Shown: positions 1-64,000, counted from the first letter of the stretch. The stretch is 64,000 nt of DNA from an uncultured Gammaproteobacteria bacterium (GCA_963827755.1 CAWHCQ010000013.1:64001-128000); one strand, 5' to 3'. Made by a program: numbers and translations. Notes: a model not told the origin generated them from the letters alone.

Positions 1-547
1 TGACACGTCCAACCCATTTGGCGACACCAGTCTGCCTGGAAGGTCGGCGGCAAGTACACGCTCAACAACTTCGCTCGTCATGGGCCAGTATGAAAGCCTC
101 ACGCAAAATATTGCTACAGGTACGTACACTGGTCCGGCTATTCCAGTGGCTCCTCCTGGTGCTGTTCAAATTTCCACTCCTTCATGTCCGGGAACGGCAT
201 CGGCTGCAAACTGTACATTGTCAACCAACAACGACCAGGAAGGTACCTGGTGGCACGTGGCCGGTAGCTACACCATGGGCAACAACATGGTCTACCTGGG
301 TTACGGACAGTCCAGTTTCGATGACCTGTTACCCGCTAACGCAGCGCAGGATGGCCTCGACGCCGATGCCCTTACCGTCGCCGGCACCCACAACCTGAGC
401 AAGCGTACCAAGATCTATGCGGCCTACAGCATGCAGAGCCAGGATGCGGATAATAATGTCAACGACAGTCATTGCATCCAGCTACTGGTACCAGTTCAAG
501 ATGTTGACAAGGACGTGTTTGCGATTGGTATGAAGCACAAGTTCTAA
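1..547 (+). CDS. Gram-negative outer-membrane porin, 3' part (runs in from window start; apparent frameshifts near 30 and 76)
   Basis: AWKVGGKYTLNNFA in frame 1 (34-75) continues as VMGQYE...HNLSKRTKIYAAYS...GMKHKF in frame 2; terminal Phe and LSKRT motif typical of these porins. Confidence 0.85.
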   Translation, partial: DTSNPFGDTSLPGRSAASTRSTTSLVMGQYESLTQNIATGTYTGPAIPVAPPGAVQISTPSCPGTASAANCTLSTNNDQEGTWWHVAGSYTMGNNMVYLGYGQSSFDDLLPANAAQDGLDADALTVAGTHNLSKRTKIYAAYSMQSQDADNNVNDSHCIQLLVPVQDVDKDVFAIGMKHKF

Positions 548-570
548 TCGGTTGGTTTGTCTGGAACGGG

Positions 571-599
571 AAACGGGGCCTTCGGGCCCCGTTTTTTTT
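571..599 (+). terminator. Rho-independent terminator
   Basis: aaacggggcc-ttcg-ggccccgttt hairpin plus T8 run after the porin stop. Confidence 0.9.
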
Positions 600-774
600 G
601 CGTTAGCCGCCCGTAAAGGGCCGGGCAGCGCGTGAACAGCTGCCCGGGCAAATGCTTGCTTGTTGTATTCCTGATACAGAAGGGATTTGGTTGTTGCATA
701 TTCGCATGCAGACAGGTAAATTCCTTCACACATCAATCATTAAAAAACCCATTTCACTTCGCCGGGGGAGCCGC

Positions 775-1963
775 ATGAACAAGAAGATATCAGCAGCCAC
801 GATCGCTGCCGTACTGGCCGGGGGCCTGTCGGTTGCCGCCGCAGACAATGTTATTTTTGGTCACATCGACACCAGCATCAACGCGACCGATCAGGACGGC
901 GGCACGGATGACATCAACTTCGAATGCACCACCTGCTCCATCGGCTTCAAGGGCAGTGAAGACCTCGGCAATGGCCTGAAGGCCATTTTCTACCTGGACT
1001 TCCAGTACGACGCCTTCAACCGTAACTCGGGCGGCAGCATCACGGATCGTGACCAGTGGCTTGGTCTGGCCGACAGCTGGGGCCAGGTACGCCTGCGGCA
1101 CCATCTCCACACCCTACAAGTCACACGGCGCCATGATCGACCCGCTCTACCGCACTGCGCTGCAGGGCCGTGACCGCGGTGTGCAGTCTGATTTCCATAA
1201 CGGCGCCGGTGAGAACCTCGAAGGGCGCGCCGAGTACACCATCCGTTACGACACCCCGGACTGGAACGGTCTGAAGATGGCGGCCTTCTACACGCTGGAC
1301 AGTGATGAAGATACGGGCATAGCAAATCCTGCAACCCCGGGTAAAAATTTCCAGGAAGACAGTGATCCCTACGGTGTCGGCATCCAGTACGCCGGCGACA
1401 GTCTCCTGCTATTCGCCGACTGGGAGGACAATGCTGCCGGCAAGAAGGATGTGGGCGGTGAAATCACGGCCTGGAAAGCGGGCGGCAAATACATGGGCAG
1501 CGCCTTCGGCATGAAGTTCGGGCTCTACGGACAGTACGAAAATGCCTCGTTCAAGGATGAATCCCTGGTTGTTTACTCGCCCCTCAACATGGTCGATTTT
1601 GACTACCAGCTCTGGCATGTCGGCGCCTCGGTTCAGCTGGGCAACACCATGGCGTACTACGCCTTTGGCCAGGGTGAGTATGATGACAATAGTGTCGGTG
1701 GCAAGTCCGATGATTACGACACCTGGACGCTGGCCGTGATACACAGCCTGAGCAAGCGCACCAAGCTGTATGCCGGCTTCAGCGAGGTTGATTGTGATGC
1801 CAGGATTATGGACAGGGCGGCCGCCGGTCTCCCTGTCGGGTCCCCCGCCACCACGGTGGGTTTTGATAGCAGCGCCTGCGGCAACATTTCGAAGAACCCC
1901 GGCAGCATCGGCAAGCGCGGCGAGGACGACAAGGTCTCGTTTGGCATGAAGCACACCTTCTGA
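775..1963 (+). CDS. Gram-negative porin with +1 frameshift near 1095
   Basis: Signal peptide MNKKISAATIAAVLAGGLSVAAA, IGFKGSEDLGNGLKA motif; QVRL joins GTISTPYK in the next frame; ends HSLSKRTKLY...GMKHTF; gggggag RBS upstream. Confidence 0.85.
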
Positions 1964-1986
1964 GCCGTTTGTATGAACGATACGAC

Positions 1987-2012
1987 AAAACGGGGCCTGC
2001 GGGCCCCGTTTT
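1987..2012 (+). terminator. Rho-independent terminator
   Basis: aaaacggggcc-tgcg-ggccccgtttt, nearly identical to the hairpin at 571-599. Confidence 0.8.
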
Positions 2013-2040
2013 CAATTCCATGAACGACAGGTAACGGCAG

Positions 2041-3016
2041 ATGCATGATTGCTCATCGGCAGGGCCGGGCCGGGCAGTGTTGTGGCTTCCCCTGCTGTTA
2101 TTGCTTGCGGCCTGTGCAGGCCATGTCTATGAGCGACCCTTCGTCATCCACCAGGATGCGCACAGTGGCGGCAGCAGCGTCGCATTCAACCAGGCGGGTG
2201 ATGTCCTGGCCTCCGGTGGCTGGGAAGGCACGCTGCGGCTCTGGCAGCTGCCGGGCGGGCAGGCATTACACCACTGGCCGGCGCATACGGACTCTGTCAA
2301 CGGGATTGTCTTTATCGAGGACGACCGGCAGCTGGTGACGGCCGGCTACGATGGCGTGCTGGCGCTGTGGTCGCTGCAGGGCGCGCCCATCAAGCGCATA
2401 CAGACAGCGTCACCGGTCATGCACATGGCGGCCGATCGTGCGCGCGGGCGGTTGATCAGCGGTCACGCTGACGGCTCGGTGCGCATCTGGAGCCTGCCGG
2501 GCCTGGAGTTGATGAATGTGCGTTCCCTGTACCCGGCGGCCGTGAAGGTGGTGGCGATCGATGCCGGGTCGCCGCGTTATGCCGCGGCGGACACGCGCGG
2601 CACGGTGTCTGTCTGGAGCGAGGGCGGCCCCGAACAGCGGCTGGAATCACCGCCCACCGATGCCTGGACACTGGCGTTTTCACCGGACGGGCAATGGTTG
2701 CTGGGAGGCAGCTGGTTTCGCCTGTTTCGCTGGAACCTGCGAGACGGCACGCTGCAAACCCTGCCGACGGAACATCACGGCATCATCAAGTCGATTCAGT
2801 ACACCGGCAACGGTAACGAACTGGCAACGATCAGCCGCCAGACCGACAGTGCCGTGTATTTCCTCGATGCGGTCAGCGGCGACACCCTGCGCCGTTTCGC
2901 AGGCGCATGACCTGTGCGGGGCCGATATAGCCGTGTCGCCGGACGGGCATTACCTGGCAACCACCAGCGATGATGCAAGCGTGCGTATCTGGGATTTGAC
3001 CGGGTCTGGAAAATAG
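2041..3016 (+). CDS. WD40-repeat protein, probable lipoprotein, with +1 frameshift near 2899
   Basis: LLLLLAAC lipobox-like segment; repeated AH...LASGGWEGTLRLW units; last repeat AHDLC...LATTSDDASVRIWD is in the frame ending at 3016. Confidence 0.8.
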
Positions 3017-3048
3017 AGGTGATAAGTCGAGACTGCAGGTAACCGTCT

Positions 3049-3104
3049 GGTCGAATAAATTCGACCCTACAATCCTGACTGAGTAGGGCCGAATTCATTC
3101 GGCC
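3049..3104. repeat. Inverted pair of GTAG-type REP-like palindromes
   Basis: ggtcgaataaattcgaccctac and gtagggccgaattcattcggcc between convergent genes. Confidence 0.7.
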
Positions 3105-3116
3105 AACAACTCTCAA

Positions 3117-3773
3117 TCAGGTGATTTTCTTGATCCCGTCTTCCGTACCGAGTAACAGCACATCGGCCGGTCTCAGGGCGAACAGGCCGACGGTTACCAC
3201 GCCGGGAAGGTTGTTCAGTTCCTGTTCCAGTTTTACCGGTTCCATGATTTCCATGTTGTGCACGTCGAGGATGACATTGCCGTTATCGGTGGTAAAGCCA
3301 TCACGGTAGACCGGTTGCCCGCCACGTTTTACCAGCTCGCGGGCAACCATGCTGCGTGCCATGGGAATGACCTCGACGGGCAGCGGGAAGGCCCCGAGCA
3401 CGTCAACCAGCTTGCTGCCGTCGGCGATGCAGACAAACTTGCGGGCGCAGGCCGCAACAATCTTCTCACGGGTGAGTGCGCCACCGCCGCCCTTGATCAG
3501 GTGCAGGTGATGGTTGGACTCGTCCGCACCATCGACATAGACCGACAGCTCATCCACGGAATTGAGATCCAGCACCGGGATGCCGTGGGCGGCAAGCCGT
3601 TCGGCGCTGGCGCGGGAGCTGGCGACCGTGCCGTCGATCCTGCCCTTGATGCCGGCGAGGAAGTCGATGAAGTGGTTGGCGGTCGAGCCGGTGCCGATAC
3701 CGATGACGGTGCCGGCCTCCACGTATTCCAGCGCCGCCTCGGCGACCATTTTTTTCATTTCGTCCTGCGTCAT
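3117..3773 (-). CDS. rpiA: Ribose-5-phosphate isomerase A
   Basis: [26 protein letters not shown] motifs. Confidence 0.97.
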
Positions 3774-3879
3774 TTTCGTACTCCGTAATCGTCAATGACA
3801 TTGATAATACCCGCGCCATCCGGGGATGTCATGGTTCATTCCGTGTACTAGCTCCAATCTGATAAAGACAAATATTATT

Positions 3880-3962
3880 GCCACGGAAGCACACGGAAAA
3901 ACACGGAAGAATAAATGCCAAAAAAAGACTTTTTCCCGTGTATTTCCGTGTGCTTCCGTGGC
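3880..3962. repeat. Inverted repeat built of CACGGAA units
   Basis: gccacggaagcacacggaaaaacacggaa ... ttcccgtgtatttccgtgtgcttccgtggc. Confidence 0.8.
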
Positions 3963-4075
3963 TATTAAAAAATCTGTTGCCTGGCTTGATATATTGCAGC
4001 AAACGTTATTATCAAATTGGAAGAGTGCTGGTCCGCATCTGGGCAAGCCGGATTTGAACTGTTACTGTACCCGCC

Positions 4076-5596
4076 ATGCTGAAACGTTACCTGAAGATGA
4101 TCGAGAACTCCCGCGTCTACGAAGTGGCCAGCGAGACCCCGCTGGTCGAGGCGGGGCGCCTGTCGCGGCGGCTTGATAACCGTGTCTGGATGAAGCGCGA
4201 GGACCTGCAGCCGGTCTATTCATTCAAGTGTCGCGGTGCCTATAACAAGATCTCCAGCCTGTCGGACGAACAGCGCGAGCGCGGGATAATCGCGGCGTCA
4301 GCCGGGAACCATGCACAGGGCGTGGCGTTATCCGCGAACAGGCTGGGAGTAAAGGCGCTGATATTCATGCCGGTCACCACGCCCTCGATCAAGGTCGAGG
4401 CCGTCAGGAACTACGGCGCGCGCATCAAGCTGAAGGGCGACACCTATGATGAGGCCTATACCTGGGCGGCCGCCTATGCGAAAGAGCAGGGAATGGTCTT
4501 TGTGCACCCCTACGATGACCCCATCGTCATTGCGGGGCAGGGCACGATCGGCCTGGAGATCATGCGGCAACATTCCGCCGAGCTGTATGCCATTTTTGTC
4601 CCGGTTGGCGGTGGTGGCCTGATCGCCGGGATTGCAGCGGCGGTCAAGTCGTTACGGCCCGGTATAAAGGTTATCGGTGTCGAGCCCGACGAGGCGCCTT
4701 GCATGTACGAGGCATTGAAGCGCGGGCGACGCGTCAAGCTCAAGGAGGTCGGTATTTTTGCGGATGGTGTTGCCGTGCGCCAGGCAGGGAAGGAGCCTTT
4801 CCGGATTGCGCGGGAGCATGTCGACGAGGTCATTGTCGTCAGTACCGATGCGCTGTGTGCAGCCATCAAGGATATCTACGATGACTGTCGATCCATTGTC
4901 GAACCGGCCGGGGCGCTTGCGATTGCGGGCATCAAGCAGTATGTGGAGCAGCATGGCCTGACCGGGAAAAGCATGGTTGCGATCAACAGCGGTGCAAACA
5001 TCAATTTTGACCGCCTGCGCCATGTCTCGGAGCGGGCCGAGATCGGCGAACAGCGCGAGGCCTTGCTGGGTGTCACCATCCCGGAGCAACCCGGCAGCTT
5101 CAGGAAATTCTGCGAGACGCTCGGCAAACGGGGTATTACCGAGTTCAACTACCGTTATTCCCAGGCAAAGCAGGCGCATGTCTTTGCCGGGATACGATTA
5201 CAGGACGGGGATAACGAGCGTGAAGCACTGCTGAAGGACTTGCGCAAGCAGGGTTACCCGGTTGAGGACCTGACCGACAGCGAGCTTGCCAAGCTGCATA
5301 TCCGTTACATGGTCGGCGGGCGGGTGCCGGGGCTGGAGGATGAACTGCTCTACCGGTTTCAGTTCCCCGAACGCCCGGGCGCGCTGCTTGCTTTCCTCGC
5401 AGCGATTGGCAAGCGCTGGAACATCAGCCTGTTTCATTACCGCAACCACGGCGCGGATTACGGACGCGTACTGGTGGGCATCCAGGTGCCGCGGGAAAGT
5501 CGCAAGGAGTTCCGCAAGTCCCTGGCTGATTTGAGCTACCTGTACTGGGAGGAAACGGACTGCGTGGCATACAGGTTGTTCCTCGGGGATGCCTGA
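4076..5596 (+). CDS. ilvA: Threonine ammonia-lyase, biosynthetic
   Basis: KREDLQPVYSFKCRGA PLP-lysine motif, ASAGNHAQG, two C-terminal regulatory repeats (PERPGAL). Confidence 0.97.
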   Translation: MLKRYLKMIENSRVYEVASETPLVEAGRLSRRLDNRVWMKREDLQPVYSFKCRGAYNKISSLSDEQRERGIIAASAGNHAQGVALSANRLGVKALIFMPVTTPSIKVEAVRNYGARIKLKGDTYDEAYTWAAAYAKEQGMVFVHPYDDPIVIAGQGTIGLEIMRQHSAELYAIFVPVGGGGLIAGIAAAVKSLRPGIKVIGVEPDEAPCMYEALKRGRRVKLKEVGIFADGVAVRQAGKEPFRIAREHVDEVIVVSTDALCAAIKDIYDDCRSIVEPAGALAIAGIKQYVEQHGLTGKSMVAINSGANINFDRLRHVSERAEIGEQREALLGVTIPEQPGSFRKFCETLGKRGITEFNYRYSQAKQAHVFAGIRLQDGDNEREALLKDLRKQGYPVEDLTDSELAKLHIRYMVGGRVPGLEDELLYRFQFPERPGALLAFLAAIGKRWNISLFHYRNHGADYGRVLVGIQVPRESRKEFRKSLADLSYLYWEETDCVAYRLFLGDA

Positions 5597-5623
5597 GCAG
5601 GCTGGCCGCTTTCGGTGATCCTG

Positions 5624-6380
5624 GTTTCGCCTGGCGGCGGGGTGCTTTTCTTTCTTTTGTCTACTTAATGAGGCGCCTTGCAGGCGCTGGTTTTATTTGG
5701 ATGCGGGCTTTCGCGCCCGCCGGCGAGGTACTTTTCTTTGCTCGCCAAAGAAAAGTACCCAAAAGAAAGGCACCCGGAGACTCAGCCCGAATACTCATTT
5801 TCAATGCGTATTCGGGTTCCCTGCGTTTCTCGCCAATCCGGGCGCGCACAACTCGCAATCTCGCTGCGCTCGAAAGCTCAAACAGGGTGCGCGGCATTCT
5901 CCGGATTGGCTGCGGTACTCGGTGAGTGCTACGGGAGGGGTAGATCAACCCCCCATACTCACCGATTGGGGTTTGATCTACCCTCCCGTAGCACTCACCG
6001 AGTACCGCAGCCAATCCGGGGAATAGCCGCGCACCCTGTCTGAGCTTTCGAGCGCAGCGAGATTGCGAGTTGTGCGCGGCCCCGGATTGGCGAAAACCGG
6101 ATGAAGCATGCGCCCTGTCTGAGCTTTCGAGCGCAGCGAGATTGCGAGTTGCGCATGCGCCGGTTTTCGCGAGAAGCGCAGGGAACCCGAATACTCATTG
6201 AAAATCAGTATTCGGGCAAGCCTCCGGGCCGCCTTTCTTTTGGATACGTTTCTTTGGCGGAGCAAAGAAAAGTATCTCGCCGCGCGGGCGCGAAAGCCCG
6301 CATCAAATAAAACCAGCGCCTGCAAGGCGCCTCATTAAGTAGATAAAAGAAAGAAAAGCACCTCGCCGCCAGGCAAAACC
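5624..6380. repeat. Large fold-back palindromic element, copy 1
   Basis: Ends gtttcgcctggcggcggggtgcttttctttc / gaaagaaaagcacctcgccgccaggcaaaac are reverse complements; arms pair in to a loop near 5955-5967; homologous to 21283-21992. Confidence 0.9.
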
Positions 6381-6394
6381 CGAATAGGGCTAAT

Positions 6395-6427
6395 AAAAAA
6401 GCCCGGGCTGAATCAGCCCGGGCTTTC
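6395..6427. terminator. Probable bidirectional terminator
   Basis: aaaaaagcccgggctg-aat-cagcccgggctttc. Confidence 0.8.
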
Positions 6428-6474
6428 TTGTCGTTGCAGCGGTGTTCAGTGAAGAACGCCGTGTTAGCCGACGA

Positions 6475-6912
6475 CTATCTCCGACGCGTAGTTTTACGCT
6501 TCGGCGCAGCCTTTCTCCGTTTAGGAGCAGCCTTCTTCCGCTTCGGTGCAGCCTTTCTCCGTTTAGGAGCAGCCTTCTTCCGCTTCGGTGCAGCCTTTCT
6601 CCGTTTAGGAGCAGCCTTCTTCCGCTTCGGTGCAGCCTTTCTCCGTTTAGGAGCAGCCTTCTTCCGCTTCGGTGCAGCCTTTCTCCGTTTAGGAGCAGCC
6701 TTCTTCCGCTTCGGTGCAGCCTTTCTCCGTTTAGGAGCAGCCTTCTTCCGCTTCGGTGCAGCCTTCTTCCGCTTCGGTGCAGCCTTCCTACGCTTCGGTG
6801 CTGCCTTCTTGCGCTTCGGTGCTGCCTTCTTGCGTTTTACAGTTGTCTTTCTCTTTACGGTTGTCTTTCGTTTTGCAGTCGTCTTTCTCCTCGTTTTCTT
6901 TTTTGCAGCCAT
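6475..6912 (-). CDS. Histone H1-like basic repeat protein (145 aa)
   Basis: MAAKKKTRRK start with ggaggt RBS; 16 KAAPKR[K/R]-type heptads; no acidic residues. Confidence 0.85.
   Translation of the reverse strand: MAAKKKTRRKTTAKRKTTVKRKTTVKRKKAAPKRKKAAPKRRKAAPKRKKAAPKRKKAAPKRRKAAPKRKKAAPKRRKAAPKRKKAAPKRRKAAPKRKKAAPKRRKAAPKRKKAAPKRRKAAPKRKKAAPKRRKAAPKRKTTRRR
6500..6835. repeat. Coding tandem repeat: six 42-bp units plus four 21-bp units
   Basis: ttcggtgcagcctttctccgtttaggagcagccttcttccgc repeated almost perfectly. Confidence 0.9.
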
Positions 6913-7922
6913 ACCATTACCTCCATTACATTTTAATTGCCCAAGGTGAGTATAAACAAGAATGTACAAATTACCAGTTTTTTTAGTGGTAATACATTCG
7001 TGCTTTGTAGCGTTCAAAAAGTAAAAAACTAAAGTTATTTTTGTGCACGCGTTGTCTTTAATTTTTTACGTGTAACCAATAACGGTGTCGGGTTTCAAGA
7101 TTACGGTTGTCACTGTCGGTTAAAATTTGCGTGGGAATTGTTTTGCTGCAGTGCGAATATTTTTTACTGTTTTCAAAAAAACTGCCGGCTGAATCGGCAC
7201 TGCACACCAGGTGACGCCGGGCGTCACTTGTTATGAGATTGTTAACAGAAAGTTGTATGAGAGGGGTTGGCAATCAATCTGTACGGTTGCCGGTCAGGTT
7301 ATAAAAAAATTCATATAAACAGTAGGTTATCGTTGTTGTTCCGGGCGTTTTTGACAAGGAGTGTGAATTAATCCGACAGTATGAATCGGTCGTGAACAAG
7401 GGACCATTGTCTGCTTCAAACAGCGTTTGCAAGCAGGATTATTCAAAAGCAGGCATGTGCAATGCATGTTGATCGACGTCCGTCATGAAGGTTGAATCGC
7501 CAACTTGCAAGACAGGCTTTCTGCGTGTGCGGACCGGGCGTGCTGGTCGTGCCGGGTTTGTAAACAAGTGTTGCACAGTCGTGTGTAACGCAGGTGTTCA
7601 ACATCTGTTGCGGGAGAATGTTGCCGGGTAATTTTTGGAAATTATTTTTTTATTTTTTTAAGAAAATGAGTTTCTGGCAACTTTTTTCGTGTGACCTGGT
7701 TTTTTTTCGGCAAGCCGACAGACGTGCATGTGCAGTTTTCAGTCGCTGTAAAACACGGGCAGCGGTTACGCATCTCCCTGTGCGACACCGTGCCTTGATG
7801 ATTCAACATCGCGGTTCTCGCGTGTTCATTCATGTAAAACATGTGATTTATGTTGTTAAAAAGACACAAATACAGTGTGGCGCCCCTGGAAGGCTACGGT
7901 TGAGTATTCGCGCGCCTGCGAA

Positions 7923-8510
7923 TTATTTTGATGTGCGATAGGTTGCGCTTTCAGTCACGACTGCATTCAGTGGTATATCCCAGCTGTTTACCTCGAGCGC
8001 GGCCTGTTTCTGGAATTCATAGGCAAGCCCGACGAGTTTTGGTTTGTACAGACGGGTGCGCCTGCCGAGAAAGGCAAAGCTGTGGTCATAGTAAGCAGCA
8101 CCCATGCCGAGGCGATGTCCGCGGCTGTCAAATGCGACCAGCGGTGTGAACACCAGGTCAAGATCGCAGGGCTTGATCAGCCTGCGCCGTGCCGGTTCCG
8201 CAATACCGTAGCGGTTGAAAACCATGGGTTCCCCGGGTTCAAAGCGGGCAAACCAGAGTTTATTTTTCGAAAAGGGTGCAAGTACCGGCAGGTACAGTTT
8301 TTTGCCGAGTTGCCAAAGCCGTTGTACGAGGGGAGACGGGTCAATTTCACCATCGCTCGCCAGGTAGGCGGCTATATGGTGACTGTTGGCGGCGATGCGG
8401 CTGGCAGAGACGCGCTGCGCCAATTGTTCGGCGCAGTGGCCGGCCTCGCGCCGGGTGACGGCGCGGCGTTGTTGGCGAATGGATTGGCGCAACTGCTTGC
8501 GACTGGGCAT
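7923..8510 (-). CDS. ygfA: 5-formyltetrahydrofolate cyclo-ligase
   Basis: MPSRKQLRQSIRQQR start; DLVFTPLVAFD...RLGMGAAYYD; WDIPL; lies downstream of 6S RNA. Confidence 0.92.
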   Translation of the reverse strand: MPSRKQLRQSIRQQRRAVTRREAGHCAEQLAQRVSASRIAANSHHIAAYLASDGEIDPSPLVQRLWQLGKKLYLPVLAPFSKNKLWFARFEPGEPMVFNRYGIAEPARRRLIKPCDLDLVFTPLVAFDSRGHRLGMGAAYYDHSFAFLGRRTRLYKPKLVGLAYEFQKQAALEVNSWDIPLNAVVTESATYRTSK

Positions 8511-8576
8511 GGGCGGAACAGGCGGAGTGTGTTGTGTAATCGGCCCGACCTGGCGGGTGTGTCTGTGATTAAGGGA

Positions 8577-8762
8577 GGGCATCCTCCACTTGTGCCGGTG
8601 CAGCTATTGCCCTTGAACCAGAGGTACAAGAGGGGGACGGCAGTGATGCGACAGGCTCTCCACACATGGCGGATATGCACAAAGCACCAGGATTAGTCCC
8701 CTGGATTGAAAAATAGGCTCAAGGAGTACTAAGCCACTATCAAACACAGCAGGGGATGCCCG
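8577..8762 (-). ncRNA. ssrS: 6S RNA
   Basis: Canonical position between zapA and ygfA; terminal pairing gggcatcc/ggatgccc; ccttgagcc and ggttcaaggg segments characteristic of 6S. Confidence 0.88.
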
Positions 8763-8775
8763 TTTCTAACTCGTT

Positions 8776-9081
8776 TCAGTGTGTCTTTGCCTGCCGGTAA
8801 CTGGCAAGCACCTCGTCAATTCGATTATTCAGCTTTTTGATTCGTGTGCTGGTGTTGCTTGCATCGCCGCCACCGGTAAGTGCCTCATGCGCGATATTCA
8901 GGCCTGCCATCACGGCAATGCGGTCGATACCAATGACTTTCCCGGCGCTGCGGATTTCGGTCATCTTGTCGTTGAGGTGTTTTCCCGATGCCTTGAGGGC
9001 ATCTACTTCCTCCTCGGGACAGGAAACCAGGTATTCCTTGTCGAGGATGTGTACCTTGAGGGTATGCGGGTCACTGCTCAT
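8776..9081 (-). CDS. zapA: Cell division protein ZapA
   Basis: VHILDKEYLVSCP...RIAVMAGLNIAHE. Confidence 0.93.
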   Translation of the reverse strand: MSSDPHTLKVHILDKEYLVSCPEEEVDALKASGKHLNDKMTEIRSAGKVIGIDRIAVMAGLNIAHEALTGGGDASNTSTRIKKLNNRIDEVLASYRQAKTH

Positions 9082-9311
9082 ATACTGGTCTCCAGTGACT
9101 TGAGGCGCGTAACGATGGCATCAACCCTGTTACGGACCTCGTCGTGTCTTTCAACCAGTCCGGCGCGCTCCGTTGCCTGTGCGACCTGCTGGGCACGCAG
9201 CGACTGGTTTTCCTGCATCAGGCGGGTGATGATGTCCAGCAGGCTGTCCACCTTCTCTTCAAGCTTGCCAAGCTCCTGGTCAATGATTGCGGGTGCGGTT
9301 TTTTTTGTCAT
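9078..9311 (-). CDS. ZapB-like coiled-coil protein (TIGR02449 type)
   Basis: LEEKVDSLL...ENQSLR...RVDAIVTRLKSLE; overlaps zapA start. Confidence 0.85.
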   Translation of the reverse strand: MTKKTAPAIIDQELGKLEEKVDSLLDIITRLMQENQSLRAQQVAQATERAGLVERHDEVRNRVDAIVTRLKSLETSI

Positions 9312-9455
9312 GGGGTCAATATAGTGCGGTTGCCTGACAGGGTCAACGCCGGCAATCGTGCCGGGTGTCGGCAGAGGGTCGCAGCGTTGATATGTGATAA
9401 TAGTGCAAGACACTGGTATAAATGAATTTACGCGGTTGCAGAGAGGAGATGTGCC

Positions 9456-10019
9456 GTGCTGGAAACGTCAACGTGCAGCTATGATGAGCTCGAGGCAAGA
9501 CTGGAATCCGCCGCTGCCGGGAGTGGCGCGGCCGAGGCGCATGGCCTGTTGAGTGGAATCATTTGCGCGGGTGGCAAGACTACGCCCGATACCTGGTTGG
9601 GCCACCTGCTTGGCGAGGGCAATACCGGCAGTGCGGCGGCGTGGGGTGTCATTGAGTTGCTTGAGGGACTGCAGGCTGAAATACTGGCGCAGCTGAATGA
9701 CGAGTCATTCAGCTTTGCGCTGTTGCTGCCTGATGATGATGCCTCGTTACTGCAGCGGACACAGGCCTTGAGCCACTGGTGTGCAGGTTTTCTTTACGGG
9801 CTTGCCCTGGGTGGCATTCGCGACGATGCAAGCTATTCCGGCGATACGCGGGAGGTCATAAAGGATTTTTATGAAATCTCCAATGCCGGGTTTATTGCCG
9901 ATCCGGGTGATGAAGAAAACGAGGAGGCCTACATGGAGATCGTGGAGTATGTGCGCATGAGTGTGTTGTTGCTGTATGAAGACATGCAATCAGTTCCGGC
10001 CCCGGCACGCTTGCAGTAG
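9456..10019 (+). CDS. ygfB: UPF0149 (YgfB) family protein
   Basis: AEAHGLLSG, WCAGFLYG, EIVEYVRM; upstream of pepP. Confidence 0.9.
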   Translation: MLETSTCSYDELEARLESAAAGSGAAEAHGLLSGIICAGGKTTPDTWLGHLLGEGNTGSAAAWGVIELLEGLQAEILAQLNDESFSFALLLPDDDASLLQRTQALSHWCAGFLYGLALGGIRDDASYSGDTREVIKDFYEISNAGFIADPGDEENEEAYMEIVEYVRMSVLLLYEDMQSVPAPARLQ

Positions 10020-10031
10020 CCGGAGACGTCG

Positions 10032-11354
10032 ATGATTACTCAAAAGGAGTTCACCCGGCGGCGCAAGCAGTTGATGCGCATGATGGGAAAAGGCGCGATT
10101 GCCATCATTCCGACGGCTGCGGAGTCCCTGCGTAACCGCGACGTCGAGTTTCCTTTTCGGGCGGACAGCGATTTTTACTATTTGACCGGTTTCCGCGAGC
10201 CGGATGCGGTTGCCGTGCTCGCACCGGGCCGGCAGCACGGTGAGTACCTGCTGTTCTGTCGCGAGCGCGACCCGGCCATGGAAACCTGGACCGGTCGCCG
10301 GGCAGGAACACAGGGCGCGGTTGAAACCTTTTCAGCCGATGATGCATTTCCAGTCAGTGATATCGGCGACATTCTTCCCGGTCTGCTGGAAGGCTGTGAG
10401 CGGGTCTATTACACCATGGGTGCCCGCCCCGATTTTGACAGGCACGTGCTTGACTGGGTCAGCAAGCTGCGCGAAGGCACGCGCGCCGGCTCGCAGACGC
10501 CGGACAGGATCGTTTTCCTCGAGCATCTGTTGCACGACATGCGGCTATACAAGAGCCGCTCGGAAATCAGGGTGATGCGCACGGCAGCCAGAGTCGCCTG
10601 TCGCGGCCACCGGCGCGCCATGCAGGTTTGCAGGCCGGAAATGAGCGAGTACGAGATCGAGGCAGAACTGCTGCACGAATTCCGCAGCAATGACATGGTG
10701 CCGGCCTACCCGAGTATTGTCGGCAGCGGCGAGAACGGTTGCATTCTGCACTACACACAAAACAGCGGCCGACTGCACGATGGTGACCTGCTGTTGATCG
10801 ATGCCGGTGCGGAATATGACTGTTACGCCTCCGACGTGACGCGCACCTTCCCGGTGAACGGCCGCTTCAGTTCCGACCAGAAGGCGCTTTACGAAGTGGT
10901 GCTGGAGGCGCAAACGGCAGCCATCAACCAGGTCAGGCCGGGGAGCCACTGGAATGAGCCGCATGCCGCGGCCGTAAAAGTGCTGACGCGCGGGCTGATC
11001 AGGCTGGGGATACTCAAGGGTAAACCGGCCGAGCTCATCAGGAAGGAGGCCTACCGGCGTTTTTATATGCATCGAACCGGTCACTGGCTGGGCATGGATG
11101 TTCACGATGTCGGTGACTACAAGGTCGGCGGTGAATGGCGCGAGCTGGAGCCGGGTATGGTGTTGACCGTCGAGCCGGGTGTTTACATCGCGCCGGGCAG
11201 CCATGGTGTGGCGAAAAAGTGGTGGGGCATCGGCATTCGAATCGAGGACGATGTGCTGGTCACCCGGGGTGAACCGGATGTCCTGACAGATGCCGCACCG
11301 CGGACGATTGCCGACATCGAGTCTGTCATGGCTGCAGGCAGCGCGGCCGGCTGA
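10032..11354 (+). CDS. pepP: Xaa-Pro aminopeptidase P
   Basis: DFYYLTGF, DAGAE...DVTRTFP, HWLGMDVHDVG, TVEPG, RIEDD. Confidence 0.96.
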   Translation: MITQKEFTRRRKQLMRMMGKGAIAIIPTAAESLRNRDVEFPFRADSDFYYLTGFREPDAVAVLAPGRQHGEYLLFCRERDPAMETWTGRRAGTQGAVETFSADDAFPVSDIGDILPGLLEGCERVYYTMGARPDFDRHVLDWVSKLREGTRAGSQTPDRIVFLEHLLHDMRLYKSRSEIRVMRTAARVACRGHRRAMQVCRPEMSEYEIEAELLHEFRSNDMVPAYPSIVGSGENGCILHYTQNSGRLHDGDLLLIDAGAEYDCYASDVTRTFPVNGRFSSDQKALYEVVLEAQTAAINQVRPGSHWNEPHAAAVKVLTRGLIRLGILKGKPAELIRKEAYRRFYMHRTGHWLGMDVHDVGDYKVGGEWRELEPGMVLTVEPGVYIAPGSHGVAKKWWGIGIRIEDDVLVTRGEPDVLTDAAPRTIADIESVMAAGSAAG

Positions 11355-12601
11355 TGGCCGTCAGCGAACAGGGTGGCGCGTCGGTGGCCCGCTTTGACGT
11401 CATTATCATCGGCGGGGGCATGGTCGGTGCCAGCCTTGCCTGTGCACTGAGCGGGTCGGGTCTGCGCATTGCGGTCGTCGAGGCTGTCCCCCCCGGGGTG
11501 CGCGATGAACCCGGTTATGATGAGCGCGCCATTGCACTGGCATACGGCACGAAACGTATCTTCAGTGGCTTGCAGCTCTGGAATGAACTGGCCGTTGCGG
11601 CGACCCCGATCCACCGCATACACGTGTCTGACCGGGGGCATTTTGGCATGACCCGAATGGACCGTTCCGAAGAAGGGCTGCCGGCCCTGGGGTATGTGGT
11701 CCCGGCCCGCGTGATCGGGCAGGTGCTTAACGATGCCGTTTCCCGCCGCGAAGGCATTGAATATTACTGTCCGGCGAAGACCTCGGCGATCAGGCGGACA
11801 GCTGACGAGGTGCAGGTGGATATACTCCGCAATGATGTGCCCGAGACACTCGGCGCACGCCTGCTGGTGGCGGCCGACGGGGTGAACTCGGCCATCCGCG
11901 AACGGTTTGGCATCGACTGCATGGAAAGTGACTACCGGCAGACGGCGATTGTCACCAATATCACGCCCCAGCTGGCGCACCGTAATATTGCCTATGAGCG
12001 TTTTACCGATAGCGGGCCGCTGGCCTTGCTGCCCATGACGGAACAACGTTGTGCCGTCGTCTGGACGGTGGCGAGCGAACAGGCGGATGCAATCATGGCG
12101 CTTGACGATGCCGCCTTCCTTGCCCGCTTGCAGGAACGTTTTGGCTACCGGCTCGGTGTTCTGCAGCGGCCCGGCCGGCGCCAGGCCTGGCCATTGAAAC
12201 TGCTGCAGGCGACGGAATCAGTGGACGAACGACTGGCGCTGGTCGGCAATGCCGCGCATACCCTGCACCCGATTGCGGGGCAGGGCTTTAACCTGGGTGC
12301 GCGTGATGTCGCCGCCCTGGCCGAGGTGCTGGTGGACGCGGTGCGTAAGGGCGAGGACCCCGGTGCGCGGCAGGTGCTGGATCGCTACGCGGACTGGCGC
12401 CATGCCGACCACCGCAGTGTCAGCGTATTTACCGACGGGCTTGCGCGCCTGTTTACCCTGCCGATGCCGGCACTGGGCATGGCACGCAGCGCCGGCCTGC
12501 TTGCGCTTGACCTGCTGCCGCCGGCAAAGCGCCTGTTGACCCGCATGACCATGGGACGTGGCGGCAAGACACCGCGACTGGCGCGTGGCTTGCCCCTGTA
12601 G
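11354..12601 (+). CDS. ubiH: 2-octaprenyl-6-methoxyphenol hydroxylase
   Basis: GGGMVG FAD motif, DERAIALAYG, GNAAHTLHPIAGQGFNLG; follows pepP. Confidence 0.92.
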   Translation: MAVSEQGGASVARFDVIIIGGGMVGASLACALSGSGLRIAVVEAVPPGVRDEPGYDERAIALAYGTKRIFSGLQLWNELAVAATPIHRIHVSDRGHFGMTRMDRSEEGLPALGYVVPARVIGQVLNDAVSRREGIEYYCPAKTSAIRRTADEVQVDILRNDVPETLGARLLVAADGVNSAIRERFGIDCMESDYRQTAIVTNITPQLAHRNIAYERFTDSGPLALLPMTEQRCAVVWTVASEQADAIMALDDAAFLARLQERFGYRLGVLQRPGRRQAWPLKLLQATESVDERLALVGNAAHTLHPIAGQGFNLGARDVAALAEVLVDAVRKGEDPGARQVLDRYADWRHADHRSVSVFTDGLARLFTLPMPALGMARSAGLLALDLLPPAKRLLTRMTMGRGGKTPRLARGLPL

Positions 12602-12887
12602 GAACGCTTCTCAAGCGCGATGGGGTTTGCACGCCGTATCATCGCGGATGGATCCGCTCCTACAGGTGTTGATAGAATTGTAGGAGCGCTTCTCAAGCGC
12701 GATGGGCTCGCACCGCCATACAGGTGTGATGTGAATTGTAGGAGCGCTTCTCAAGCGCGATGGGGGTTTGCACGCCGTTCATCGCGGATTAGATCCGCTC
12801 CTACAGGTGTTGATGTGAATTGTAGGAGCGCTTCTCAAGCGCGATCGGGGCTCGCACGCCGTGTGATCGTGGATGCGATCCGCTTAC
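12597..12887. repeat. BIME-like cluster of GTAG-type REPs
   Basis: Four forward tgtagga[g/a]cgcttctcaagcgcgat units (12597, 12679, 12737, 12821) interleaved with inverted atcgcggat..gatccgctcctaca units (12641, 12781, degenerate ~12866). Confidence 0.88.
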
Positions 12888-12925
12888 GGGAGATATTATT
12901 ATGTGGCAGGGTGTAAACAGTATTC

Positions 12926-14164
12926 ATGAGCCAGTTTGAGATCATCATTATCGGTGGCGGGATTGTCGGTGCAGCGACGGCCTGCGCGCTTGCGCTTGAA
13001 GGCGCCAATGTCGCGCTGGTCGAGGCGCAGGCGCCGCCCGCACCGCCCGCACCCGGGCCGCAGGCACGTGACCCGCGGATGTACGCCATTACCCGTGCCT
13101 CGGAGCGTATCTTCCGGTCGCTCGGTGTATGGGATGCGATTCTTGCGGACGATGCCTGTGCCTTTACTGACATGGAAGTCTGGGATGCCGGGGGGTCGGC
13201 CAGGCTTCACTTTGATTGCGCTGAACTGGGCGAGCCGTGCCTGGGCTACATTATCGAGCCGCGCAGTATTCATGCCGCACTGCTGTCCAGGCTGGATGCA
13301 CTTCAATCCATCACCCTGTTCTGCCCGAACCGCTTCGAGGCAGTCAGCATCACCGACAGCGCGGCGGAAGTGCAGCTCGATGGTGGCCGGCGGCTGACGG
13401 CCGCGCTGGTGATCGCGGCCGACGGGGTGCATTCACCGCTGCGGCAGGCCATGGGGATTGAAACCCGGCGTCATGATTACCGGCAGAGCAGCCTGGTTGC
13501 GCTGGTAAAACCCGCCGACCCGCACCTTGCGACGGCCTGGCAGCGCTTTCTGCCGGGCGGGCCGCTGGCCTTTTTGCCGCTCAGCGATGGCTGGTGCTCG
13601 ATTGTCTGGACCATGCCGTCGGCGGAGATCGACCGCGTACTCGCCCTGGACAAGCCGGCGTTCCATGCAGAACTGACCGCGGCGTTCGCCGCACGACTCG
13701 GCGAGGTTGTCGACTCGCAAGCGCGCCAGGCCTACCCGCTGAACCGGGTGCATGCCGATCACTATGTGGATGCGCGGCTCGCCCTCGTCGGCGATGCCGC
13801 CCACGCCATCCATCCACTGGCCGGACAGGGCGTCAACCTCGGGCTGCTGGATGCGGCAGCCCTCGCAGAGGTGGTCGGCACGGCCACCAGGGCCGGCAAG
13901 GATCCGGGTGGCATGGCGGTGTTGCGCCGCTACGAACGCTGGCGTCGCAGTGATGTTATGTTGATGATGGCGGCGATGGATGGGCTGAACCGCGTGTTCA
14001 GCAATGCAGATCCCACGCTCGGCTGGATACGCAATCTCGGCCTGTCGCTGGTCGGCCATATTGCTCCGGGCCGCCACCTGTTGATGCGGCATGCGATGGG
14101 CCTCGGTGGTGATTTGCCGGCGCGGGCGCGCCAGGACCCGGCCGGGGATTCTGTCCCCGCCTGA
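12926..14164 (+). CDS. ubiI: UbiH/UbiF/VisC-family flavin monooxygenase, probably UbiI
   Basis: GGGIVG, WQRFLPGGPLAFLPL, GDAAHAIHPLAGQGVNLG; ubiI assigned by synteny ubiH-ubiI-gcvT. Confidence 0.75.
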   Translation: MSQFEIIIIGGGIVGAATACALALEGANVALVEAQAPPAPPAPGPQARDPRMYAITRASERIFRSLGVWDAILADDACAFTDMEVWDAGGSARLHFDCAELGEPCLGYIIEPRSIHAALLSRLDALQSITLFCPNRFEAVSITDSAAEVQLDGGRRLTAALVIAADGVHSPLRQAMGIETRRHDYRQSSLVALVKPADPHLATAWQRFLPGGPLAFLPLSDGWCSIVWTMPSAEIDRVLALDKPAFHAELTAAFAARLGEVVDSQARQAYPLNRVHADHYVDARLALVGDAAHAIHPLAGQGVNLGLLDAAALAEVVGTATRAGKDPGGMAVLRRYERWRRSDVMLMMAAMDGLNRVFSNADPTLGWIRNLGLSLVGHIAPGRHLLMRHAMGLGGDLPARARQDPAGDSVPA

Positions 14165-14372
14165 TTTGTATGGACATTCTGGCTGTATAACAAGTTGTTA
14201 TTGCATTCCTGGCCCGTTCTGCCCGGGTCACCGCCTGTCTATATAGGTGACTGTCAGCCGGCCCGCCGGGGACAGGTCTGGCCATCACCGGGTGGGCTGG
14301 CCGCCGCATAACCCACCTGAAATATGGAACTCGTCCGCTGGCAGGGGTATATTTGCACCTCAACCTATCCTG

Positions 14373-14552
14373 CTACGGGAGAGGGTCCGGGCCGGATGGT
14401 CAGGACCGCCGAAGGCGCAACACGCTCGGAAACGCTCAGGCAAAAGGACTGTAGCAGTAGTTGACTCTGGAGAGAGGCCGCAACGCGGTCCACCGAAGGG
14501 GACAGGCCGCCGCATACGCAGGCTGACTCTCTCAGGTTACAGGACAGAGGGG
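14373..14552 (+). promoter_or_regulatory. Tandem glycine riboswitch
   Basis: Two aptamers: gggagag...cgccgaaggcgcaa...ctcaggcaaaaggac and ctggagaga...caccgaagggg...ctctcagg...ggacagag, upstream of gcvT. Confidence 0.93.
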
Positions 14553-14588
14553 CGACGGCATGCGCAGGCAACCGTCGCCCTTTTTTAT
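14550..14588 (+). terminator. Riboswitch expression-platform terminator
   Basis: gggcgacgg...ccgtcgccc-tttttt overlapping the end of aptamer 2. Confidence 0.8.
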
Positions 14589-14709
14589 TGCCTGCGGGTA
14601 CAGTTTGAATACGCGATTGGCGCTGCTGCAGAATGCCTCCGTATTTGCAGGGTGCGTAAAACGCACCCTGCGATAACGTTTGAGAAAAACGACAGAGACG
14701 TTGACGATT

Positions 14710-15801
14710 ATGACCAACAGAACACCACTTTTTGATGAGCATGTCGCCGCCGGCGGCAAGATGGTCGATTTTGCCGGCTGGGAAATGCCGATCAACTACG
14801 GCTCGCAGATCGAGGAGCATAACCAGGTACGCACCGATGCCGGCATGTTCGATGTGTCGCACATGGTGGTTGTCGACCTGAAAGGCAAGCGCACCCGTGA
14901 ATTCCTGCGCCACCTGCTGGCCAATAACGTCGATCGCCTGAAAGACAGCGGCAAGGCGCTCTACAGCTGCATGCTGAATGAGGCCGGCGGTGTCATCGAT
15001 GACCTGATCGTCTACTACATCGAGGATGATTTTTTTCGCATGGTGGTCAATGCGGGGACCCGTGACAAGGACCTTGCCTGGCTGGAAAAACAGGCTGCAG
15101 CCTTTTCCGTGAGCGTGCGCGAGCGAGCGGAACTTGCCATGATCGCGGTGCAGGGCCCCAATGCGCGAGACAAGACACTGCCCCTGCTGGCTGATTCCGT
15201 GCGCGTGGCCGCGAGTGAACTGAAGCCGTTTTTCGGTGTGTTTGACGGGGAATGGTTTATCGCCCGTACCGGTTACACCGGTGAAGAAGGATTTGAAATC
15301 ATATTGCCTGCCAGTGAGGCCGTCGGTTTCTGGCAGCGCCTGCGTGAGGCCGGCGTCAAGCCTGTCGGCCTGGGTGCACGGGATACCCTGCGGCTCGAAG
15401 CCGGTATGAATCTGTACGGCTCGGACATGGACGAGACAATATCACCGCTGGAAGCGGCGCTTGGCTGGACCGTTGCCTGGGAACCGGCAGAGCGTGATTT
15501 CATCGGCCGTGCCGCACTCGAGAAGCAGCGCGAGGAAGGTACAAAATTCAAACTGGTTGGCCTGTTGCTCGAAGGCAAGGGTGTCTTGCGCAACCACCAG
15601 AAGGTGATTAGCGGGAAAGGCGCCGAGGGTGAGATCACCAGCGGCAGTTTTTCACCGACCCTGCAGCGTGCGATTGCCTTTGCCCGCGTGCCGAAGGAAA
15701 CCGGCGAGACTTGCAGTGTGGAAATCCGCGGCAAGCTGATGACGGCGCGGGTCGTCAAGCCGCCGTTCGTGCGCAACGGCAAGGCACAGGTCGAGCTTTG
15801 A
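14710..15801 (+). CDS. gcvT: Glycine cleavage aminomethyltransferase T
   Basis: [39 protein letters not shown]. Confidence 0.97.
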
Positions 15802-15851
15802 GATAGCCGGGCACCTTTTAATTCTGTAACAATCGAACAAGTGAGGAAATC

Positions 15852-16247
15852 ATGAGCAATGTTCCTGTTGATCTGAAATATGCAAAAACCCACGAGTGGG
15901 CACGAATCAATGACGATGGCTCCGTTACCGTGGGCATATCCGACAGCGCCCAGGACCAGCTGGGAGACATGGTGTTTATCGAGGTGCCGGAGGTCGGCCA
16001 GACGCTTGTGGCTGAAGAGGCCTGTGCGGTCGTCGAATCCGTCAAGGCGGCTTCCGATGTCTATGCGCCGGTGGGCGGTAAAGTCGTGGAAGTCAACGAA
16101 AGCCTTGCTGACACACCTGAAACGGTCAACCAGGATGCCTACGGGGAAGGCTGGATCTTTCGCCTCGAGGCAGCTGACGAGACCGGGATGGCGGCCCTGA
16201 TGGATGCCGATCAATACCAGGCGTTTCTTGAATCCGAAGGACATTGA
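15852..16247 (+). CDS. gcvH: Glycine cleavage H protein
   Basis: [13 protein letters not shown] lipoyl-lysine motif. Confidence 0.97.
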
Positions 16248-16291
16248 TTCCGGAATTACACACACAAACCTGATCAGATAAACCAGAGACC

Positions 16292-17692
16292 ATGCCGTTT
16301 ATACCCCATACAGAAAGTGATGTTCGTGACATGCTGGACGCGATCGGCGTGCAGGGTGTTGAAGACCTGTTCGATGAAATTCCGGCCAGCCTGCGCATAG
16401 GGAAGTTGACCGGCGTGCCGGAGGGCCTGAACGAGCAGGGGATTACACGCCTGATGATGGAGCGTGCCGAGGCCGATGGCCGGCCGTTGTGTTTTATGGG
16501 TGCGGGTGCCTATGAGCATCACATACCGGCTGCCGTCTGGGAGTTGACGACGCGTGGCGAATACTACACGGCCTACACGCCTTACCAGGCAGAGGCCAGC
16601 CAGGGCACGCTGCAGCTGCTCTATGAATTCCAGACCATGATGGCGGGCCTGACCGGGCTGGATGTCTCCAATGCCTCGCTCTATGACGGGGCCTCCGGCC
16701 TGGCCGAGGCCGTGCTGATGGCCGTGCGTGGCAACCGCACGTCAAAGTCACACCGTATCCTGATGCCGACCACGGTGCACCCCGAGTACCGCAAGACCAC
16801 GCGTACCATCGTCAAGAACCAGGGCATCGAACTGGTCGAGGTGCCGTACAGCCCCGAGGGTGGCCACATCGTTCCGGAATCCCTGTCGCAGTTCGAGGGT
16901 GAGGATATTGCCGCGCTGGTCATTCAGCAGCCGAATTTCTTCGGCGTCCTCGAGGAAGTCGACGCCCTGACCGAATGGGCGCACAAACAGGGTGCGCTGG
17001 TGATCGCCGTCACCAACCCGATGTCGCTGGCCCTGTTGACGCCGCCGGGCGAGTGGGGCGACAGCGGTGCCGATATTGCGTGCGGGGAAGGCCAGCCGCT
17101 GGGCGTGCCGATGATGGCCGGTGGCCCGTATTTCGGTTTCATCTGCTGCAAGCAGGCGCTGGTGCGCCAGTTGCCCGGGCGTATCTGCGGCCGCACCATC
17201 GATCGTGACGACCGGGTTGGTTACACGCTCACGCTGCAGGCACGGGAGCAGCATATCCGCCGTTCCAAGGCGACCTCGAATATCTGTACCAACCAGGGCC
17301 TGCTGGTGACAGCCGCCACCATATACATGTCGCTGCTGGGTGCAGATGGCCTGAAGCGGGTGGCGCAGGCCTGTCATGCCAATACCCGCAAGCTGGTGGC
17401 GGCGCTCACGGCGAATGACTGCGTTGAACCGCTGTTCAACCGGCCGTACTTCCACGAGGCAGCGCTGCGCTTTTCACTGCCGCTGGAAAACATCATGCGG
17501 CCGCTGCACGCGCATAACCTGCTGCCGGGATACGTGCTCTCGAACGACTATCCGGAACTGGGTGATGTGCTGCTGGTATGTGCCACCGAAACCCGGGAGG
17601 ATGCCGATATCGAAACCTATGCGAGTCACCTGAACAGGATCATCGCATCGCAAACCGCGGCGGGTTGCCCGGTAAAACCGAAAATGGCGTAA
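16292..17692 (+). CDS. gcvPA: Glycine dehydrogenase subunit 1
   Basis: [36 protein letters not shown]. Confidence 0.96.
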
Positions 17693-17739
17693 CCGCCATC
17701 TCAACAGACCGTTAAAGAACGCAACAGGGGGAAGACAAC

Positions 17740-18237
17740 ATGGCAACAGTAACCTTGCACGGAAATGCATGCAGTACCAACGGCGAGTTACCTGCCGTCG
17801 GCAGTAAGGCGCCGGATTTTCACCTTGTCGATGGCAAGCTGAATGACGTACATCTTGCCGATTACAGCGGCAAGAAGAAAATACTCAATATCGTACCAAG
17901 CCTCGACACGCCGACCTGTGCGACCTCGACGAAGAAGTTCAACGAGCGCGCCGCCGGCCATGATGATGCCGTGGTGCTGGTGGTTTCCGCGGACCTGCCG
18001 TTTGCACAGGGCCGCTTTTGCGGCGCCGAAGGCCTGAAGAACGTGATCCCGCTGTCGCTGATGCGTACCCGCGGATTTGCAAAAGACTATGGCGTGCTGA
18101 TCACCGATGGCCCGCTGGCTGGTATTACCGCCAGGGCCGTTGTCGTCATCGATGAAAACGACAAGGTGGTGTACACGCAGCTGGTGAAAGAAATCGGCGA
18201 CGAGCCGGACTACGATGCGGCGCTGGCTGCCCTGTAA
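17740..18237 (+). CDS. tpx: Thiol peroxidase
   Basis: [28 protein letters not shown]. Confidence 0.95.
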
Positions 18238-18447
18238 TGCTTGAGAGGAATTGCAGCTCATGCCGTTGCTGATTTTGTCCACGCTCCCCGACCAGGCCCT
18301 CCCGGCCCGGGCGTCCTGCGTCGCTCTACCGCCTGCATCCCTGCAGGCGTCCCCGTGGGAGAGGGAGTATATGGCGCAATAATGACTTGAGCGCCTGATT
18401 TATTTTTGCAGACTGGATATTTACCAGGATTAACCCGGATAAAAGAC

Positions 18448-19902
18448 ATGCTGATATTTGAACAATCCCGCGAGGGACGTACTGCGCCGGCACAGGCGCC
18501 GCTGACGTACGAAGATACGCCTGATATCCCGGCAAAGTTATTGCGCAAGCAGCCGCCGCTGCTGCCGGCCGTCTCGGAAATGCAGGCCGTGCGCCATTTC
18601 ACCCGGCTGTCGCAGAAGAATTTTGCCATCGATACGAATTTTTATCCGCTCGGTTCCTGCACCATGAAATACAACCCGCGCGCCTGCAACAAGCTGGCCA
18701 TGTTGCCGGGGTTTCTTGCGCGTCATCCGCTGGCGCCGGTATCCATGGGGCAGGGCTTTCTTGCCTGCATGTATGAATTGCAGGAGATGCTCAAGGATGT
18801 CACCGGCATGCCGGCCGTGTCACTGACGCCGGCCGCCGGTGCGCAGGGCGAGTTTACCGGGGTCGCGATGATTCGCGCCTACCATGACGCGAGGGGCGAC
18901 ATGGAACGCAATGAAATCCTGGTGCCGGATGCCGCGCATGGCACCAACCCGGCAACCGCGACCATGTGTGGTTACAAGGTGCATGAAATCCCGACGGACA
19001 AACAGGGCGATGTTGACCTCGATGAATTGAAAAAGGCGGTCGGTCCGAAGACGGCCGGTATCATGCTGACGAACCCCTCGACGCTGGGCGTGTTTGAGCG
19101 GCGTATCGAGGAAATTGCCGCCATCATTCACAAGGCCGGCGGACTGCTCTACTACGATGGCGCCAACCTGAATGCCATTCTTGGCAAGGTGCGGCCCGGT
19201 GACATGGGCTTCGATGTCATTCACATGAACCTGCACAAGACCTTCTCGACACCGCACGGCGGTGGCGGACCGGGTGCCGGTCCGGTCGGTGTCAGCAAGC
19301 GCCTCGAGCCTTTTCTGCCCCTGCCGATCGTCGGCTTCGACGGCGATGAATATTACTGGATCACCGAAGACGTCCGGCCGCAGAGTATCGGCCGCCTGTC
19401 GACCTTCATGGGTAATGCCGGTGTATTGATGCGTGCCTATGTCTATGCGCGCATGCTCGGGCGCGAGGGCATGCACCGGGTCGCGGACTTTGCCACCCTG
19501 AATGCCAATTACCTGATGGCACGGCTTGTCGATGCCGGTTTTGATGTCGCCTTTCCCGGGCGTCGTGCGACCCATGAATTTATTGTCACCCTGAAGCGTC
19601 AGCAAAAAGAGCTGGGAATAACGGCGATGGACTTTGCCAAGCGGCTGCTGGATTACAATATCCATGCGCCGACGACCTATTTCCCGATGCTGGTGCCTGA
19701 ATGCCTGCTGATCGAGCCGACCGAGACCGAGACAAAGGAAGAGCTGGATGCCTTTGTGGAGGCCATGATAAAAATCAAGGGTGAAGCGGAAACCACCCCG
19801 GAGTTGCTCAAGGAGGCCCCGCATACGCAGCCGGTTCGCCGGCTCGATGAAGTGCGTGCCGCGAAGCAGCTCGACCTGGTCTGGAATCCGTCGGCGGGAT
19901 GA
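18448..19902 (+). CDS. gcvPB: Glycine dehydrogenase subunit 2
   Basis: [34 protein letters not shown]. Confidence 0.96.
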
Positions 19903-19926
19903 TGTCCCCGCCGACCCCGGGTAAGA

Positions 19927-20298
19927 ATGGCAACTGATCCCGATAACCGGGGTATTCGCCGGCTGATCAGGGCCGGCGGCTTTTCCTGCAAGGGGCTGGC
20001 CGCCGCGTTTCGTCATGAAACGGCCTTCAGGCAGGAAGTTGCCCTGACCGTCTTGTTGATCCCGCTGGCCCTGTTGCTGGGTGACGGCGGCGTGGAACGG
20101 GCGTTATTGATCATGTCGTGGCTGCTGGTGTTGATGTTCGAGCTGGTGAATTCCGGTGTCGAGGCCGTGGTGGATCGTATCGGCACGGAGCAGCATGAAC
20201 TCTCGGGGCGGGCCAAGGATGTTGGTTCCGCCGCGGTACTGGTTGCGCTGGTGAATGCGGCCGTGGTCTGGTTGCTGGTACTGACAAATTTCTTCTAA
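19927..20298 (+). CDS. dgkA: Diacylglycerol kinase
   Basis: ETAFRQE, ELVNSGVEAVVDRIG, AKDVGSAAV. Confidence 0.95.
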   Translation: MATDPDNRGIRRLIRAGGFSCKGLAAAFRHETAFRQEVALTVLLIPLALLLGDGGVERALLIMSWLLVLMFELVNSGVEAVVDRIGTEQHELSGRAKDVGSAAVLVALVNAAVVWLLVLTNFF

Positions 20299-20322
20299 GG
20301 AAACCCTAAGGGAAAATCGATT

Positions 20323-21258
20323 ATGTCTGCATTGATCTGCGGTTCGTTTGCCTTTGACACGATCATGGTGTTCAAGGACCGGTTCAAGAATCATATCCTG
20401 CCCGACAAGGTGCATATGCTGAATGTCTCCTTCTATGTCCCCGAGATGCGTCGCGAGTTCGGTGGCTGTGCCGGGAATATTGCCTATAACCTCATGCTGC
20501 TGGGTGGCACTCCACTACCGATGGGTACGGTCGGCGATGACTTTGCACCCTATGCCTTGTGGATGGATGGCTGTGGCATCGATCGCAGCCACGTAAAAGT
20601 TGCAAAGGGGAGCTATACGGCGCAGGCCTTTATCACCACCGACATGGACGACAACCAGATCACGGCCTTTCACCCCGGCGCCATGGATGCGGCACATCTG
20701 AACACCATCGATGATGCCGACGGAGTCACCATTGGTATCGTATCTCCGGACGGTCGCCAGGGAATGCTGGACCATGCGACACAGTTCAGTGAGGCCGGTA
20801 TCCCGTTTATTTTCGACCCGGGGCAGGGCCTGCCGATGTACGACGGCGATGAACTGATTGATTTCATCGACAAGTCGACCTGGGTGTGCGTGAATGATTA
20901 CGAGTCCCAGCTGCTGCAGGAACGCACCGGCATGTCACCGCATGAAATCGCTGAACGGGTGGAGGCGCTCATCGTCACGCTTGGCGGGGAAGGCGCGCAC
21001 ATCTATACCGATAACAGTCGCATCGACATCCCGGCCGCGCCTGCCACTCATTTGCACGACCCGACCGGCTGCGGCGATGCCTTCCGCGGCGGCCTGTTAT
21101 ACGGCCTGATGAACCGGCTGGACTGGGAAACCACCGGTCGTATCGCAGCGCTCATGGGTGCCATCAAGATCGAGCATCACGGCACCCAGAATCACAGCTT
21201 TACCCCGGATGAGTTCGCCGAGCGTTACCGGAAATGCTTCGGTTCGGAGATAGCCTAG
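20323..21258 (+). CDS. PfkB-family carbohydrate kinase (adenosine kinase-like)
   Basis: GGCAGNIAY, FDPGQ, DPTGCGDAFRGG. Confidence 0.9.
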   Translation: MSALICGSFAFDTIMVFKDRFKNHILPDKVHMLNVSFYVPEMRREFGGCAGNIAYNLMLLGGTPLPMGTVGDDFAPYALWMDGCGIDRSHVKVAKGSYTAQAFITTDMDDNQITAFHPGAMDAAHLNTIDDADGVTIGIVSPDGRQGMLDHATQFSEAGIPFIFDPGQGLPMYDGDELIDFIDKSTWVCVNDYESQLLQERTGMSPHEIAERVEALIVTLGGEGAHIYTDNSRIDIPAAPATHLHDPTGCGDAFRGGLLYGLMNRLDWETTGRIAALMGAIKIEHHGTQNHSFTPDEFAERYRKCFGSEIA

Positions 21259-21282
21259 GGGGTTTCCGGTTTAATCGGGATG

Positions 21283-21992
21283 TTGGGGCGCCTTGCAGGC
21301 GCGGTTTTTATTTGTATGCGGGCTCTCGCGCCCGCCGGCGAGGTACTTTCTCTTGCTTCGCCACAAGAGAAAGTACCCAAAGAGAAAGGCACCCGGAGCA
21401 CTCACCGCTCAGGCAATACTCATGCTGTCAATGAGCTAATACGGTCCCCTGCGTTCCTCGCCAATCCGGGGGCCGCGCACAACTCGCAATCTCGCTGCGC
21501 TCGAAAGCTCAGACAGGGTGCGCGGCTATTCCCCGGATTGGCTGCGGTACTCGGTGAGTGCTACGGGAGGGGTAGATCAACCCCCCATACTCACCGATTG
21601 GGGTTTGATCTACCCCTCCCGTAGGCGCAGCCGAGCATCGCAGTGAAAACCGGATGAAGCATGCGCCCTGTCTGAGCTTTCGAGCGCAGCGAGATTGCGA
21701 GTTGCGCATGCGCCGGTTTTCGCGAGAAGCGCAGGGAACCCGCGCAGCGGGCAAGCCTCCGGGCCGCCTTTCTTTTGGATACGTTTCTTTGGCGGAGCAA
21801 AGAAAAGTATCTCGCCGCGCGGGCGCGAGAGCCCGCATCCAAATAAAACCGCGCCTGTAAGGCGCTCCAACAAAGAAATCAGCGGAGCGGAGAAAGGTGC
21901 CTCGCCGGCGGGCGCGAGAGCCCGCATTCAATAAAACCAGCGCCTGCAAGGCGCTCCTCCAAGTTAGCGAAGCAAAACAAAGAAAAGCACCC
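21283..21992. repeat. Large fold-back palindromic element, copy 2
   Basis: Same modules and identical central loop (tagatcaaccccccatactcaccgattggggtttgatcta) as 5624-6380; between convergent genes. Confidence 0.9.
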
Positions 21993-21997
21993 CACCC

Positions 21998-22498
21998 TCA
22001 GGCATTCATGCAGCACTTCTTGTATTTTTTACCGCTGCCGCAGGGGCAGGGCTCGTTGCGGCCGATCTTGGGTGCTTCGCGCCTGGCCGGGCCGTCGCTG
22101 ATCATCTTGCCGTCGAAAAAGTACCAGGTCCCGTCCGCTTTTCTGAATTCGGCCAGTTCATGGTGTGTCAGCGGGCTGCCGTGGCGCTTGTAAGTGACCT
22201 TGAATTCAACCAGGCCGCTGCTGTCATCGATGCCGCCCTGTTCGGTCCTGACGATTTCAAGCCCCTGCCAGTCGGCATCCCTGGCCCATTTGGCTGCGCC
22301 GGCCTCGTCGAAATCGTCGCGTTCTTTCGAGTGCAGGGTGCGGGAAAGATAGGGAATATCCTCCAGCACATAGGCCGTATAGCGTGAGCGCATCAATGCC
22401 TCGGCGGTGGGCGCCGGGGTGGTTCCCTTGATGCAGGGTTCGCAGCACTCGGCAAAGGGTTTGCCGGATTGACAGTAACATTCCCGGGTTTCGCTCAT
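21998..22498 (-). CDS. ychJ: YchJ family protein with SEC-C motifs
   Basis: CYCQSG...[32 protein letters not shown]. Confidence 0.9.
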
Positions 22499-22589
22499 GC
22501 TGATCCTGTTTTTGTGTGCTTATGTTCAGAGGCAATTCTTTTAGCGAACTGCATGCGGCTTGTCAAATAACCGTGATCACAGGGCTTGA

Positions 22590-22991
22590 TTATTTCTTGA
22601 TATGTTTGATATAGCGCGGATGCCCGATTTGTTCCAGTTGCATGCTCTCGCCCTCGATCGAGAAGCCCATGCTTGCACCCGCCGTTTTGAGTGTACATGC
22701 CACCCCGCCACGCCAGTTGATGGGCAGCGGCGCGTGATTGCGATAGGTGTAGATGTTGTCGGTCATGTCGCCCCCCGCCACCTCGCAGGGGCATTCAGGC
22801 AGTTCGCCCTCAAGCTCGATACCCTTGATGGTCAGGTTCACAGCCTGGGTCCAGAGTGAATCCTCGAACGTCCCTTCCATTTCCTGTACCAGGTTGACCC
22901 GGGAGAAGTGCAGGGTGATCTGGTCGTCACCCTGTTCAATCGACTCCAGCTGTGCACCGGGTAATTGCAAAAAATATGTCGTATCGCTCAT
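22590..22991 (-). CDS. Hypothetical protein
   Basis: 133-aa acidic ORF filling the gap, co-oriented with neighbours; no motif recognised. Confidence 0.7.
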   Translation of the reverse strand: MSDTTYFLQLPGAQLESIEQGDDQITLHFSRVNLVQEMEGTFEDSLWTQAVNLTIKGIELEGELPECPCEVAGGDMTDNIYTYRNHAPLPINWRGGVACTLKTAGASMGFSIEGESMQLEQIGHPRYIKHIKK

Positions 22992-23058
22992 GGTTATTGC
23001 CTTTATAACTCCCTCTCCCTGTTTATATCTACTCGTACCGGCCTTTCCCCGGAGGGGG

Positions 23059-25161
23059 TTAGTGATCCGTTATCTCCGGTGTTGCGGGTTCTGATTTAGA
23101 GAGTTGTGCATCGAAACTCTCCAGCCCGGTAACGGGCTCGCCGCACACCAGGCCGTTACAGATGTAGGCAACCACATCGCTGCCGGGACTGCGTTCTGCA
23201 AGCCCGGCAGGCAACCCAACGGCTGTTGCAGGGATGGCCAGGGTGATTCTGGAAGGCGCATAAACCCTTGCAGCACGTGCATGCCAGTCATTCAGCGAAC
23301 GACCGTCGCCGCGGATGATAACAGTCTGGAATCCCAGCAGGGATTCTTCCAGTGCCAGCAGCAGGCTGGTGTGTGCATGCGGCATGTCCCTGATGCCGGC
23401 CCAGATACTTTTCAGCGTGTTCTCGGCCGCTTCCAGGTAGCGGCTTTCGCCGAGGATGTGGCCAAGGCGGCCAAGCACCTTGGCGGCGATGCCGTTGCCC
23501 GCGGGTGTGGCATCGTCATGATCCGGCCTGGGACGGTGGATGAGGGCTTCATGGTCATTCGAGGTAAAGAAGAATCCGCCTGCCGGGTCCTGGAAATGCC
23601 CGAGTACGACTTCCGCGAGTTCAATGGCAAATTGCAGGTCACCGTCCCGCCAGCGCACCTGCAGCAGTTCGAGGATGCCGTCGATCAGGTAGACATAATC
23701 ATCGAGGTAGGCATTCAGGTGTGCATGACCGTCCTTGCAAGTCGCCAGCAGGCGGCCGTTTTTCCAGAGGGTGCTGTGGATAAAGTCGAGTGAGCGTTCC
23801 GCCGAGTCGACCCAGCCGGTTTCATTCAGGTAGCGGCCCGCCATGGCCATGCCGCGGATCATCAGGCCGTTCCATGATGTCAGTACCTTGTCATCCCGGC
23901 CGGGGTGAACCCGTTGCTTGCGCAGCTGGAACAGGGTTTCGCGGGCGCGCATGACGGCTTGTTCGATCACGGACGGGTGCTGTGAAAATTCCTCGCCGAG
24001 TTGCGCACAGCTGCGGTAGACGTGCAGGTGCCACTTGCCTTCAAAATTGGCAGGCCGGTCCAGGCCATAGCGGCGGGCAAAAATCGCGTAGTCTTCCTCG
24101 CCAATCTGTGTGCGCACCTCCTCCGGCGTCCACGCATAGAACCTGCCTTCCTCGCCCTCGGAATCGGCGTCCAGGCTGGAGTAGTAGCCGCCATCAGGCG
24201 CCTGCATTTCCCGCATCACCCAGCCTGCGGTGTGCTGGCAGGTGCGTTTGAACAGCGGATTGGCGGTGGCGGCCCAGGCCTCGGCATACAGGGCGAGCAG
24301 GGCGCCGTTGTCATAGAGCATTTTCTCGAAATGCGGAATCATCCAGCGCGCGTCGACCGAGTAGCGGCAGAAGCCGCCCCCGAGCTGATCGAAGATGCCG
24401 CCATGTGCCATCTTTTCCAGCGAAAAGACGGCCATGTGTAATGCCCGCCTGTCCGGTTCACCGGAGCTGGAGTTGCCCCTGGCCCAGTGACGTAACAGCC
24501 GTTCGATGCTGGTTGGATGGGGGAATTTCGGCGCCTCGCCGAAGCCGCCTTCGCGTTCATCGAAATTCCTTTCCAGTTGCTGTCTTGCCGCATCCAGCGG
24601 TGCCGGGTTGAGACTTTCGCTTGCCGGGGAGCGGGCTGACATCGATTGCAGGGCATTGATCAACGAGGTGTTCTGCGTCCTGATTTCGTCGCCGCGCTCG
24701 GCCAGGAAGCTGTCGATATGCTGCATCAGTTCGCGAAATGACGGCATGCCGTGGCGCGGCTTGTCCGGGAAATAGGTGCCGGCAAAAAACGGCACATGGT
24801 CATCCGGTGTGAGAAACACGGTCAACGGCCAGCCGCCCGGGCGCCGGGTCAGCAGTGAATGGGCCGTCTGGTAGATCTTGTCGATGTCCGGACGTTCTTC
24901 CCGGTCAACCTTGATGTTGATGAACAGCCGGTTCATCAGTTCGGCCGTGGCCTCGTCCTCAAAGGACTCGTGGGCCATCACGTGGCACCAGTGGCAGGCC
25001 GAGTAGCCGATGGAGAGGAGGATGGGCTTGTTCTCTGTACGCGCCTTTTCCAGCGCCTCCGGCCCCCAGGGATACCAGTCGACCGGGTTGCCGGCATGCT
25101 GCAGCAGGTAGGGACTGGTCTCGTGGGCGAGATGATTGCCGGAGTCGTTCTGTTGTTTCAT
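23059..25161 (-). CDS. Thioredoxin-domain protein, YyaL/SPATA20 (DUF255) family
   Basis: [42 protein letters not shown]. Confidence 0.93.
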
Positions 25162-25349
25162 ATCAGCTGCGTGTTCCGTCGTCCTGTCCGCGCCCCGGTA
25201 AGTGGCGTTGTACTATATCGGAACACCTGTAAGCTGTCTTCGCAAATACGTGTTTACACCCACATGCTGTAAGGTAATGACATGGATCGATTGATTCACA
25301 CCCCGGTGTGCAACAAGGCGCCAGGACTCCCGGTACGTCGCACGAGCGA

Positions 25350-26939
25350 ATGAGTCTGCGTGCCGCAGCATGGCCGGGTCTGCTGGCTGCGTGGCTGCTC
25401 GTCCTGTTGACGGCGCTGCTGACGCGTTCGCTGGTCCCGGTCGATGAAACGCGCTATGCCGGCGTTGCCTGGGAGATGTGGTCCCGCGGTGATTTCCTGG
25501 TCCCCCGGCTCAACGGTGAACCCTACAGCCACAAGCCGCCCCTGTTTTTCTGGCTGGTGCATGCCGGCTGGTGGCTGTTCGGAGTAAAGGAGTGGGTGGT
25601 GCGCGCGGTTGCCCCGCTCACGGCATTGCTGGTGCTGCTGGCAAGCGGATACCTCGCCCGGCAATTGTGGCCGAAGGCGGACACGGCAGCATGGCTGGTA
25701 CCCTGGGTCCTGTTCGGCAGCATCTTTTACTGCGCGTTCTACAGCTGGGTGCAGATCGACATGCTGCTGGTGTTGTTCACGGTGCTGGCGATGACCGGCC
25801 TGGTCAGGGCAGCGCAGGGCCGTGGCAGCGGCTGGATCGTGACCGGCTGCGCCATCGGCCTGGGTGTGCTGGCAAAGGGGCCGGTAATCCTGCTGCATGT
25901 CTTGCCGGTTGCCCTGCTGGCGCCGCTATGGAAACGCGATGCCGCCGCGCGCTTCTGGCCGGCCTGGTACACGGGTGTGCTGGCGAGCGTGGCGCTGGGC
26001 GCGGTGATTGCACTGGCCTGGGCCTTGCCGGCCGCACAGGCCGGTGGCGAGGCCTATCGGAACGCCATCCTCTGGGGGCAAACCGCAAACCGGCTGGTGA
26101 GTTCGTTTGCCCATAATCACCCGCCGTGGTGGTATCTCCCGTGGCTGGCCGTGCTGCTTGCGCCCTGGTGTTTTCTCCCCTGGCTGTGGTCGGGCCTGCG
26201 CCGCGCGAAACCGGCCAGGGATGAAGGCCTGCGCTTTTGCCTGGTCTGGCTGCTATCGGTATTTGCGCTGCTCAGCCTGGTGAGTGGCAAGCAGCTCAAA
26301 TACCTGTTGCCCCTGCAACCGGCCGTTGCCCTGCTGGTGAGCCGCGTGGCGGGCCTGCAGGATTCTGCGCAGGTCAGGGGGCGTCCCTGGCTGTTGGCCG
26401 GTGTGTTGCTGGTCACGGGTGCGGCCGTGATGCTGCTCCCGTTTGTGTTGCACAAGCCGGCATGGATCAACGAGGTCCATCCCGTCTGGGGCGGACTGCT
26501 GATGATTGCCGCCATCACGGTTGTTCTGCTGCGCCCGGTTCCTGCCGCGCCCTGCCTGCTGCGGATTTCCCTGTTATCCGTATTTGTCATCGCTGTTGTG
26601 CAACTGGGTGTATTCAGGCCGGCGGCACCGGCCTATGACCTGCAGGCGGCCAGCCGGCTGCTTGCAAGGGCGCAGCAGGCGGGGCGCACGGTGGCCGTCA
26701 CCAGCCGTTACCATGGCCAGTTCGGATTTTATGGCCGCCTGACGCAACCGATCCTGTATATTCCCGATGACAGCGTCGTGGCATGGGCAGCGCAGCACCC
26801 GGATGCCTGCCTGGTGCTGGTCTACCGCGATGGCCGGGATGAATATCCACGGGCGCTGTTTTCCCAGCCTTATCGCGGTGGCCGGCTTGTCATCAGCGAA
26901 GCCCGGGCGATAACTGCGCCTGCCGATCTGCCACATTAG
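25350..26939 (+). CDS. ArnT/PMT-like membrane glycosyltransferase (alternative start 25308)
   Basis: DETRY...EM, KPPLFFW, LAKGPV, HPPWWYLP, many TM segments. Confidence 0.85.
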   Translation: MSLRAAAWPGLLAAWLLVLLTALLTRSLVPVDETRYAGVAWEMWSRGDFLVPRLNGEPYSHKPPLFFWLVHAGWWLFGVKEWVVRAVAPLTALLVLLASGYLARQLWPKADTAAWLVPWVLFGSIFYCAFYSWVQIDMLLVLFTVLAMTGLVRAAQGRGSGWIVTGCAIGLGVLAKGPVILLHVLPVALLAPLWKRDAAARFWPAWYTGVLASVALGAVIALAWALPAAQAGGEAYRNAILWGQTANRLVSSFAHNHPPWWYLPWLAVLLAPWCFLPWLWSGLRRAKPARDEGLRFCLVWLLSVFALLSLVSGKQLKYLLPLQPAVALLVSRVAGLQDSAQVRGRPWLLAGVLLVTGAAVMLLPFVLHKPAWINEVHPVWGGLLMIAAITVVLLRPVPAAPCLLRISLLSVFVIAVVQLGVFRPAAPAYDLQAASRLLARAQQAGRTVAVTSRYHGQFGFYGRLTQPILYIPDDSVVAWAAQHPDACLVLVYRDGRDEYPRALFSQPYRGGRLVISEARAITAPADLPH

Positions 26940-26951
26940 CCAGGAAACACG

Positions 26952-28151
26952 ATGACAACGACAGACTTGCCGGTACTGATACTGAAAAAGAATGAAGACC
27001 GCCGTCTGCGGGCCGGGCATCTCTGGGTCTACAGCAACGAGGTTGATACCGGGAAGACACCGCTCAACGGGTTCGAGCCGGGCAGTCTTGCGGTGGTCCA
27101 GTCTGCAAGCGGACAGGCACTGGGTGCGGCCTATGTGAACCCGCACTCCCTGATCTGTGCACGGCTCTACAGCCGGCGTCCGCGCAGCGCGTTTGACGCG
27201 GCATTTTTCGAACGGCGTTTCAGGTCGGCCCTGGCGTTGCGTGAATCACTCTTTGAGCGTCCATTTTATCGAATGGTATTTGGCGAGAGCGATGGCCTGC
27301 CCGGCCTGGTCGTCGATCGCTATGCCGACGTGCTGGTCGTGCAGATCACCACGGCCGGAATGGAAAGGGTCCGCGCGGTTATCCTCGAGGCCTTGCAGCA
27401 GGTCGTGGCACCTGCCGGTATCCTGCTGCTCAATGATAACCCGGTGCGCACCCTGGAAGGCCTTGACCAGGTCACGGAGGTGATCGGCGCGGTACCCGAA
27501 AGCGTATTCCTGGAAGAGGGCGGGGCACGTTTCGAAGTGCCGCTGGGTGGCGGGCAGAAGACCGGCTGGTTCTTTGACCAGCGTGATAACCGGCTGGCGA
27601 TGCACAAGTATGTGAAGGGCAAGCGGGTGCTGGATGCCTTCAGTTATATCGGTGCCTGGGGTGTGCAGGCTGCCGTGGCAGGTGCATCTGAAGTGTGCTG
27701 CGTGGATTCTTCCAGCGCTGCGCTGGAGTTCATTCGCAGAAATGCCGTGGCGAATAACGTGGCTGACAGGCTCAGCATTGAAGGTGGTGATGCTTTTGAT
27801 ATCATGGGCGCCATGAAAGAGGCTGGCCGCAAGTTCGATGTTGTGATTGTTGATCCGCCCGCCTTCATAAAACGGCGCAAGAATATTAAAGCGGGCGAAC
27901 AGGGTTATGCCCGTTTGAACCGTCTGGCAATGCAGTTACTCGGGCCGGACGGGATACTGGTATCCTGCTCCTGTTCCATGCATCTGACCGAGGCGCGCCT
28001 GCAGGGTATCCTGCTGCAATCAGCCCGCAAGCTGGCCCGCCATCTGCAGATCATCGAGCGTGGTTTCCAGGCGATTGATCACCCGGTGCATCCGGCCATA
28101 CCGGAGACCGCCTATCTGAAGGCCCTGTTTTGCCGCATACCGGCAACCTGA
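26952..28151 (+). CDS. rlmI: RlmI-family SAM-dependent rRNA methyltransferase
   Basis: GHLWVYSNE, ESDGLPGLVVDRY, GQKTGWFFDQR, DPPAF, ETAYLK. Confidence 0.82.
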   Translation: MTTTDLPVLILKKNEDRRLRAGHLWVYSNEVDTGKTPLNGFEPGSLAVVQSASGQALGAAYVNPHSLICARLYSRRPRSAFDAAFFERRFRSALALRESLFERPFYRMVFGESDGLPGLVVDRYADVLVVQITTAGMERVRAVILEALQQVVAPAGILLLNDNPVRTLEGLDQVTEVIGAVPESVFLEEGGARFEVPLGGGQKTGWFFDQRDNRLAMHKYVKGKRVLDAFSYIGAWGVQAAVAGASEVCCVDSSSAALEFIRRNAVANNVADRLSIEGGDAFDIMGAMKEAGRKFDVVIVDPPAFIKRRKNIKAGEQGYARLNRLAMQLLGPDGILVSCSCSMHLTEARLQGILLQSARKLARHLQIIERGFQAIDHPVHPAIPETAYLKALFCRIPAT

Positions 28152-28172
28152 TACCCGTCCCGGAAATACTTC

Positions 28173-28970
28173 ATGCTGCACTATCCCGAGATTGATCCTG
28201 TTGCCGTTTCCTTTGGTGTCTTCGAGGTGCACTGGTACGGTCTCATGTACCTGCTTGCGTTTGTTGCCGGCTGGTGGCTTGGAGTAGTGCGCACGCGACG
28301 TGCGGGGACTGAATGGCGTGCGAATGAGATCAGTGACCTGCTGTTTTATGTTGCGCTGGGTGTGATACTCGGCGGGCGTATCGGCTATACCCTGGCCTAT
28401 AATTTCAGCAGTTTCATGGCCGACCCGCTGCTGATCTTTCGTATCTGGCAGGGTGGAATGTCCTACCACGGCGGCATGGTCGGCGTATTCGTGGCCATGT
28501 GGATGTATGCGCGGCATACCGGGCGCACCTTCTTTGTCGTGACCGACTATCTTGCCCCGCTGGTGCCAATCGGGCTGGGTGCCGGTCGCCTGGGTAATTT
28601 TATCAACGGTGAATTGTGGGGCCGACCGACTGATCTTCCCTGGGGCATGGTCTTTCCCTATGTGGACTCGCTGCCGCGGCATCCGTCCATGCTCTATGAA
28701 TTATTGCTCGAGGGGATCGTGTTTTTTGCCATCCTGTGGATTTATTCACGCAAGCCGCGGCCGACCATGGCCGTTTCCGGCCTGTATCTGCTATGTTATG
28801 GCGTGTTCAGGTTCGCTGTTGAATTTGTCCGCGTGCCGGATGCGCATATCGGCTTCCTCGCCTTTGACTGGCTGACCATGGGGCACTTGCTGTCTTTTCC
28901 CATGATCATTATCGGGCTTGTATTTTTTGTGTATGCCTTGCGACGCACGGATGGCAAGGTGAGCTGGTAA
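28173..28970 (+). CDS. lgt: Prolipoprotein diacylglyceryl transferase
   Basis: HWYGLMY, GGRIGY, GGMSYHGG, RLGNFINGELWGR. Confidence 0.97.
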   Translation: MLHYPEIDPVAVSFGVFEVHWYGLMYLLAFVAGWWLGVVRTRRAGTEWRANEISDLLFYVALGVILGGRIGYTLAYNFSSFMADPLLIFRIWQGGMSYHGGMVGVFVAMWMYARHTGRTFFVVTDYLAPLVPIGLGAGRLGNFINGELWGRPTDLPWGMVFPYVDSLPRHPSMLYELLLEGIVFFAILWIYSRKPRPTMAVSGLYLLCYGVFRFAVEFVRVPDAHIGFLAFDWLTMGHLLSFPMIIIGLVFFVYALRRTDGKVSW

Positions 28971-28988
28971 GTGACGTCTGGTATTTAC

Positions 28989-29056
28989 TGTAGGAGCGGA
29001 TCTCATCCGCGATAATTCTGCATGAATACCTGTCGCGCTTGAGAAGCGCTCCTGCA
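28989..29056. repeat. REP doublet of the same family as 12597-12887
   Basis: tgtaggagcggatctcatccgcgat ... gtcgcgcttgagaagcgctcctgca. Confidence 0.85.
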
Positions 29057-29107
29057 GGTCACTGCTCTTCCGGAGCGGAGCTGAAACAGGGGAGTGACGG
29101 AGTAAAA

Positions 29108-29902
29108 ATGAAGCAGTATCTCGACTTGATGCGGCATGTGCGTGATCACGGTGCCCGCAAGGAAGACCGCACCGGGACCGGGACACTGAGTGTCTTCGGT
29201 TACCAGATGCGTTTTGACCTGGCGCAGGGTTTTCCGCTGGTTACCACCAAGAAAATACACCTGCGTTCCATCCTGCATGAATTGCTGTGGTTTTTGAAAG
29301 GCGATACCAATATCCGTTACCTGCATCAGAACAAGGTGACGATCTGGGACGAGTGGGCCGATGAGCAGGGTGATCTCGGGCCGGTGTATGGCTACCAGTG
29401 GCGCTCCTGGCCGACAGCGGACGGGCGACATATCGACCAGATCAGCCAGGTGATTCACCAGATCAGGAATAACCCGGACTCGCGGCGTATCATCGTCAGC
29501 GCCTGGAATGTCGCTGATATCGAAAACATGGCCCTGCCGCCCTGCCATGCCTTTTTCCAGTTCTACGTGACCGACGGGAAACTGTCCTGCCAGTTGTACC
29601 AGCGCAGTGCCGATATCTTTCTCGGTGTGCCGTTCAATATTGCATCCTATGCACTGTTGCTGCAGATGATGGCGCAGGTGACCGGGCTGCAGGCGGGCGA
29701 ATTTGTGCATACCTTCGGCGATGCGCATCTGTATCTGAATCACCTCGAGCAGGTCGAGCTGCAATTGTCACGCTCACCGCATACCCTGCCGGTGATGCAG
29801 CTCAATCCCGATATAAAAGACCTGTTCGATTTCAGCTTTGACGATTTCGAGCTGACCAACTATGACCCGCATCCGCATATCAAGGCGCCGGTTGCGGTCT
29901 GA
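29108..29902 (+). CDS. thyA: Thymidylate synthase
   Basis: [35 protein letters not shown]. Confidence 0.98.
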
Positions 29903-29910
29903 CTCCAGGC

Positions 29911-30411
29911 ATGAAGATTTCCATTGTCGTGGCGATGGCCGCCAACCGGGTGATCGGCAGGGACAACCAGCTGCCCTGGCACCTGCCCGCGGACCTGAAG
30001 CATTTCAGGGAAACCACCATGGGCAAGCCGATCCTCATGGGGCGCAAGACCTGGGAGTCGATTGGCCGGCCATTGCCGGGGCGCACGAGTATCGTCATTA
30101 CCCGTGATGAAGACTATGAAGCACCCGGCTGCATCGTGGTGCATTCCATCGAGGCCGCCCTGCAGGCCGCGGGAGAACAGGATGAGGTGATGGTGATCGG
30201 TGGCGCGGAGTTTTACCGCCAGGTGCTGGCGCATGCCGATACCATTTACCTGACCCTTGTCCACCGGGACTTCGAGGGCGATACCCGCTTCCCGCGGCTG
30301 GATGAAGCCGAGTGGGAGGAGACCGGGCGGGTTGATTGTGAGGCCGATGAGAGCAACCCGTATGCCTGGAGTTTTATCAGGCTTGACCGGGTGCGTGCGC
30401 AGGACGATTGA
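29911..30411 (+). CDS. folA: Dihydrofolate reductase
   Basis: LPWHLPADL, MGRKTWESIGRPLPGR, IGGAE, GDTRFP. Confidence 0.97.
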   Translation: MKISIVVAMAANRVIGRDNQLPWHLPADLKHFRETTMGKPILMGRKTWESIGRPLPGRTSIVITRDEDYEAPGCIVVHSIEAALQAAGEQDEVMVIGGAEFYRQVLAHADTIYLTLVHRDFEGDTRFPRLDEAEWEETGRVDCEADESNPYAWSFIRLDRVRAQDD

Positions 30412-30412
30412 C

Positions 30413-31558
30413 TTGAGCAAGACAGTTAACCCGCTGGGTGAACTTGCCGCGGAACGTTTCCTGAAGGACTACTGGCAAAAGCAGCCCCTGGTCATCCGGC
30501 AGGCCTTTGCGGGTTTTCAGTCACCGATCAGTGCCGAAGAGCTGGCAGGCCTGGCCTGTGAAGACGGCGTGGATTCCAGGATCGTGATCGAGAAGGGCGG
30601 CGAACATCCGTGGCAGACGATTTATGGCCCGATGGATGAAGCGGTTTTCAGCACCTTGCCGGAAACGCACTGGACCCTGCTGGTGAATGATGTAGAAAAA
30701 CATATCCCGGGCCTCGCCTGGGTTGTCGACAGCTTCAGGTTCATTCCCGAGTGGCGCATCGATGACCTGATGATCAGTTATGCACCCGAGGGCGGGTCTG
30801 TCGGTCCGCACCTGGACCAGTACGATGCATTTATCCTGCAGGCGCAGGGCCACCGGCGCTGGCAGATACATAGCCGCGAGGTTGCCGCTGACAACCAGGT
30901 CGCGAATACCGATTTGCGCATCCACAGGGATTTTGTTGCCGAGCAGGAATGGTTGCTTGAACCCGGCGACATGATTTACCTGCCGCCCGGCGTGTCCCAT
31001 TACGGTGTGGCAACCGATGACTGCCTGAGTTTTTCGATCGGCTTTCGTGCAGCCACCCATGCTGAAATGCTGGAAAGCTATGTCGGCCATATCAGCGAGG
31101 GCCTGCCCGCCGAGCTGACTTACCGGGATCCTTCCCTGCAGGTGCAGCGCCATCCAAACGAAATTACGGCCGCTACCATGGAAGCGGTAAGGTCCATGCT
31201 CGGCGAATACCTGAAACCGGATAACCCGGCATTCCCGGCCTGGTTCGGGCGCTTCGTCAGCGAGACGAAGGCGGACCTGTTGATCGGGAACGATGACCGT
31301 TTTGACGATCTTTCAACGTTGGTATCTGTGCACGCGGCACTTGTCCGCAACCCGGCAAGTCGTTTTGCATTCTGGCAGGATAACAACAATGTGCTGTTGT
31401 TTGTTGATGGCAGCGAGTTCCGGGTAACTTCTGCCTTTGCAGAATCGTTGTGTGATCAACGCGAGATCGACGCAGCTGCCCTGTCCGAATCCATAACGGC
31501 TGACGAGGCCGGGTTGTTGCTGGACTTTTACAACAGCGGCAAGTTGATTCCTGGTTGA
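30413..31558 (+). CDS. roxA: JmjC/cupin ribosomal protein L16 hydroxylase-like (RoxA/YcfD)
   Basis: FLKDYWQKQP, WRIDDLMISYA, VGPHLDQYD, EPGDMIYLPPG; TTG start inferred. Confidence 0.8.
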   Translation: MSKTVNPLGELAAERFLKDYWQKQPLVIRQAFAGFQSPISAEELAGLACEDGVDSRIVIEKGGEHPWQTIYGPMDEAVFSTLPETHWTLLVNDVEKHIPGLAWVVDSFRFIPEWRIDDLMISYAPEGGSVGPHLDQYDAFILQAQGHRRWQIHSREVAADNQVANTDLRIHRDFVAEQEWLLEPGDMIYLPPGVSHYGVATDDCLSFSIGFRAATHAEMLESYVGHISEGLPAELTYRDPSLQVQRHPNEITAATMEAVRSMLGEYLKPDNPAFPAWFGRFVSETKADLLIGNDDRFDDLSTLVSVHAALVRNPASRFAFWQDNNNVLLFVDGSEFRVTSAFAESLCDQREIDAAALSESITADEAGLLLDFYNSGKLIPG

Positions 31559-31578
31559 TGCGAGGTTATCGGAAGGAG

Positions 31579-31812
31579 GTGAGAAGTGAGAAGTGAGAGA
31601 GTGAGAAGTGAGAAGTGAGAAGTGAGAAGTGAGAGAGTGAGAAGTGAGAGAGTGAGAAGTGAGAGGTGAGAAGTGAGAGGTGAGAAGTGAGAGTGCATAA
31701 CTACTTTGCAGCCTGGGCAGGCAAACAGACCCTCTTTTTTCACTCTTCACTCTCTCACTCTTCACTCTTCACTCTTCACTTCTCACTCTCTCACTTCTCA
31801 CTTCTGACTTCT
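31579..31812. repeat. Heptamer microsatellite arranged as an inverted repeat
   Basis: (GTGAGAA/GTGAGAG/GTGAGA)n at 31579-31694 and (TTCACTC/TTCTCAC)n at 31739-31812. Confidence 0.9.
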
Positions 31813-31824
31813 TGAGTTAAAAAA

Positions 31825-32274
31825 ATGGATCCAGCATTCAAACTGACACATTGTAGCTGGCAGGATAACAGCGAGGCGCTTACCGCCGTCCGGCGGACCG
31901 TCTTCGTAGACGAGCAACATGTCCCGAAAGCACTTGAGCTGGACGGGTCAGACAGGTTCTTTCACCACGTGCTGGTTACCGGTAAAGATAATCTACCCGT
32001 TGGTGCCGGCAGGATAGGCACCGATGGGCATATCGGCAGAATGGCCGTGTTGAAGGCATATCGACGCCAGGGGATAGGCTCTGCGTTACTCCTGGCCCTG
32101 CTTGATTACGCCCGGCAGAAGGAATACGCCGGTGTTTATTTGCATGCGCAACTCGGCGCCATTCCCTTTTATGAAAAGCATGGCTTCATTGTCCGGGGTG
32201 AACAATTCATGGATGCCGGGATTGTGCACAGGAACATGGTTTATAAACCTGCGCAGGGTCAACCCCTCAACTAG
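31825..32274 (+). CDS. GNAT acetyltransferase (ElaA/YjcF-like)
   Basis: RRTVFVDEQ, IGRMAV, RRQGIG, LHAQ, FYEKHGF, DAGIVH. Confidence 0.88.
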   Translation: MDPAFKLTHCSWQDNSEALTAVRRTVFVDEQHVPKALELDGSDRFFHHVLVTGKDNLPVGAGRIGTDGHIGRMAVLKAYRRQGIGSALLLALLDYARQKEYAGVYLHAQLGAIPFYEKHGFIVRGEQFMDAGIVHRNMVYKPAQGQPLN

Positions 32275-32344
32275 CGCGAAACCGGCGAGACAGTAAACCT
32301 GTCCCCGCTGAAGGTGGATACACTCGACTGTCGCAGTGGCACTG

Positions 32345-33172
32345 TCAGCCAGGCGCTTTATGTCGCGTGCAGGGCAGTCTGAAATATTCCGGTTCCGTAT
32401 CGATGCGCAGCGCGGTTAACTCGCCGCCCCAAAGACAGGCGGTATCCGTCGGATAAATGCCGGGAGCATTGCACGGCCCCAGGGTCGACCAGTGTCCGAA
32501 GATGATCTTCATGTCCTTGCTGGCCCGATGCCCGATTTCAAACCATGGCAACAGTCTGGCCGGCTGACTGCCCGGCGGGCCCTTGTGTTTCAGTCCCAGT
32601 TTACCGTCAGTGTCGCAGTAACGCAGACGGGTAAAGCAATTGATAATAAAGCGCAGGCGATCATGGCCGGAAAGGTCAGCAGACCATCGATTGGGTTTGT
32701 TGCCGTACATGTGCACGATAAAGTCAGCGAGGGCGTCACCGCGCAAGACGTCCTCAACCTCGCGTGCACATTGCCGTGCCAGTTGAAGATCCCACTGTGG
32801 CGGCAGGCCCGCGTGGATCATGGTGAATCCCAGTGCCTCGTCATGATGCAGCAGGGGCTGCCGGCAGAGCCAGTCAGTCAGGTCATCGCGATCAGGTGCC
32901 TGCAGGATGGCGTCGAGCGTATGGTCATCGTTGTCCAGCGACAGTCCATGGGCGTGGGAGATCAGGTGCAGATCATGATTTCCGAGCACGGTGACAGCGG
33001 CATCGCCGAGCCCGCGAACGAAGCGCAGGGTCTCCAGGGATTTGGGGCCGCGGTTAACCAGGTCGCCTGCAAACCAGAGCCGGTCGCCGGCGGGGTCGAA
33101 GTCGATGAGTTCAAGCAGGGCCTGGAGTTCATCGAAGCAGCCCTGGATATCACCTATGGCATAAACGGCCAC
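32345..33172 (-). CDS. apaH: Symmetrical bis(5'-nucleosyl)-tetraphosphatase
   Basis: GDIQGC, GDLVNRGP, LGNHDLH, FGHWS, DTACLWGG. Confidence 0.96.
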   Translation of the reverse strand: MAVYAIGDIQGCFDELQALLELIDFDPAGDRLWFAGDLVNRGPKSLETLRFVRGLGDAAVTVLGNHDLHLISHAHGLSLDNDDHTLDAILQAPDRDDLTDWLCRQPLLHHDEALGFTMIHAGLPPQWDLQLARQCAREVEDVLRGDALADFIVHMYGNKPNRWSADLSGHDRLRFIINCFTRLRYCDTDGKLGLKHKGPPGSQPARLLPWFEIGHRASKDMKIIFGHWSTLGPCNAPGIYPTDTACLWGGELTALRIDTEPEYFRLPCTRHKAPG

Positions 33173-33187
33173 GCAGGACAGAACAGG

Positions 33188-33565
33188 CTAGTGAAGGGTA
33201 CGCGGGATCGCCAGTGTAAAGGCGGGTATTTCAGCGTCAAATTCGTCGCCATTGTCGGTCAGCATCTGGTAGCTGCCGCGCATGCTGCCGACCGGGGTCG
33301 CGATCATTGCACCGCTGGTGTACTGGAAACCTTCACCCGGCTTGAGGTGCGGTTGCTCACCGACAACACCTTCACCCTTTACTTCCTGGACGTTGCCGTT
33401 GGCATCCGTGATGACCCAGTGACGCGACAACAGCTGGGCGGGCACGCCACCCTCGTTGCGGATGGTAATGGTGTAGGAGAATACGTAGCGCTCGTTGTCA
33501 GGCTCTGACTGGCCTTCCATGTACTGGGTTTCTACTTCAACGGTGATGTTTTTATCGTTTTCCAT
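33188..33565 (-). CDS. apaG: ApaG protein
   Basis: YVFSYTITI, SRHWVITD, GEGVVGEQP, GSMRGSY. Confidence 0.95.
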   Translation of the reverse strand: MENDKNITVEVETQYMEGQSEPDNERYVFSYTITIRNEGGVPAQLLSRHWVITDANGNVQEVKGEGVVGEQPHLKPGEGFQYTSGAMIATPVGSMRGSYQMLTDNGDEFDAEIPAFTLAIPRTLH

Positions 33566-33793
33566 GGGTCTTGTTACAAATTCTCCTGGGTCTGACAGTA
33601 CTCTTTCCGGGCAGGGCGACAAAAGCCTTGCCGCTCCCGGCCGCTGCGTGCAGGTCATCATTATACAGGGTTCCCGGTTTGTATCTGCCGGGAGGGCGGG
33701 CAGGTTAATACTCGAAAAATCCATGTTGCCCCGCGACTCACGGGACGCTGCTCTTTTAAAAGGGGCCTCGCTACTGCAGCGGCGTTAATTTTA

Positions 33794-33806
33794 TAACACA
33801 CTGATT
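33794..33806 (-). promoter_or_regulatory. IHF-consensus-like site
   Basis: aatcagtgtgtta fits WATCARNNNNTTR; identical 13-mer at 44581-44593. Confidence 0.45.
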
Positions 33807-34002
33807 TAGAATATAAAAAATACATGAAGCAGGGACCAGCCCGGGTTTTTTCAGCGCGCAGCAGCGCACAGCGCCTGGCCGAAAATGTGAATCCCGTCAC
33901 GGAAATGAGTGGCTTTTTATTGCATTACTGGGTGTGGCTCCGTGACAGCAGTGGTTTTGGCAGCTGCTGATTTTATTCTGACATGTTACACAAGAGGTCG
34001 GG

Positions 34003-34314
34003 ATGTTCAGGCATAAGCGTTTCAAATACAGGTCAGATCGATTGCTGTTGCTCGTCCTGTTCGCAGGCCTGGCGGTATTTATGACAACCCTTTCGGCAGC
34101 GGATGATTCGTTCCTGTTGCATCCGGATATTGATGATCTGAAAGATGGTGATGTAATGCTTGCGCCAATCGGCCATCGGGGTGCCGGCGTGCGCATGTTG
34201 TTCAAATCGCCGGCCGGGATTCCGGCGGCGTCTTATTCAGTGAATAATAGTGGTATGTGGCAAGTAGACGCAGATGCAGCGGCAGTGCATCTATCCGTGG
34301 TCATCCCCTGGTAG
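34003..34314 (+). CDS. Small hypothetical exported/membrane protein
   Basis: gagg RBS, basic N-terminus plus hydrophobic stretch, ends VVIPW; stops 2 bp from the rsmA stop. Confidence 0.55.
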   Translation: MFRHKRFKYRSDRLLLLVLFAGLAVFMTTLSAADDSFLLHPDIDDLKDGDVMLAPIGHRGAGVRMLFKSPAGIPAASYSVNNSGMWQVDADAAAVHLSVVIPW

Positions 34315-34316
34315 GA

Positions 34317-35105
34317 CTAGCCCGCCTGTTTGGCGCAGGCCAGGTTGGCAAGCGCGGCAAAATCCTTTAACGCCAGCATTTCAGCGCGTAGCGAAGGATC
34401 GATTCCCGCCTTCATTATTTCATCGCTATCGAGTATGTCGCGCAGGGCATTGCGCAGGGTTTTCCGGCGTTGCGAGAATGCCTGACGCACCAGTTTGGTG
34501 AATACCTTTTCATTGTCTACGTTTACCGGCGGCTGATCAAAGGGCTCCAGCCGGACAAACGCCGACTCAACGCGCGGTGGTGGATTGAATGCGCCAGCAC
34601 CGATAGCAAACAGTGCTGTAACCCGGCAACGATACTGCAGCATGACTGACAGACGACCATACTGCTTCGACCCCGGGCCTGCAGCCATTCTTGCCACCAC
34701 TTCTTTCTGCAGCATGAAATGCATGTCCCTGATGCAATCATGCTGTTCCAGCAAATGGAACAGTATCGGCGTCGATATATTGTAGGGCAGGTTGCCGACG
34801 ATGCGCAGCGGATGTGTGTCAGCCAGCTGGCAAAAGTCAAAACGCAGTGCATCGACATTATGCACGCTCAGCCTGCCGACGTTGCGGCATCGGGCCTTCA
34901 GCGGCTCGATCAAATCCCGGTCGATTTCAATAACAGTGAGTGCGCCGGCTGCCTCCAGCAGGGGCAGGGTGATGGCGCCCTGGCCCGGGCCGATTTCAAT
35001 CAGGTTCTCATTCCCTTGTGGCCGGATAGCCGTGATGATTCTTTCGATAACGCCGGGATCGTGCAGGAAGTTCTGGCCAAACCTTTTCCTTGGACGGTGA
35101 TTCAA
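34317..35105 (-). CDS. rsmA: 16S rRNA adenine dimethyltransferase (KsgA), TTG start
   Basis: [47 protein letters not shown]. Confidence 0.96.
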   Translation of the reverse strand: MNHRPRKRFGQNFLHDPGVIERIITAIRPQGNENLIEIGPGQGAITLPLLEAAGALTVIEIDRDLIEPLKARCRNVGRLSVHNVDALRFDFCQLADTHPLRIVGNLPYNISTPILFHLLEQHDCIRDMHFMLQKEVVARMAAGPGSKQYGRLSVMLQYRCRVTALFAIGAGAFNPPPRVESAFVRLEPFDQPPVNVDNEKVFTKLVRQAFSQRRKTLRNALRDILDSDEIMKAGIDPSLRAEMLALKDFAALANLACAKQAG

Positions 35106-35463
35106 GGGGTTATCCTGGTATTTTTCATTGTTGACAGTCAGTTATAAATCGTCAGAATGGATTTGCTCACGCAAACCACCCGGTTGGAACCAGAGTGGGT
35201 GCGCTTCCAACGCGCATCGATTTTTGCAGCGGTAGAAAACTATTCGAGCTCAATGATATCACTACGAATAATGCAGCACTGGTTGGCATCTGATAACCTC
35301 GGCTAAACGCCTTATCACAAGGATGCATTATGTTGTAGTTGCCAGCTGAAGGTATGCACGAAACTGCCTATTATGAGACCAGAACAAACTTGTTACTCCG
35401 AACGGCGCGTACATGATTAATTTTCTGGCTATTTCAGCATATCTGTCAAACGGTTGCTAGCAA

Positions 35464-37449
35464 ATGCCTGCAGATACCAGCATGCAAAAATGCAAGTTAG
35501 CGGATCGTCATGTCGCAGATTCTTCCGCAGTGATGCCTTTGCCTGATGCCGGGCATACCTGGTTTGCCCGACTACGGGAATGGAAGCTTGTCTGGCTGGG
35601 TGGATTGATAGGTGTCGGTTTTTATGTGATCGATGCCATCGTTGATGTGTACCTGTTTGACGAAGGTAATCTGGTCGATCAGCTATTCCGTCCCACACCG
35701 TTTGAATGGACAATGCGACTGACGGTGCTCACTATTGCCCTGCTGTTCAGTACCTACGCGCAGACCATGCTCCATCGTGCCCAGGCAGCCATGCAAGAGG
35801 CCCGGATATCCAGGAAATTTCTCGACTCGATTGTGGAAAATCTCCCCGGCATGATCTTCATTAAAGAAGCCGGGCAGCTGCGTTTTGCAAAGATCAATCG
35901 AGCGGCCGAGACAGTCATGGGTTTCAGCCGTAGCGAGATGATTGGAAAAAGTGACGCTGATTTCTTCCCGCCCGAACAGGCTGATTTTTTTAACACCGCG
36001 GACCGGAATGTGCTTCAATCCGGTGAAGTACTCGATATCCCTGAAGAGGTGATCGATACAGGGAGCAATGGCCGGCGGATCCTGCACACCAGAAAAGTAC
36101 CCATGTATGATGAGAATGGCAACCCGGCTTTTCTACTTGGTATTTCTGAAGACATAACCGAGACAATACAGGCGCAGCAGGAACTGGCGGAGGAGAAGCG
36201 TCGCGCCGAACGCTACCTGGATATCTCGGAAGCCATCATAGTGGGTCTGGACACTAATGAGCGAATCAGCGTGATCAACCGCCACGGTTGTAAAGCTCTT
36301 GGTCTCTCCGAAAAGGAACTGCTTGGCCGCAACTGGTTTGATATCGCGCTTCCGGAGACTGGAAAGCACCACGGGCATACTGTGTACAAGAAAATAATGT
36401 CAGGTGAAATCGAGTTGGCGGAATACAATGACAACGACATAATTACAGCGACGGGCGAAGTCCGTCACATCGCCTGGCACAATACCGCGCAGTACGGCCC
36501 CGCAGGTGAGATCACCGGCGTTCTGTCATCCGGTCACGACATCACGGATCGCAAACATACCGAGGAGCAACTGCGCCTCGCCGGAACGGTCTTCGAGTCC
36601 ACCAGTCAGGCCGTGGTGGTTACTGACCACGACAACCATATTATATCCGTCAATCCCGCATTCACCCTGATAACGGAATATACACTGGAGGAAGTCCTCG
36701 GAAAGAATCCCTCATTCCTGAGATCCAGCCGCCATGACGAGGCTTTTTACCGTAATTTATGGGTCATAGTCACAACGGACGGGCAATGGAAAGGTGAAAT
36801 CTGGGACCGCCGCAAAAGCGGGGAGGCATTCCCGTCGTGGCAATCGATCAGCGCGGTTTATGACAACAGTGGCGAGGTGACGAACTTCGTTTCGGTATTC
36901 TCTGACATCACACCTATTAAAGAACATCAGAGTAACCTGGACTTTCTGGCTCACCATGACCCTCTGACCGGGTTGCCAAACAGGCTCATGCTCGATGATC
37001 GCATCGCTCATGCGATGCAGCGCTGTATCAGGGACCACAGGGAACTTGCCGTTCTGTTTCTTGACCTCGACGATTTCAAAATTGTGAATGACACTTATGG
37101 TCATCACATCGGAGATCAACTTCTGCAGACCCTGGCGATGCGGCTGCAGTCATTATTAAGGCAGGAAGACACTATTGCCCGTATGGGCGGCGATGAGTTT
37201 CTGGTCCTTATGGAATCATTTGAGACCATAGACGATGTTGAACTGGTCGCAAAAAAGATAATTCACGAGGTTTCGAAGCCAGTTGAGATAAACGGTCATC
37301 AAGTGGAGGTCGGTGCCAGTATAGGTATAGCCATTGGTCCAACCGACGGTGCCAACGTTTCATCCCTGATAAAAGCGGCCGACCTGGCCATGTACCGTGC
37401 AAAAGACCAGGGGCGAAACCAGTATATCTTCAGGTTGCAGCAGGCATAG
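35464..37449 (+). CDS. Membrane-anchored PAS-PAS-PAS diguanylate cyclase (start uncertain)
   Basis: Two TM helices, three PAS/PAC units ending DIT, HDPLTGLPNR, RQED I-site and GGDEF. Confidence 0.92.
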   Translation: MPADTSMQKCKLADRHVADSSAVMPLPDAGHTWFARLREWKLVWLGGLIGVGFYVIDAIVDVYLFDEGNLVDQLFRPTPFEWTMRLTVLTIALLFSTYAQTMLHRAQAAMQEARISRKFLDSIVENLPGMIFIKEAGQLRFAKINRAAETVMGFSRSEMIGKSDADFFPPEQADFFNTADRNVLQSGEVLDIPEEVIDTGSNGRRILHTRKVPMYDENGNPAFLLGISEDITETIQAQQELAEEKRRAERYLDISEAIIVGLDTNERISVINRHGCKALGLSEKELLGRNWFDIALPETGKHHGHTVYKKIMSGEIELAEYNDNDIITATGEVRHIAWHNTAQYGPAGEITGVLSSGHDITDRKHTEEQLRLAGTVFESTSQAVVVTDHDNHIISVNPAFTLITEYTLEEVLGKNPSFLRSSRHDEAFYRNLWVIVTTDGQWKGEIWDRRKSGEAFPSWQSISAVYDNSGEVTNFVSVFSDITPIKEHQSNLDFLAHHDPLTGLPNRLMLDDRIAHAMQRCIRDHRELAVLFLDLDDFKIVNDTYGHHIGDQLLQTLAMRLQSLLRQEDTIARMGGDEFLVLMESFETIDDVELVAKKIIHEVSKPVEINGHQVEVGASIGIAIGPTDGANVSSLIKAADLAMYRAKDQGRNQYIFRLQQA

Positions 37450-37542
37450 AAACACCAGACATCCCCGGTGATCAGGGCTATACCAGGCCCGCCGCTGATG
37501 TCATATGCATCCTTCAAGTCACCCCCCGGAGGAGTTAGCGGT

Positions 37543-37711
37543 ACCCGCGCTTGCCGCCATTCTTCCCACGACCTCATTCTGCAGCATGAAATGCATGTCC
37601 CCGATGCAATCATGCTGTCCCTTGTGGCCGGATAGCCGTGATGATTCTTTCGATAACACCGGGATCGTGCAGGAAGTTCTGACCGAACCTTTTCCTGGGA
37701 CGGTGATTCAA
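37543..37711 (-). pseudogene. rsmA: rsmA 5' relic with ~265-bp internal deletion
   Basis: 37619-37711 matches 35013-35105 (4 mismatches in 93 bp), fused to a copy of ~34680-34745 ([22 protein letters not shown]). Confidence 0.9.
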
Positions 37712-38276
37712 TGGGTTGCCTATTTTTCTTATTAGGAATTTCAGTTAGTTATAAAATGTCGAAGTGGATATATTCATTAAAATCGTACAGTTAGAACCAT
37801 AGCGGGTGCGATTACAAGTCGCATCGATATTCGCATCGGCAGAAAATGATGTGAATCGACTGCCTGATAAATGATATCACTTGTGCGTACTGGCTTGACC
37901 TGAAAACCTGCGTCAGGAAATTAGCGTGAGCCTGATAAAAGGTATTTAACAGAAAGGATTGTTGAAATAACCTGATCAATTATGTCAGCGAACATCAAGC
38001 GCGGAAACTTCAAACGAGACCGACAGAATTCAGCAGGTTTTTTACATCAATCACGGCGAAAAAACGGGGCGAAAGGCTGTTCATTAACCGTGGACTTGAG
38101 GGGAAAGGGCTCTTATTATTCTACGGTGATTTTTAATGATTACCGCCCCCTGACATCCCTGGCTCGTAGCGAGCTCCGCAGGATATTGACCTTCTGTTTA
38201 GAGAGCACGTTAATGGTTGCATCAGTCAAAGCAGGAACAATCCCGCGAACATTATTCGTAGCCCGGGAGAGAGCAG

Positions 38277-39401
38277 ATGTCGAATCCAGGTAAAAAGCAT
38301 ATTCTGAGTAATTTAATGCGCATATCTGAAAACACGGCGCCAGGTTTTTTCCCCAGGCTTATGGGGGTACTCAAGGGCATCGCCAGAACCTTCGGTTTAT
38401 CTGAAAGAAGCAGAGTAATTGACCCACCGATGGAACCTGACACCCGCGCAGAGCGACCAGCTTTTTCCGGGCGTTGTATTGTGTTCTCCGATACCGATAA
38501 CTGCATGAACTCGCTCAAGAGTACGTTGCGTTTCGCCGGAATCCTCAACGAGAAAGACGAGCTCACAGACAATCTGGAAGGGATCAATATCTTTCATACC
38601 GGCGACATGATTGACAAGAAAAATCCTGACCCTTCTGTTGTGGAATATTGGCAACTTCTTCAGCAAGACGCCCTCGCAAAGGGATGTCATGTCAAGCTCA
38701 TAGTGGGCAATCATGAGCAGGAAGTCTGGCAAAAGATCATGACAGGTGAAAAATACGGAATGCGAGCAGAACAGGTCCATTGGCTCAACGAGTTCATTGA
38801 GAGTCTGGATTTATTCTACGTCGCCGGTACTATCCTTTTTATACATGGTTATCCGACAGTCGAATTCTTGCAGACATTGCTGCACTTTAAGCAGGTAACG
38901 GGAAAAGACCTGAATTGTTTTAATACTGATCATTATAAAAAAGCATTCATATCTGTTAGCGCCATGAGGCAATATGCCTATGTTAGAGAAAATCGGCGAA
39001 TAAACTATTTGCTCTATGATGTGGCGGATGCGAGCCATTACTACAAGAAACAGGGACGAGTGGTTGGTGCTGTTCTTGCGCAGTTGAAGATCGATATTGT
39101 TGTACACGGACACAGGCCACAGCGTTCCGGCGTACAGGTAGACTACGAGTTTGGCAAGTGGATCTCAAAGGTCAGAATGATAGGAAACGATACCATGGTG
39201 AGAAGTAGAGGAATCGGCGCGACCGTCATCAGGGTGGCACCAGGTGGGGCTGTAGATATAGATTTCATTAATACGAAAACAGCATCTGAAAAACTGCGCA
39301 GAAAGGTACAGAAAGACCTCAGGGAGCCACTTGTTTCTTCCTGCGCGACCCGCTTTACCAGCCCCGAAGACGCAGATATCAAATCCGCTGCGCAAGGGTA
39401 G
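38277..39401 (+). CDS. Calcineurin-like metallophosphoesterase
   Basis: FSDTD, GDMIDK, GNHE, IHG, HGH motifs in canonical order. Confidence 0.8.
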   Translation: MSNPGKKHILSNLMRISENTAPGFFPRLMGVLKGIARTFGLSERSRVIDPPMEPDTRAERPAFSGRCIVFSDTDNCMNSLKSTLRFAGILNEKDELTDNLEGINIFHTGDMIDKKNPDPSVVEYWQLLQQDALAKGCHVKLIVGNHEQEVWQKIMTGEKYGMRAEQVHWLNEFIESLDLFYVAGTILFIHGYPTVEFLQTLLHFKQVTGKDLNCFNTDHYKKAFISVSAMRQYAYVRENRRINYLLYDVADASHYYKKQGRVVGAVLAQLKIDIVVHGHRPQRSGVQVDYEFGKWISKVRMIGNDTMVRSRGIGATVIRVAPGGAVDIDFINTKTASEKLRRKVQKDLREPLVSSCATRFTSPEDADIKSAAQG

Positions 39402-39448
39402 CGGGGACTGCAGAAGGTGGCATCTCTGGATTTATATATGCATATAAC

Positions 39449-39520
39449 TTATTGAGTAACATGGTGAATCAGAACCGGGGAGCGGTCCTGGCCAAAGCGC
39501 TTGCGGGGGATATGTGCCAT
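39449..39520 (-). pseudogene. rsmA: Truncated rsmA start (11 codons) downstream of pdxA
   Basis: Reads MAHIPRKRFGQ then unrelated DRSPVLIHHVTQ-stop, at the position where rsmA normally follows pdxA. Confidence 0.75.
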
Positions 39521-39588
39521 GAAGGTATTCCGGTTTATCCATCAAACCGGTGCAAGGCAGGCTGGGCGGGTATACGGAATGGTGCGCG

Positions 39589-40593
39589 TTATTGCCGCTG
39601 CACCATCTCCACTGCATAGCGGATCGCCATCAGCAGGCTGCCGCTGTCGCCCCGGCCGCTGCCGGCGAGTTCCAGTGCCGTGCCGTGGTCGACGGAAGTG
39701 CGGATGACGGGCAAGCCGAGCGTGATGTTGACGGCGCGGCCAAAGCCGCTGTACTTCAGCACCGGTAATCCCTGGTCATGGTACATGGCCAGTATGGCAT
39801 CGCTGTTGGCGATATTGGCGGCACTGAAAAGCGTATCTGCCGGTAGCGGGCCTTCAAGGGCCATGCCCTCAAGGCGCAGTGATTCGAGTACGGGGATGAG
39901 GGTGTCGATTTCCTCATGGCCGAGGTGGCCGCCTTCGCCGGCGTGCGGGTTCAGTCCGCACACCAGAATGCGCGGCTCGCCGATACCGAAGCGGGTCTGC
40001 AGCCCCTTGTGCAATACCCGGATCACGCGCGTCAGGCTGTCCTTTGTTATGCAGGCGCTGACCTGCGACAGCGGTACATGGGTCGTGGCAAGGGCGACAC
40101 GCAGCTCATCGGTTGCCAGCAGCATGACTACATCGCGTGTCCGGGTCGCCGCTGCCAGGTACTCGGTATGACCGCTAAAGGGGATTCCGGCATCGTTGAT
40201 GACGCCCTTGTGTACCGGGCCTGTCACCAGCGCATCGAAGTTGCCGCACAGGCAGCCGCGAATGGCCTGGTCGAGAGTGTCAAGGACATAGCGGGCGTTG
40301 CCGGGATTTAGTCGACCGACCTGAACGGCTGTTTGCAGCGCAACCGGCAGTATGCAGGTCTCACCCGGGGTGGATCGTGCGGGTTTGGCCGGGTCAAACA
40401 GACGATACTGAAAGGGGATTTCAAGCTGCGCGGCCCGTTCTTCGAGTAGCGCCGGGTCACAGATTGCCACCAGCTCGGTGTTCAGTGCCTGCTGTGCAAG
40501 CGCCAGGCACAGGTCCGGCCCGATACCGGCCGGTTCACCGGGGGTCAGTGCAATACGTGCAATCGAGTCAGACAATATAATCGGGCGCGGCAA
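39589..40593 (-). CDS. pdxA: 4-hydroxythreonine-4-phosphate dehydrogenase (start may be 40575)
   Basis: [42 protein letters not shown]. Confidence 0.96.
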
Positions 40594-40619
40594 GCTGCCG
40601 CAGACAGGGGAGACAAATG

Positions 40620-41972
40620 TCAGGACTCGTCGAGCCGGTACTCGACGTATGATTCATCGCGCAGGCGGCGCAGCCAGAGGGTCAGTTCTTCATCATATTT
40701 GCGCGTCTGTATCAGCAGTTTTGCCTTGGCGCGCTGGTATTCATCGGTGCTGTCATACTCACGACGCCCCTCCACCTGGATAAGGTGCCAGCCGAAACGT
40801 GTCTGCACCGGATTGCTGATTTCACCAATGGCAAGCTTGTTCATGGCGGCCTCGAAGCGGGGTACGGTCTCTCCCTGGCCTACCCAGCCAAGTTCCCCGC
40901 CCTTGGCGGCTGACAGGGTGTCCTGTGAATTCGACCGTGCCAGGGCGGTGAAATCCTCACCACCGCGCAGGCGTATTTGCAGCTGTTCCAGGCGCATTCT
41001 CACATCGTCATCCGTGTTTACCGCATCGGTTTTTACCAGGATATGACGCACCCTGGTCTGGTTGACGAGGTGACGTTCCCCCCCGGATTTTTCCACCAGC
41101 TTGATGATATGAAAGCCGCCGGAGCTCTGTATCAGGTCGGATACCTCGCCAACCTGGATATCCTCGACCGTCTCGGTGAACAGTGACGGTATCTGTCCAG
41201 TACTGCGCCAGCCAAGATCACCGCCTTCCAGTGCATTTTGCGCGTCGGATTCCGCGATGGCGATTTGTGTAAAGTCGCTGCCTGCGCGCAATTTCACCAG
41301 GATAGTGCTGGCGCGCAGCCGGGCCGCTGCAATCTGTTCCGGGCCGGGGGCCTCTGGTATTGCGACCATGATGTGTGCAAGGTGATATTTAACATCGCCC
41401 AGTCCGCTGGCCTCGAGGCTTGCCAGCAGGTTATCAACTTCCTGGTCGTTGACCTTGATTGTATTGGCCACCATCTGGCGGCGTACTTCCTGGAGGACAA
41501 GTTTCTTGCGAATGTTTTCCCTGAACGCGGCGTAGCTGTAGCCTTCTTTTTCCAGGATGTTGCGAAAATCCGTGAGGTTGACGCCACTTTCCTTTGCCAG
41601 CGTCTGCAGTTCATCATTGAGTGTCTTGTCATCGACGGTCAGGCCGTTGCGCTCGGCGATTTGCATTTGCAGGACATCGATGATCAGGCGTTCCAGTACC
41701 TGTTTGACCAGAGCGCTGCGCTCGGGCAGCGCGGTGCCGTCTTTTTCGAGCTGGGCAACCACCTGGTCCAGGGCTGCACGCAACTCGCTGTTAAGGATGA
41801 CGTCACCGTTGACGACTGCGACGATGCGATTCAGGGTATAACGCTGCAGGCTGCTATCCTGCCCGGCGGAGGCTGCCGTGTCCTGTGTTTGTGCGGCATG
41901 GGCCTGTGTAAAAACGGCCTGGGCAGTCACCAGCGCGACGGTGCAAAACAGAGTGGCAAATAATTTCATCAT
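40620..41972 (-). CDS. surA: Periplasmic chaperone/PPIase SurA
   Basis: RIVAVVN, two parvulin domains ([20 protein letters not shown]). Confidence 0.94.
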
Positions 41973-41990
41973 AAAAAACCTGTAAAAAAA

Positions 41991-44463
41991 TCAGCTCCGG
42001 GCCCGGTAGCCAAGAATACCACGTTCAAGCACGTCATCGACGCTGCCGCCGAGTGTCCCGAGGCCTTTCAGTTCCAGCTGGAGAAAGACCGCGGTATTAC
42101 GGCCCTCGTCATTGTTGTTGATGTAGTTGCGGCCTACCAGCCGGGCGCCCCAGCAGCAGCTCTCATAGCCGAGACCGGCAATCGCCTCGATAGTTTCATT
42201 CTGGTCGAGTGAATAATACCAGCGCCCGACCATGTGCCAGGACTGGTTCACCGGCCACAGAAAAGACAGGTCCGCCTGCTCCTGGCTGCCGCGCCGGCGG
42301 CGATAGGAGGCGTTGATGAGCTGGCGTTGGCCGGCCTTGTATTGCAGGCGGTAATCGTTTCGGTCTGTTTGCGAGTCATGCGGGTTCCATTGCAGCTCGG
42401 CATTGGCATTCCAGTACTTGCCGAGGTTCATGGTTATTTCGCCGATCAGGTCGGAGCTGTCATCGGATTCAACCGTTTCGCCCGGCAGCGTGACTTTTCT
42501 GTCGCGGAAGTAAATGAGTGAACCCAGGCTGGCGCTGAGCAGTTGTTTGCCGTTGCCGGGATCAAGTATCCGGGTTGTCAGTGCAAGTGCTGCCTGGTTG
42601 GCGTCACCCATGCGGTCCGGACCGGTGAAACGGTTTTCCTGGAACAGCGTCCAGTAGTTGAAATCATAGTTGCCGGTATCGAACACCGGCAGGTCATCCT
42701 GGTTTTTCTCGGGGACGTACAGATAAAACAGGCGCGGTTCAAGTGTCTGTATGAGTTCAGCCTCTCCCCAGTCCATATTCCGCTCAAAGAAACTGCCGGC
42801 ATCAACGCTGACAATGGGTGTCGTGCGCGAAGGGCTGTCGTCGCCGCCTGTGGCATCCCTGTCGAGGTCGTACAGGGTATGGCGTATGCCGATGGCAGGT
42901 TCTACATACCAGGCGGCCCTGCGTACAGGCAGGCTGACGCGCGGCTGGATATCGAGGCGCTTTCCGGTGACCTTGTCGCCGTCACTGTGGTCGAAGCTGT
43001 TGAGCTCGGCATGGCCGCTGAATTTAAGACCCAGCAGGCGCTTCGAAGGAGCTGCGGCGAGAATGATCTGGGGTAATTGCTTGTAGGGACGGTCGATGGA
43101 AGCCACGGCAGGATCAATGGTCTGGAAGTCCTGCACCTTGACACCCAGGTCCCACCAGTCACCATGCCAGGCCGCCGCCGCGGTACGCTCCAGGCTGGTC
43201 TGGCTGGTCTGCACGATGGTCGTCGACAGGTCCTCAAAGTATTCTTCATCCGAGACATTGCTTGCGGTGATGGATGTTTCCAGTCGCGGCAAGGGTTGAC
43301 CCCTGTGGTTAACAGAGACCAGGCTGCGTTCCCTGTCATTGAATCGCTTGTCGGAACCAAGGTACTCGGCCCTGATTTCGCCGCTGTTGTTTGCGTGCAG
43401 GTAACGGAACTCGCCGCCCAGCATTGTGCCGCGGTCACTCATGTAGCGCGGCACGATAGTGGCATCGTAATTCGGCGCGATGTTCCAGTAATAGGGCAGG
43501 CTGATATCGGTACCGGTTTCGTCCGTCTGGCCGATTGCCGGTGCCAGCACACCGGACTTGCGCCGGTCATCCAGCGGGAAGCTCATGTAAGGCGCATAGG
43601 CGATGGGCACACCCTTGAATTCCAGCCTGGCACCGCGTGCTGTGCCATGGCCGCCGGTCTGATCCAGGTCGACCTGTCTTGCCATTAACAACCAGTCCAG
43701 GTTGCCGCCCGGGCAGGTCGTATAGCTGGCGTTTTCAAGATGCTGTTGTTCGCCTTCGACGCTTAAAAGGCCGGCGTAACCGCGCGCATGCTGGTCCGGC
43801 AGCGAGTAGCTGAGCTGCTGCAGGCTGGCGCTGTTGCGCCCGGGATGTATGCGGGCAGCTGCCGCATTGACTTCCAGGCCGGGGGCGCTGAATTCAACGC
43901 CGCCGGTCGCCATGATTTCATCGTTATTCTTCCGGTAGACGATCCGGTCGGCAGTTACGCGCTGCGCCCCGTGCTGGACGATGGCGTCGCCTTCCAGGGT
44001 GTAGACATTGTCCGCGCTTGATTTGGCAGACGCTGCGTGCAGGTCTGTTTTCCCAGGCTCCGCGGTTGCCTGGTAGCTGTGTGTTCGAGTCGTTACGGGT
44101 GGACACTGTGCCCAGCGATCGGGTTGCGCCGGCGGAACCGATGCCGCTTGCTGCGTCGAATAACCACCCGGTGTACTTGCCATCGGCCCGGCTGCCGGCG
44201 CTGGCAGGTCATCGGGTGAAACCGGCATCGTGCGCGCTGCCGTGGTCGTTGCCGGTGTCCTGTCGTGGCACGCGGTGTGCGGCCGGAATGAGCACGTGGC
44301 CCGGTGCCTGCAACTTTTCCCTGGCGACACATCTCCACAGGCTGTCGGACAAGGCGCTGCACAGCCAGGGGCCGTCGGCCCGGGCGGTGCCTTGCAGCGG
44401 GAGCAGAAGAACGAGCAGCGCCAGCACCGGGAGCAGCCGGGCTGTTGAGCATCTGTTCTTCAT
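41991..44463 (-). CDS. lptD: LPS assembly protein LptD with apparent +1 frameshift near the 5' end
   Basis: Signal peptide MKNRCSTARLLPVLALL in one frame; body with YTTCP, RKSG, PYYWNIAPNYD, TLEPRLFY, YESCCW, LELKGLG in another. Confidence 0.9.
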
Positions 44464-44748
44464 TGATTGCATGGAATACCTGCAGAATCTATTCGGCTGA
44501 AACGTTCGTGTCCGCGTACCCGGCGGCGGGGCGCGCGAGCTAAAATCGCACAGAATGGCCTGAACTTCAAATATTTTTGTAATCAGTGTGTTATCGGTTT
44601 AACAGGGTGCATCGGCGGGGCCTCTGTCAATCCCTGCAAGGCCCGGTTTTCATGCCTGTTTTTCACCCGCACAGGCGACTCTCGGCAGGCCCTGTTCCGG
44701 GCTATACTGCGGCTCCGGTTATTGACCTGCAAAACACGGAGAGCACCC

Positions 44749-45750
44749 TTGCCTGAAAGACTGGACGCCCTGAAGTACTGGCTGGAAGAAGAACTGTCAT
44801 TCAGCGAATACACCCTCAACCCGGCTTCGGCCGATGCCAGTTTTCGGCGTTATTTCCGGATAATCCATAATGGTGCCAGTTTCATAGTCATGGATGCGCC
44901 GCCCGGGCAGGAAGATTCCCGCCCGTTCGTGAATGTCTCAAAACTGTTTTTTGATATCGGCCTGAATGTCCCCGAGGTGATTGATGCAGATCCCGGCAAG
45001 GGTTTCCTGCTGCTCTCCGACCTCGGCAGCCGCTCCTATCTCGACGCGCTGAACGATGAAACAGTGGAGCGGCTCTATGGCGATGCGCTGGGTGCGCTGG
45101 CCACCCTGCAGACCCGCATACCGCTGGATGCCGATCTGCCGGCCTACGATGAAGCGCTGTTGATGCGGGAAATGGCACTGTTTCGCGACTGGTTGCTGGG
45201 CAAACACCTGGGGATCGCGCTGTCCCGTCAGCAGCAGGCCATGCTGGAGGATGTGTTCGGCCGGCTGGCCGATAATGCACTGGCACAACCGCAGGTATGC
45301 GTACACCGTGATTATCATTCACGCAATCTCATGGTCACTGCTGCAAACAATCCCGGTATCCTCGATTTTCAGGATGCCGTGATCGGGCCAGTCACCTACG
45401 ACCTTGTTTCGCTGCTGCGTGATTGCTATGTCAAGTGGCCGCCCGGGCGGGTGGAAGACTGGGCGCTGGGCTACCACGATCTCGCCCTGCAAACCGGTAT
45501 CCTGCATGAGCGGCATGATGATCCGCAGGCGTTCCTGCACTGGTTTGATTTGATGGGCATGCAGCGCCATCTGAAGGCAGCCGGTATCTTTGCGCGGCTG
45601 AATCACCGTGACGGCAAACCGGGTTACCTGGATGACATTCCGCGCACGCTCTCGTACGTGGCAGAGGTGGCCGGGCGCCATGATGGTTTGCAGCCGTTCG
45701 GGGAGTTTGTCGCGCGACACGTCATGCCCCGCCTGGGTGGCGATGCCTAG
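44749..45750 (+). CDS. amgK: Anomeric MurNAc/GlcNAc kinase (APH family)
   Basis: ASADASFRRYFR, MDAPP, HRDYHSRNLM, DFQDA, QRHLKAAGIFARL; divergent from lptD; TTG start inferred. Confidence 0.88.
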   Translation: MPERLDALKYWLEEELSFSEYTLNPASADASFRRYFRIIHNGASFIVMDAPPGQEDSRPFVNVSKLFFDIGLNVPEVIDADPGKGFLLLSDLGSRSYLDALNDETVERLYGDALGALATLQTRIPLDADLPAYDEALLMREMALFRDWLLGKHLGIALSRQQQAMLEDVFGRLADNALAQPQVCVHRDYHSRNLMVTAANNPGILDFQDAVIGPVTYDLVSLLRDCYVKWPPGRVEDWALGYHDLALQTGILHERHDDPQAFLHWFDLMGMQRHLKAAGIFARLNHRDGKPGYLDDIPRTLSYVAEVAGRHDGLQPFGEFVARHVMPRLGGDA

Positions 45751-45860
45751 TATGGGTGTTGCTCCGGGCCGGTCTTTCAGGCCGAACAGCGGCCTGGTCG
45801 TCCCCGGCAAGAGCAGCGCACATTCACGTATACTGGCAACCCGGCAGCCCGGAATTATAT

Positions 45861-45884
45861 TGCAGGAGCGCTTCTCAAGCGTAT
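45861..45884 (+). repeat. Solitary degenerate REP
   Basis: tgcaggagcgcttctcaagcgtat matches the 12597 family. Confidence 0.7.
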
Positions 45885-45923
45885 GAGGGGTTAACGGGGT
45901 AGCAATGACATCAGAGGCACGCC

Positions 45924-46223
45924 ATGAATAATCTTCCTTTCCCCTGGCTGGCGCTGGGCCTCGGACTGCTGGTGGCTGCCGGGCTGGCGATGTCGGGGGC
46001 GTTCTCGCCGGAGGGCAGCTACAAGCTACCCTTGCTGACGATGTTGATCGTCAGCGAATTCGGTTTTTTCGTCACCGCGATCGGTGCCGGTGTCGGCATC
46101 AATAGCCTGCTTCAAAAGGGTATGAACCCCGTCATGACGGGGGTCATTGCCGCTGATGGCCTGATGGCGGCGATGTTCCTCTACCTGGGTATTCAATTGT
46201 GGCCGGGTGGCTTCTCTTTCTAG
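45924..46223 (+). CDS. Small three-TM membrane protein
   Basis: gagg RBS; three hydrophobic helices; LPLLTMLIVSEFGFFVTAIGAG. Confidence 0.75.
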   Translation: MNNLPFPWLALGLGLLVAAGLAMSGAFSPEGSYKLPLLTMLIVSEFGFFVTAIGAGVGINSLLQKGMNPVMTGVIAADGLMAAMFLYLGIQLWPGGFSF

Positions 46224-46242
46224 CCGGCCCGATACCCGGGCC

Positions 46243-46908
46243 GTGAACAGGCAGGCCGATGCCGGGCTCCCGGTGCTGTATTCGTTCCGGCGCTGCCCCT
46301 ACGCAATGCGTGCACGCATGGCCCTTGTATACAGCCGGGTCAGGGTGGAACTGCGCGAAGTCATATTGCGTGACATGCCGGCTGCCCTGCTGGCCTGTTC
46401 ACCGAAGGCGACGGTGCCGGTTCTGTTGTTGCCCGATGGCTGCGTGCTGGAAGAGAGTCGTGACATCATGGACTGGGCCCTCTCGGTACATGATCCGGAT
46501 GGCTGGATGCCCGCAGCGGGAAGCGAGGCGTATGCCACGGCAATTCAGCTGATGGATGAAAATGACGGCTCCTTCAAGGCGCAGCTGGACCGTTACAAGT
46601 ATGCCGAACGTTATCCGCAACACCCGGCCGGCTGGTATCGGGCGCAGGGAGCGGGCTTCCTGGAACGTCTGGATGACAGGCTCGACCGGGGCAGGTGGTT
46701 GCTGGGCGGGCACATCAGCGTGGCGGACGTGGCTATCTTCCCGTTCGTTCGCCAGTTTGCGCATGTCGACAGGCCGTGGTTCGAGCAGGCCTCATGGCCA
46801 CGCCTGCAGCAATGGCTGGAGACGCTGATCGAATCGCGCTTGTTCAACAGCGTGATGAAAAAGTACCCGCAGTGGCACGAAGGCGACGCGCCGCTGCACT
46901 TTCCCTGA
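46243..46908 (+). CDS. Glutathione S-transferase family protein
   Basis: LYSFRRCPYAMRAR, PKATVPVL, ADVAIFPFVRQFA; start uncertain. Confidence 0.9.
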   Translation: MNRQADAGLPVLYSFRRCPYAMRARMALVYSRVRVELREVILRDMPAALLACSPKATVPVLLLPDGCVLEESRDIMDWALSVHDPDGWMPAAGSEAYATAIQLMDENDGSFKAQLDRYKYAERYPQHPAGWYRAQGAGFLERLDDRLDRGRWLLGGHISVADVAIFPFVRQFAHVDRPWFEQASWPRLQQWLETLIESRLFNSVMKKYPQWHEGDAPLHFP

Positions 46909-47051
46909 TGACAAAAGAGGTGATTGGCGCGGGGCATACATGACCGGCCCGGTTATTTATTCACGGGGCCGGATTTCGGGAAAATTATTGGACCAACTTT
47001 GTGACATTTCGCTACACTGGCGGTTTACCCTGCCAGGAGAACACGATACGC

Positions 47052-47765
47052 ATGTTGTGGAGAAAAACCTGTAACTCGATACTGCTGTCCGGCGCGCTCA
47101 CCTTGTCCGGACCGATGCTGGCCGACGAGGGCATTTTGAATTTTTCCGATGGCGGGAAAGCATCGCCCGCCGCACAGGACCGTGCTTTTGAAGCCAGGGC
47201 TCATCGCCTCCTCGACCAGCTGGCCGATTCTGCCGCGAGGTACGTCACGGTGACCCGATTCGAAAATACCATCATCATTACCGGCGAGGTGAAGAGTTCG
47301 TCAGATGCCAGTGTAGTCGATGCGCTGGTGCTGGATGCGGCGGGGATAAAACGCGAGACGCCTGCCGGGAGCATGGTCATGCCGGCAAGGGACAGGGAGT
47401 GTGGCGGCAAACCGGCCATGGGTAATGTCAAGCGCCGGCAAACCGTGAAGGGAGACAGGGACTGCAGTTCCCTGCGTGGCGGTGAGCCCGGCAAGGCAAG
47501 GGGCAGGGTATACAACCACCTGGCGGTGGGCGCATCAGATCCACCCATGAAGGTCGCAAGGACAAACCTGCTGCTTGCCGAAACCATGCTGGAGCTGGTG
47601 GATGCCGGCCACCCGGAGGTCCTGGACCGGGCCGCCATGCGCATGGTGGCGCAGGATGGTGTGCTCTATATTCTCGGCAAACCCGGGGATACGGAGCGCA
47701 CCCGAATCAAGGCGATGTTGATGGCATTGCCCGGGGTGACTGGCGTCAGCTTCTACCCTGAATAA
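47052..47765 (+). CDS. Exported protein with degenerate BON-like segments
   Basis: Signal peptide; VTRFENTIIITGEV, RVYNHL, DGVLYILG, LPGVTGV resemble two BON domains. Confidence 0.55.
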   Translation: MLWRKTCNSILLSGALTLSGPMLADEGILNFSDGGKASPAAQDRAFEARAHRLLDQLADSAARYVTVTRFENTIIITGEVKSSSDASVVDALVLDAAGIKRETPAGSMVMPARDRECGGKPAMGNVKRRQTVKGDRDCSSLRGGEPGKARGRVYNHLAVGASDPPMKVARTNLLLAETMLELVDAGHPEVLDRAAMRMVAQDGVLYILGKPGDTERTRIKAMLMALPGVTGVSFYPE

Positions 47766-47776
47766 TTACGGCGCAC

Positions 47777-48157
47777 ATGTCTGCGAGAACGCTGTTTTCA
47801 ATCGTGGAGTCTCCCGCACACCCGGATTTCTCCGGCTTGTACAGGCGCCTGGAAATCAGGGAAGTACGGCTGGCTTCGATGAGAAAGGCCATCAGTGCAT
47901 TAAAAACGATAACACCTGATTATGTGGTCGCAGAGTTCTTCTACGGCTATGGCAATAATTATGCAGGCGTCAATGTCAGCAACCTCGATGTATTTCTCTA
48001 CAGTTTGCAAAAATACGCGCCGAATGCGCGCGTTATCGTGCTGGTGGACAGGAATGAACGGCAATATGTCGAGAAGTTGAGTGCGTTGTTTGTCCTCCAC
48101 GGTGTTTTGCAGCATCCGTTGCGGGAGCTGGATATTGAACCACTGCTCCGGGAGTAG
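47777..48157 (+). CDS. Hypothetical protein, possible atypical receiver-like fold
   Basis: Clean 126-aa ORF; SMRKAI...PDYVVAEF pattern. Confidence 0.65.
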   Translation: MSARTLFSIVESPAHPDFSGLYRRLEIREVRLASMRKAISALKTITPDYVVAEFFYGYGNNYAGVNVSNLDVFLYSLQKYAPNARVIVLVDRNERQYVEKLSALFVLHGVLQHPLRELDIEPLLRE

Positions 48158-48263
48158 CCGCGACGCAGGCGAGCGAGCCTGCCGGGTAAGCAGGCTGCGG
48201 GCAGGCAGGGCGTGTTGCCGGGCATGATGCAGCAATAGTCACGCCAGCGGTGTTATTCTATAG

Positions 48264-48935
<672 letters not shown>

Positions 48936-48982
48936 TGCCGAGCCTGTTTACACGCACAGAAATACGGAAACGCTGACCGGAT

Positions 48983-50419
48983 ATGGGCCAGGAAATCGAG
49001 GCAACGAATTTTACCGCGCAGGACTTTGAAGAGTTTGCAGAAAGTCTGCGTAATGAAACAAAGCTGCTTGGCGAGTGGTTTCGTTCCGGTGTCTTTTCGC
49101 CGCGCGCCCGAATGGGCGGTTTCGAACTGGAGGCCTGGCTGGTTGACAGCGAGGCGCAGCCGGCACCGGTCAACGAGGTTTTTCTTGAACACCTGAACAA
49201 TCCGATGGTGGTGCCGGAGCTGGCACGTTTCAACGTCGAGTTGAACGACCATCCGCAGCACTTGTGGGGTTCGGCGCTCGGCCGGCTGGAGGCCAGTCTT
49301 GGCGAGACATGGCGGCAGTGCATGCAGGTCGCGGAAGCAATGCAAACGCACCTGTTGATGATCGGTATCCTGCCAACGGTGAAGGAAGCGGAGCTGTCTC
49401 CGGCCAACATGTCGGACCTGAAACGCTACCGGGCATTGAATGAACAGGTGCTGCGTTTGCGCGGCGGTCAGCCCCTGGAACTGGATATTAACGGCAGGGA
49501 GCATCTCAGGATGACGCACCAGAGTGTCATGCTGGAGGCTGCCACGACATCTTTCCAGTTGCATCTGAAGGTCCATCCCGGGCTCGCAAAACGCGCCTAT
49601 AACGCCTCGATTGTTGCATCGGCGCCCTTGCTCGCAGCATCTGCCAACTCTCCCTACCTGTTCAATCACGATCTCTGGGATGAAACACGCATTCCTTTAT
49701 TTGAGCAGTCGGTGTCTGTCGGCGGCTTTGCCGGTGCAAGCCATGGTCCACTGCGGCGGGTAACCTTTGGCTCCGGTTATGCGCGCGAGTCGCTGTTTGA
49801 ATGTTTTGTCGAGAACCAGCAGCACTATCCCGTGCTGTTGCCGACGACCTACCATGAAGGGCTCGAGCAGATGGCGCATCTGCGCCTGCACAACGGCACC
49901 ATCTGGCGCTGGACCCGGCCGTTGATCGGTTTTGATTATGACGGCATGCCGCATTTGCGTATCGAGAACCGGGTTGTGCCGGGCGGGCCGACAGTGGTGG
50001 ATGTGATCGCCAATGCGGCCTTCTTTTTCGGAATCATGCAGGCCTTGATGACGGCAGAGATCCCGCCTGAAAACCAGCTCTCCTTTGCCGCGGCGCGCGA
50101 CAATTTCTATGCGGCAGCGCATCACGGACTGGATGCACATGTTGAGTGGTTCAATGAAAAGCGCTCCGGTGTGCGTGAACTGATCCTGGCTGAACTGTTG
50201 CCGATGGCACAACACGGGCTCGAGCTGCTTGAAATCGACAGCAGTGATATCGAGCGCTATCTCGATATTATCCGCCTGCGTGTTGACAGTGCGCAGAACG
50301 GCGCAGCCTGGCAGCGTGCCTATGTCGCCAGGCACGGCAGGGATTTCGCGGCCATGACGAATGCCTATCGCCAGCGGCAGGAGTCCGGCATCCCGGTCCA
50401 TGAATGGGACCTTGACTAG
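48983..50419 (+). CDS. Glutamate-cysteine ligase family 2 (carboxylate-amine ligase)
   Basis: GFELE, ELARFNVELN, TSFQLHL, ANSPYL, ETRIPLFEQ, HNGTIWRWTRP, LRIENR. Confidence 0.82.
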   Translation: MGQEIEATNFTAQDFEEFAESLRNETKLLGEWFRSGVFSPRARMGGFELEAWLVDSEAQPAPVNEVFLEHLNNPMVVPELARFNVELNDHPQHLWGSALGRLEASLGETWRQCMQVAEAMQTHLLMIGILPTVKEAELSPANMSDLKRYRALNEQVLRLRGGQPLELDINGREHLRMTHQSVMLEAATTSFQLHLKVHPGLAKRAYNASIVASAPLLAASANSPYLFNHDLWDETRIPLFEQSVSVGGFAGASHGPLRRVTFGSGYARESLFECFVENQQHYPVLLPTTYHEGLEQMAHLRLHNGTIWRWTRPLIGFDYDGMPHLRIENRVVPGGPTVVDVIANAAFFFGIMQALMTAEIPPENQLSFAAARDNFYAAAHHGLDAHVEWFNEKRSGVRELILAELLPMAQHGLELLEIDSSDIERYLDIIRLRVDSAQNGAAWQRAYVARHGRDFAAMTNAYRQRQESGIPVHEWDLD

Positions 50420-50525
50420 GGGAGCCGTGATTCATGCCACCTTGAGTTTGACAGGGTGACGAAGCTGTCCTTGAATGTAATCTGCTTGCCCTGAAAATAC
50501 CTGATACGAAAACGCCATAGCGGAC

Positions 50526-51542
50526 ATGAACACGATGCTAACCGAGACTGACACGCTGCCGGATGGTCTGCTCGAGGCCCCGGTTGAAGGGCTTGAGGCA
50601 CTGCTTGGCGGTCCCACCCTGATTCATTTGCCGGGGCGACGCCCGGAGCCCCTGTTTGTCACGGTGCTTGCGCATGGTAACGAGAGCACCGGGTTTTATG
50701 CGGTGCAATCCCTGCTCCAGGCCTGGCGCGACAGGGAGTTGCCGCGTGCACTGTCTGTCTTTATCGGCAATGTCGCGGCCGCGAGCAAGTCACAACGATT
50801 TCTCGATGGCCAGGCGGACTATAACCGCGTCTGGCCGGGCACCGAGCACACCGATGCCCCTGAAGCGCAGATGATGCAGCAGGTGGTGGACAGGATGCGC
50901 GAGCGCGGGGCATTTGCGAGCATCGATTTGCACAATAATACCGGCATCAATCCGCACTACGCCTGTATCAACCGGGTGGATAACCAGTTCCTGCACCTGG
51001 CGTCGATGTTCAGCCGTACCGTGGTGTATTTCATTCGCCCGCTGGGGGTGCAATCCATGGCCATGTCTTACGTCTGCCCGGCGGTGACAATCGAGTGCGG
51101 CAAGCCCGGTCATGAATACGGTGTGGAGCACGCGCGTGATTTCCTCGATGCCTGCCTGCGCCTGAACGAGCTGCCGGCACACCCGGTTGCCTCGCACGAT
51201 GTTGACCTGTTTCATACCGTGGCGAGCGTGAAGGTCCGCGAGGATATCAGTTTCAGCTTTCGGGACGAGTCGGCGGACCTGCAGCTTGTCGGCAATATCG
51301 ATCACCTGAATTTCAGGGAGCTGCCGGCCGGCACGCAGATCGGCTGGCTGCACGGCCCCGGCCTGGACGTGCTCGATGTGCGCGATGATAACGGGCAGGA
51401 AGTATCAGGGCATTATTTCACGGTTGAAGGGCGCGCGCTGACCACCACGCGGGTATTCATGCCCTCGATGTTTACGCTGGATGAAAAGATTATTCGCCAG
51501 GACTGCCTCGGGTACCTGATGGAGCGCTTGCTGCCCGAGTAG
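50526..51542 (+). CDS. M14-like metallopeptidase / succinylglutamate desuccinylase family
   Basis: HGNE, DYNRVW, IDLHN, TIECG. Confidence 0.85.
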   Translation: MNTMLTETDTLPDGLLEAPVEGLEALLGGPTLIHLPGRRPEPLFVTVLAHGNESTGFYAVQSLLQAWRDRELPRALSVFIGNVAAASKSQRFLDGQADYNRVWPGTEHTDAPEAQMMQQVVDRMRERGAFASIDLHNNTGINPHYACINRVDNQFLHLASMFSRTVVYFIRPLGVQSMAMSYVCPAVTIECGKPGHEYGVEHARDFLDACLRLNELPAHPVASHDVDLFHTVASVKVREDISFSFRDESADLQLVGNIDHLNFRELPAGTQIGWLHGPGLDVLDVRDDNGQEVSGHYFTVEGRALTTTRVFMPSMFTLDEKIIRQDCLGYLMERLLPE

Positions 51543-51567
51543 CCGGCCGCTACACACCCTTCCCTGG

Positions 51568-52665
51568 ATGAAACCCTCACCGCATGTATTGCTGGCCCTT
51601 TCCGGCCACGGTTATGGACACCTCGCGCAAACTGCCCCGGTGATCAATGCCCTGTGGCAGCAGTTGCCATCGCTGCAATTAACCGTCTGCAGTACCTTGC
51701 CCCACTCCGTTATCGCCGGGCGTCTCGATCATCCTTTTACCAGCCATACCGTCGAGCTTGACGTGGTGTTGCCGATGGTGAGTGCCTGGGAGGTCGATGT
51801 GGCGGGCGCACGGCAGGCCTGGAAGGAATTTCACTCTGATCAGGGTGCAGGCCTGCAGCGTGATCTTGACCTGCTCGGTGAAGTCAAACCGGACCTGATA
51901 GTTGCGGACATACCCTATCGTATTCTGTCGGCCGCGGGGCTTTCCGGAATACCGGCGGTTGCGCTCTGTTCCCTGAACTGGGCATCGATATTCGAGGTTT
52001 ATTGCAGCGCGGGTGGCGAGAGCGAGGCCATTCTTGAGCAGATGTGGGCCGGTTACCGTGCGGCGGATGTCTTTCTTGCGCCCCGGCCTTCCATGGACAT
52101 GCCGGCGCTGGAAAATTACCGCGCCATCGGGCCGATTGCACGGTGCGGTGTGCGCCAACAACCGGCGTTGCAGGAACAGCTGGGCGTGTCGCCGGGTACG
52201 CGCCTGGTCATGGTTGCGCTGGGGGGTATCGCAACCACCCTGCCGCTGGCCAGCTGGCCGCGCATGGACAATGTCGCCTGGGTGTTCCCGGAAGCCGTGG
52301 ATATGCCGCGCAATGACCTGTTCGACTTCAGCGCCTTGCCCCTGTCGTATATCGATGTACTCGCATCGGTGGATGCCGTGCTCACCAAGCCGGGTTATGG
52401 CACCTACGCCGAGGCGGTATGCAACGGCATCCCGCTGCTGACCCTGTCGCGGCCGGACTGGCCTGAGTCGCCGTATCTGAACGCCTGGGCGCGCCGTTAT
52501 GGCCGTTTGCAGGAAATCAGCAAGCAGCAATTCGAGAGTGGAGAATTTGTCGAGGCGCTGCAGCATTTATGGCAACAGCCGGTTCCGGACGGGTATCCTG
52601 AAGCGGAGGGGATACAGCAGGCTGCAGGATTATTGCTGGAGAGGCTGTGTCCGGGCAGGGAGTGA
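51568..52665 (+). CDS. GT-B fold glycosyltransferase-like protein
   Basis: SGHGYGH, DLIVADIP, TKPGYGTYAEA, RPDWPE. Confidence 0.7.
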   Translation: MKPSPHVLLALSGHGYGHLAQTAPVINALWQQLPSLQLTVCSTLPHSVIAGRLDHPFTSHTVELDVVLPMVSAWEVDVAGARQAWKEFHSDQGAGLQRDLDLLGEVKPDLIVADIPYRILSAAGLSGIPAVALCSLNWASIFEVYCSAGGESEAILEQMWAGYRAADVFLAPRPSMDMPALENYRAIGPIARCGVRQQPALQEQLGVSPGTRLVMVALGGIATTLPLASWPRMDNVAWVFPEAVDMPRNDLFDFSALPLSYIDVLASVDAVLTKPGYGTYAEAVCNGIPLLTLSRPDWPESPYLNAWARRYGRLQEISKQQFESGEFVEALQHLWQQPVPDGYPEAEGIQQAAGLLLERLCPGRE

Positions 52666-52698
52666 CGCCGGACCCGCTACGCTTGATCCGGTATTGCG

Positions 52699-53646
52699 CT
52701 ACGCGGGCTTATAAAGGGCGCCATGCGCCTGCTGATCGGCATGGTAGGAAGAGCGTACCATCGGGCCGCTGGCAACATGACTGAATCCCAGTTGATAACC
52801 CAGCTCGCCCAGGCGGTCGAACTCGTCCGGGTGCACGTAGCGATCAAGTGGCAGGTGGTGAACACTGGGTTGCAGGTATTGACCCAGGGTCAGCATGTCG
52901 CAGTCGTGTTCGCGCAGGTCGCGCATGACCTGCTCGACCTCGGCAATGGTTTCTCCCACACCCAGCATGAGGCCGGATTTTGTCGTCACCTCCGGGTGCA
53001 GCGCCTTGAAACGTTTCAGCAGGTTCAGTGACCAGGCGTAGTCGGAGCCGGGGCGGACTTTTTTATACAGGCCGGGGACGGTCTCCAGGTTGTGGTTGAA
53101 GACATCCGGCGGGGATGTGGTGAGAATCTCAAGTGCGCGGTCCATGCGCCCGCGAAAGTCCGGCACCAGTACCTCGACCTTGATGTCGGGGTTATTGGCA
53201 CGAATCGCATCGATGCAGGCAACAAAGTGTGCGGCGCCCCCATCACGTAAATCGTCACGGTCTACAGATGTCACCACCACGTAACGCAGTCCCATGGCCC
53301 TGATTGTTTGCCCGAGGCTTTCGGGCTCATTCGCATCCAGCGGGTCAGGGCGGCCATGCGCAACATCGCAAAACGGGCAGCGGCGGGTGCAGACATCACC
53401 CATGATCATGAAGGTCGCGGTGCCGCCGGCGAAGCATTCACCAAGATTCGGGCACGAGGCCTCCTCGCAGACGGTGTGCAGGTGATTCTCGCGCAACACT
53501 TCCTTGAGACGCGATACCGCAGGATGGGACGGGGATTTTGCACGTATCCAGGGTGGTTTGCGCAGTGGCCGGGTTGTCGGCTCGATCTTTATCGGGATGC
53601 GTGCGGTCTTTGCGGCACCGCGCTGTTTCCTTTCTGTTGTGCTCAT
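52699..53646 (-). CDS. lipA: Lipoyl synthase
   Basis: [26 protein letters not shown]. Confidence 0.97.
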
Positions 53647-54311
53647 GGGGAGAGGTTCATTAACAGTTGCTCGAAATGGTTGCCAAACTGCGCTGCACAT
53701 TCTTCGACAGAAATGCCGATACCCAGGTCGCTCATCCGGGTTACCTCGAGACCCCGGATTCCGCAGGGGTTGATCATCGAGAACGGCGCCAGGTCCATAT
53801 CGACATTGAGACTCAGGCCATGGAAGGAGCAGCCTTTTCTGACGCGCAGACCGAGTGCGGCTATCTTGCGGTCATCGACATACACCCCGGGTGCCTTGCT
53901 GCGGCGCTGTGCATGAATGCTGTAATCCGACAGCAGGTTGATAACGGCCTGCTCCAGCGTGCTGACCAGTGATTGTACACCCAGTTGACGCCGATGAATG
54001 TCCAGCAGCGTGTAGGCAATCAGTTGCCCGGGGCCGTGGTAGGTGACCTGGCCGCCCCGGTCGGCATGAATAACCGGGATGTCCCCGGTGTCACGCAGGT
54101 GTTCCGGTTTGGCGTTGCGGCCCAGGGTAAAAACCGGGAAATGCTCAAGAAACCACAGTTCATCAGGGGTATTTGCCGTGCGCGTCTCGGTAAATGACTG
54201 CATCTCGCGCCAGACGGGAGCGTACTCAACCCGGCCCAGTTGGCGAATTTTCAGTCTATGGCCGTGCCCCGGGCGAGGGCCCGGCGGGGCTGGCATGGCA
54301 TCGACGCTCAC
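53643..54311 (-). CDS. lipB: Octanoyltransferase
   Basis: [34 protein letters not shown]; GTG start overlapping ybeD stop inferred. Confidence 0.95.
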
Positions 54312-54577
54312 AGGGCCATGATCACGGCTTCGCAATCCACCAGGTCCTGGTAAATCGCATCCAGTTGTTTGCGACTGGTCGCGGTCACGGTCACGGTAAC
54401 CGAGAGGTAGTTGCCCCTGGTGCTGGCGCGTGTCTTGATGGCCCCTTCACTCAAGTCGGGGGCATGCTTGCGCACAATACCGACGACGATAATGTCGAGG
54501 TTGCAGTCTGATTTTCCCATCGCCTTGATCGGAAATTCACAGGGAAACCTGAGTGGACTTTCTTCTTCGTGACTCAT
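54308..54577 (-). CDS. ybeD: YbeD / DUF493 protein
   Basis: FPCEFPIKAMG, GNYLSVTV, QLDAIY; upstream of lipB. Confidence 0.92.
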   Translation of the reverse strand: MSHEEESPLRFPCEFPIKAMGKSDCNLDIIVVGIVRKHAPDLSEGAIKTRASTRGNYLSVTVTVTATSRKQLDAIYQDLVDCEAVIMAL

Positions 54578-54819
54578 TCCGGATCTGATGTGATTGTAAT
54601 AATAAACGAGGACTGGTTCACCGCAGTAATGAATGGGGCGCTGCAGTCATTGTGTTGATCGCGACTTGAAATATATCGCGCGAAATATCCGGAATAAGAA
54701 GACCGGAATTTCAAGAAAGGTTTGAATCGCGTCTTTCATCACACGTTTCCGGGACACTGGATGAATACTGTTTAGATTTCATCCCTGTCAGAACCGGTTT
54801 AAAAATTTCCCTGGCGTGG

Positions 54820-55320
54820 TTAATCACCGAGTGAGCTTTTTGATTTGTATGTTGGCAGCTGTTTCGGAGCGGCCCGCTTGTCGGTGTAGGGTTTTTTGTC
54901 ATACGCGGACCGGGGAAAGCTGTTTACCTGCTGCGGGTAACCCGGGTAGGACATTGTGTTTTCCTGTGAATTATTCCGCTCGGGTAATGACGGTGTCTGT
55001 GTTTCTCTATCGGCTTTTCTTGCCTCAACTTCCGCCTGGAGTCGCTCTGCAATCAGTTTTTCGTTTGCAAGTCGCTTTTTCTCCATCCGGTCAGCCTGGT
55101 TGATGACAGAGTAGAAATCATTATCACCGCCTATGTTGCCGGCAGACGGGGCGGGCAACAGGTCGATCTGTTCTGCGGTTATGCTCTCGTCGAATGGCGG
55201 GTCCTCACTGAAGTGCCTGGTACCATTCTCATCGGTCCATGTATAGGCCTGCTCGGCACCGGCTTGTGCAAACGGAAGCACTAAAAGTATGACTACTAAA
55301 TTTACAGCGCGCATGTTCAT
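54820..55320 (-). CDS. DUF4124-type exported protein
   Basis: Signal peptide then YTWTDENGTRHFSEDPP and coiled coil; aggag RBS. Confidence 0.8.
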   Translation of the reverse strand: MNMRAVNLVVILLVLPFAQAGAEQAYTWTDENGTRHFSEDPPFDESITAEQIDLLPAPSAGNIGGDNDFYSVINQADRMEKKRLANEKLIAERLQAEVEARKADRETQTPSLPERNNSQENTMSYPGYPQQVNSFPRSAYDKKPYTDKRAAPKQLPTYKSKSSLGD

Positions 55321-55672
55321 TATCGTCTCCTCATGATGTTCCGACTGCCCGCAGGTTTTCGAGTTCCTGCATGCACCAATTCTATCCTACCCGGCTGCCA
55401 ATGTTGATCCTGTCCCTGCCGGGCCTGACATCACTGCAGGCCGGCTGTCCCGGTCCGGCGCGGCCGGGCAGCTAATGCGGCACTGAGAAGCCTTTCGATA
55501 AATCTTAATTATTATTAACTTACGTCAATAATCAAGATTTCAAGCCATGATGTGATCGGCTCTCCTGCGGGCGCGAAAATGGGCTCTAAAGCCCCCGTGC
55601 AAGCCTGCCGATACGCGTAACTAGAGGACGGTTAGGCGTTTCAAGTTCAGGTAACCGGCAAGGGGGCAAGCG

Positions 55673-55858
55673 ATGAGTGCTGTTGTACATGATGTCATAC
55701 TGAAACCGAAAACAGGAAAGAAGCGCAGCAAGGCCAACAAGGCGCTGCGTGCCGTGCGCAGGGCGCTTGCGCGTCGCAAGCTTGAACAGATGCGCGATGA
55801 TCAATTGCTGCAGGAACAGATCTACGATGTGTTCGAGGACGGTGGCGAAGCCGACTAG
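55673..55858 (+). CDS. Small conserved-looking basic protein
   Basis: 61 aa, gggg RBS, ARRKLEQMRDDQLLQEQIYDVF tail. Confidence 0.65.
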   Translation: MSAVVHDVILKPKTGKKRSKANKALRAVRRALARRKLEQMRDDQLLQEQIYDVFEDGGEAD

Positions 55859-56085
55859 CGTTGTAGCAACACTTCCTTTTTTCGTTGATCAATAAATCAC
55901 TGTTGCCTGGTTATTCTCAACCAGGGGCAAGTGTTTGTACTATACCAACCGGCATGATGATGACTGCGGTACGACATCCAGGCATCAGCGCAGGTTGTTC
56001 TATACCCTGCTGAATGGCGAACCGGTCAGCCTTGTTTGAAATTGAAGCCGCTGTTGCGGATGACGGGGCGGAATGAAGCAGGCGC

Positions 56086-56367
56086 CTATTTGGTCCATTC
56101 CTGCAATGCTTCAATAACCTTCTCGGCCTGGTCCTTGCTGGAGATATTGAACTTCGATTTCTGCTGGTATTCACCATTGCGTTTTTGATAACGGCGAATG
56201 GTGTACTTGTCCGGTCCGTATTCCTCTTTCGAACGGTTCCAGTCCTGGTAACGGTAGATGACGGTTGACCATGCGCCCTTGGTCAGGACCTTCTTGTCGA
56301 GCTCCTTGACGGTCTCGATTCCGTCCTCTGTATAACTAACGGTAAGCTCGTCGACGGTTGTGGCCAT
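56086..56367 (-). CDS. Small hypothetical protein
   Basis: ggag RBS; 93 aa with LTKGAWSTVIY, IRRYQK, SKFNIS. Confidence 0.8.
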   Translation of the reverse strand: MATTVDELTVSYTEDGIETVKELDKKVLTKGAWSTVIYRYQDWNRSKEEYGPDKYTIRRYQKRNGEYQQKSKFNISSKDQAEKVIEALQEWTK

Positions 56368-56509
56368 GTTTTTCTCCAGCTCGGTAGGATGAAAGATGAG
56401 GTGTTGGGCCGGCCATCATACGGATTTATCCGGGTAGCGGAAGGGCCGGCCACAAACAGCAGGGTTTTCGGCGTATCATTGCCCGTTTCAGGTGTTCGAG
56501 AGCTGATCG

Positions 56510-57877
56510 GTGCCAAAATACAGAGAAGCCCCCGAGGCGCGGGCCGGTATGCCCGGTGGCATCCCCTATATAATCGGCAACGAGGCGGCCGAGCGCTTCA
56601 GTTTTTACGGCATGCGCGCCATCCTGGTCGTTTTCATGACCCAGCACCTGGTCAATGACAGCGGCGTCCTGGATGTCATGGGCGAGGACGAGGCCAAGGG
56701 CTGGTTTCACCTGTTCGTGGCGGCCGTCTATCTCACCCCCTTGCTCGGCGCCCTGGTAGCCGATGGCCTGCTGGGGAAATACCGCACCATCATCTTGCTG
56801 TCACTGGTGTATTGCGCCGGGCACTTTGCACTCGCCATCGACGACACACGCCAGGGACTTGCCCTCGGGCTCGGCCTGATCGCCATCGGGGCGGGGGGCA
56901 TCAAGCCCTGTGTCTCCGCGCACCTCGGGGACCAGTTCGGGCGCACCAACCAGGGCTTGCTGGCACGCGCCTTTTCCTGGTTCTATTTTTCCATCAACCT
57001 GGGAGCATTTGTTTCCACCCTGGCCACGCCCTGGTTGTTGCAGCACTACGGATCTTCCGTGGCCTTTGGCGTGCCCGGTGTGTTGATGCTGACCGCGACC
57101 CTGGTTTTCCGGGCAGGGCGTCACCGCTTCGTGCATATCCCGGCGGGCGGGCGGCACTTTATAAAAGAGGTGTTCAGCAAGACCGGCCTGGGCGTGCTTG
57201 CACGCCTGAGCCTGGTGTACGTGTTCGTTGCCGTGTTCTGGGCCCTGTTCGACCAGACGGGTTCATCCTGGGTGTTGCAGGCACAGCAGATGGACCGCTA
57301 TCTCTTCGGGATTGAACTGCTGCCCGCGCAGATACAGGCCGCGAACCCGTTGCTGGTGATGCTGCTGATCCCGCTGTTTTCCTACCGGCTCTACCCGGCC
57401 ATCGACCGCTACTTTCCGCTGACGCCGCTGCGCAAGATGTCGATCGGGCTGTTTCTGACCGTGCTGGCCTTTGCAATTCCGACCGCTATCCAGCTGTCGA
57501 TCGATGCGGGCGGTGCGCCCTCGATCGGCTGGCAACTGTTCGCCTACGTGATGCTGACCTCTGCCGAGGTGATGGTGTCGATCACCTGCCTGGAGTTTTC
57601 CTATATGCAGGCACCGAAAACCATGAAGTCCTTCGTAATGGCTTTTTTCATGCTGTCGATTTCACTGGGCAACCTGTTCACCAGTGCGGTGAATTTCTTT
57701 ATCCGGAATGATGACGGCAGCAGCAAGCTGGCCGGGGCGGATTATTTCATTTTTTTCACCCTGCTGATGCTGGGTACGGCCATGCTGTTTGTGCTGGTCG
57801 CGCGTTACTACCGGGGTGAGACCTATATTCACGAGGAACTCGAGGCACACCGGGAACAGGCGGCTTTTCCCGGCTGA
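56510..57877 (+). CDS. POT/PTR family proton-dependent oligopeptide transporter
   Basis: EAAERFSFYGMR, GGIKPCV, FYFSINLG, FDQ, QAPKTMKS. Confidence 0.93.
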   Translation: MPKYREAPEARAGMPGGIPYIIGNEAAERFSFYGMRAILVVFMTQHLVNDSGVLDVMGEDEAKGWFHLFVAAVYLTPLLGALVADGLLGKYRTIILLSLVYCAGHFALAIDDTRQGLALGLGLIAIGAGGIKPCVSAHLGDQFGRTNQGLLARAFSWFYFSINLGAFVSTLATPWLLQHYGSSVAFGVPGVLMLTATLVFRAGRHRFVHIPAGGRHFIKEVFSKTGLGVLARLSLVYVFVAVFWALFDQTGSSWVLQAQQMDRYLFGIELLPAQIQAANPLLVMLLIPLFSYRLYPAIDRYFPLTPLRKMSIGLFLTVLAFAIPTAIQLSIDAGGAPSIGWQLFAYVMLTSAEVMVSITCLEFSYMQAPKTMKSFVMAFFMLSISLGNLFTSAVNFFIRNDDGSSKLAGADYFIFFTLLMLGTAMLFVLVARYYRGETYIHEELEAHREQAAFPG

Positions 57878-58974
57878 TGCGTATTTTGTTGCTGTCGGCT
57901 TATGACGCGCACAGCCACCGGCGCTGGCGAGAGGGCCTGGTGGATGCCTTTTCCGGGCGGGAATGGACGGTGCTGACACTGCCGCCGCGAAACTTTCTCT
58001 GGCGCGTGCGCGGCAACAGCCTGAGCTGGGCGTTCTCGCAACGGGAAACACTGCAGCAGCCATACGACCTGCTGCTGGCCACGTCGATGACGGACCTGTC
58101 CGCCTTGAAGGGCATGGTGCCGTCACTGTCGCGGGTGCCGGGGATTGTCTATTGCCACGAGAACCAGTTTGCCTACCCCGAGCGGCGTGAGCAGCAAGGC
58201 CTGGAGCCCGTGTTTGTCAGTCTCTATGCTGTGCTGGCGGCCGACCGCGTGCTGTTCAATTCCGGTTATAACCGCCAGACCTTCCTCGATGGTGTGCAGG
58301 CCCTGTTGAAAAAAATGCCGGATGCCGTGCCGTCCGGTGTCACTGAACACATTGCGGGCAAGAGTCGTGTCATACCGGTGCCGCTGGAACATCACTGGTT
58401 TGCGGGCAGCGCCCGCCCGCGTGCCGGGGACGCGCCCTTTACCATTGTCTGGAACCACCGCTGGGAATATGACAAGGCACCGGAGCGCATGTTTGCCGCC
58501 CTGCTGAAGCTGCACGAGGACGGTGTGGATTTCAGGGTGCATGTCATCGGCCAGCAGTTCCGTGAACAGCCGCCGGTGTTTGCAAAAATGCGCGCCCGGC
58601 TCGGGGCGCATATCGGCGAGTGGGGGATGGTTGAATCCGCCATGGCTTACCGGCAAGTGCTGCAGCAGGCGCATGTCGTACTGAGCACCGCCCTGCACGA
58701 GTTCCAGGGCCTGGCGGTGCTGGAGGCGGTTGCCTCCGGTTGCATCCCGCTGGTGCCTGACCGGCTGGCCTACCCGGAATTTATTCCCGCTGATTGCCGT
58801 TACCCGTCGTACCCGGATGATGCTGTGCGCGAGAGCGAGGCGATTGCCGCACATCTCAAGGCGCGCGCGCAAGCCTGGCAGACAGGCGGGCTTCCGCCGC
58901 CGCCGGACATAGCGCGGCTGTCGTGGTCCAGGCTCGGGCCTGTCTACGAACAGGAATTCAGTGCTCTGCTATAG
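57877..58974 (+). CDS. DUF3524 + GT-B glycosyltransferase (GTDC1/QTMAN-like)
   Basis: SH..W, TLPPR..WR.RG, HENQFAYP, FNSGYN, WNHRWEYDKAP, HEFQG...EA, RLAYPE. Confidence 0.82.
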   Translation: MRILLLSAYDAHSHRRWREGLVDAFSGREWTVLTLPPRNFLWRVRGNSLSWAFSQRETLQQPYDLLLATSMTDLSALKGMVPSLSRVPGIVYCHENQFAYPERREQQGLEPVFVSLYAVLAADRVLFNSGYNRQTFLDGVQALLKKMPDAVPSGVTEHIAGKSRVIPVPLEHHWFAGSARPRAGDAPFTIVWNHRWEYDKAPERMFAALLKLHEDGVDFRVHVIGQQFREQPPVFAKMRARLGAHIGEWGMVESAMAYRQVLQQAHVVLSTALHEFQGLAVLEAVASGCIPLVPDRLAYPEFIPADCRYPSYPDDAVRESEAIAAHLKARAQAWQTGGLPPPPDIARLSWSRLGPVYEQEFSALL

Positions 58975-59010
58975 TAGGGCGGACCCTGCCTGCCGGACCC
59001 GCACCCATCA

Positions 59011-59898
59011 ATGACACTGCCGCTTCAAAAGAGGGAACAGCTGCACGGCGGGCGCCGCGAGGGCAAGCCCCTGCCGCTGTCACTGCGCGTGATGCGCTTT
59101 ATGTTTTCAACAGTGGGCGGGGTGTTTCCGGGCATGATGGGGCGCTGGGCCTGCCGCCTGTGGTTTCGTACCCGGCGTTTTCCCGAGTCGGCGGCAGGCA
59201 AGCGTGCGGCCGGGCGGTCGCAGCGGCTAACCTTGCAGGTCGGCGGCGTGCCGGTCGCGGTCTACAAGTGGGGCGAAGGGCCGGTTGTCCTGTTCGTGCA
59301 TGGCTGGTCCGGACGGGGCAGCCAGGTGGCGGCCTTCATCGAACCGCTGAACCGGGCGGGCTACCAGGTCCTTTCCCTGGATGCGCCCGGCCATGGCGAT
59401 TCGCCCGGCAACAGCACCAGTATCCTCGAGTGTGCGGCTGTCCTGCAGGCCATCGGGAAAGACCACGGTCCCGTGTATGCGGCCATCACCCATTCCTTCG
59501 GCGGCATGGTGCTGGCCTATGCCATGAAGCAGGGTATGCCGGTGGGGCGGGTGGTAAGCATCGCTGCACCGGCCAATGCCGGGTTCCTGCTCGATACCTT
59601 TGCACAGACGCTCGACATGCACCCCGGCGTTGCTGATGTCATGTTGCAGCAGCTGGCGCAGCAATTCGGCAGCGACTATGGCGAGCGTGTTTCAATGACA
59701 AATAATGTGCAGGGACTCGGCGTGCCGGCCCTGGTTATCCATGATGAAGACGATGCGGGTGTGCCGTGGCAACATGGCAGGATGATTGCCGATGCCTGGC
59801 CGGGCGCTGAATTTCTCAAGACCAGGGGGCTCGGTCACGGGCGTATCCTGCGTGATGCAGGGACGATACGGGCTGCGGTTGAGTTTATATCGCGCTAG
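59011..59898 (+). CDS. Alpha/beta hydrolase
   Basis: HGWSG, DAPGHG, HSFGG, HDEDD, GLGH. Confidence 0.9.
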   Translation: MTLPLQKREQLHGGRREGKPLPLSLRVMRFMFSTVGGVFPGMMGRWACRLWFRTRRFPESAAGKRAAGRSQRLTLQVGGVPVAVYKWGEGPVVLFVHGWSGRGSQVAAFIEPLNRAGYQVLSLDAPGHGDSPGNSTSILECAAVLQAIGKDHGPVYAAITHSFGGMVLAYAMKQGMPVGRVVSIAAPANAGFLLDTFAQTLDMHPGVADVMLQQLAQQFGSDYGERVSMTNNVQGLGVPALVIHDEDDAGVPWQHGRMIADAWPGAEFLKTRGLGHGRILRDAGTIRAAVEFISR

Positions 59899-59936
59899 TA
59901 TGCATTGAATGCGGCACACGTTTAACTTTGAAAAGC

Positions 59937-60428
59937 ATGAAACTGTATCTCGCACAACACGGTGAAGCACTCAGCAAGGCTGAAGACCCTGAACGCCCGT
60001 TGAGTGTGCAGGGCCGGCATGAGGTCGAGGCGATTGCGGCATTGGCAAACGAGGCGGGCATGCGGGTTGCACGGGCCTGGCACAGTGGCAAGCGTCGCGC
60101 AGAACAAACGGCGCAAATCCTTGCAAGGACCATGCTGCCGCGCGGCAAGGTCTCGTCCATTGGCGGTATCAATCCGAACGATCCGGTAGAGGACTTCATA
60201 GCGGATGCTGACGTCTGGCAGGACGATACCCTGGTCGTCGGCCACCTGCCGTTTATGTCACGGCTTGTGTCGTTGCTGCTGGTCGGTGATCCGGAACGCG
60301 CCCTGGTGAGTTATTCCCCGGGCAGCGTGGTCTGCCTGGAACGTTCCGGTGAGCATGGCTGGGTATTGCTGTGGATGCTGCGCCCGGATGCCGTGACAGC
60401 GCCGTATGACGGGGAGGAATCGTCATGA
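59937..60428 (+). CDS. sixA: Phosphohistidine phosphatase SixA family
   Basis: LYLAQHGEA, RPLS..G, HSGKRRAEQTA, VGHLP. Confidence 0.85.
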   Translation: MKLYLAQHGEALSKAEDPERPLSVQGRHEVEAIAALANEAGMRVARAWHSGKRRAEQTAQILARTMLPRGKVSSIGGINPNDPVEDFIADADVWQDDTLVVGHLPFMSRLVSLLLVGDPERALVSYSPGSVVCLERSGEHGWVLLWMLRPDAVTAPYDGEESS

Positions 60429-60670
60429 GCCTGCGCGGTATTGTTCCGCCTGACCCGCAGACCAGCGTCTCGAAGGAATGCTTTGCTGTCATCTTCACCC
60501 CCCGGCAGGACCGCAAGCGCTACCCGGCCGGGTGTGTCGAGGTGTTTGCAACCCGGCAGGCCGCCCTTGCCGCGGCTGACCCCGAAAACAAAAAACATGC
60601 CGCCGCGGTTGTCGGGCCGTCGAAGTCATCCGAAGGCCAGTTTATCTATTACCTGCTTGGCTGGTTATAG
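60425..60670 (+). CDS. Small hypothetical protein
   Basis: ATGA overlap with sixA stop; RKRYPAGCV, GPSKSSEG. Confidence 0.7.
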   Translation: MSLRGIVPPDPQTSVSKECFAVIFTPRQDRKRYPAGCVEVFATRQAALAAADPENKKHAAAVVGPSKSSEGQFIYYLLGWL

Positions 60671-60810
60671 GGCAGGGTCGGCGGCGACTATGCGGGCCGG
60701 TTCCTGTCTGGCGGTTCATGCCAGGCTGAATCGGGTGTAGAGTTGGCGCATGTGTACCCGGCTGGCAGCCGCTGCCGTGTGCCGGGCGACTGACAACGGG
60801 GAGGAAAAAA

Positions 60811-61833
60811 ATGCAAATAGGCATGGTTGGATTGGGTCGTATGGGGGCCAACATGGTCCGCCGCCTGCTGCAGGCGGGACACGAATGCGTGGTTTATAAC
60901 CGCAGTCCGGGGCCGGTCGCCGAGATGCAGGCGGAGGGCGCCATCGGTGCCGGCGATCTCGCTGACCTGGTCGGCAAGCTGCAGCCGCCACGTGCGGTCT
61001 GGCTGATGATCCCGGCCGCCGTCGTTGACCAGCAGGTCGAGGCGTTGAGCCAGTTGCTGCAGCCCGGTGATGTCATCATCGACGGCGGCAATTCCTGGTA
61101 CAAGGACGACATTGCCCGCAGTGACCGTCTTGCAGCCAGCGACCTGCATTACGTGGATGTGGGTACCAGCGGCGGTGTCTGGGGGCTGGAGCGCGGCTAT
61201 TGCCTGATGATCGGCGGGGAGCGGGAGGTGGTCGAACACCTCGATCCGGTGTTTGCGGCACTGGCGCCGGGTGTCGGCACGATTTCGCGTACCGCGGGAC
61301 GCGACGGTGATCCCGTCACGGCGGAGAAAGGCTACCTGCATTGCGGCCCACCCGGTGCGGGGCATTTCGTCAAGATGGTCCACAACGGCATCGAGTACGG
61401 CATCATGGCGGCCTATGCGGAAGGGTTCAACCTGCTGCGCCATGCCAATATCGGCAACCGGGACCGGACGCATGATGCCGAGACGGCCCCGCTGCGCGAT
61501 GCCCGCGATTTTCAGTACGATATCGATGTCGGTGCGGTTGCCGAACTCTGGCGGCGCGGCAGCGTGGTGTCGTCCTGGCTGCTGGACCTGACGGCCGATG
61601 CATTCAGCAAGAGCCCGGACCTGGAAGAGTTTTCCGGCCAGGTGTCGGATTCCGGTGAAGGGCGCTGGACCAATATCGCGGCCATCGAGGCGGGTGTCCC
61701 GGTGCATGTTTTGAGTGCCGCCCTCTATGATCGCTTCAACTCGCGCGACCGCGCCGGTTTCGCAAACCAGGTCCTGTCCGCCATGCGTTTTGAATTCGGC
61801 GGTCACCATGAGAAGAAAGGCACCGCAAAATGA
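60811..61833 (+). CDS. gnd: 6-phosphogluconate dehydrogenase, decarboxylating (short type)
   Basis: GLGRMG, IDGGNS, DVGTSGG, GHFVKMVHNGIEYG, SGEGRW, FGGH. Confidence 0.95.
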   Translation: MQIGMVGLGRMGANMVRRLLQAGHECVVYNRSPGPVAEMQAEGAIGAGDLADLVGKLQPPRAVWLMIPAAVVDQQVEALSQLLQPGDVIIDGGNSWYKDDIARSDRLAASDLHYVDVGTSGGVWGLERGYCLMIGGEREVVEHLDPVFAALAPGVGTISRTAGRDGDPVTAEKGYLHCGPPGAGHFVKMVHNGIEYGIMAAYAEGFNLLRHANIGNRDRTHDAETAPLRDARDFQYDIDVGAVAELWRRGSVVSSWLLDLTADAFSKSPDLEEFSGQVSDSGEGRWTNIAAIEAGVPVHVLSAALYDRFNSRDRAGFANQVLSAMRFEFGGHHEKKGTAK

Positions 61834-63386
61834 CGCAACAGGCTATCAAGACGCGAGCCTCGTTGCAGGCCTCGCCGGGTATCATGGTGATCTTCGGCTC
61901 TGCGGGGGATCTCACCAAGCGCAAGCTTGTTCCGGCACTTTATTACCTGTTGAAAGCCGGTTTACTCTCAGAGCGGTTCGCCATCATCGCCGTCGATCAC
62001 CGCGAGCGCGATGACGCGGCCTACCGTGAATTCATCGCCGAAGCGGCGCGCCCGTATATCGGTGCCGACCTGTCGGAGGAACACTGGCAGGACCTGCTGC
62101 AACGCATCTATTACCAGCAGGGGGATTTCCTCGAAAGTTCGACCTACGAGGGCATGTCCGGGCTGTTGCAGCAACTGAATGATAAATACCAGGCTGGCGA
62201 TAACTACCTTTTTTACCTCGCCACGGCACCGCGTTTTTTCGGCCCGATAGCGGGCCAGCTGCATGCCGCGGGACTGGCGCAGGAAAGCGGGAACCAGTCG
62301 CGGCATATCGTGGTGGAAAAACCGTTCGGCACCGATCTCGAGTCGGCGCGTGCCCTGAACGTGACCCTGCACGAGGCCTTCAAGGAAGACCAGATCTACC
62401 GGATCGACCACTACCTGGGCAAGGAAACGGTGCAAAACATCCTCATGTACCGCTTTGCCAACAGCACGGTCGAGCCGATCTGGAACCGCCGTTACATCGA
62501 CCATGTGCAAATTACCGTGGCCGAGTCCATCGGCGTTGAAAAACGCGGCGCCTACTATGACCAGACGGGTGCGCTGCGTGACATGTTGCCGAGCCACATG
62601 CTGGCATTGCTGTCGATTGTCGCCATGGAGCCGGCCAATTCGCTCGATGGCAACGCGGTGCGCGATGAGCAGGCAAAGATCATCCGCGCCATCCAGCCGA
62701 TTCTGCCGGAGCAGGTGCTGACCCAGGCGGTGCGCGGGCAGTATGCCGGGGGGGTTCTTGCGGGCGGCGAGCGTGCGCCTGCCTATCGTGACGAGGAGCG
62801 TGTCGACAGAAATTCGAACACGGAGACCTTCGTGGCCATGAAGTTGATGATCGACAGCTGGCGCTGGGCCGGGGTGCCGTTCTACCTGCGCACCGGCAAG
62901 CGCCTGCCGGGGCGCTATACCGAGATCGCCATCCAGTTCAAGCTTGCCCCGAACATGATGTTTCGCGACTCGCTGGAGAAACGCCAGAATGTGCCGCCGA
63001 ATACCCTGATACTGCGCATCCAGCCGGACGAGGGCATCGGCATGTCATTCAATGCCAAGGTACCGAGCCCGGTCGCGCAATTGAGCCCGGTGGAAATGAA
63101 TTTCAGTTACAGCGATTATTTCGGCAGTTCACCCGCGACCGGTTATGAAACCCTGATCTACGATTGCCTGAACGGTGATGCGACCCTGTTCAAGCGTGCC
63201 GACATAATCGAGGCCAGCTGGGAACTGGTTGCGCCGGTGCTCGATGTCTGGGGCGCCCTGCCGCCGCGCGACTTCCCGGATTATGCCGCGGGCACCTGGG
63301 GCCCGGACGAGGCCGAGGAACTGCTTGCCAGGGACGGGCGCAAGTGGCGGCCCTGCAAAAGCTGCATCCTTCCCCATGATCCCTGA
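61830..63386 (+). CDS. zwf: Glucose-6-phosphate dehydrogenase
   Basis: GSAGDL, EKPFG, RIDHYLGKE, RWAGVPFYLRTGK. Confidence 0.96.
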   Translation: MTQQAIKTRASLQASPGIMVIFGSAGDLTKRKLVPALYYLLKAGLLSERFAIIAVDHRERDDAAYREFIAEAARPYIGADLSEEHWQDLLQRIYYQQGDFLESSTYEGMSGLLQQLNDKYQAGDNYLFYLATAPRFFGPIAGQLHAAGLAQESGNQSRHIVVEKPFGTDLESARALNVTLHEAFKEDQIYRIDHYLGKETVQNILMYRFANSTVEPIWNRRYIDHVQITVAESIGVEKRGAYYDQTGALRDMLPSHMLALLSIVAMEPANSLDGNAVRDEQAKIIRAIQPILPEQVLTQAVRGQYAGGVLAGGERAPAYRDEERVDRNSNTETFVAMKLMIDSWRWAGVPFYLRTGKRLPGRYTEIAIQFKLAPNMMFRDSLEKRQNVPPNTLILRIQPDEGIGMSFNAKVPSPVAQLSPVEMNFSYSDYFGSSPATGYETLIYDCLNGDATLFKRADIIEASWELVAPVLDVWGALPPRDFPDYAAGTWGPDEAEELLARDGRKWRPCKSCILPHDP

Positions 63387-64000
63387 CGCGGCGGCCGGGC
63401 CGCACTGGCATTGCCTGTCCGATGCGGACACGGTTTGCGCGCAGGCCGCGGCGAGGATCCTGGATGCAGCGGCGTGTGCCATCGACGAGCGCGGCTGTTT
63501 CCGAATGGTGCTGGCCGGCGGGCGTACCCCTGAAAAGGTATACCGGCAACTGGCCGGCAGCGATGCCGACTGGACGGCCTGGCAGCTCTACTTCGGTGAC
63601 GAGCGCTGCCTGCCTGCCGACGACGCTGAACGTAACAGTGTCATGGCGGCCACTGCCTGGCTGGACCGGGTCGCCATCCCGGCGGACAACATACATCCCA
63701 TCCCGGCTGAACTGGGCGCCGGGGCTGCCGCGCAGATCTATGCAGCAGTGGTGAAGGCCGCGCGCCCCTTTGACCTGGTGCTGCTGGGTATGGGCGAAGA
63801 CGGGCACACCGCCAGCCTGTTTCCAGGCCAGCATCACCCCCCGCACGAAGTGGTGCATGCGGTACACGATGCCCCCAAGCCACCCGACGATCGCGTCAGT
63901 CTCAGCCGTGAGTCATTGAGTGATGCGCATGACGTAATGGTGCTGGTAACCGGAGCTGGAAAGCGGGACGCACTGCAGCAATGGCAGGCCGGGGATGATC
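63376..64000 (+). CDS. pgl: 6-phosphogluconolactonase (truncated by window end)
   Basis: Frame from ATG 63376: LAGGRTP, FGDERC, DLVLLGMGEDGHTASLFP, PKPPDDRVSL. Confidence 0.93.
   Translation, partial: MIPDAAAGPHWHCLSDADTVCAQAAARILDAAACAIDERGCFRMVLAGGRTPEKVYRQLAGSDADWTAWQLYFGDERCLPADDAERNSVMAATAWLDRVAIPADNIHPIPAELGAGAAAQIYAAVVKAARPFDLVLLGMGEDGHTASLFPGQHHPPHEVVHAVHDAPKPPDDRVSLSRESLSDAHDVMVLVTGAGKRDALQQWQAGDD

Follow-up and report, generated by a model that had tools for sequence, protein, structure and literature searches.

Read on the minus strand from pdxA, the window (the whole 64,000-nt stretch of DNA that was analysed) contains a stranded rsmA start, two single-cargo modules, a second, incomplete rsmA and finally an intact rsmA (Table 1). 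The initial annotation placed three rsmA 5′ ends at 39520, 37711 and 35105, and all three lie at these positions. It also assigned each module one cargo gene, for a metallophosphoesterase (module A) and a diguanylate cyclase (module B); open reading frames and domain matches bear this out, and both genes are oriented opposite to rsmA. The DNA is AT-richer than its surroundings, as had been remarked, with a GC content of 0.42–0.52 over 35000–39400 against 0.58–0.64 in pdxA and beyond.

Table 1. Features of the pdxA–rsmA region, in minus-strand order (window coordinates)
Feature	Position	Strand	Description
pdxA	39589-40593	-	334-aa ORF, PdxA E 1e-106; upstream host gene
Native rsmA start	39488-39520	-	ATG at 39520, 11 codons MAHIPRKRFGQ; host half of attL
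Truncated left arm (P′)	39414-39487	-	Begins right after GGCCAG; ~50-75 of ~100-130 nt left
Module A cargo, metallophosphoesterase	38277-39401	+	374 aa, Metallophos E 4e-10
Leader c2, right arm (P) of module A	37712-37846	-	Homologous to c3; P-arm start motif at 37840
Pseudo-rsmA (second copy)	37544-37711	-	Element-type start and codons 1-31 fused to codons 119-145, remainder lost
Module B cargo, PAS-PAS-PAS-GGDEF diguanylate cyclase	35464-37449	+	661 aa, GGDEF E 1e-52, three PAS stretches
Dead IS91-family remnant	35244-35349	+	IS left end and 7 transposase codons, stop at codon 3
Leader c3, right arm (P) before working rsmA	35106-35239	-	AGGA motif 9-12 nt ahead of TTG
Functional rsmA	34317-35105	-	262 aa, TTG start, RrnaAD E 3e-69

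The native start is of the ATG type (M-x-H-T/I-PRKRFGQ) with which functional rsmA begins in G019 (no closer relative has this junction assembled) and in six other genomes of the genus. In the window its frame leaves rsmA after these 11 codons, enters element DNA and stops after 23 codons. The functional rsmA is a composite, in which 35073–35105 (TTG plus ten codons, ending in GGCCAG) is supplied by the element and the downstream part is the host gene; it is conserved between species as far as GGCCAG and species-specific beyond. The interrupted gene has been restored, because the reading frame is intact from the element's TTG over 262 aa with a full RrnaAD match. Element-type and native-type starts differ only at residues 2–4.

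In the second rsmA copy, 37711–37618 is 95% identical to 35105–35012 (a 100-nt repeat) and is fused directly to 37621–37544, which corresponds to codons 119–145 of the intact gene (69 of 78 positions identical). Since codons 1–31 are joined straight to codons 119–145, this copy has undergone an internal deletion of ~262 nt as well as truncation. The stretch is a former attR–rsmA junction.

The leaders ahead of the two element-type starts are homologous (35012–35239 against 37618–37846, 80% identity over 234 nt, E 1.5e-51), and no further copy occurs in the window's 2.85-Mb assembly. The initial annotation had drawn the leader as 35106–35303; its homology stands but its extent does not, as the portion shared across the family is ~128 nt (35106–35232) and the rest belongs to an insertion sequence (IS) remnant. 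This dead 106-nt IS91-family remnant is the sole trace of a recombinase gene in either module, in agreement with the earlier observation that the modules encode none. The two leaders are only ~72–80% alike, while bases 34–94 of the pseudo-rsmA are identical to the intact copy at 60 of 61 positions, a contrast that makes two independent hits plausible.

A common breakpoint at rsmA codons 9–11

As the initial annotation had assumed, pdxA and rsmA are normally contiguous: they directly abut in five outgroup loci and in G019, where the site is empty and a gap of 16 nt separates pdxA from a native-type rsmA that is 84% identical to that of the window. The site is occupied in G000 and G012. Across the genus, for which all genomes compared are metagenome-assembled, rsmA has a native-type start in 7 genomes and an element-type start in 12. 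Leader DNA is matched in 25 of the 37 genus genomes, beyond its coding part in 19, and in at least two places in about 15. The hosts of the family are uncultured sediment Gammaproteobacteria.

In the genus genomes one 9-bp block, TTYGGCCAG, which spans codons 9–11, always marks the point where the leader and first 11 codons part from host sequence. Native and element-type starts share this block with the empty site of G019, and the flanks of the block differ on both sides. Twelve loci have an element-type start; among them, conservation runs through the leader and the first 33 nt and gives way to species-specific sequence immediately behind GGCCAG. Leader and core are 76–88% identical to those of G014 in 11 of 12 comparisons (69% in G012), against 69–73% for the following 174 nt of rsmA coding DNA. 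Leader c3 and its core give 81% against 72% for the rsmA coding DNA immediately behind, and G061, which belongs to another genus, gives 86% against 70%; leader c2 is 70–80% identical to leaders of other genomes. By this comparison, a putative mobile element has the leader and the first 11 codons as one of its ends. The leader may also carry a promoter; a consensus promoter scan flagged no minus-strand promoter in the window leader.

The left arm recurs in the same way. That of the window aligns with the P′ arm of G022 over 49 nt at 92% identity, and the P′ arms of 37 metagenome loci match 39414–39496. A shared arm follows GGCCAG at the window's native-start junction and at all 11 internal junctions inspected from G014, G022, G023, G048 and G051; BLAST found it at the window junction and at 9 of those 11. 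Right arm, core and left arm form an attP-like unit of ~260–300 nt that sits between unrelated cargo at internal junctions, and a consensus built from 54 distinct units shows conservation that spans ~258 nt and has sharp limits. The junction between the window's two modules is not attP-like, with leader c2 followed by real rsmA codons 12–31 and 119–145. As this junction consists of an attR and decayed rsmA, the second event involved more than plain core-site integration. The initial proposal was that related elements hit rsmA at least twice, each time replacing its start: element insertion is upheld and two hits are plausible, but a clean second att integration is not what the junction records.

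The same units bound differing cargo in 19 of the 37 genus genomes and in all 80 listed metagenome loci, from a search in which at least 120 contigs matched. Genes adjoining the leaders encode a nuclease, PLD, NhaA, a reverse transcriptase, CHAD and an IS91 transposase, and the cargo of the metagenome loci comprises 192 Pfam families among 125 cluster representatives. On a single 967-kb contig of G048, where pdxA and rsmA lie 75 kb from each other, the interval between them contains five leader copies; G014 retains the remnant of an element-type start 6.5 kb upstream of rsmA; and contig C13 of G051 carries two units away from rsmA, beside an IS91-family element. The module A cargo is 81% identical at the nucleotide level to a module in metagenome locus L174 and 82% to contig C18 of G051, and the module B cargo has no close copy among the fetched genome and metagenome loci. 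An arrangement fixed among relatives, which the initial annotation had named as evidence against mobility, is contradicted both by the empty site of G019 and by the unrelated cargo that lies behind the same leader elsewhere.

Linkage to a tyrosine integrase

G061 has a complete 10.5-kb element at rsmA. Its order is surA, pdxA, a native start (MSHTPRKRFGQ), left arm, IS, an intact 350-aa integrase, a RelE-like/HTH pair (a toxin–antitoxin pair), a TOTE primase-helicase, ISs, leader, TTG-rsmA, apaG and apaH. The leader is 90% identical to that of G014. One base differs between attL and attR inside the 9-bp block (GGACAG against GGCCAG), a point against our interpretation.

The 350-aa tyrosine integrase (PF00589) lies intact inside the left arm in G061 and in metagenome loci L188 and L170, and is in two pieces ~290 nt past the junction in L155. 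Remnants occur in nine further loci, bringing the total to 12 of the 80 listed metagenome loci, and within the arrays of G022, G051 and G003. The leader therefore does occur with a recombinase, an association that the initial annotation had made a test of its reading. Metagenomes hold at least 50 clusters of full-length relatives at 70–91% identity; the next relative stands at 49%, followed by others below 30%. The integrase matches no curated family (best NCBIfam score 88–89 bits against a cut-off of 220), its likeness to Xer and integron integrases in NCBIfam being sub-threshold. In the window modules we found neither an integrase nor a remnant of one (tblastn at E up to 10 returned noise only), and the window's 92%-complete genome yielded no such integrase. 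The five-unit array of G048 likewise has no PF00589 match, and its genome has no integrase homologue. With that array free of integrase, the argument for recombination by the 350-aa protein is one of linkage, which suggests that this protein catalyses integration at rsmA.

Locus L174 connects module A to such elements. In it a C-terminal integrase remnant occupies the place of the window's truncated arm and is accompanied by the same metallophosphoesterase and a leader, and homology with the window begins exactly at the end of that truncated arm. This pattern points to the descent of module A from an integrase-bearing ancestor, which we count in favour of the explanation that follows.

We consider it likely that the two modules of the window are fossil remnants, integrase-less and in tandem, of a family of site-specific integrative elements that targets the 5′ end of rsmA. 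As reconstructed from G061 and metagenome contigs, the circular element would carry an attP-like site of ~260–300 nt made up of a ~128-nt right arm (the leader), a 33-nt stretch that mimics the beginning of rsmA (TTG plus ten codons) and a left arm of ~100–130 nt. The tyrosine recombinase encoded just inside the left arm would recombine this site with host rsmA inside TTYGGCCAG. Integration would strand the 11 native codons beside pdxA, joined to the left arm with a stop soon after, and would place the remaining rsmA behind a ribosome-binding site, a TTG start and 11 initial codons that belong to the element. Because rsmA would be rejoined to the element's own start codons, the protein would change only at residues 2–4. 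Repeated integration into existing junctions would produce arrays with complete attP-like internal junctions, in which the integrase genes would then decay. Loss of the integrase and of most of the left arm from one such element would have left module A. Module B may have arrived later, behind the attR–rsmA junction that was working at the time, together with a leader of another lineage and an IS91-family element, since deleted. As neither the window nor its genome has yielded an integrase, the window array is a relic.

Other readings of the locus

If the locus were the product of ordinary local rsmA duplication and decay, or of metagenome assembly artefact, no mobile element would be needed. 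The window genome is a 52-contig assembly with 5.4% contamination, and among the listed contigs of four public runs none spans the whole stretch. However, the native start is unlike the two element-type starts, and this, with the divergence of the leaders, means that the copies are neither recent duplicates nor collapsible repeats. The recurrence of the same units around different cargo, also on long single contigs of relatives, which goes against the misassembly that the initial annotation had named as a refutation, and the complete integrase-bearing element of G061 speak against it too, and the comparative data already contradict this reading, which we regard as extremely improbable. Another view gives the IS91-family element, rather than site-specific integration, the credit for module B and the duplicated rsmA piece: one-ended rolling-circle transposition would have moved leader and rsmA DNA, or IS-mediated deletions would have reshaped the locus. 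IS91-type elements mobilise DNA adjoining one end, and the remnant abuts leader c3. It is identical at 95 of 106 positions to sequence beside an intact Y2_Tnp/Zn_Tnp_IS91 gene in the same position by the leader of G013, and intact IS91-family copies, their transposase reading away from rsmA, adjoin the leader in both G013 and G012. A different IS91-family IS with an accessory integrase lies ~1.2 kb from a non-rsmA unit on G051 contig C13, and the window's internal junction includes rsmA DNA beyond the core. Yet 9 of 12 aligned genus loci have no IS at the leader, the codon 31/119 breakpoint does not fall right after the GAAC/GTTC tetranucleotide that IS91-type elements prefer as target, and att units alone explain the genus-wide array pattern. 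We regard this IS-based reading, by transposition or by deletion, as improbable. A partial rsmA beside an IS91 transposase on G023 contig C12 was discarded as untrustworthy because it borders poly-G junk.

It is also conceivable, if unlikely, that the modules are still mobile cassettes, excised and inserted in trans by an integrase encoded elsewhere or on an incoming element. Each integrase-less module would then carry, or share with its neighbour, a complete attP-like unit, and the locus would behave as an oversized integron or as several cis-mobilizable elements. Consistent with this, internal units of integrase-less arrays are well kept (84–95% to the query), cargo blocks beside the arms in different genomes are 80–95% identical in amino acids where rsmA is 72–75% identical (G048 modules against G023 and G051), environmental sequences commonly include full-length integrases, and of 38 distinct ORFs nearest the leader on its upstream side, 27 point away from rsmA. 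Leader–core–left-arm joints for the window modules in public sediment runs are a weak hint, both here and for the integrative-element explanation preferred above: among Logan contigs at likeness 90, one from run X1 joins 39487 back to 35073 and one from X3 joins 39487 to 37683. At the same likeness, leader c3 is connected directly to leader c2, with module B left out, in contigs from X1, X3 and X4. As signs of excision these joints are not firm, since they come from short metagenome contigs of 90% likeness that may equally stem from other genomes in which an array includes the same module. Against continued mobility, the window's left arm is cut to ~50–75 nt, its internal junction has no att unit and its genome has no detected integrase; several internal units in G048 and the metagenome loci are truncated, which resembles decay more than upkeep; and shared modules could equally have spread by homologous recombination in flanking repeats.

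Relation to known integrative systems

The SXT/R391 integrative conjugative elements use a tyrosine integrase to enter the 5′ end of prfC. The proposed rsmA family resembles them in the targeting of a housekeeping gene's 5′ end by an integrase, in the supply of a new 5′ coding end and, putatively, of expression signals that keep the gene functional, and in the occurrence of tandem arrays. It differs in its target (rsmA codons 9–11), in an integrase that matches no curated family, in the small size and lack of conjugation genes of the complete elements seen (10.5 kb in G061), and in its uncultured sediment hosts. Another comparison is with dusA-associated integrases and islands, to which 10.1101/2021.06.18.448947 is devoted. 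Such islands are mostly non-conjugative, carry variable cargo and insert in the 5′ part of a conserved gene. The rsmA elements share with them this mode of 5′ integration, a restored reading frame, the absence of conjugation genes and variable cargo. The target gene is different, the integrase clade probably is too, and rsmA arrays reach at least 75 kb and at least five att units.

In streptococci, integrase-less att-bounded segments (CIMEs) arise by tandem ICE–IME accretion and deletion, and adjoin or derive from integrase-bearing elements, according to two reports (PMC5704250, PMC7563491); the rsmA modules are alike in this. Whereas a CIME has two functional att sites and an integrase-bearing partner, the window has no such partner, a truncated arm and one non-att junction, which makes it a decayed relic and sets it apart from a mobilizable CIME; the arrays of G048 and G051 fit that description better. 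Chromosomal integrons likewise occupy one fixed place in the chromosome with arrays of heterogeneous cargo, punctuated by a recurrent recombination site, and many of their modules have no recombinase. Unlike in integrons, no intI-type gene lies beside the insertion point (in the window neither rsmA nor pdxA has an integrase gene next to it, and the G048 array gave no match to PF00589), the unit of ~260–300 nt comprises a core within a host gene and an arm on either side rather than the layout of an attC, and the modules are 1.4–31 kb long, often multi-gene and with remnants of their own integrase. The window was accordingly rejected as an integron, which would have intI and attI by the array and attC between promoterless cassettes. 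In experiments reported in PMC9376610, the GIsul2 integrase mobilises the ISCR-related CR2–sul2 unit in trans. That unit, as presented there, is likewise site-bearing, integrase-less and near an IS91-like element; its site is different, and for the rsmA family action in trans is a possibility.

Literature searches found no element family that targets rsmA, in keeping with the initial annotation, which knew of none, and on this basis the mobile elements that target the rsmA start form a previously undescribed family. In related uncultured sediment bacteria, this family builds large cargo arrays.

The rsmA locus of the window

Between pdxA and the intact rsmA, the window contains three rsmA starts, two cargo genes that face opposite to rsmA, and DNA of lower GC content (0.42-0.52, versus 0.58-0.64 outside), as the initial annotation had proposed on describing a gene-capture array here; ORF and domain calls, repeat finding, BLAST and base composition bear out each of these features (see table). 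We refer to the metallophosphoesterase gene and the PAS-GGDEF gene with their adjoining sequences as modules A and B. The repeat finder and BLAST show a 100-nt repeat, covering the first 94 nt of rsmA, whose copies are 95% identical, and the longer stretch of leader plus start aligns between the two window copies with 80% identity over 234 nt (BLAST, E = 1.5e-51). In the second rsmA copy a 78-nt internal piece (codons 119-145) is joined directly after codon 31. BLAST detects no further copy of the leader and start in the 2.85-Mb assembly. The leader does not belong to a known RNA family, because Rfam returns no match across 33000-40000 at E values up to 1.

Features of the rsmA region, in minus-strand order
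Feature	Position	Strand	Remarks
pdxA	39589-40593	-	ORF/domain call
Spacer from pdxA to native start			69 nt
Native rsmA start	39520	-	ATG; reads MAHIPRKRFGQ, then departs from rsmA
Metallophosphoesterase gene (module A)	38277-39401	+	opposite to rsmA; ORF/domain call
Leader c2 and TTG-started rsmA piece	37846-37544	-	leader about 130 nt; repeat finder, BLAST
PAS-GGDEF gene (module B)	35464-37449	+	opposite to rsmA; ORF/domain call
IS91-family remnant	35244-35349		106 nt, dead; beside leader c3
Leader c3	35239-35106	-	second leader; repeat finder, BLAST
Outward sigma-70-like site in leader c3	35131-35158	+	TTGACA, 16 nt, CAGAAT; 10/12
Intact rsmA	35105-34317	-	followed by apaG and apaH
apaG-rsmA gap	33566-34316		about 750 nt
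103-aa ORF within the gap	34003-34314	+	hydrophobic N-terminus; no Pfam match
apaG	33188-33724	-	longest ORF, 178 aa

Outgroups have less than 100 nt in the apaG-rsmA gap. The window's gap sequence is weakly conserved (67-69%) in two comparison genomes, G012 and G019, and therefore appears native to the window's lineage. The ApaG domain and the genes of relatives fit an apaG start near 33565 (125 aa), and the N-terminal extension of the longest ORF is probably not translated.

A two-armed unit recurs at rsmA in related genomes

We compared the rsmA neighbourhoods of 24 other genomes of the genus and of outgroups. Seven genomes of the genus have a native-type start (ATG, M-x-H-T-PRKRFGQ) and 12, including that of the window, an element-type start (TTG, L-(N/S/T)-H-R-PRKRFGQ) behind a leader; six in which the rsmA 5' end lies at a contig end or was not found were left out of these counts. 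Comparing the pdxA-rsmA junctions of relatives, the check suggested by the initial annotation, reveals leaders that adjoin different cargo and an empty site in G019, where pdxA lies 16 nt from a native-type rsmA, among the two nearest to the window's (84%). In outgroups pdxA is directly upstream of rsmA in five loci. At element-type loci the leader and the first 33 nt of rsmA are alike across species, and the sequence becomes species-specific right after GGCCAG. Leader plus core is 76-88% identical to that of G014 in 11 of 12 comparisons, the exception being the G012 leader (69%), and the rsmA coding DNA that follows is 69-73% identical. By these comparisons, the leader is foreign to the host. 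The junction is variable even without the element, since the native-type genomes G016, G021 and G017 (loci L042, L045 and L040) carry a conserved gene for a 156-aa membrane protein between pdxA and rsmA, and G017 a further 7 kb.

Used as a query against 37 genomes of the genus, leader DNA finds matches in 25, extending beyond the coding part in 19 and occurring in at least two places in about 15 (up to nine). These leader-bearing records are metagenome-assembled genomes, mostly labelled uncultured Gammaproteobacteria. On a single 967-kb contig of G048, pdxA and rsmA are separated by 75 kb with five leader copies in between. In G051, G022 and G023, which have three to eight copies, the contigs terminate within or close to the repeats, and pdxA, the leader copies and rsmA fall on separate contigs; the interval would be about 100-130 kb if these contigs join in the inferred order. 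At every internal junction GGCCAG is followed by a second common stretch of about 100-130 nt, so that the recurring unit consists of a right arm (the leader), a mimic of the rsmA start and a left arm. This unit is conserved over about 258 nt with sharp edges (54 distinct copies), and in the window the native start runs into the first 50-75 nt of the left arm. Units of this form are the expected residue of tandem integration of circles with one attP each.

At least 120 metagenome contigs match a 22-nt junction pattern, and nearly all of the 80 listed loci (L141-L220) have the full unit, a few having a truncated leader. Because the pattern was drawn from the element-type side, native-start junctions fall outside this sample. 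The pattern has no match among viral contigs.

Two further observations concern individual contigs. On contig C13 of G051, at about 290-304 kb (L083 and L084), a 13-kb module that does not lie at rsmA is bounded by two att-like units, one of them truncated. About 1.2 kb beyond it comes an IS91-family element that has an accessory tyrosine recombinase. The module is possibly a translocated piece of an array. In G022 (contig C6, 58587-59571) pdxA is present as two overlapping pieces (residues 3-224 and 220-329), reflecting a frameshift or an assembly error.

An integrase, its proposed site and its cargo

The initial annotation held that no recombinase is encoded in the modules. This stands: there is no integrase in the window modules, in the window's genome as far as assembled, or, on scanning G048, G051, G022, G023 and G000 with PF00589 and PF04986, in the G048 array. 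In these scans IS91-type elements with an accessory integrase lie mostly away from the arrays. The other integrases of the window's genome (XerC/D-like, two AP2-type copies on C14 and C15, and one on C26) are at most 24-34% identical to the array-borne genes and were therefore discarded as candidates.

ORF clustering across the 80 listed metagenome loci recovers one recurrent tyrosine recombinase of 350 aa, with PF00589 and a SAM-like N-terminal domain. L188 and L170 have it at full length, L155 has it in two pieces from about 290 nt past a junction, and nine more loci keep a C-terminal remnant (12 of 80 in total). Remnants also occur in the arrays of G022, G051 and G003. A search of the order located an intact copy in G061, a member of another genus, within a complete element that runs from surA, pdxA, the native start (MSHTPRKRFGQ) and the left arm through an inserted IS, the integrase, a RelE-like/HTH pair, a TOTE primase and helicase, two more ISs and a metallophosphoesterase fragment to a leader (90% identical to that of G014), a TTG-started rsmA, apaG and apaH. 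Thus the leader does occur together with a recombinase gene, an association whose absence the initial annotation had named as a refutation. In G061 the integrase gene occupies L278:18464-19516 on the minus strand, with the RelE-like/HTH pair directly after it; the same pair follows the integrase in L188 and L155. A broken reading frame in G061 (contig C41, L278 and L279) splits the TOTE conflict-system primase and its fused ResIII helicase into a primase-ResIII part of 504 aa and a helicase C-terminal part of 283 aa; IS630- and ISL3-type transposase genes lie downstream.

Full-length relatives of the integrase at 70-91% identity form at least 50 clusters in the protein database; the next relative is at 49%, and after it identity drops below 30%. 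No NCBIfam model matches it at the model's cut-off. Among viral contigs its relatives reach only 28-32%, and no phage link was found.

Host and element sites share the 9-bp block TTYGGCCAG, and their flanks differ on both sides, which places the proposed strand exchange within the block. The two G061 junctions differ by one base inside it, through either later mutation or exchange at the block's right end. Integration would leave the native 11 codons stranded beside pdxA, and the remaining rsmA would receive the element's AGGA, TTG and first 11 codons. In the window the left arm supplies the stranded start with a stop, giving a 23-codon ORF. We infer that the leader also carries an rsmA promoter: the family consensus reads as a reasonable -35/-10 pair (TTGACG, 17 nt, AATGAT), of which the window copy is one match short. 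A promoter scan flagged no minus-strand sigma-70-like site in the window's leader and flagged an outward one in leader c3, pointing towards the cyclase gene. In 27 of 38 distinct metagenome cases the first ORF upstream of the leader points outward, a crude count that includes related loci. Compared by eye with the dif consensus, the leader has no convincing likeness to a XerCD/dif site.

Cargo adjoining the leader includes a nuclease, a PLD-VTT protein, NhaA, a DUF2254 protein, a reverse transcriptase and a CHAD protein, and more widely defence and conflict systems, toxin-antitoxin pairs, transporters and signalling proteins. In the listed metagenome loci 125 cluster representatives match 192 Pfam families, none of them dominant. 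Genomes whose rsmA proteins are 72-75% identical share whole cargo blocks beside the arms at 80-95% protein identity. We considered the metallophosphoesterase as a core element gene. The fragment beside the G061 leader has no homology to the window's gene, which is therefore cargo. Three public sediment runs (X2-X4) contain many variant contigs of this gene (window 38300-39400) and of both leaders; several diverge from the window exactly at the gene's stop (39402), so that it has other contexts in those communities.

History and meaning of the array

Module A matches metagenome locus L174, which has an integrase remnant, the same metallophosphoesterase (81% nucleotide identity) and a leader. 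The homology begins where the window's truncated left arm ends, indicating that module A is an element from which the integrase and most of the left arm have disappeared. Leader c2 is followed by real rsmA bases, 60 of 61 identical to the working copy, and then by codons 119-145 (69 of 78), which argues that c2 was formerly the working junction. Leader c3 comes from a different lineage. The array has decayed and is probably immobile.

Module B may have arrived by any of three routes: as an element that carried donor rsmA DNA from an aberrant excision and integrated at the c2 core, by homologous recombination with incoming DNA, or by IS91-assisted capture. The IS91-family remnant beside c3 retains the left end and seven codons, the third of them a stop. 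It is 95/106 identical to sequence by an intact transposase gene in G013, and both G013 and G012 have intact relatives at this position by the leader. In G023 (C12, about 1900-2400; L043) a partial rsmA (residues 117-258) runs into several hundred bases of near-pure G ahead of an IS91-family transposase gene, most likely an assembly artefact.

Four sediment runs (X1-X4) contain parts of the stretch as short contigs (Logan, likeness 90). Single contigs connect leader c3 to leader c2, skipping module B, in X1, X3 and X4, and others in X1 and X3 connect a leader with the left arm of module A. As they may originate in other genomes at 90% likeness, we count these joints only as hints of other module arrangements. 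None of the contigs listed for X1-X4 spans the whole stretch, and some X4 bins lack cover, which is uninformative either way; depth differences between bins give no basis for ranking genes in contig data.

In working principle the system resembles SXT at prfC and the dusA islands, in which a tyrosine integrase likewise targets the 5' end of a gene whose start is rebuilt, and the arrays resemble accretion and CIME formation. They are not integrons, because no intI adjoins the site, each unit has two arms and a length of about 260-300 nt, and modules have their own integrase remnants. The literature searched yielded no element targeting rsmA/ksgA; supplementary target tables of island surveys (for example TIGER/Islander) could list rsmA. 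The small set of elements that insert at the 5' end of a housekeeping gene and rebuild it gains a new target in codons 9-11 of rsmA, together with a tight integrase clade that is also new. With a compact, well-defined site and an integrase that abounds in public metagenomes, the system is directly testable and a possible tool for site-specific integration. Annotators should read TTG-started rsmA genes and short 'rsmA' fragments in these genomes as results and scars of integration rather than as errors. The finding explains the pdxA-rsmA junction, where contigs break, as a major site of gene flux in the clade.

A bolder proposal, which we hold to be unlikely, is that the rsmA start is a gene-capture platform of this uncultured sediment gammaproteobacterial clade, in which the family integrase excises, shuffles and re-inserts in trans those modules that lack an integrase but keep a complete two-armed site, and the leader is a two-way promoter for rsmA and outward cargo. 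If true, this would explain why islands reach 75 kb or more and would make the platform a large-format functional analogue of the integron, built on a lambda-type site inside the start of an essential gene.
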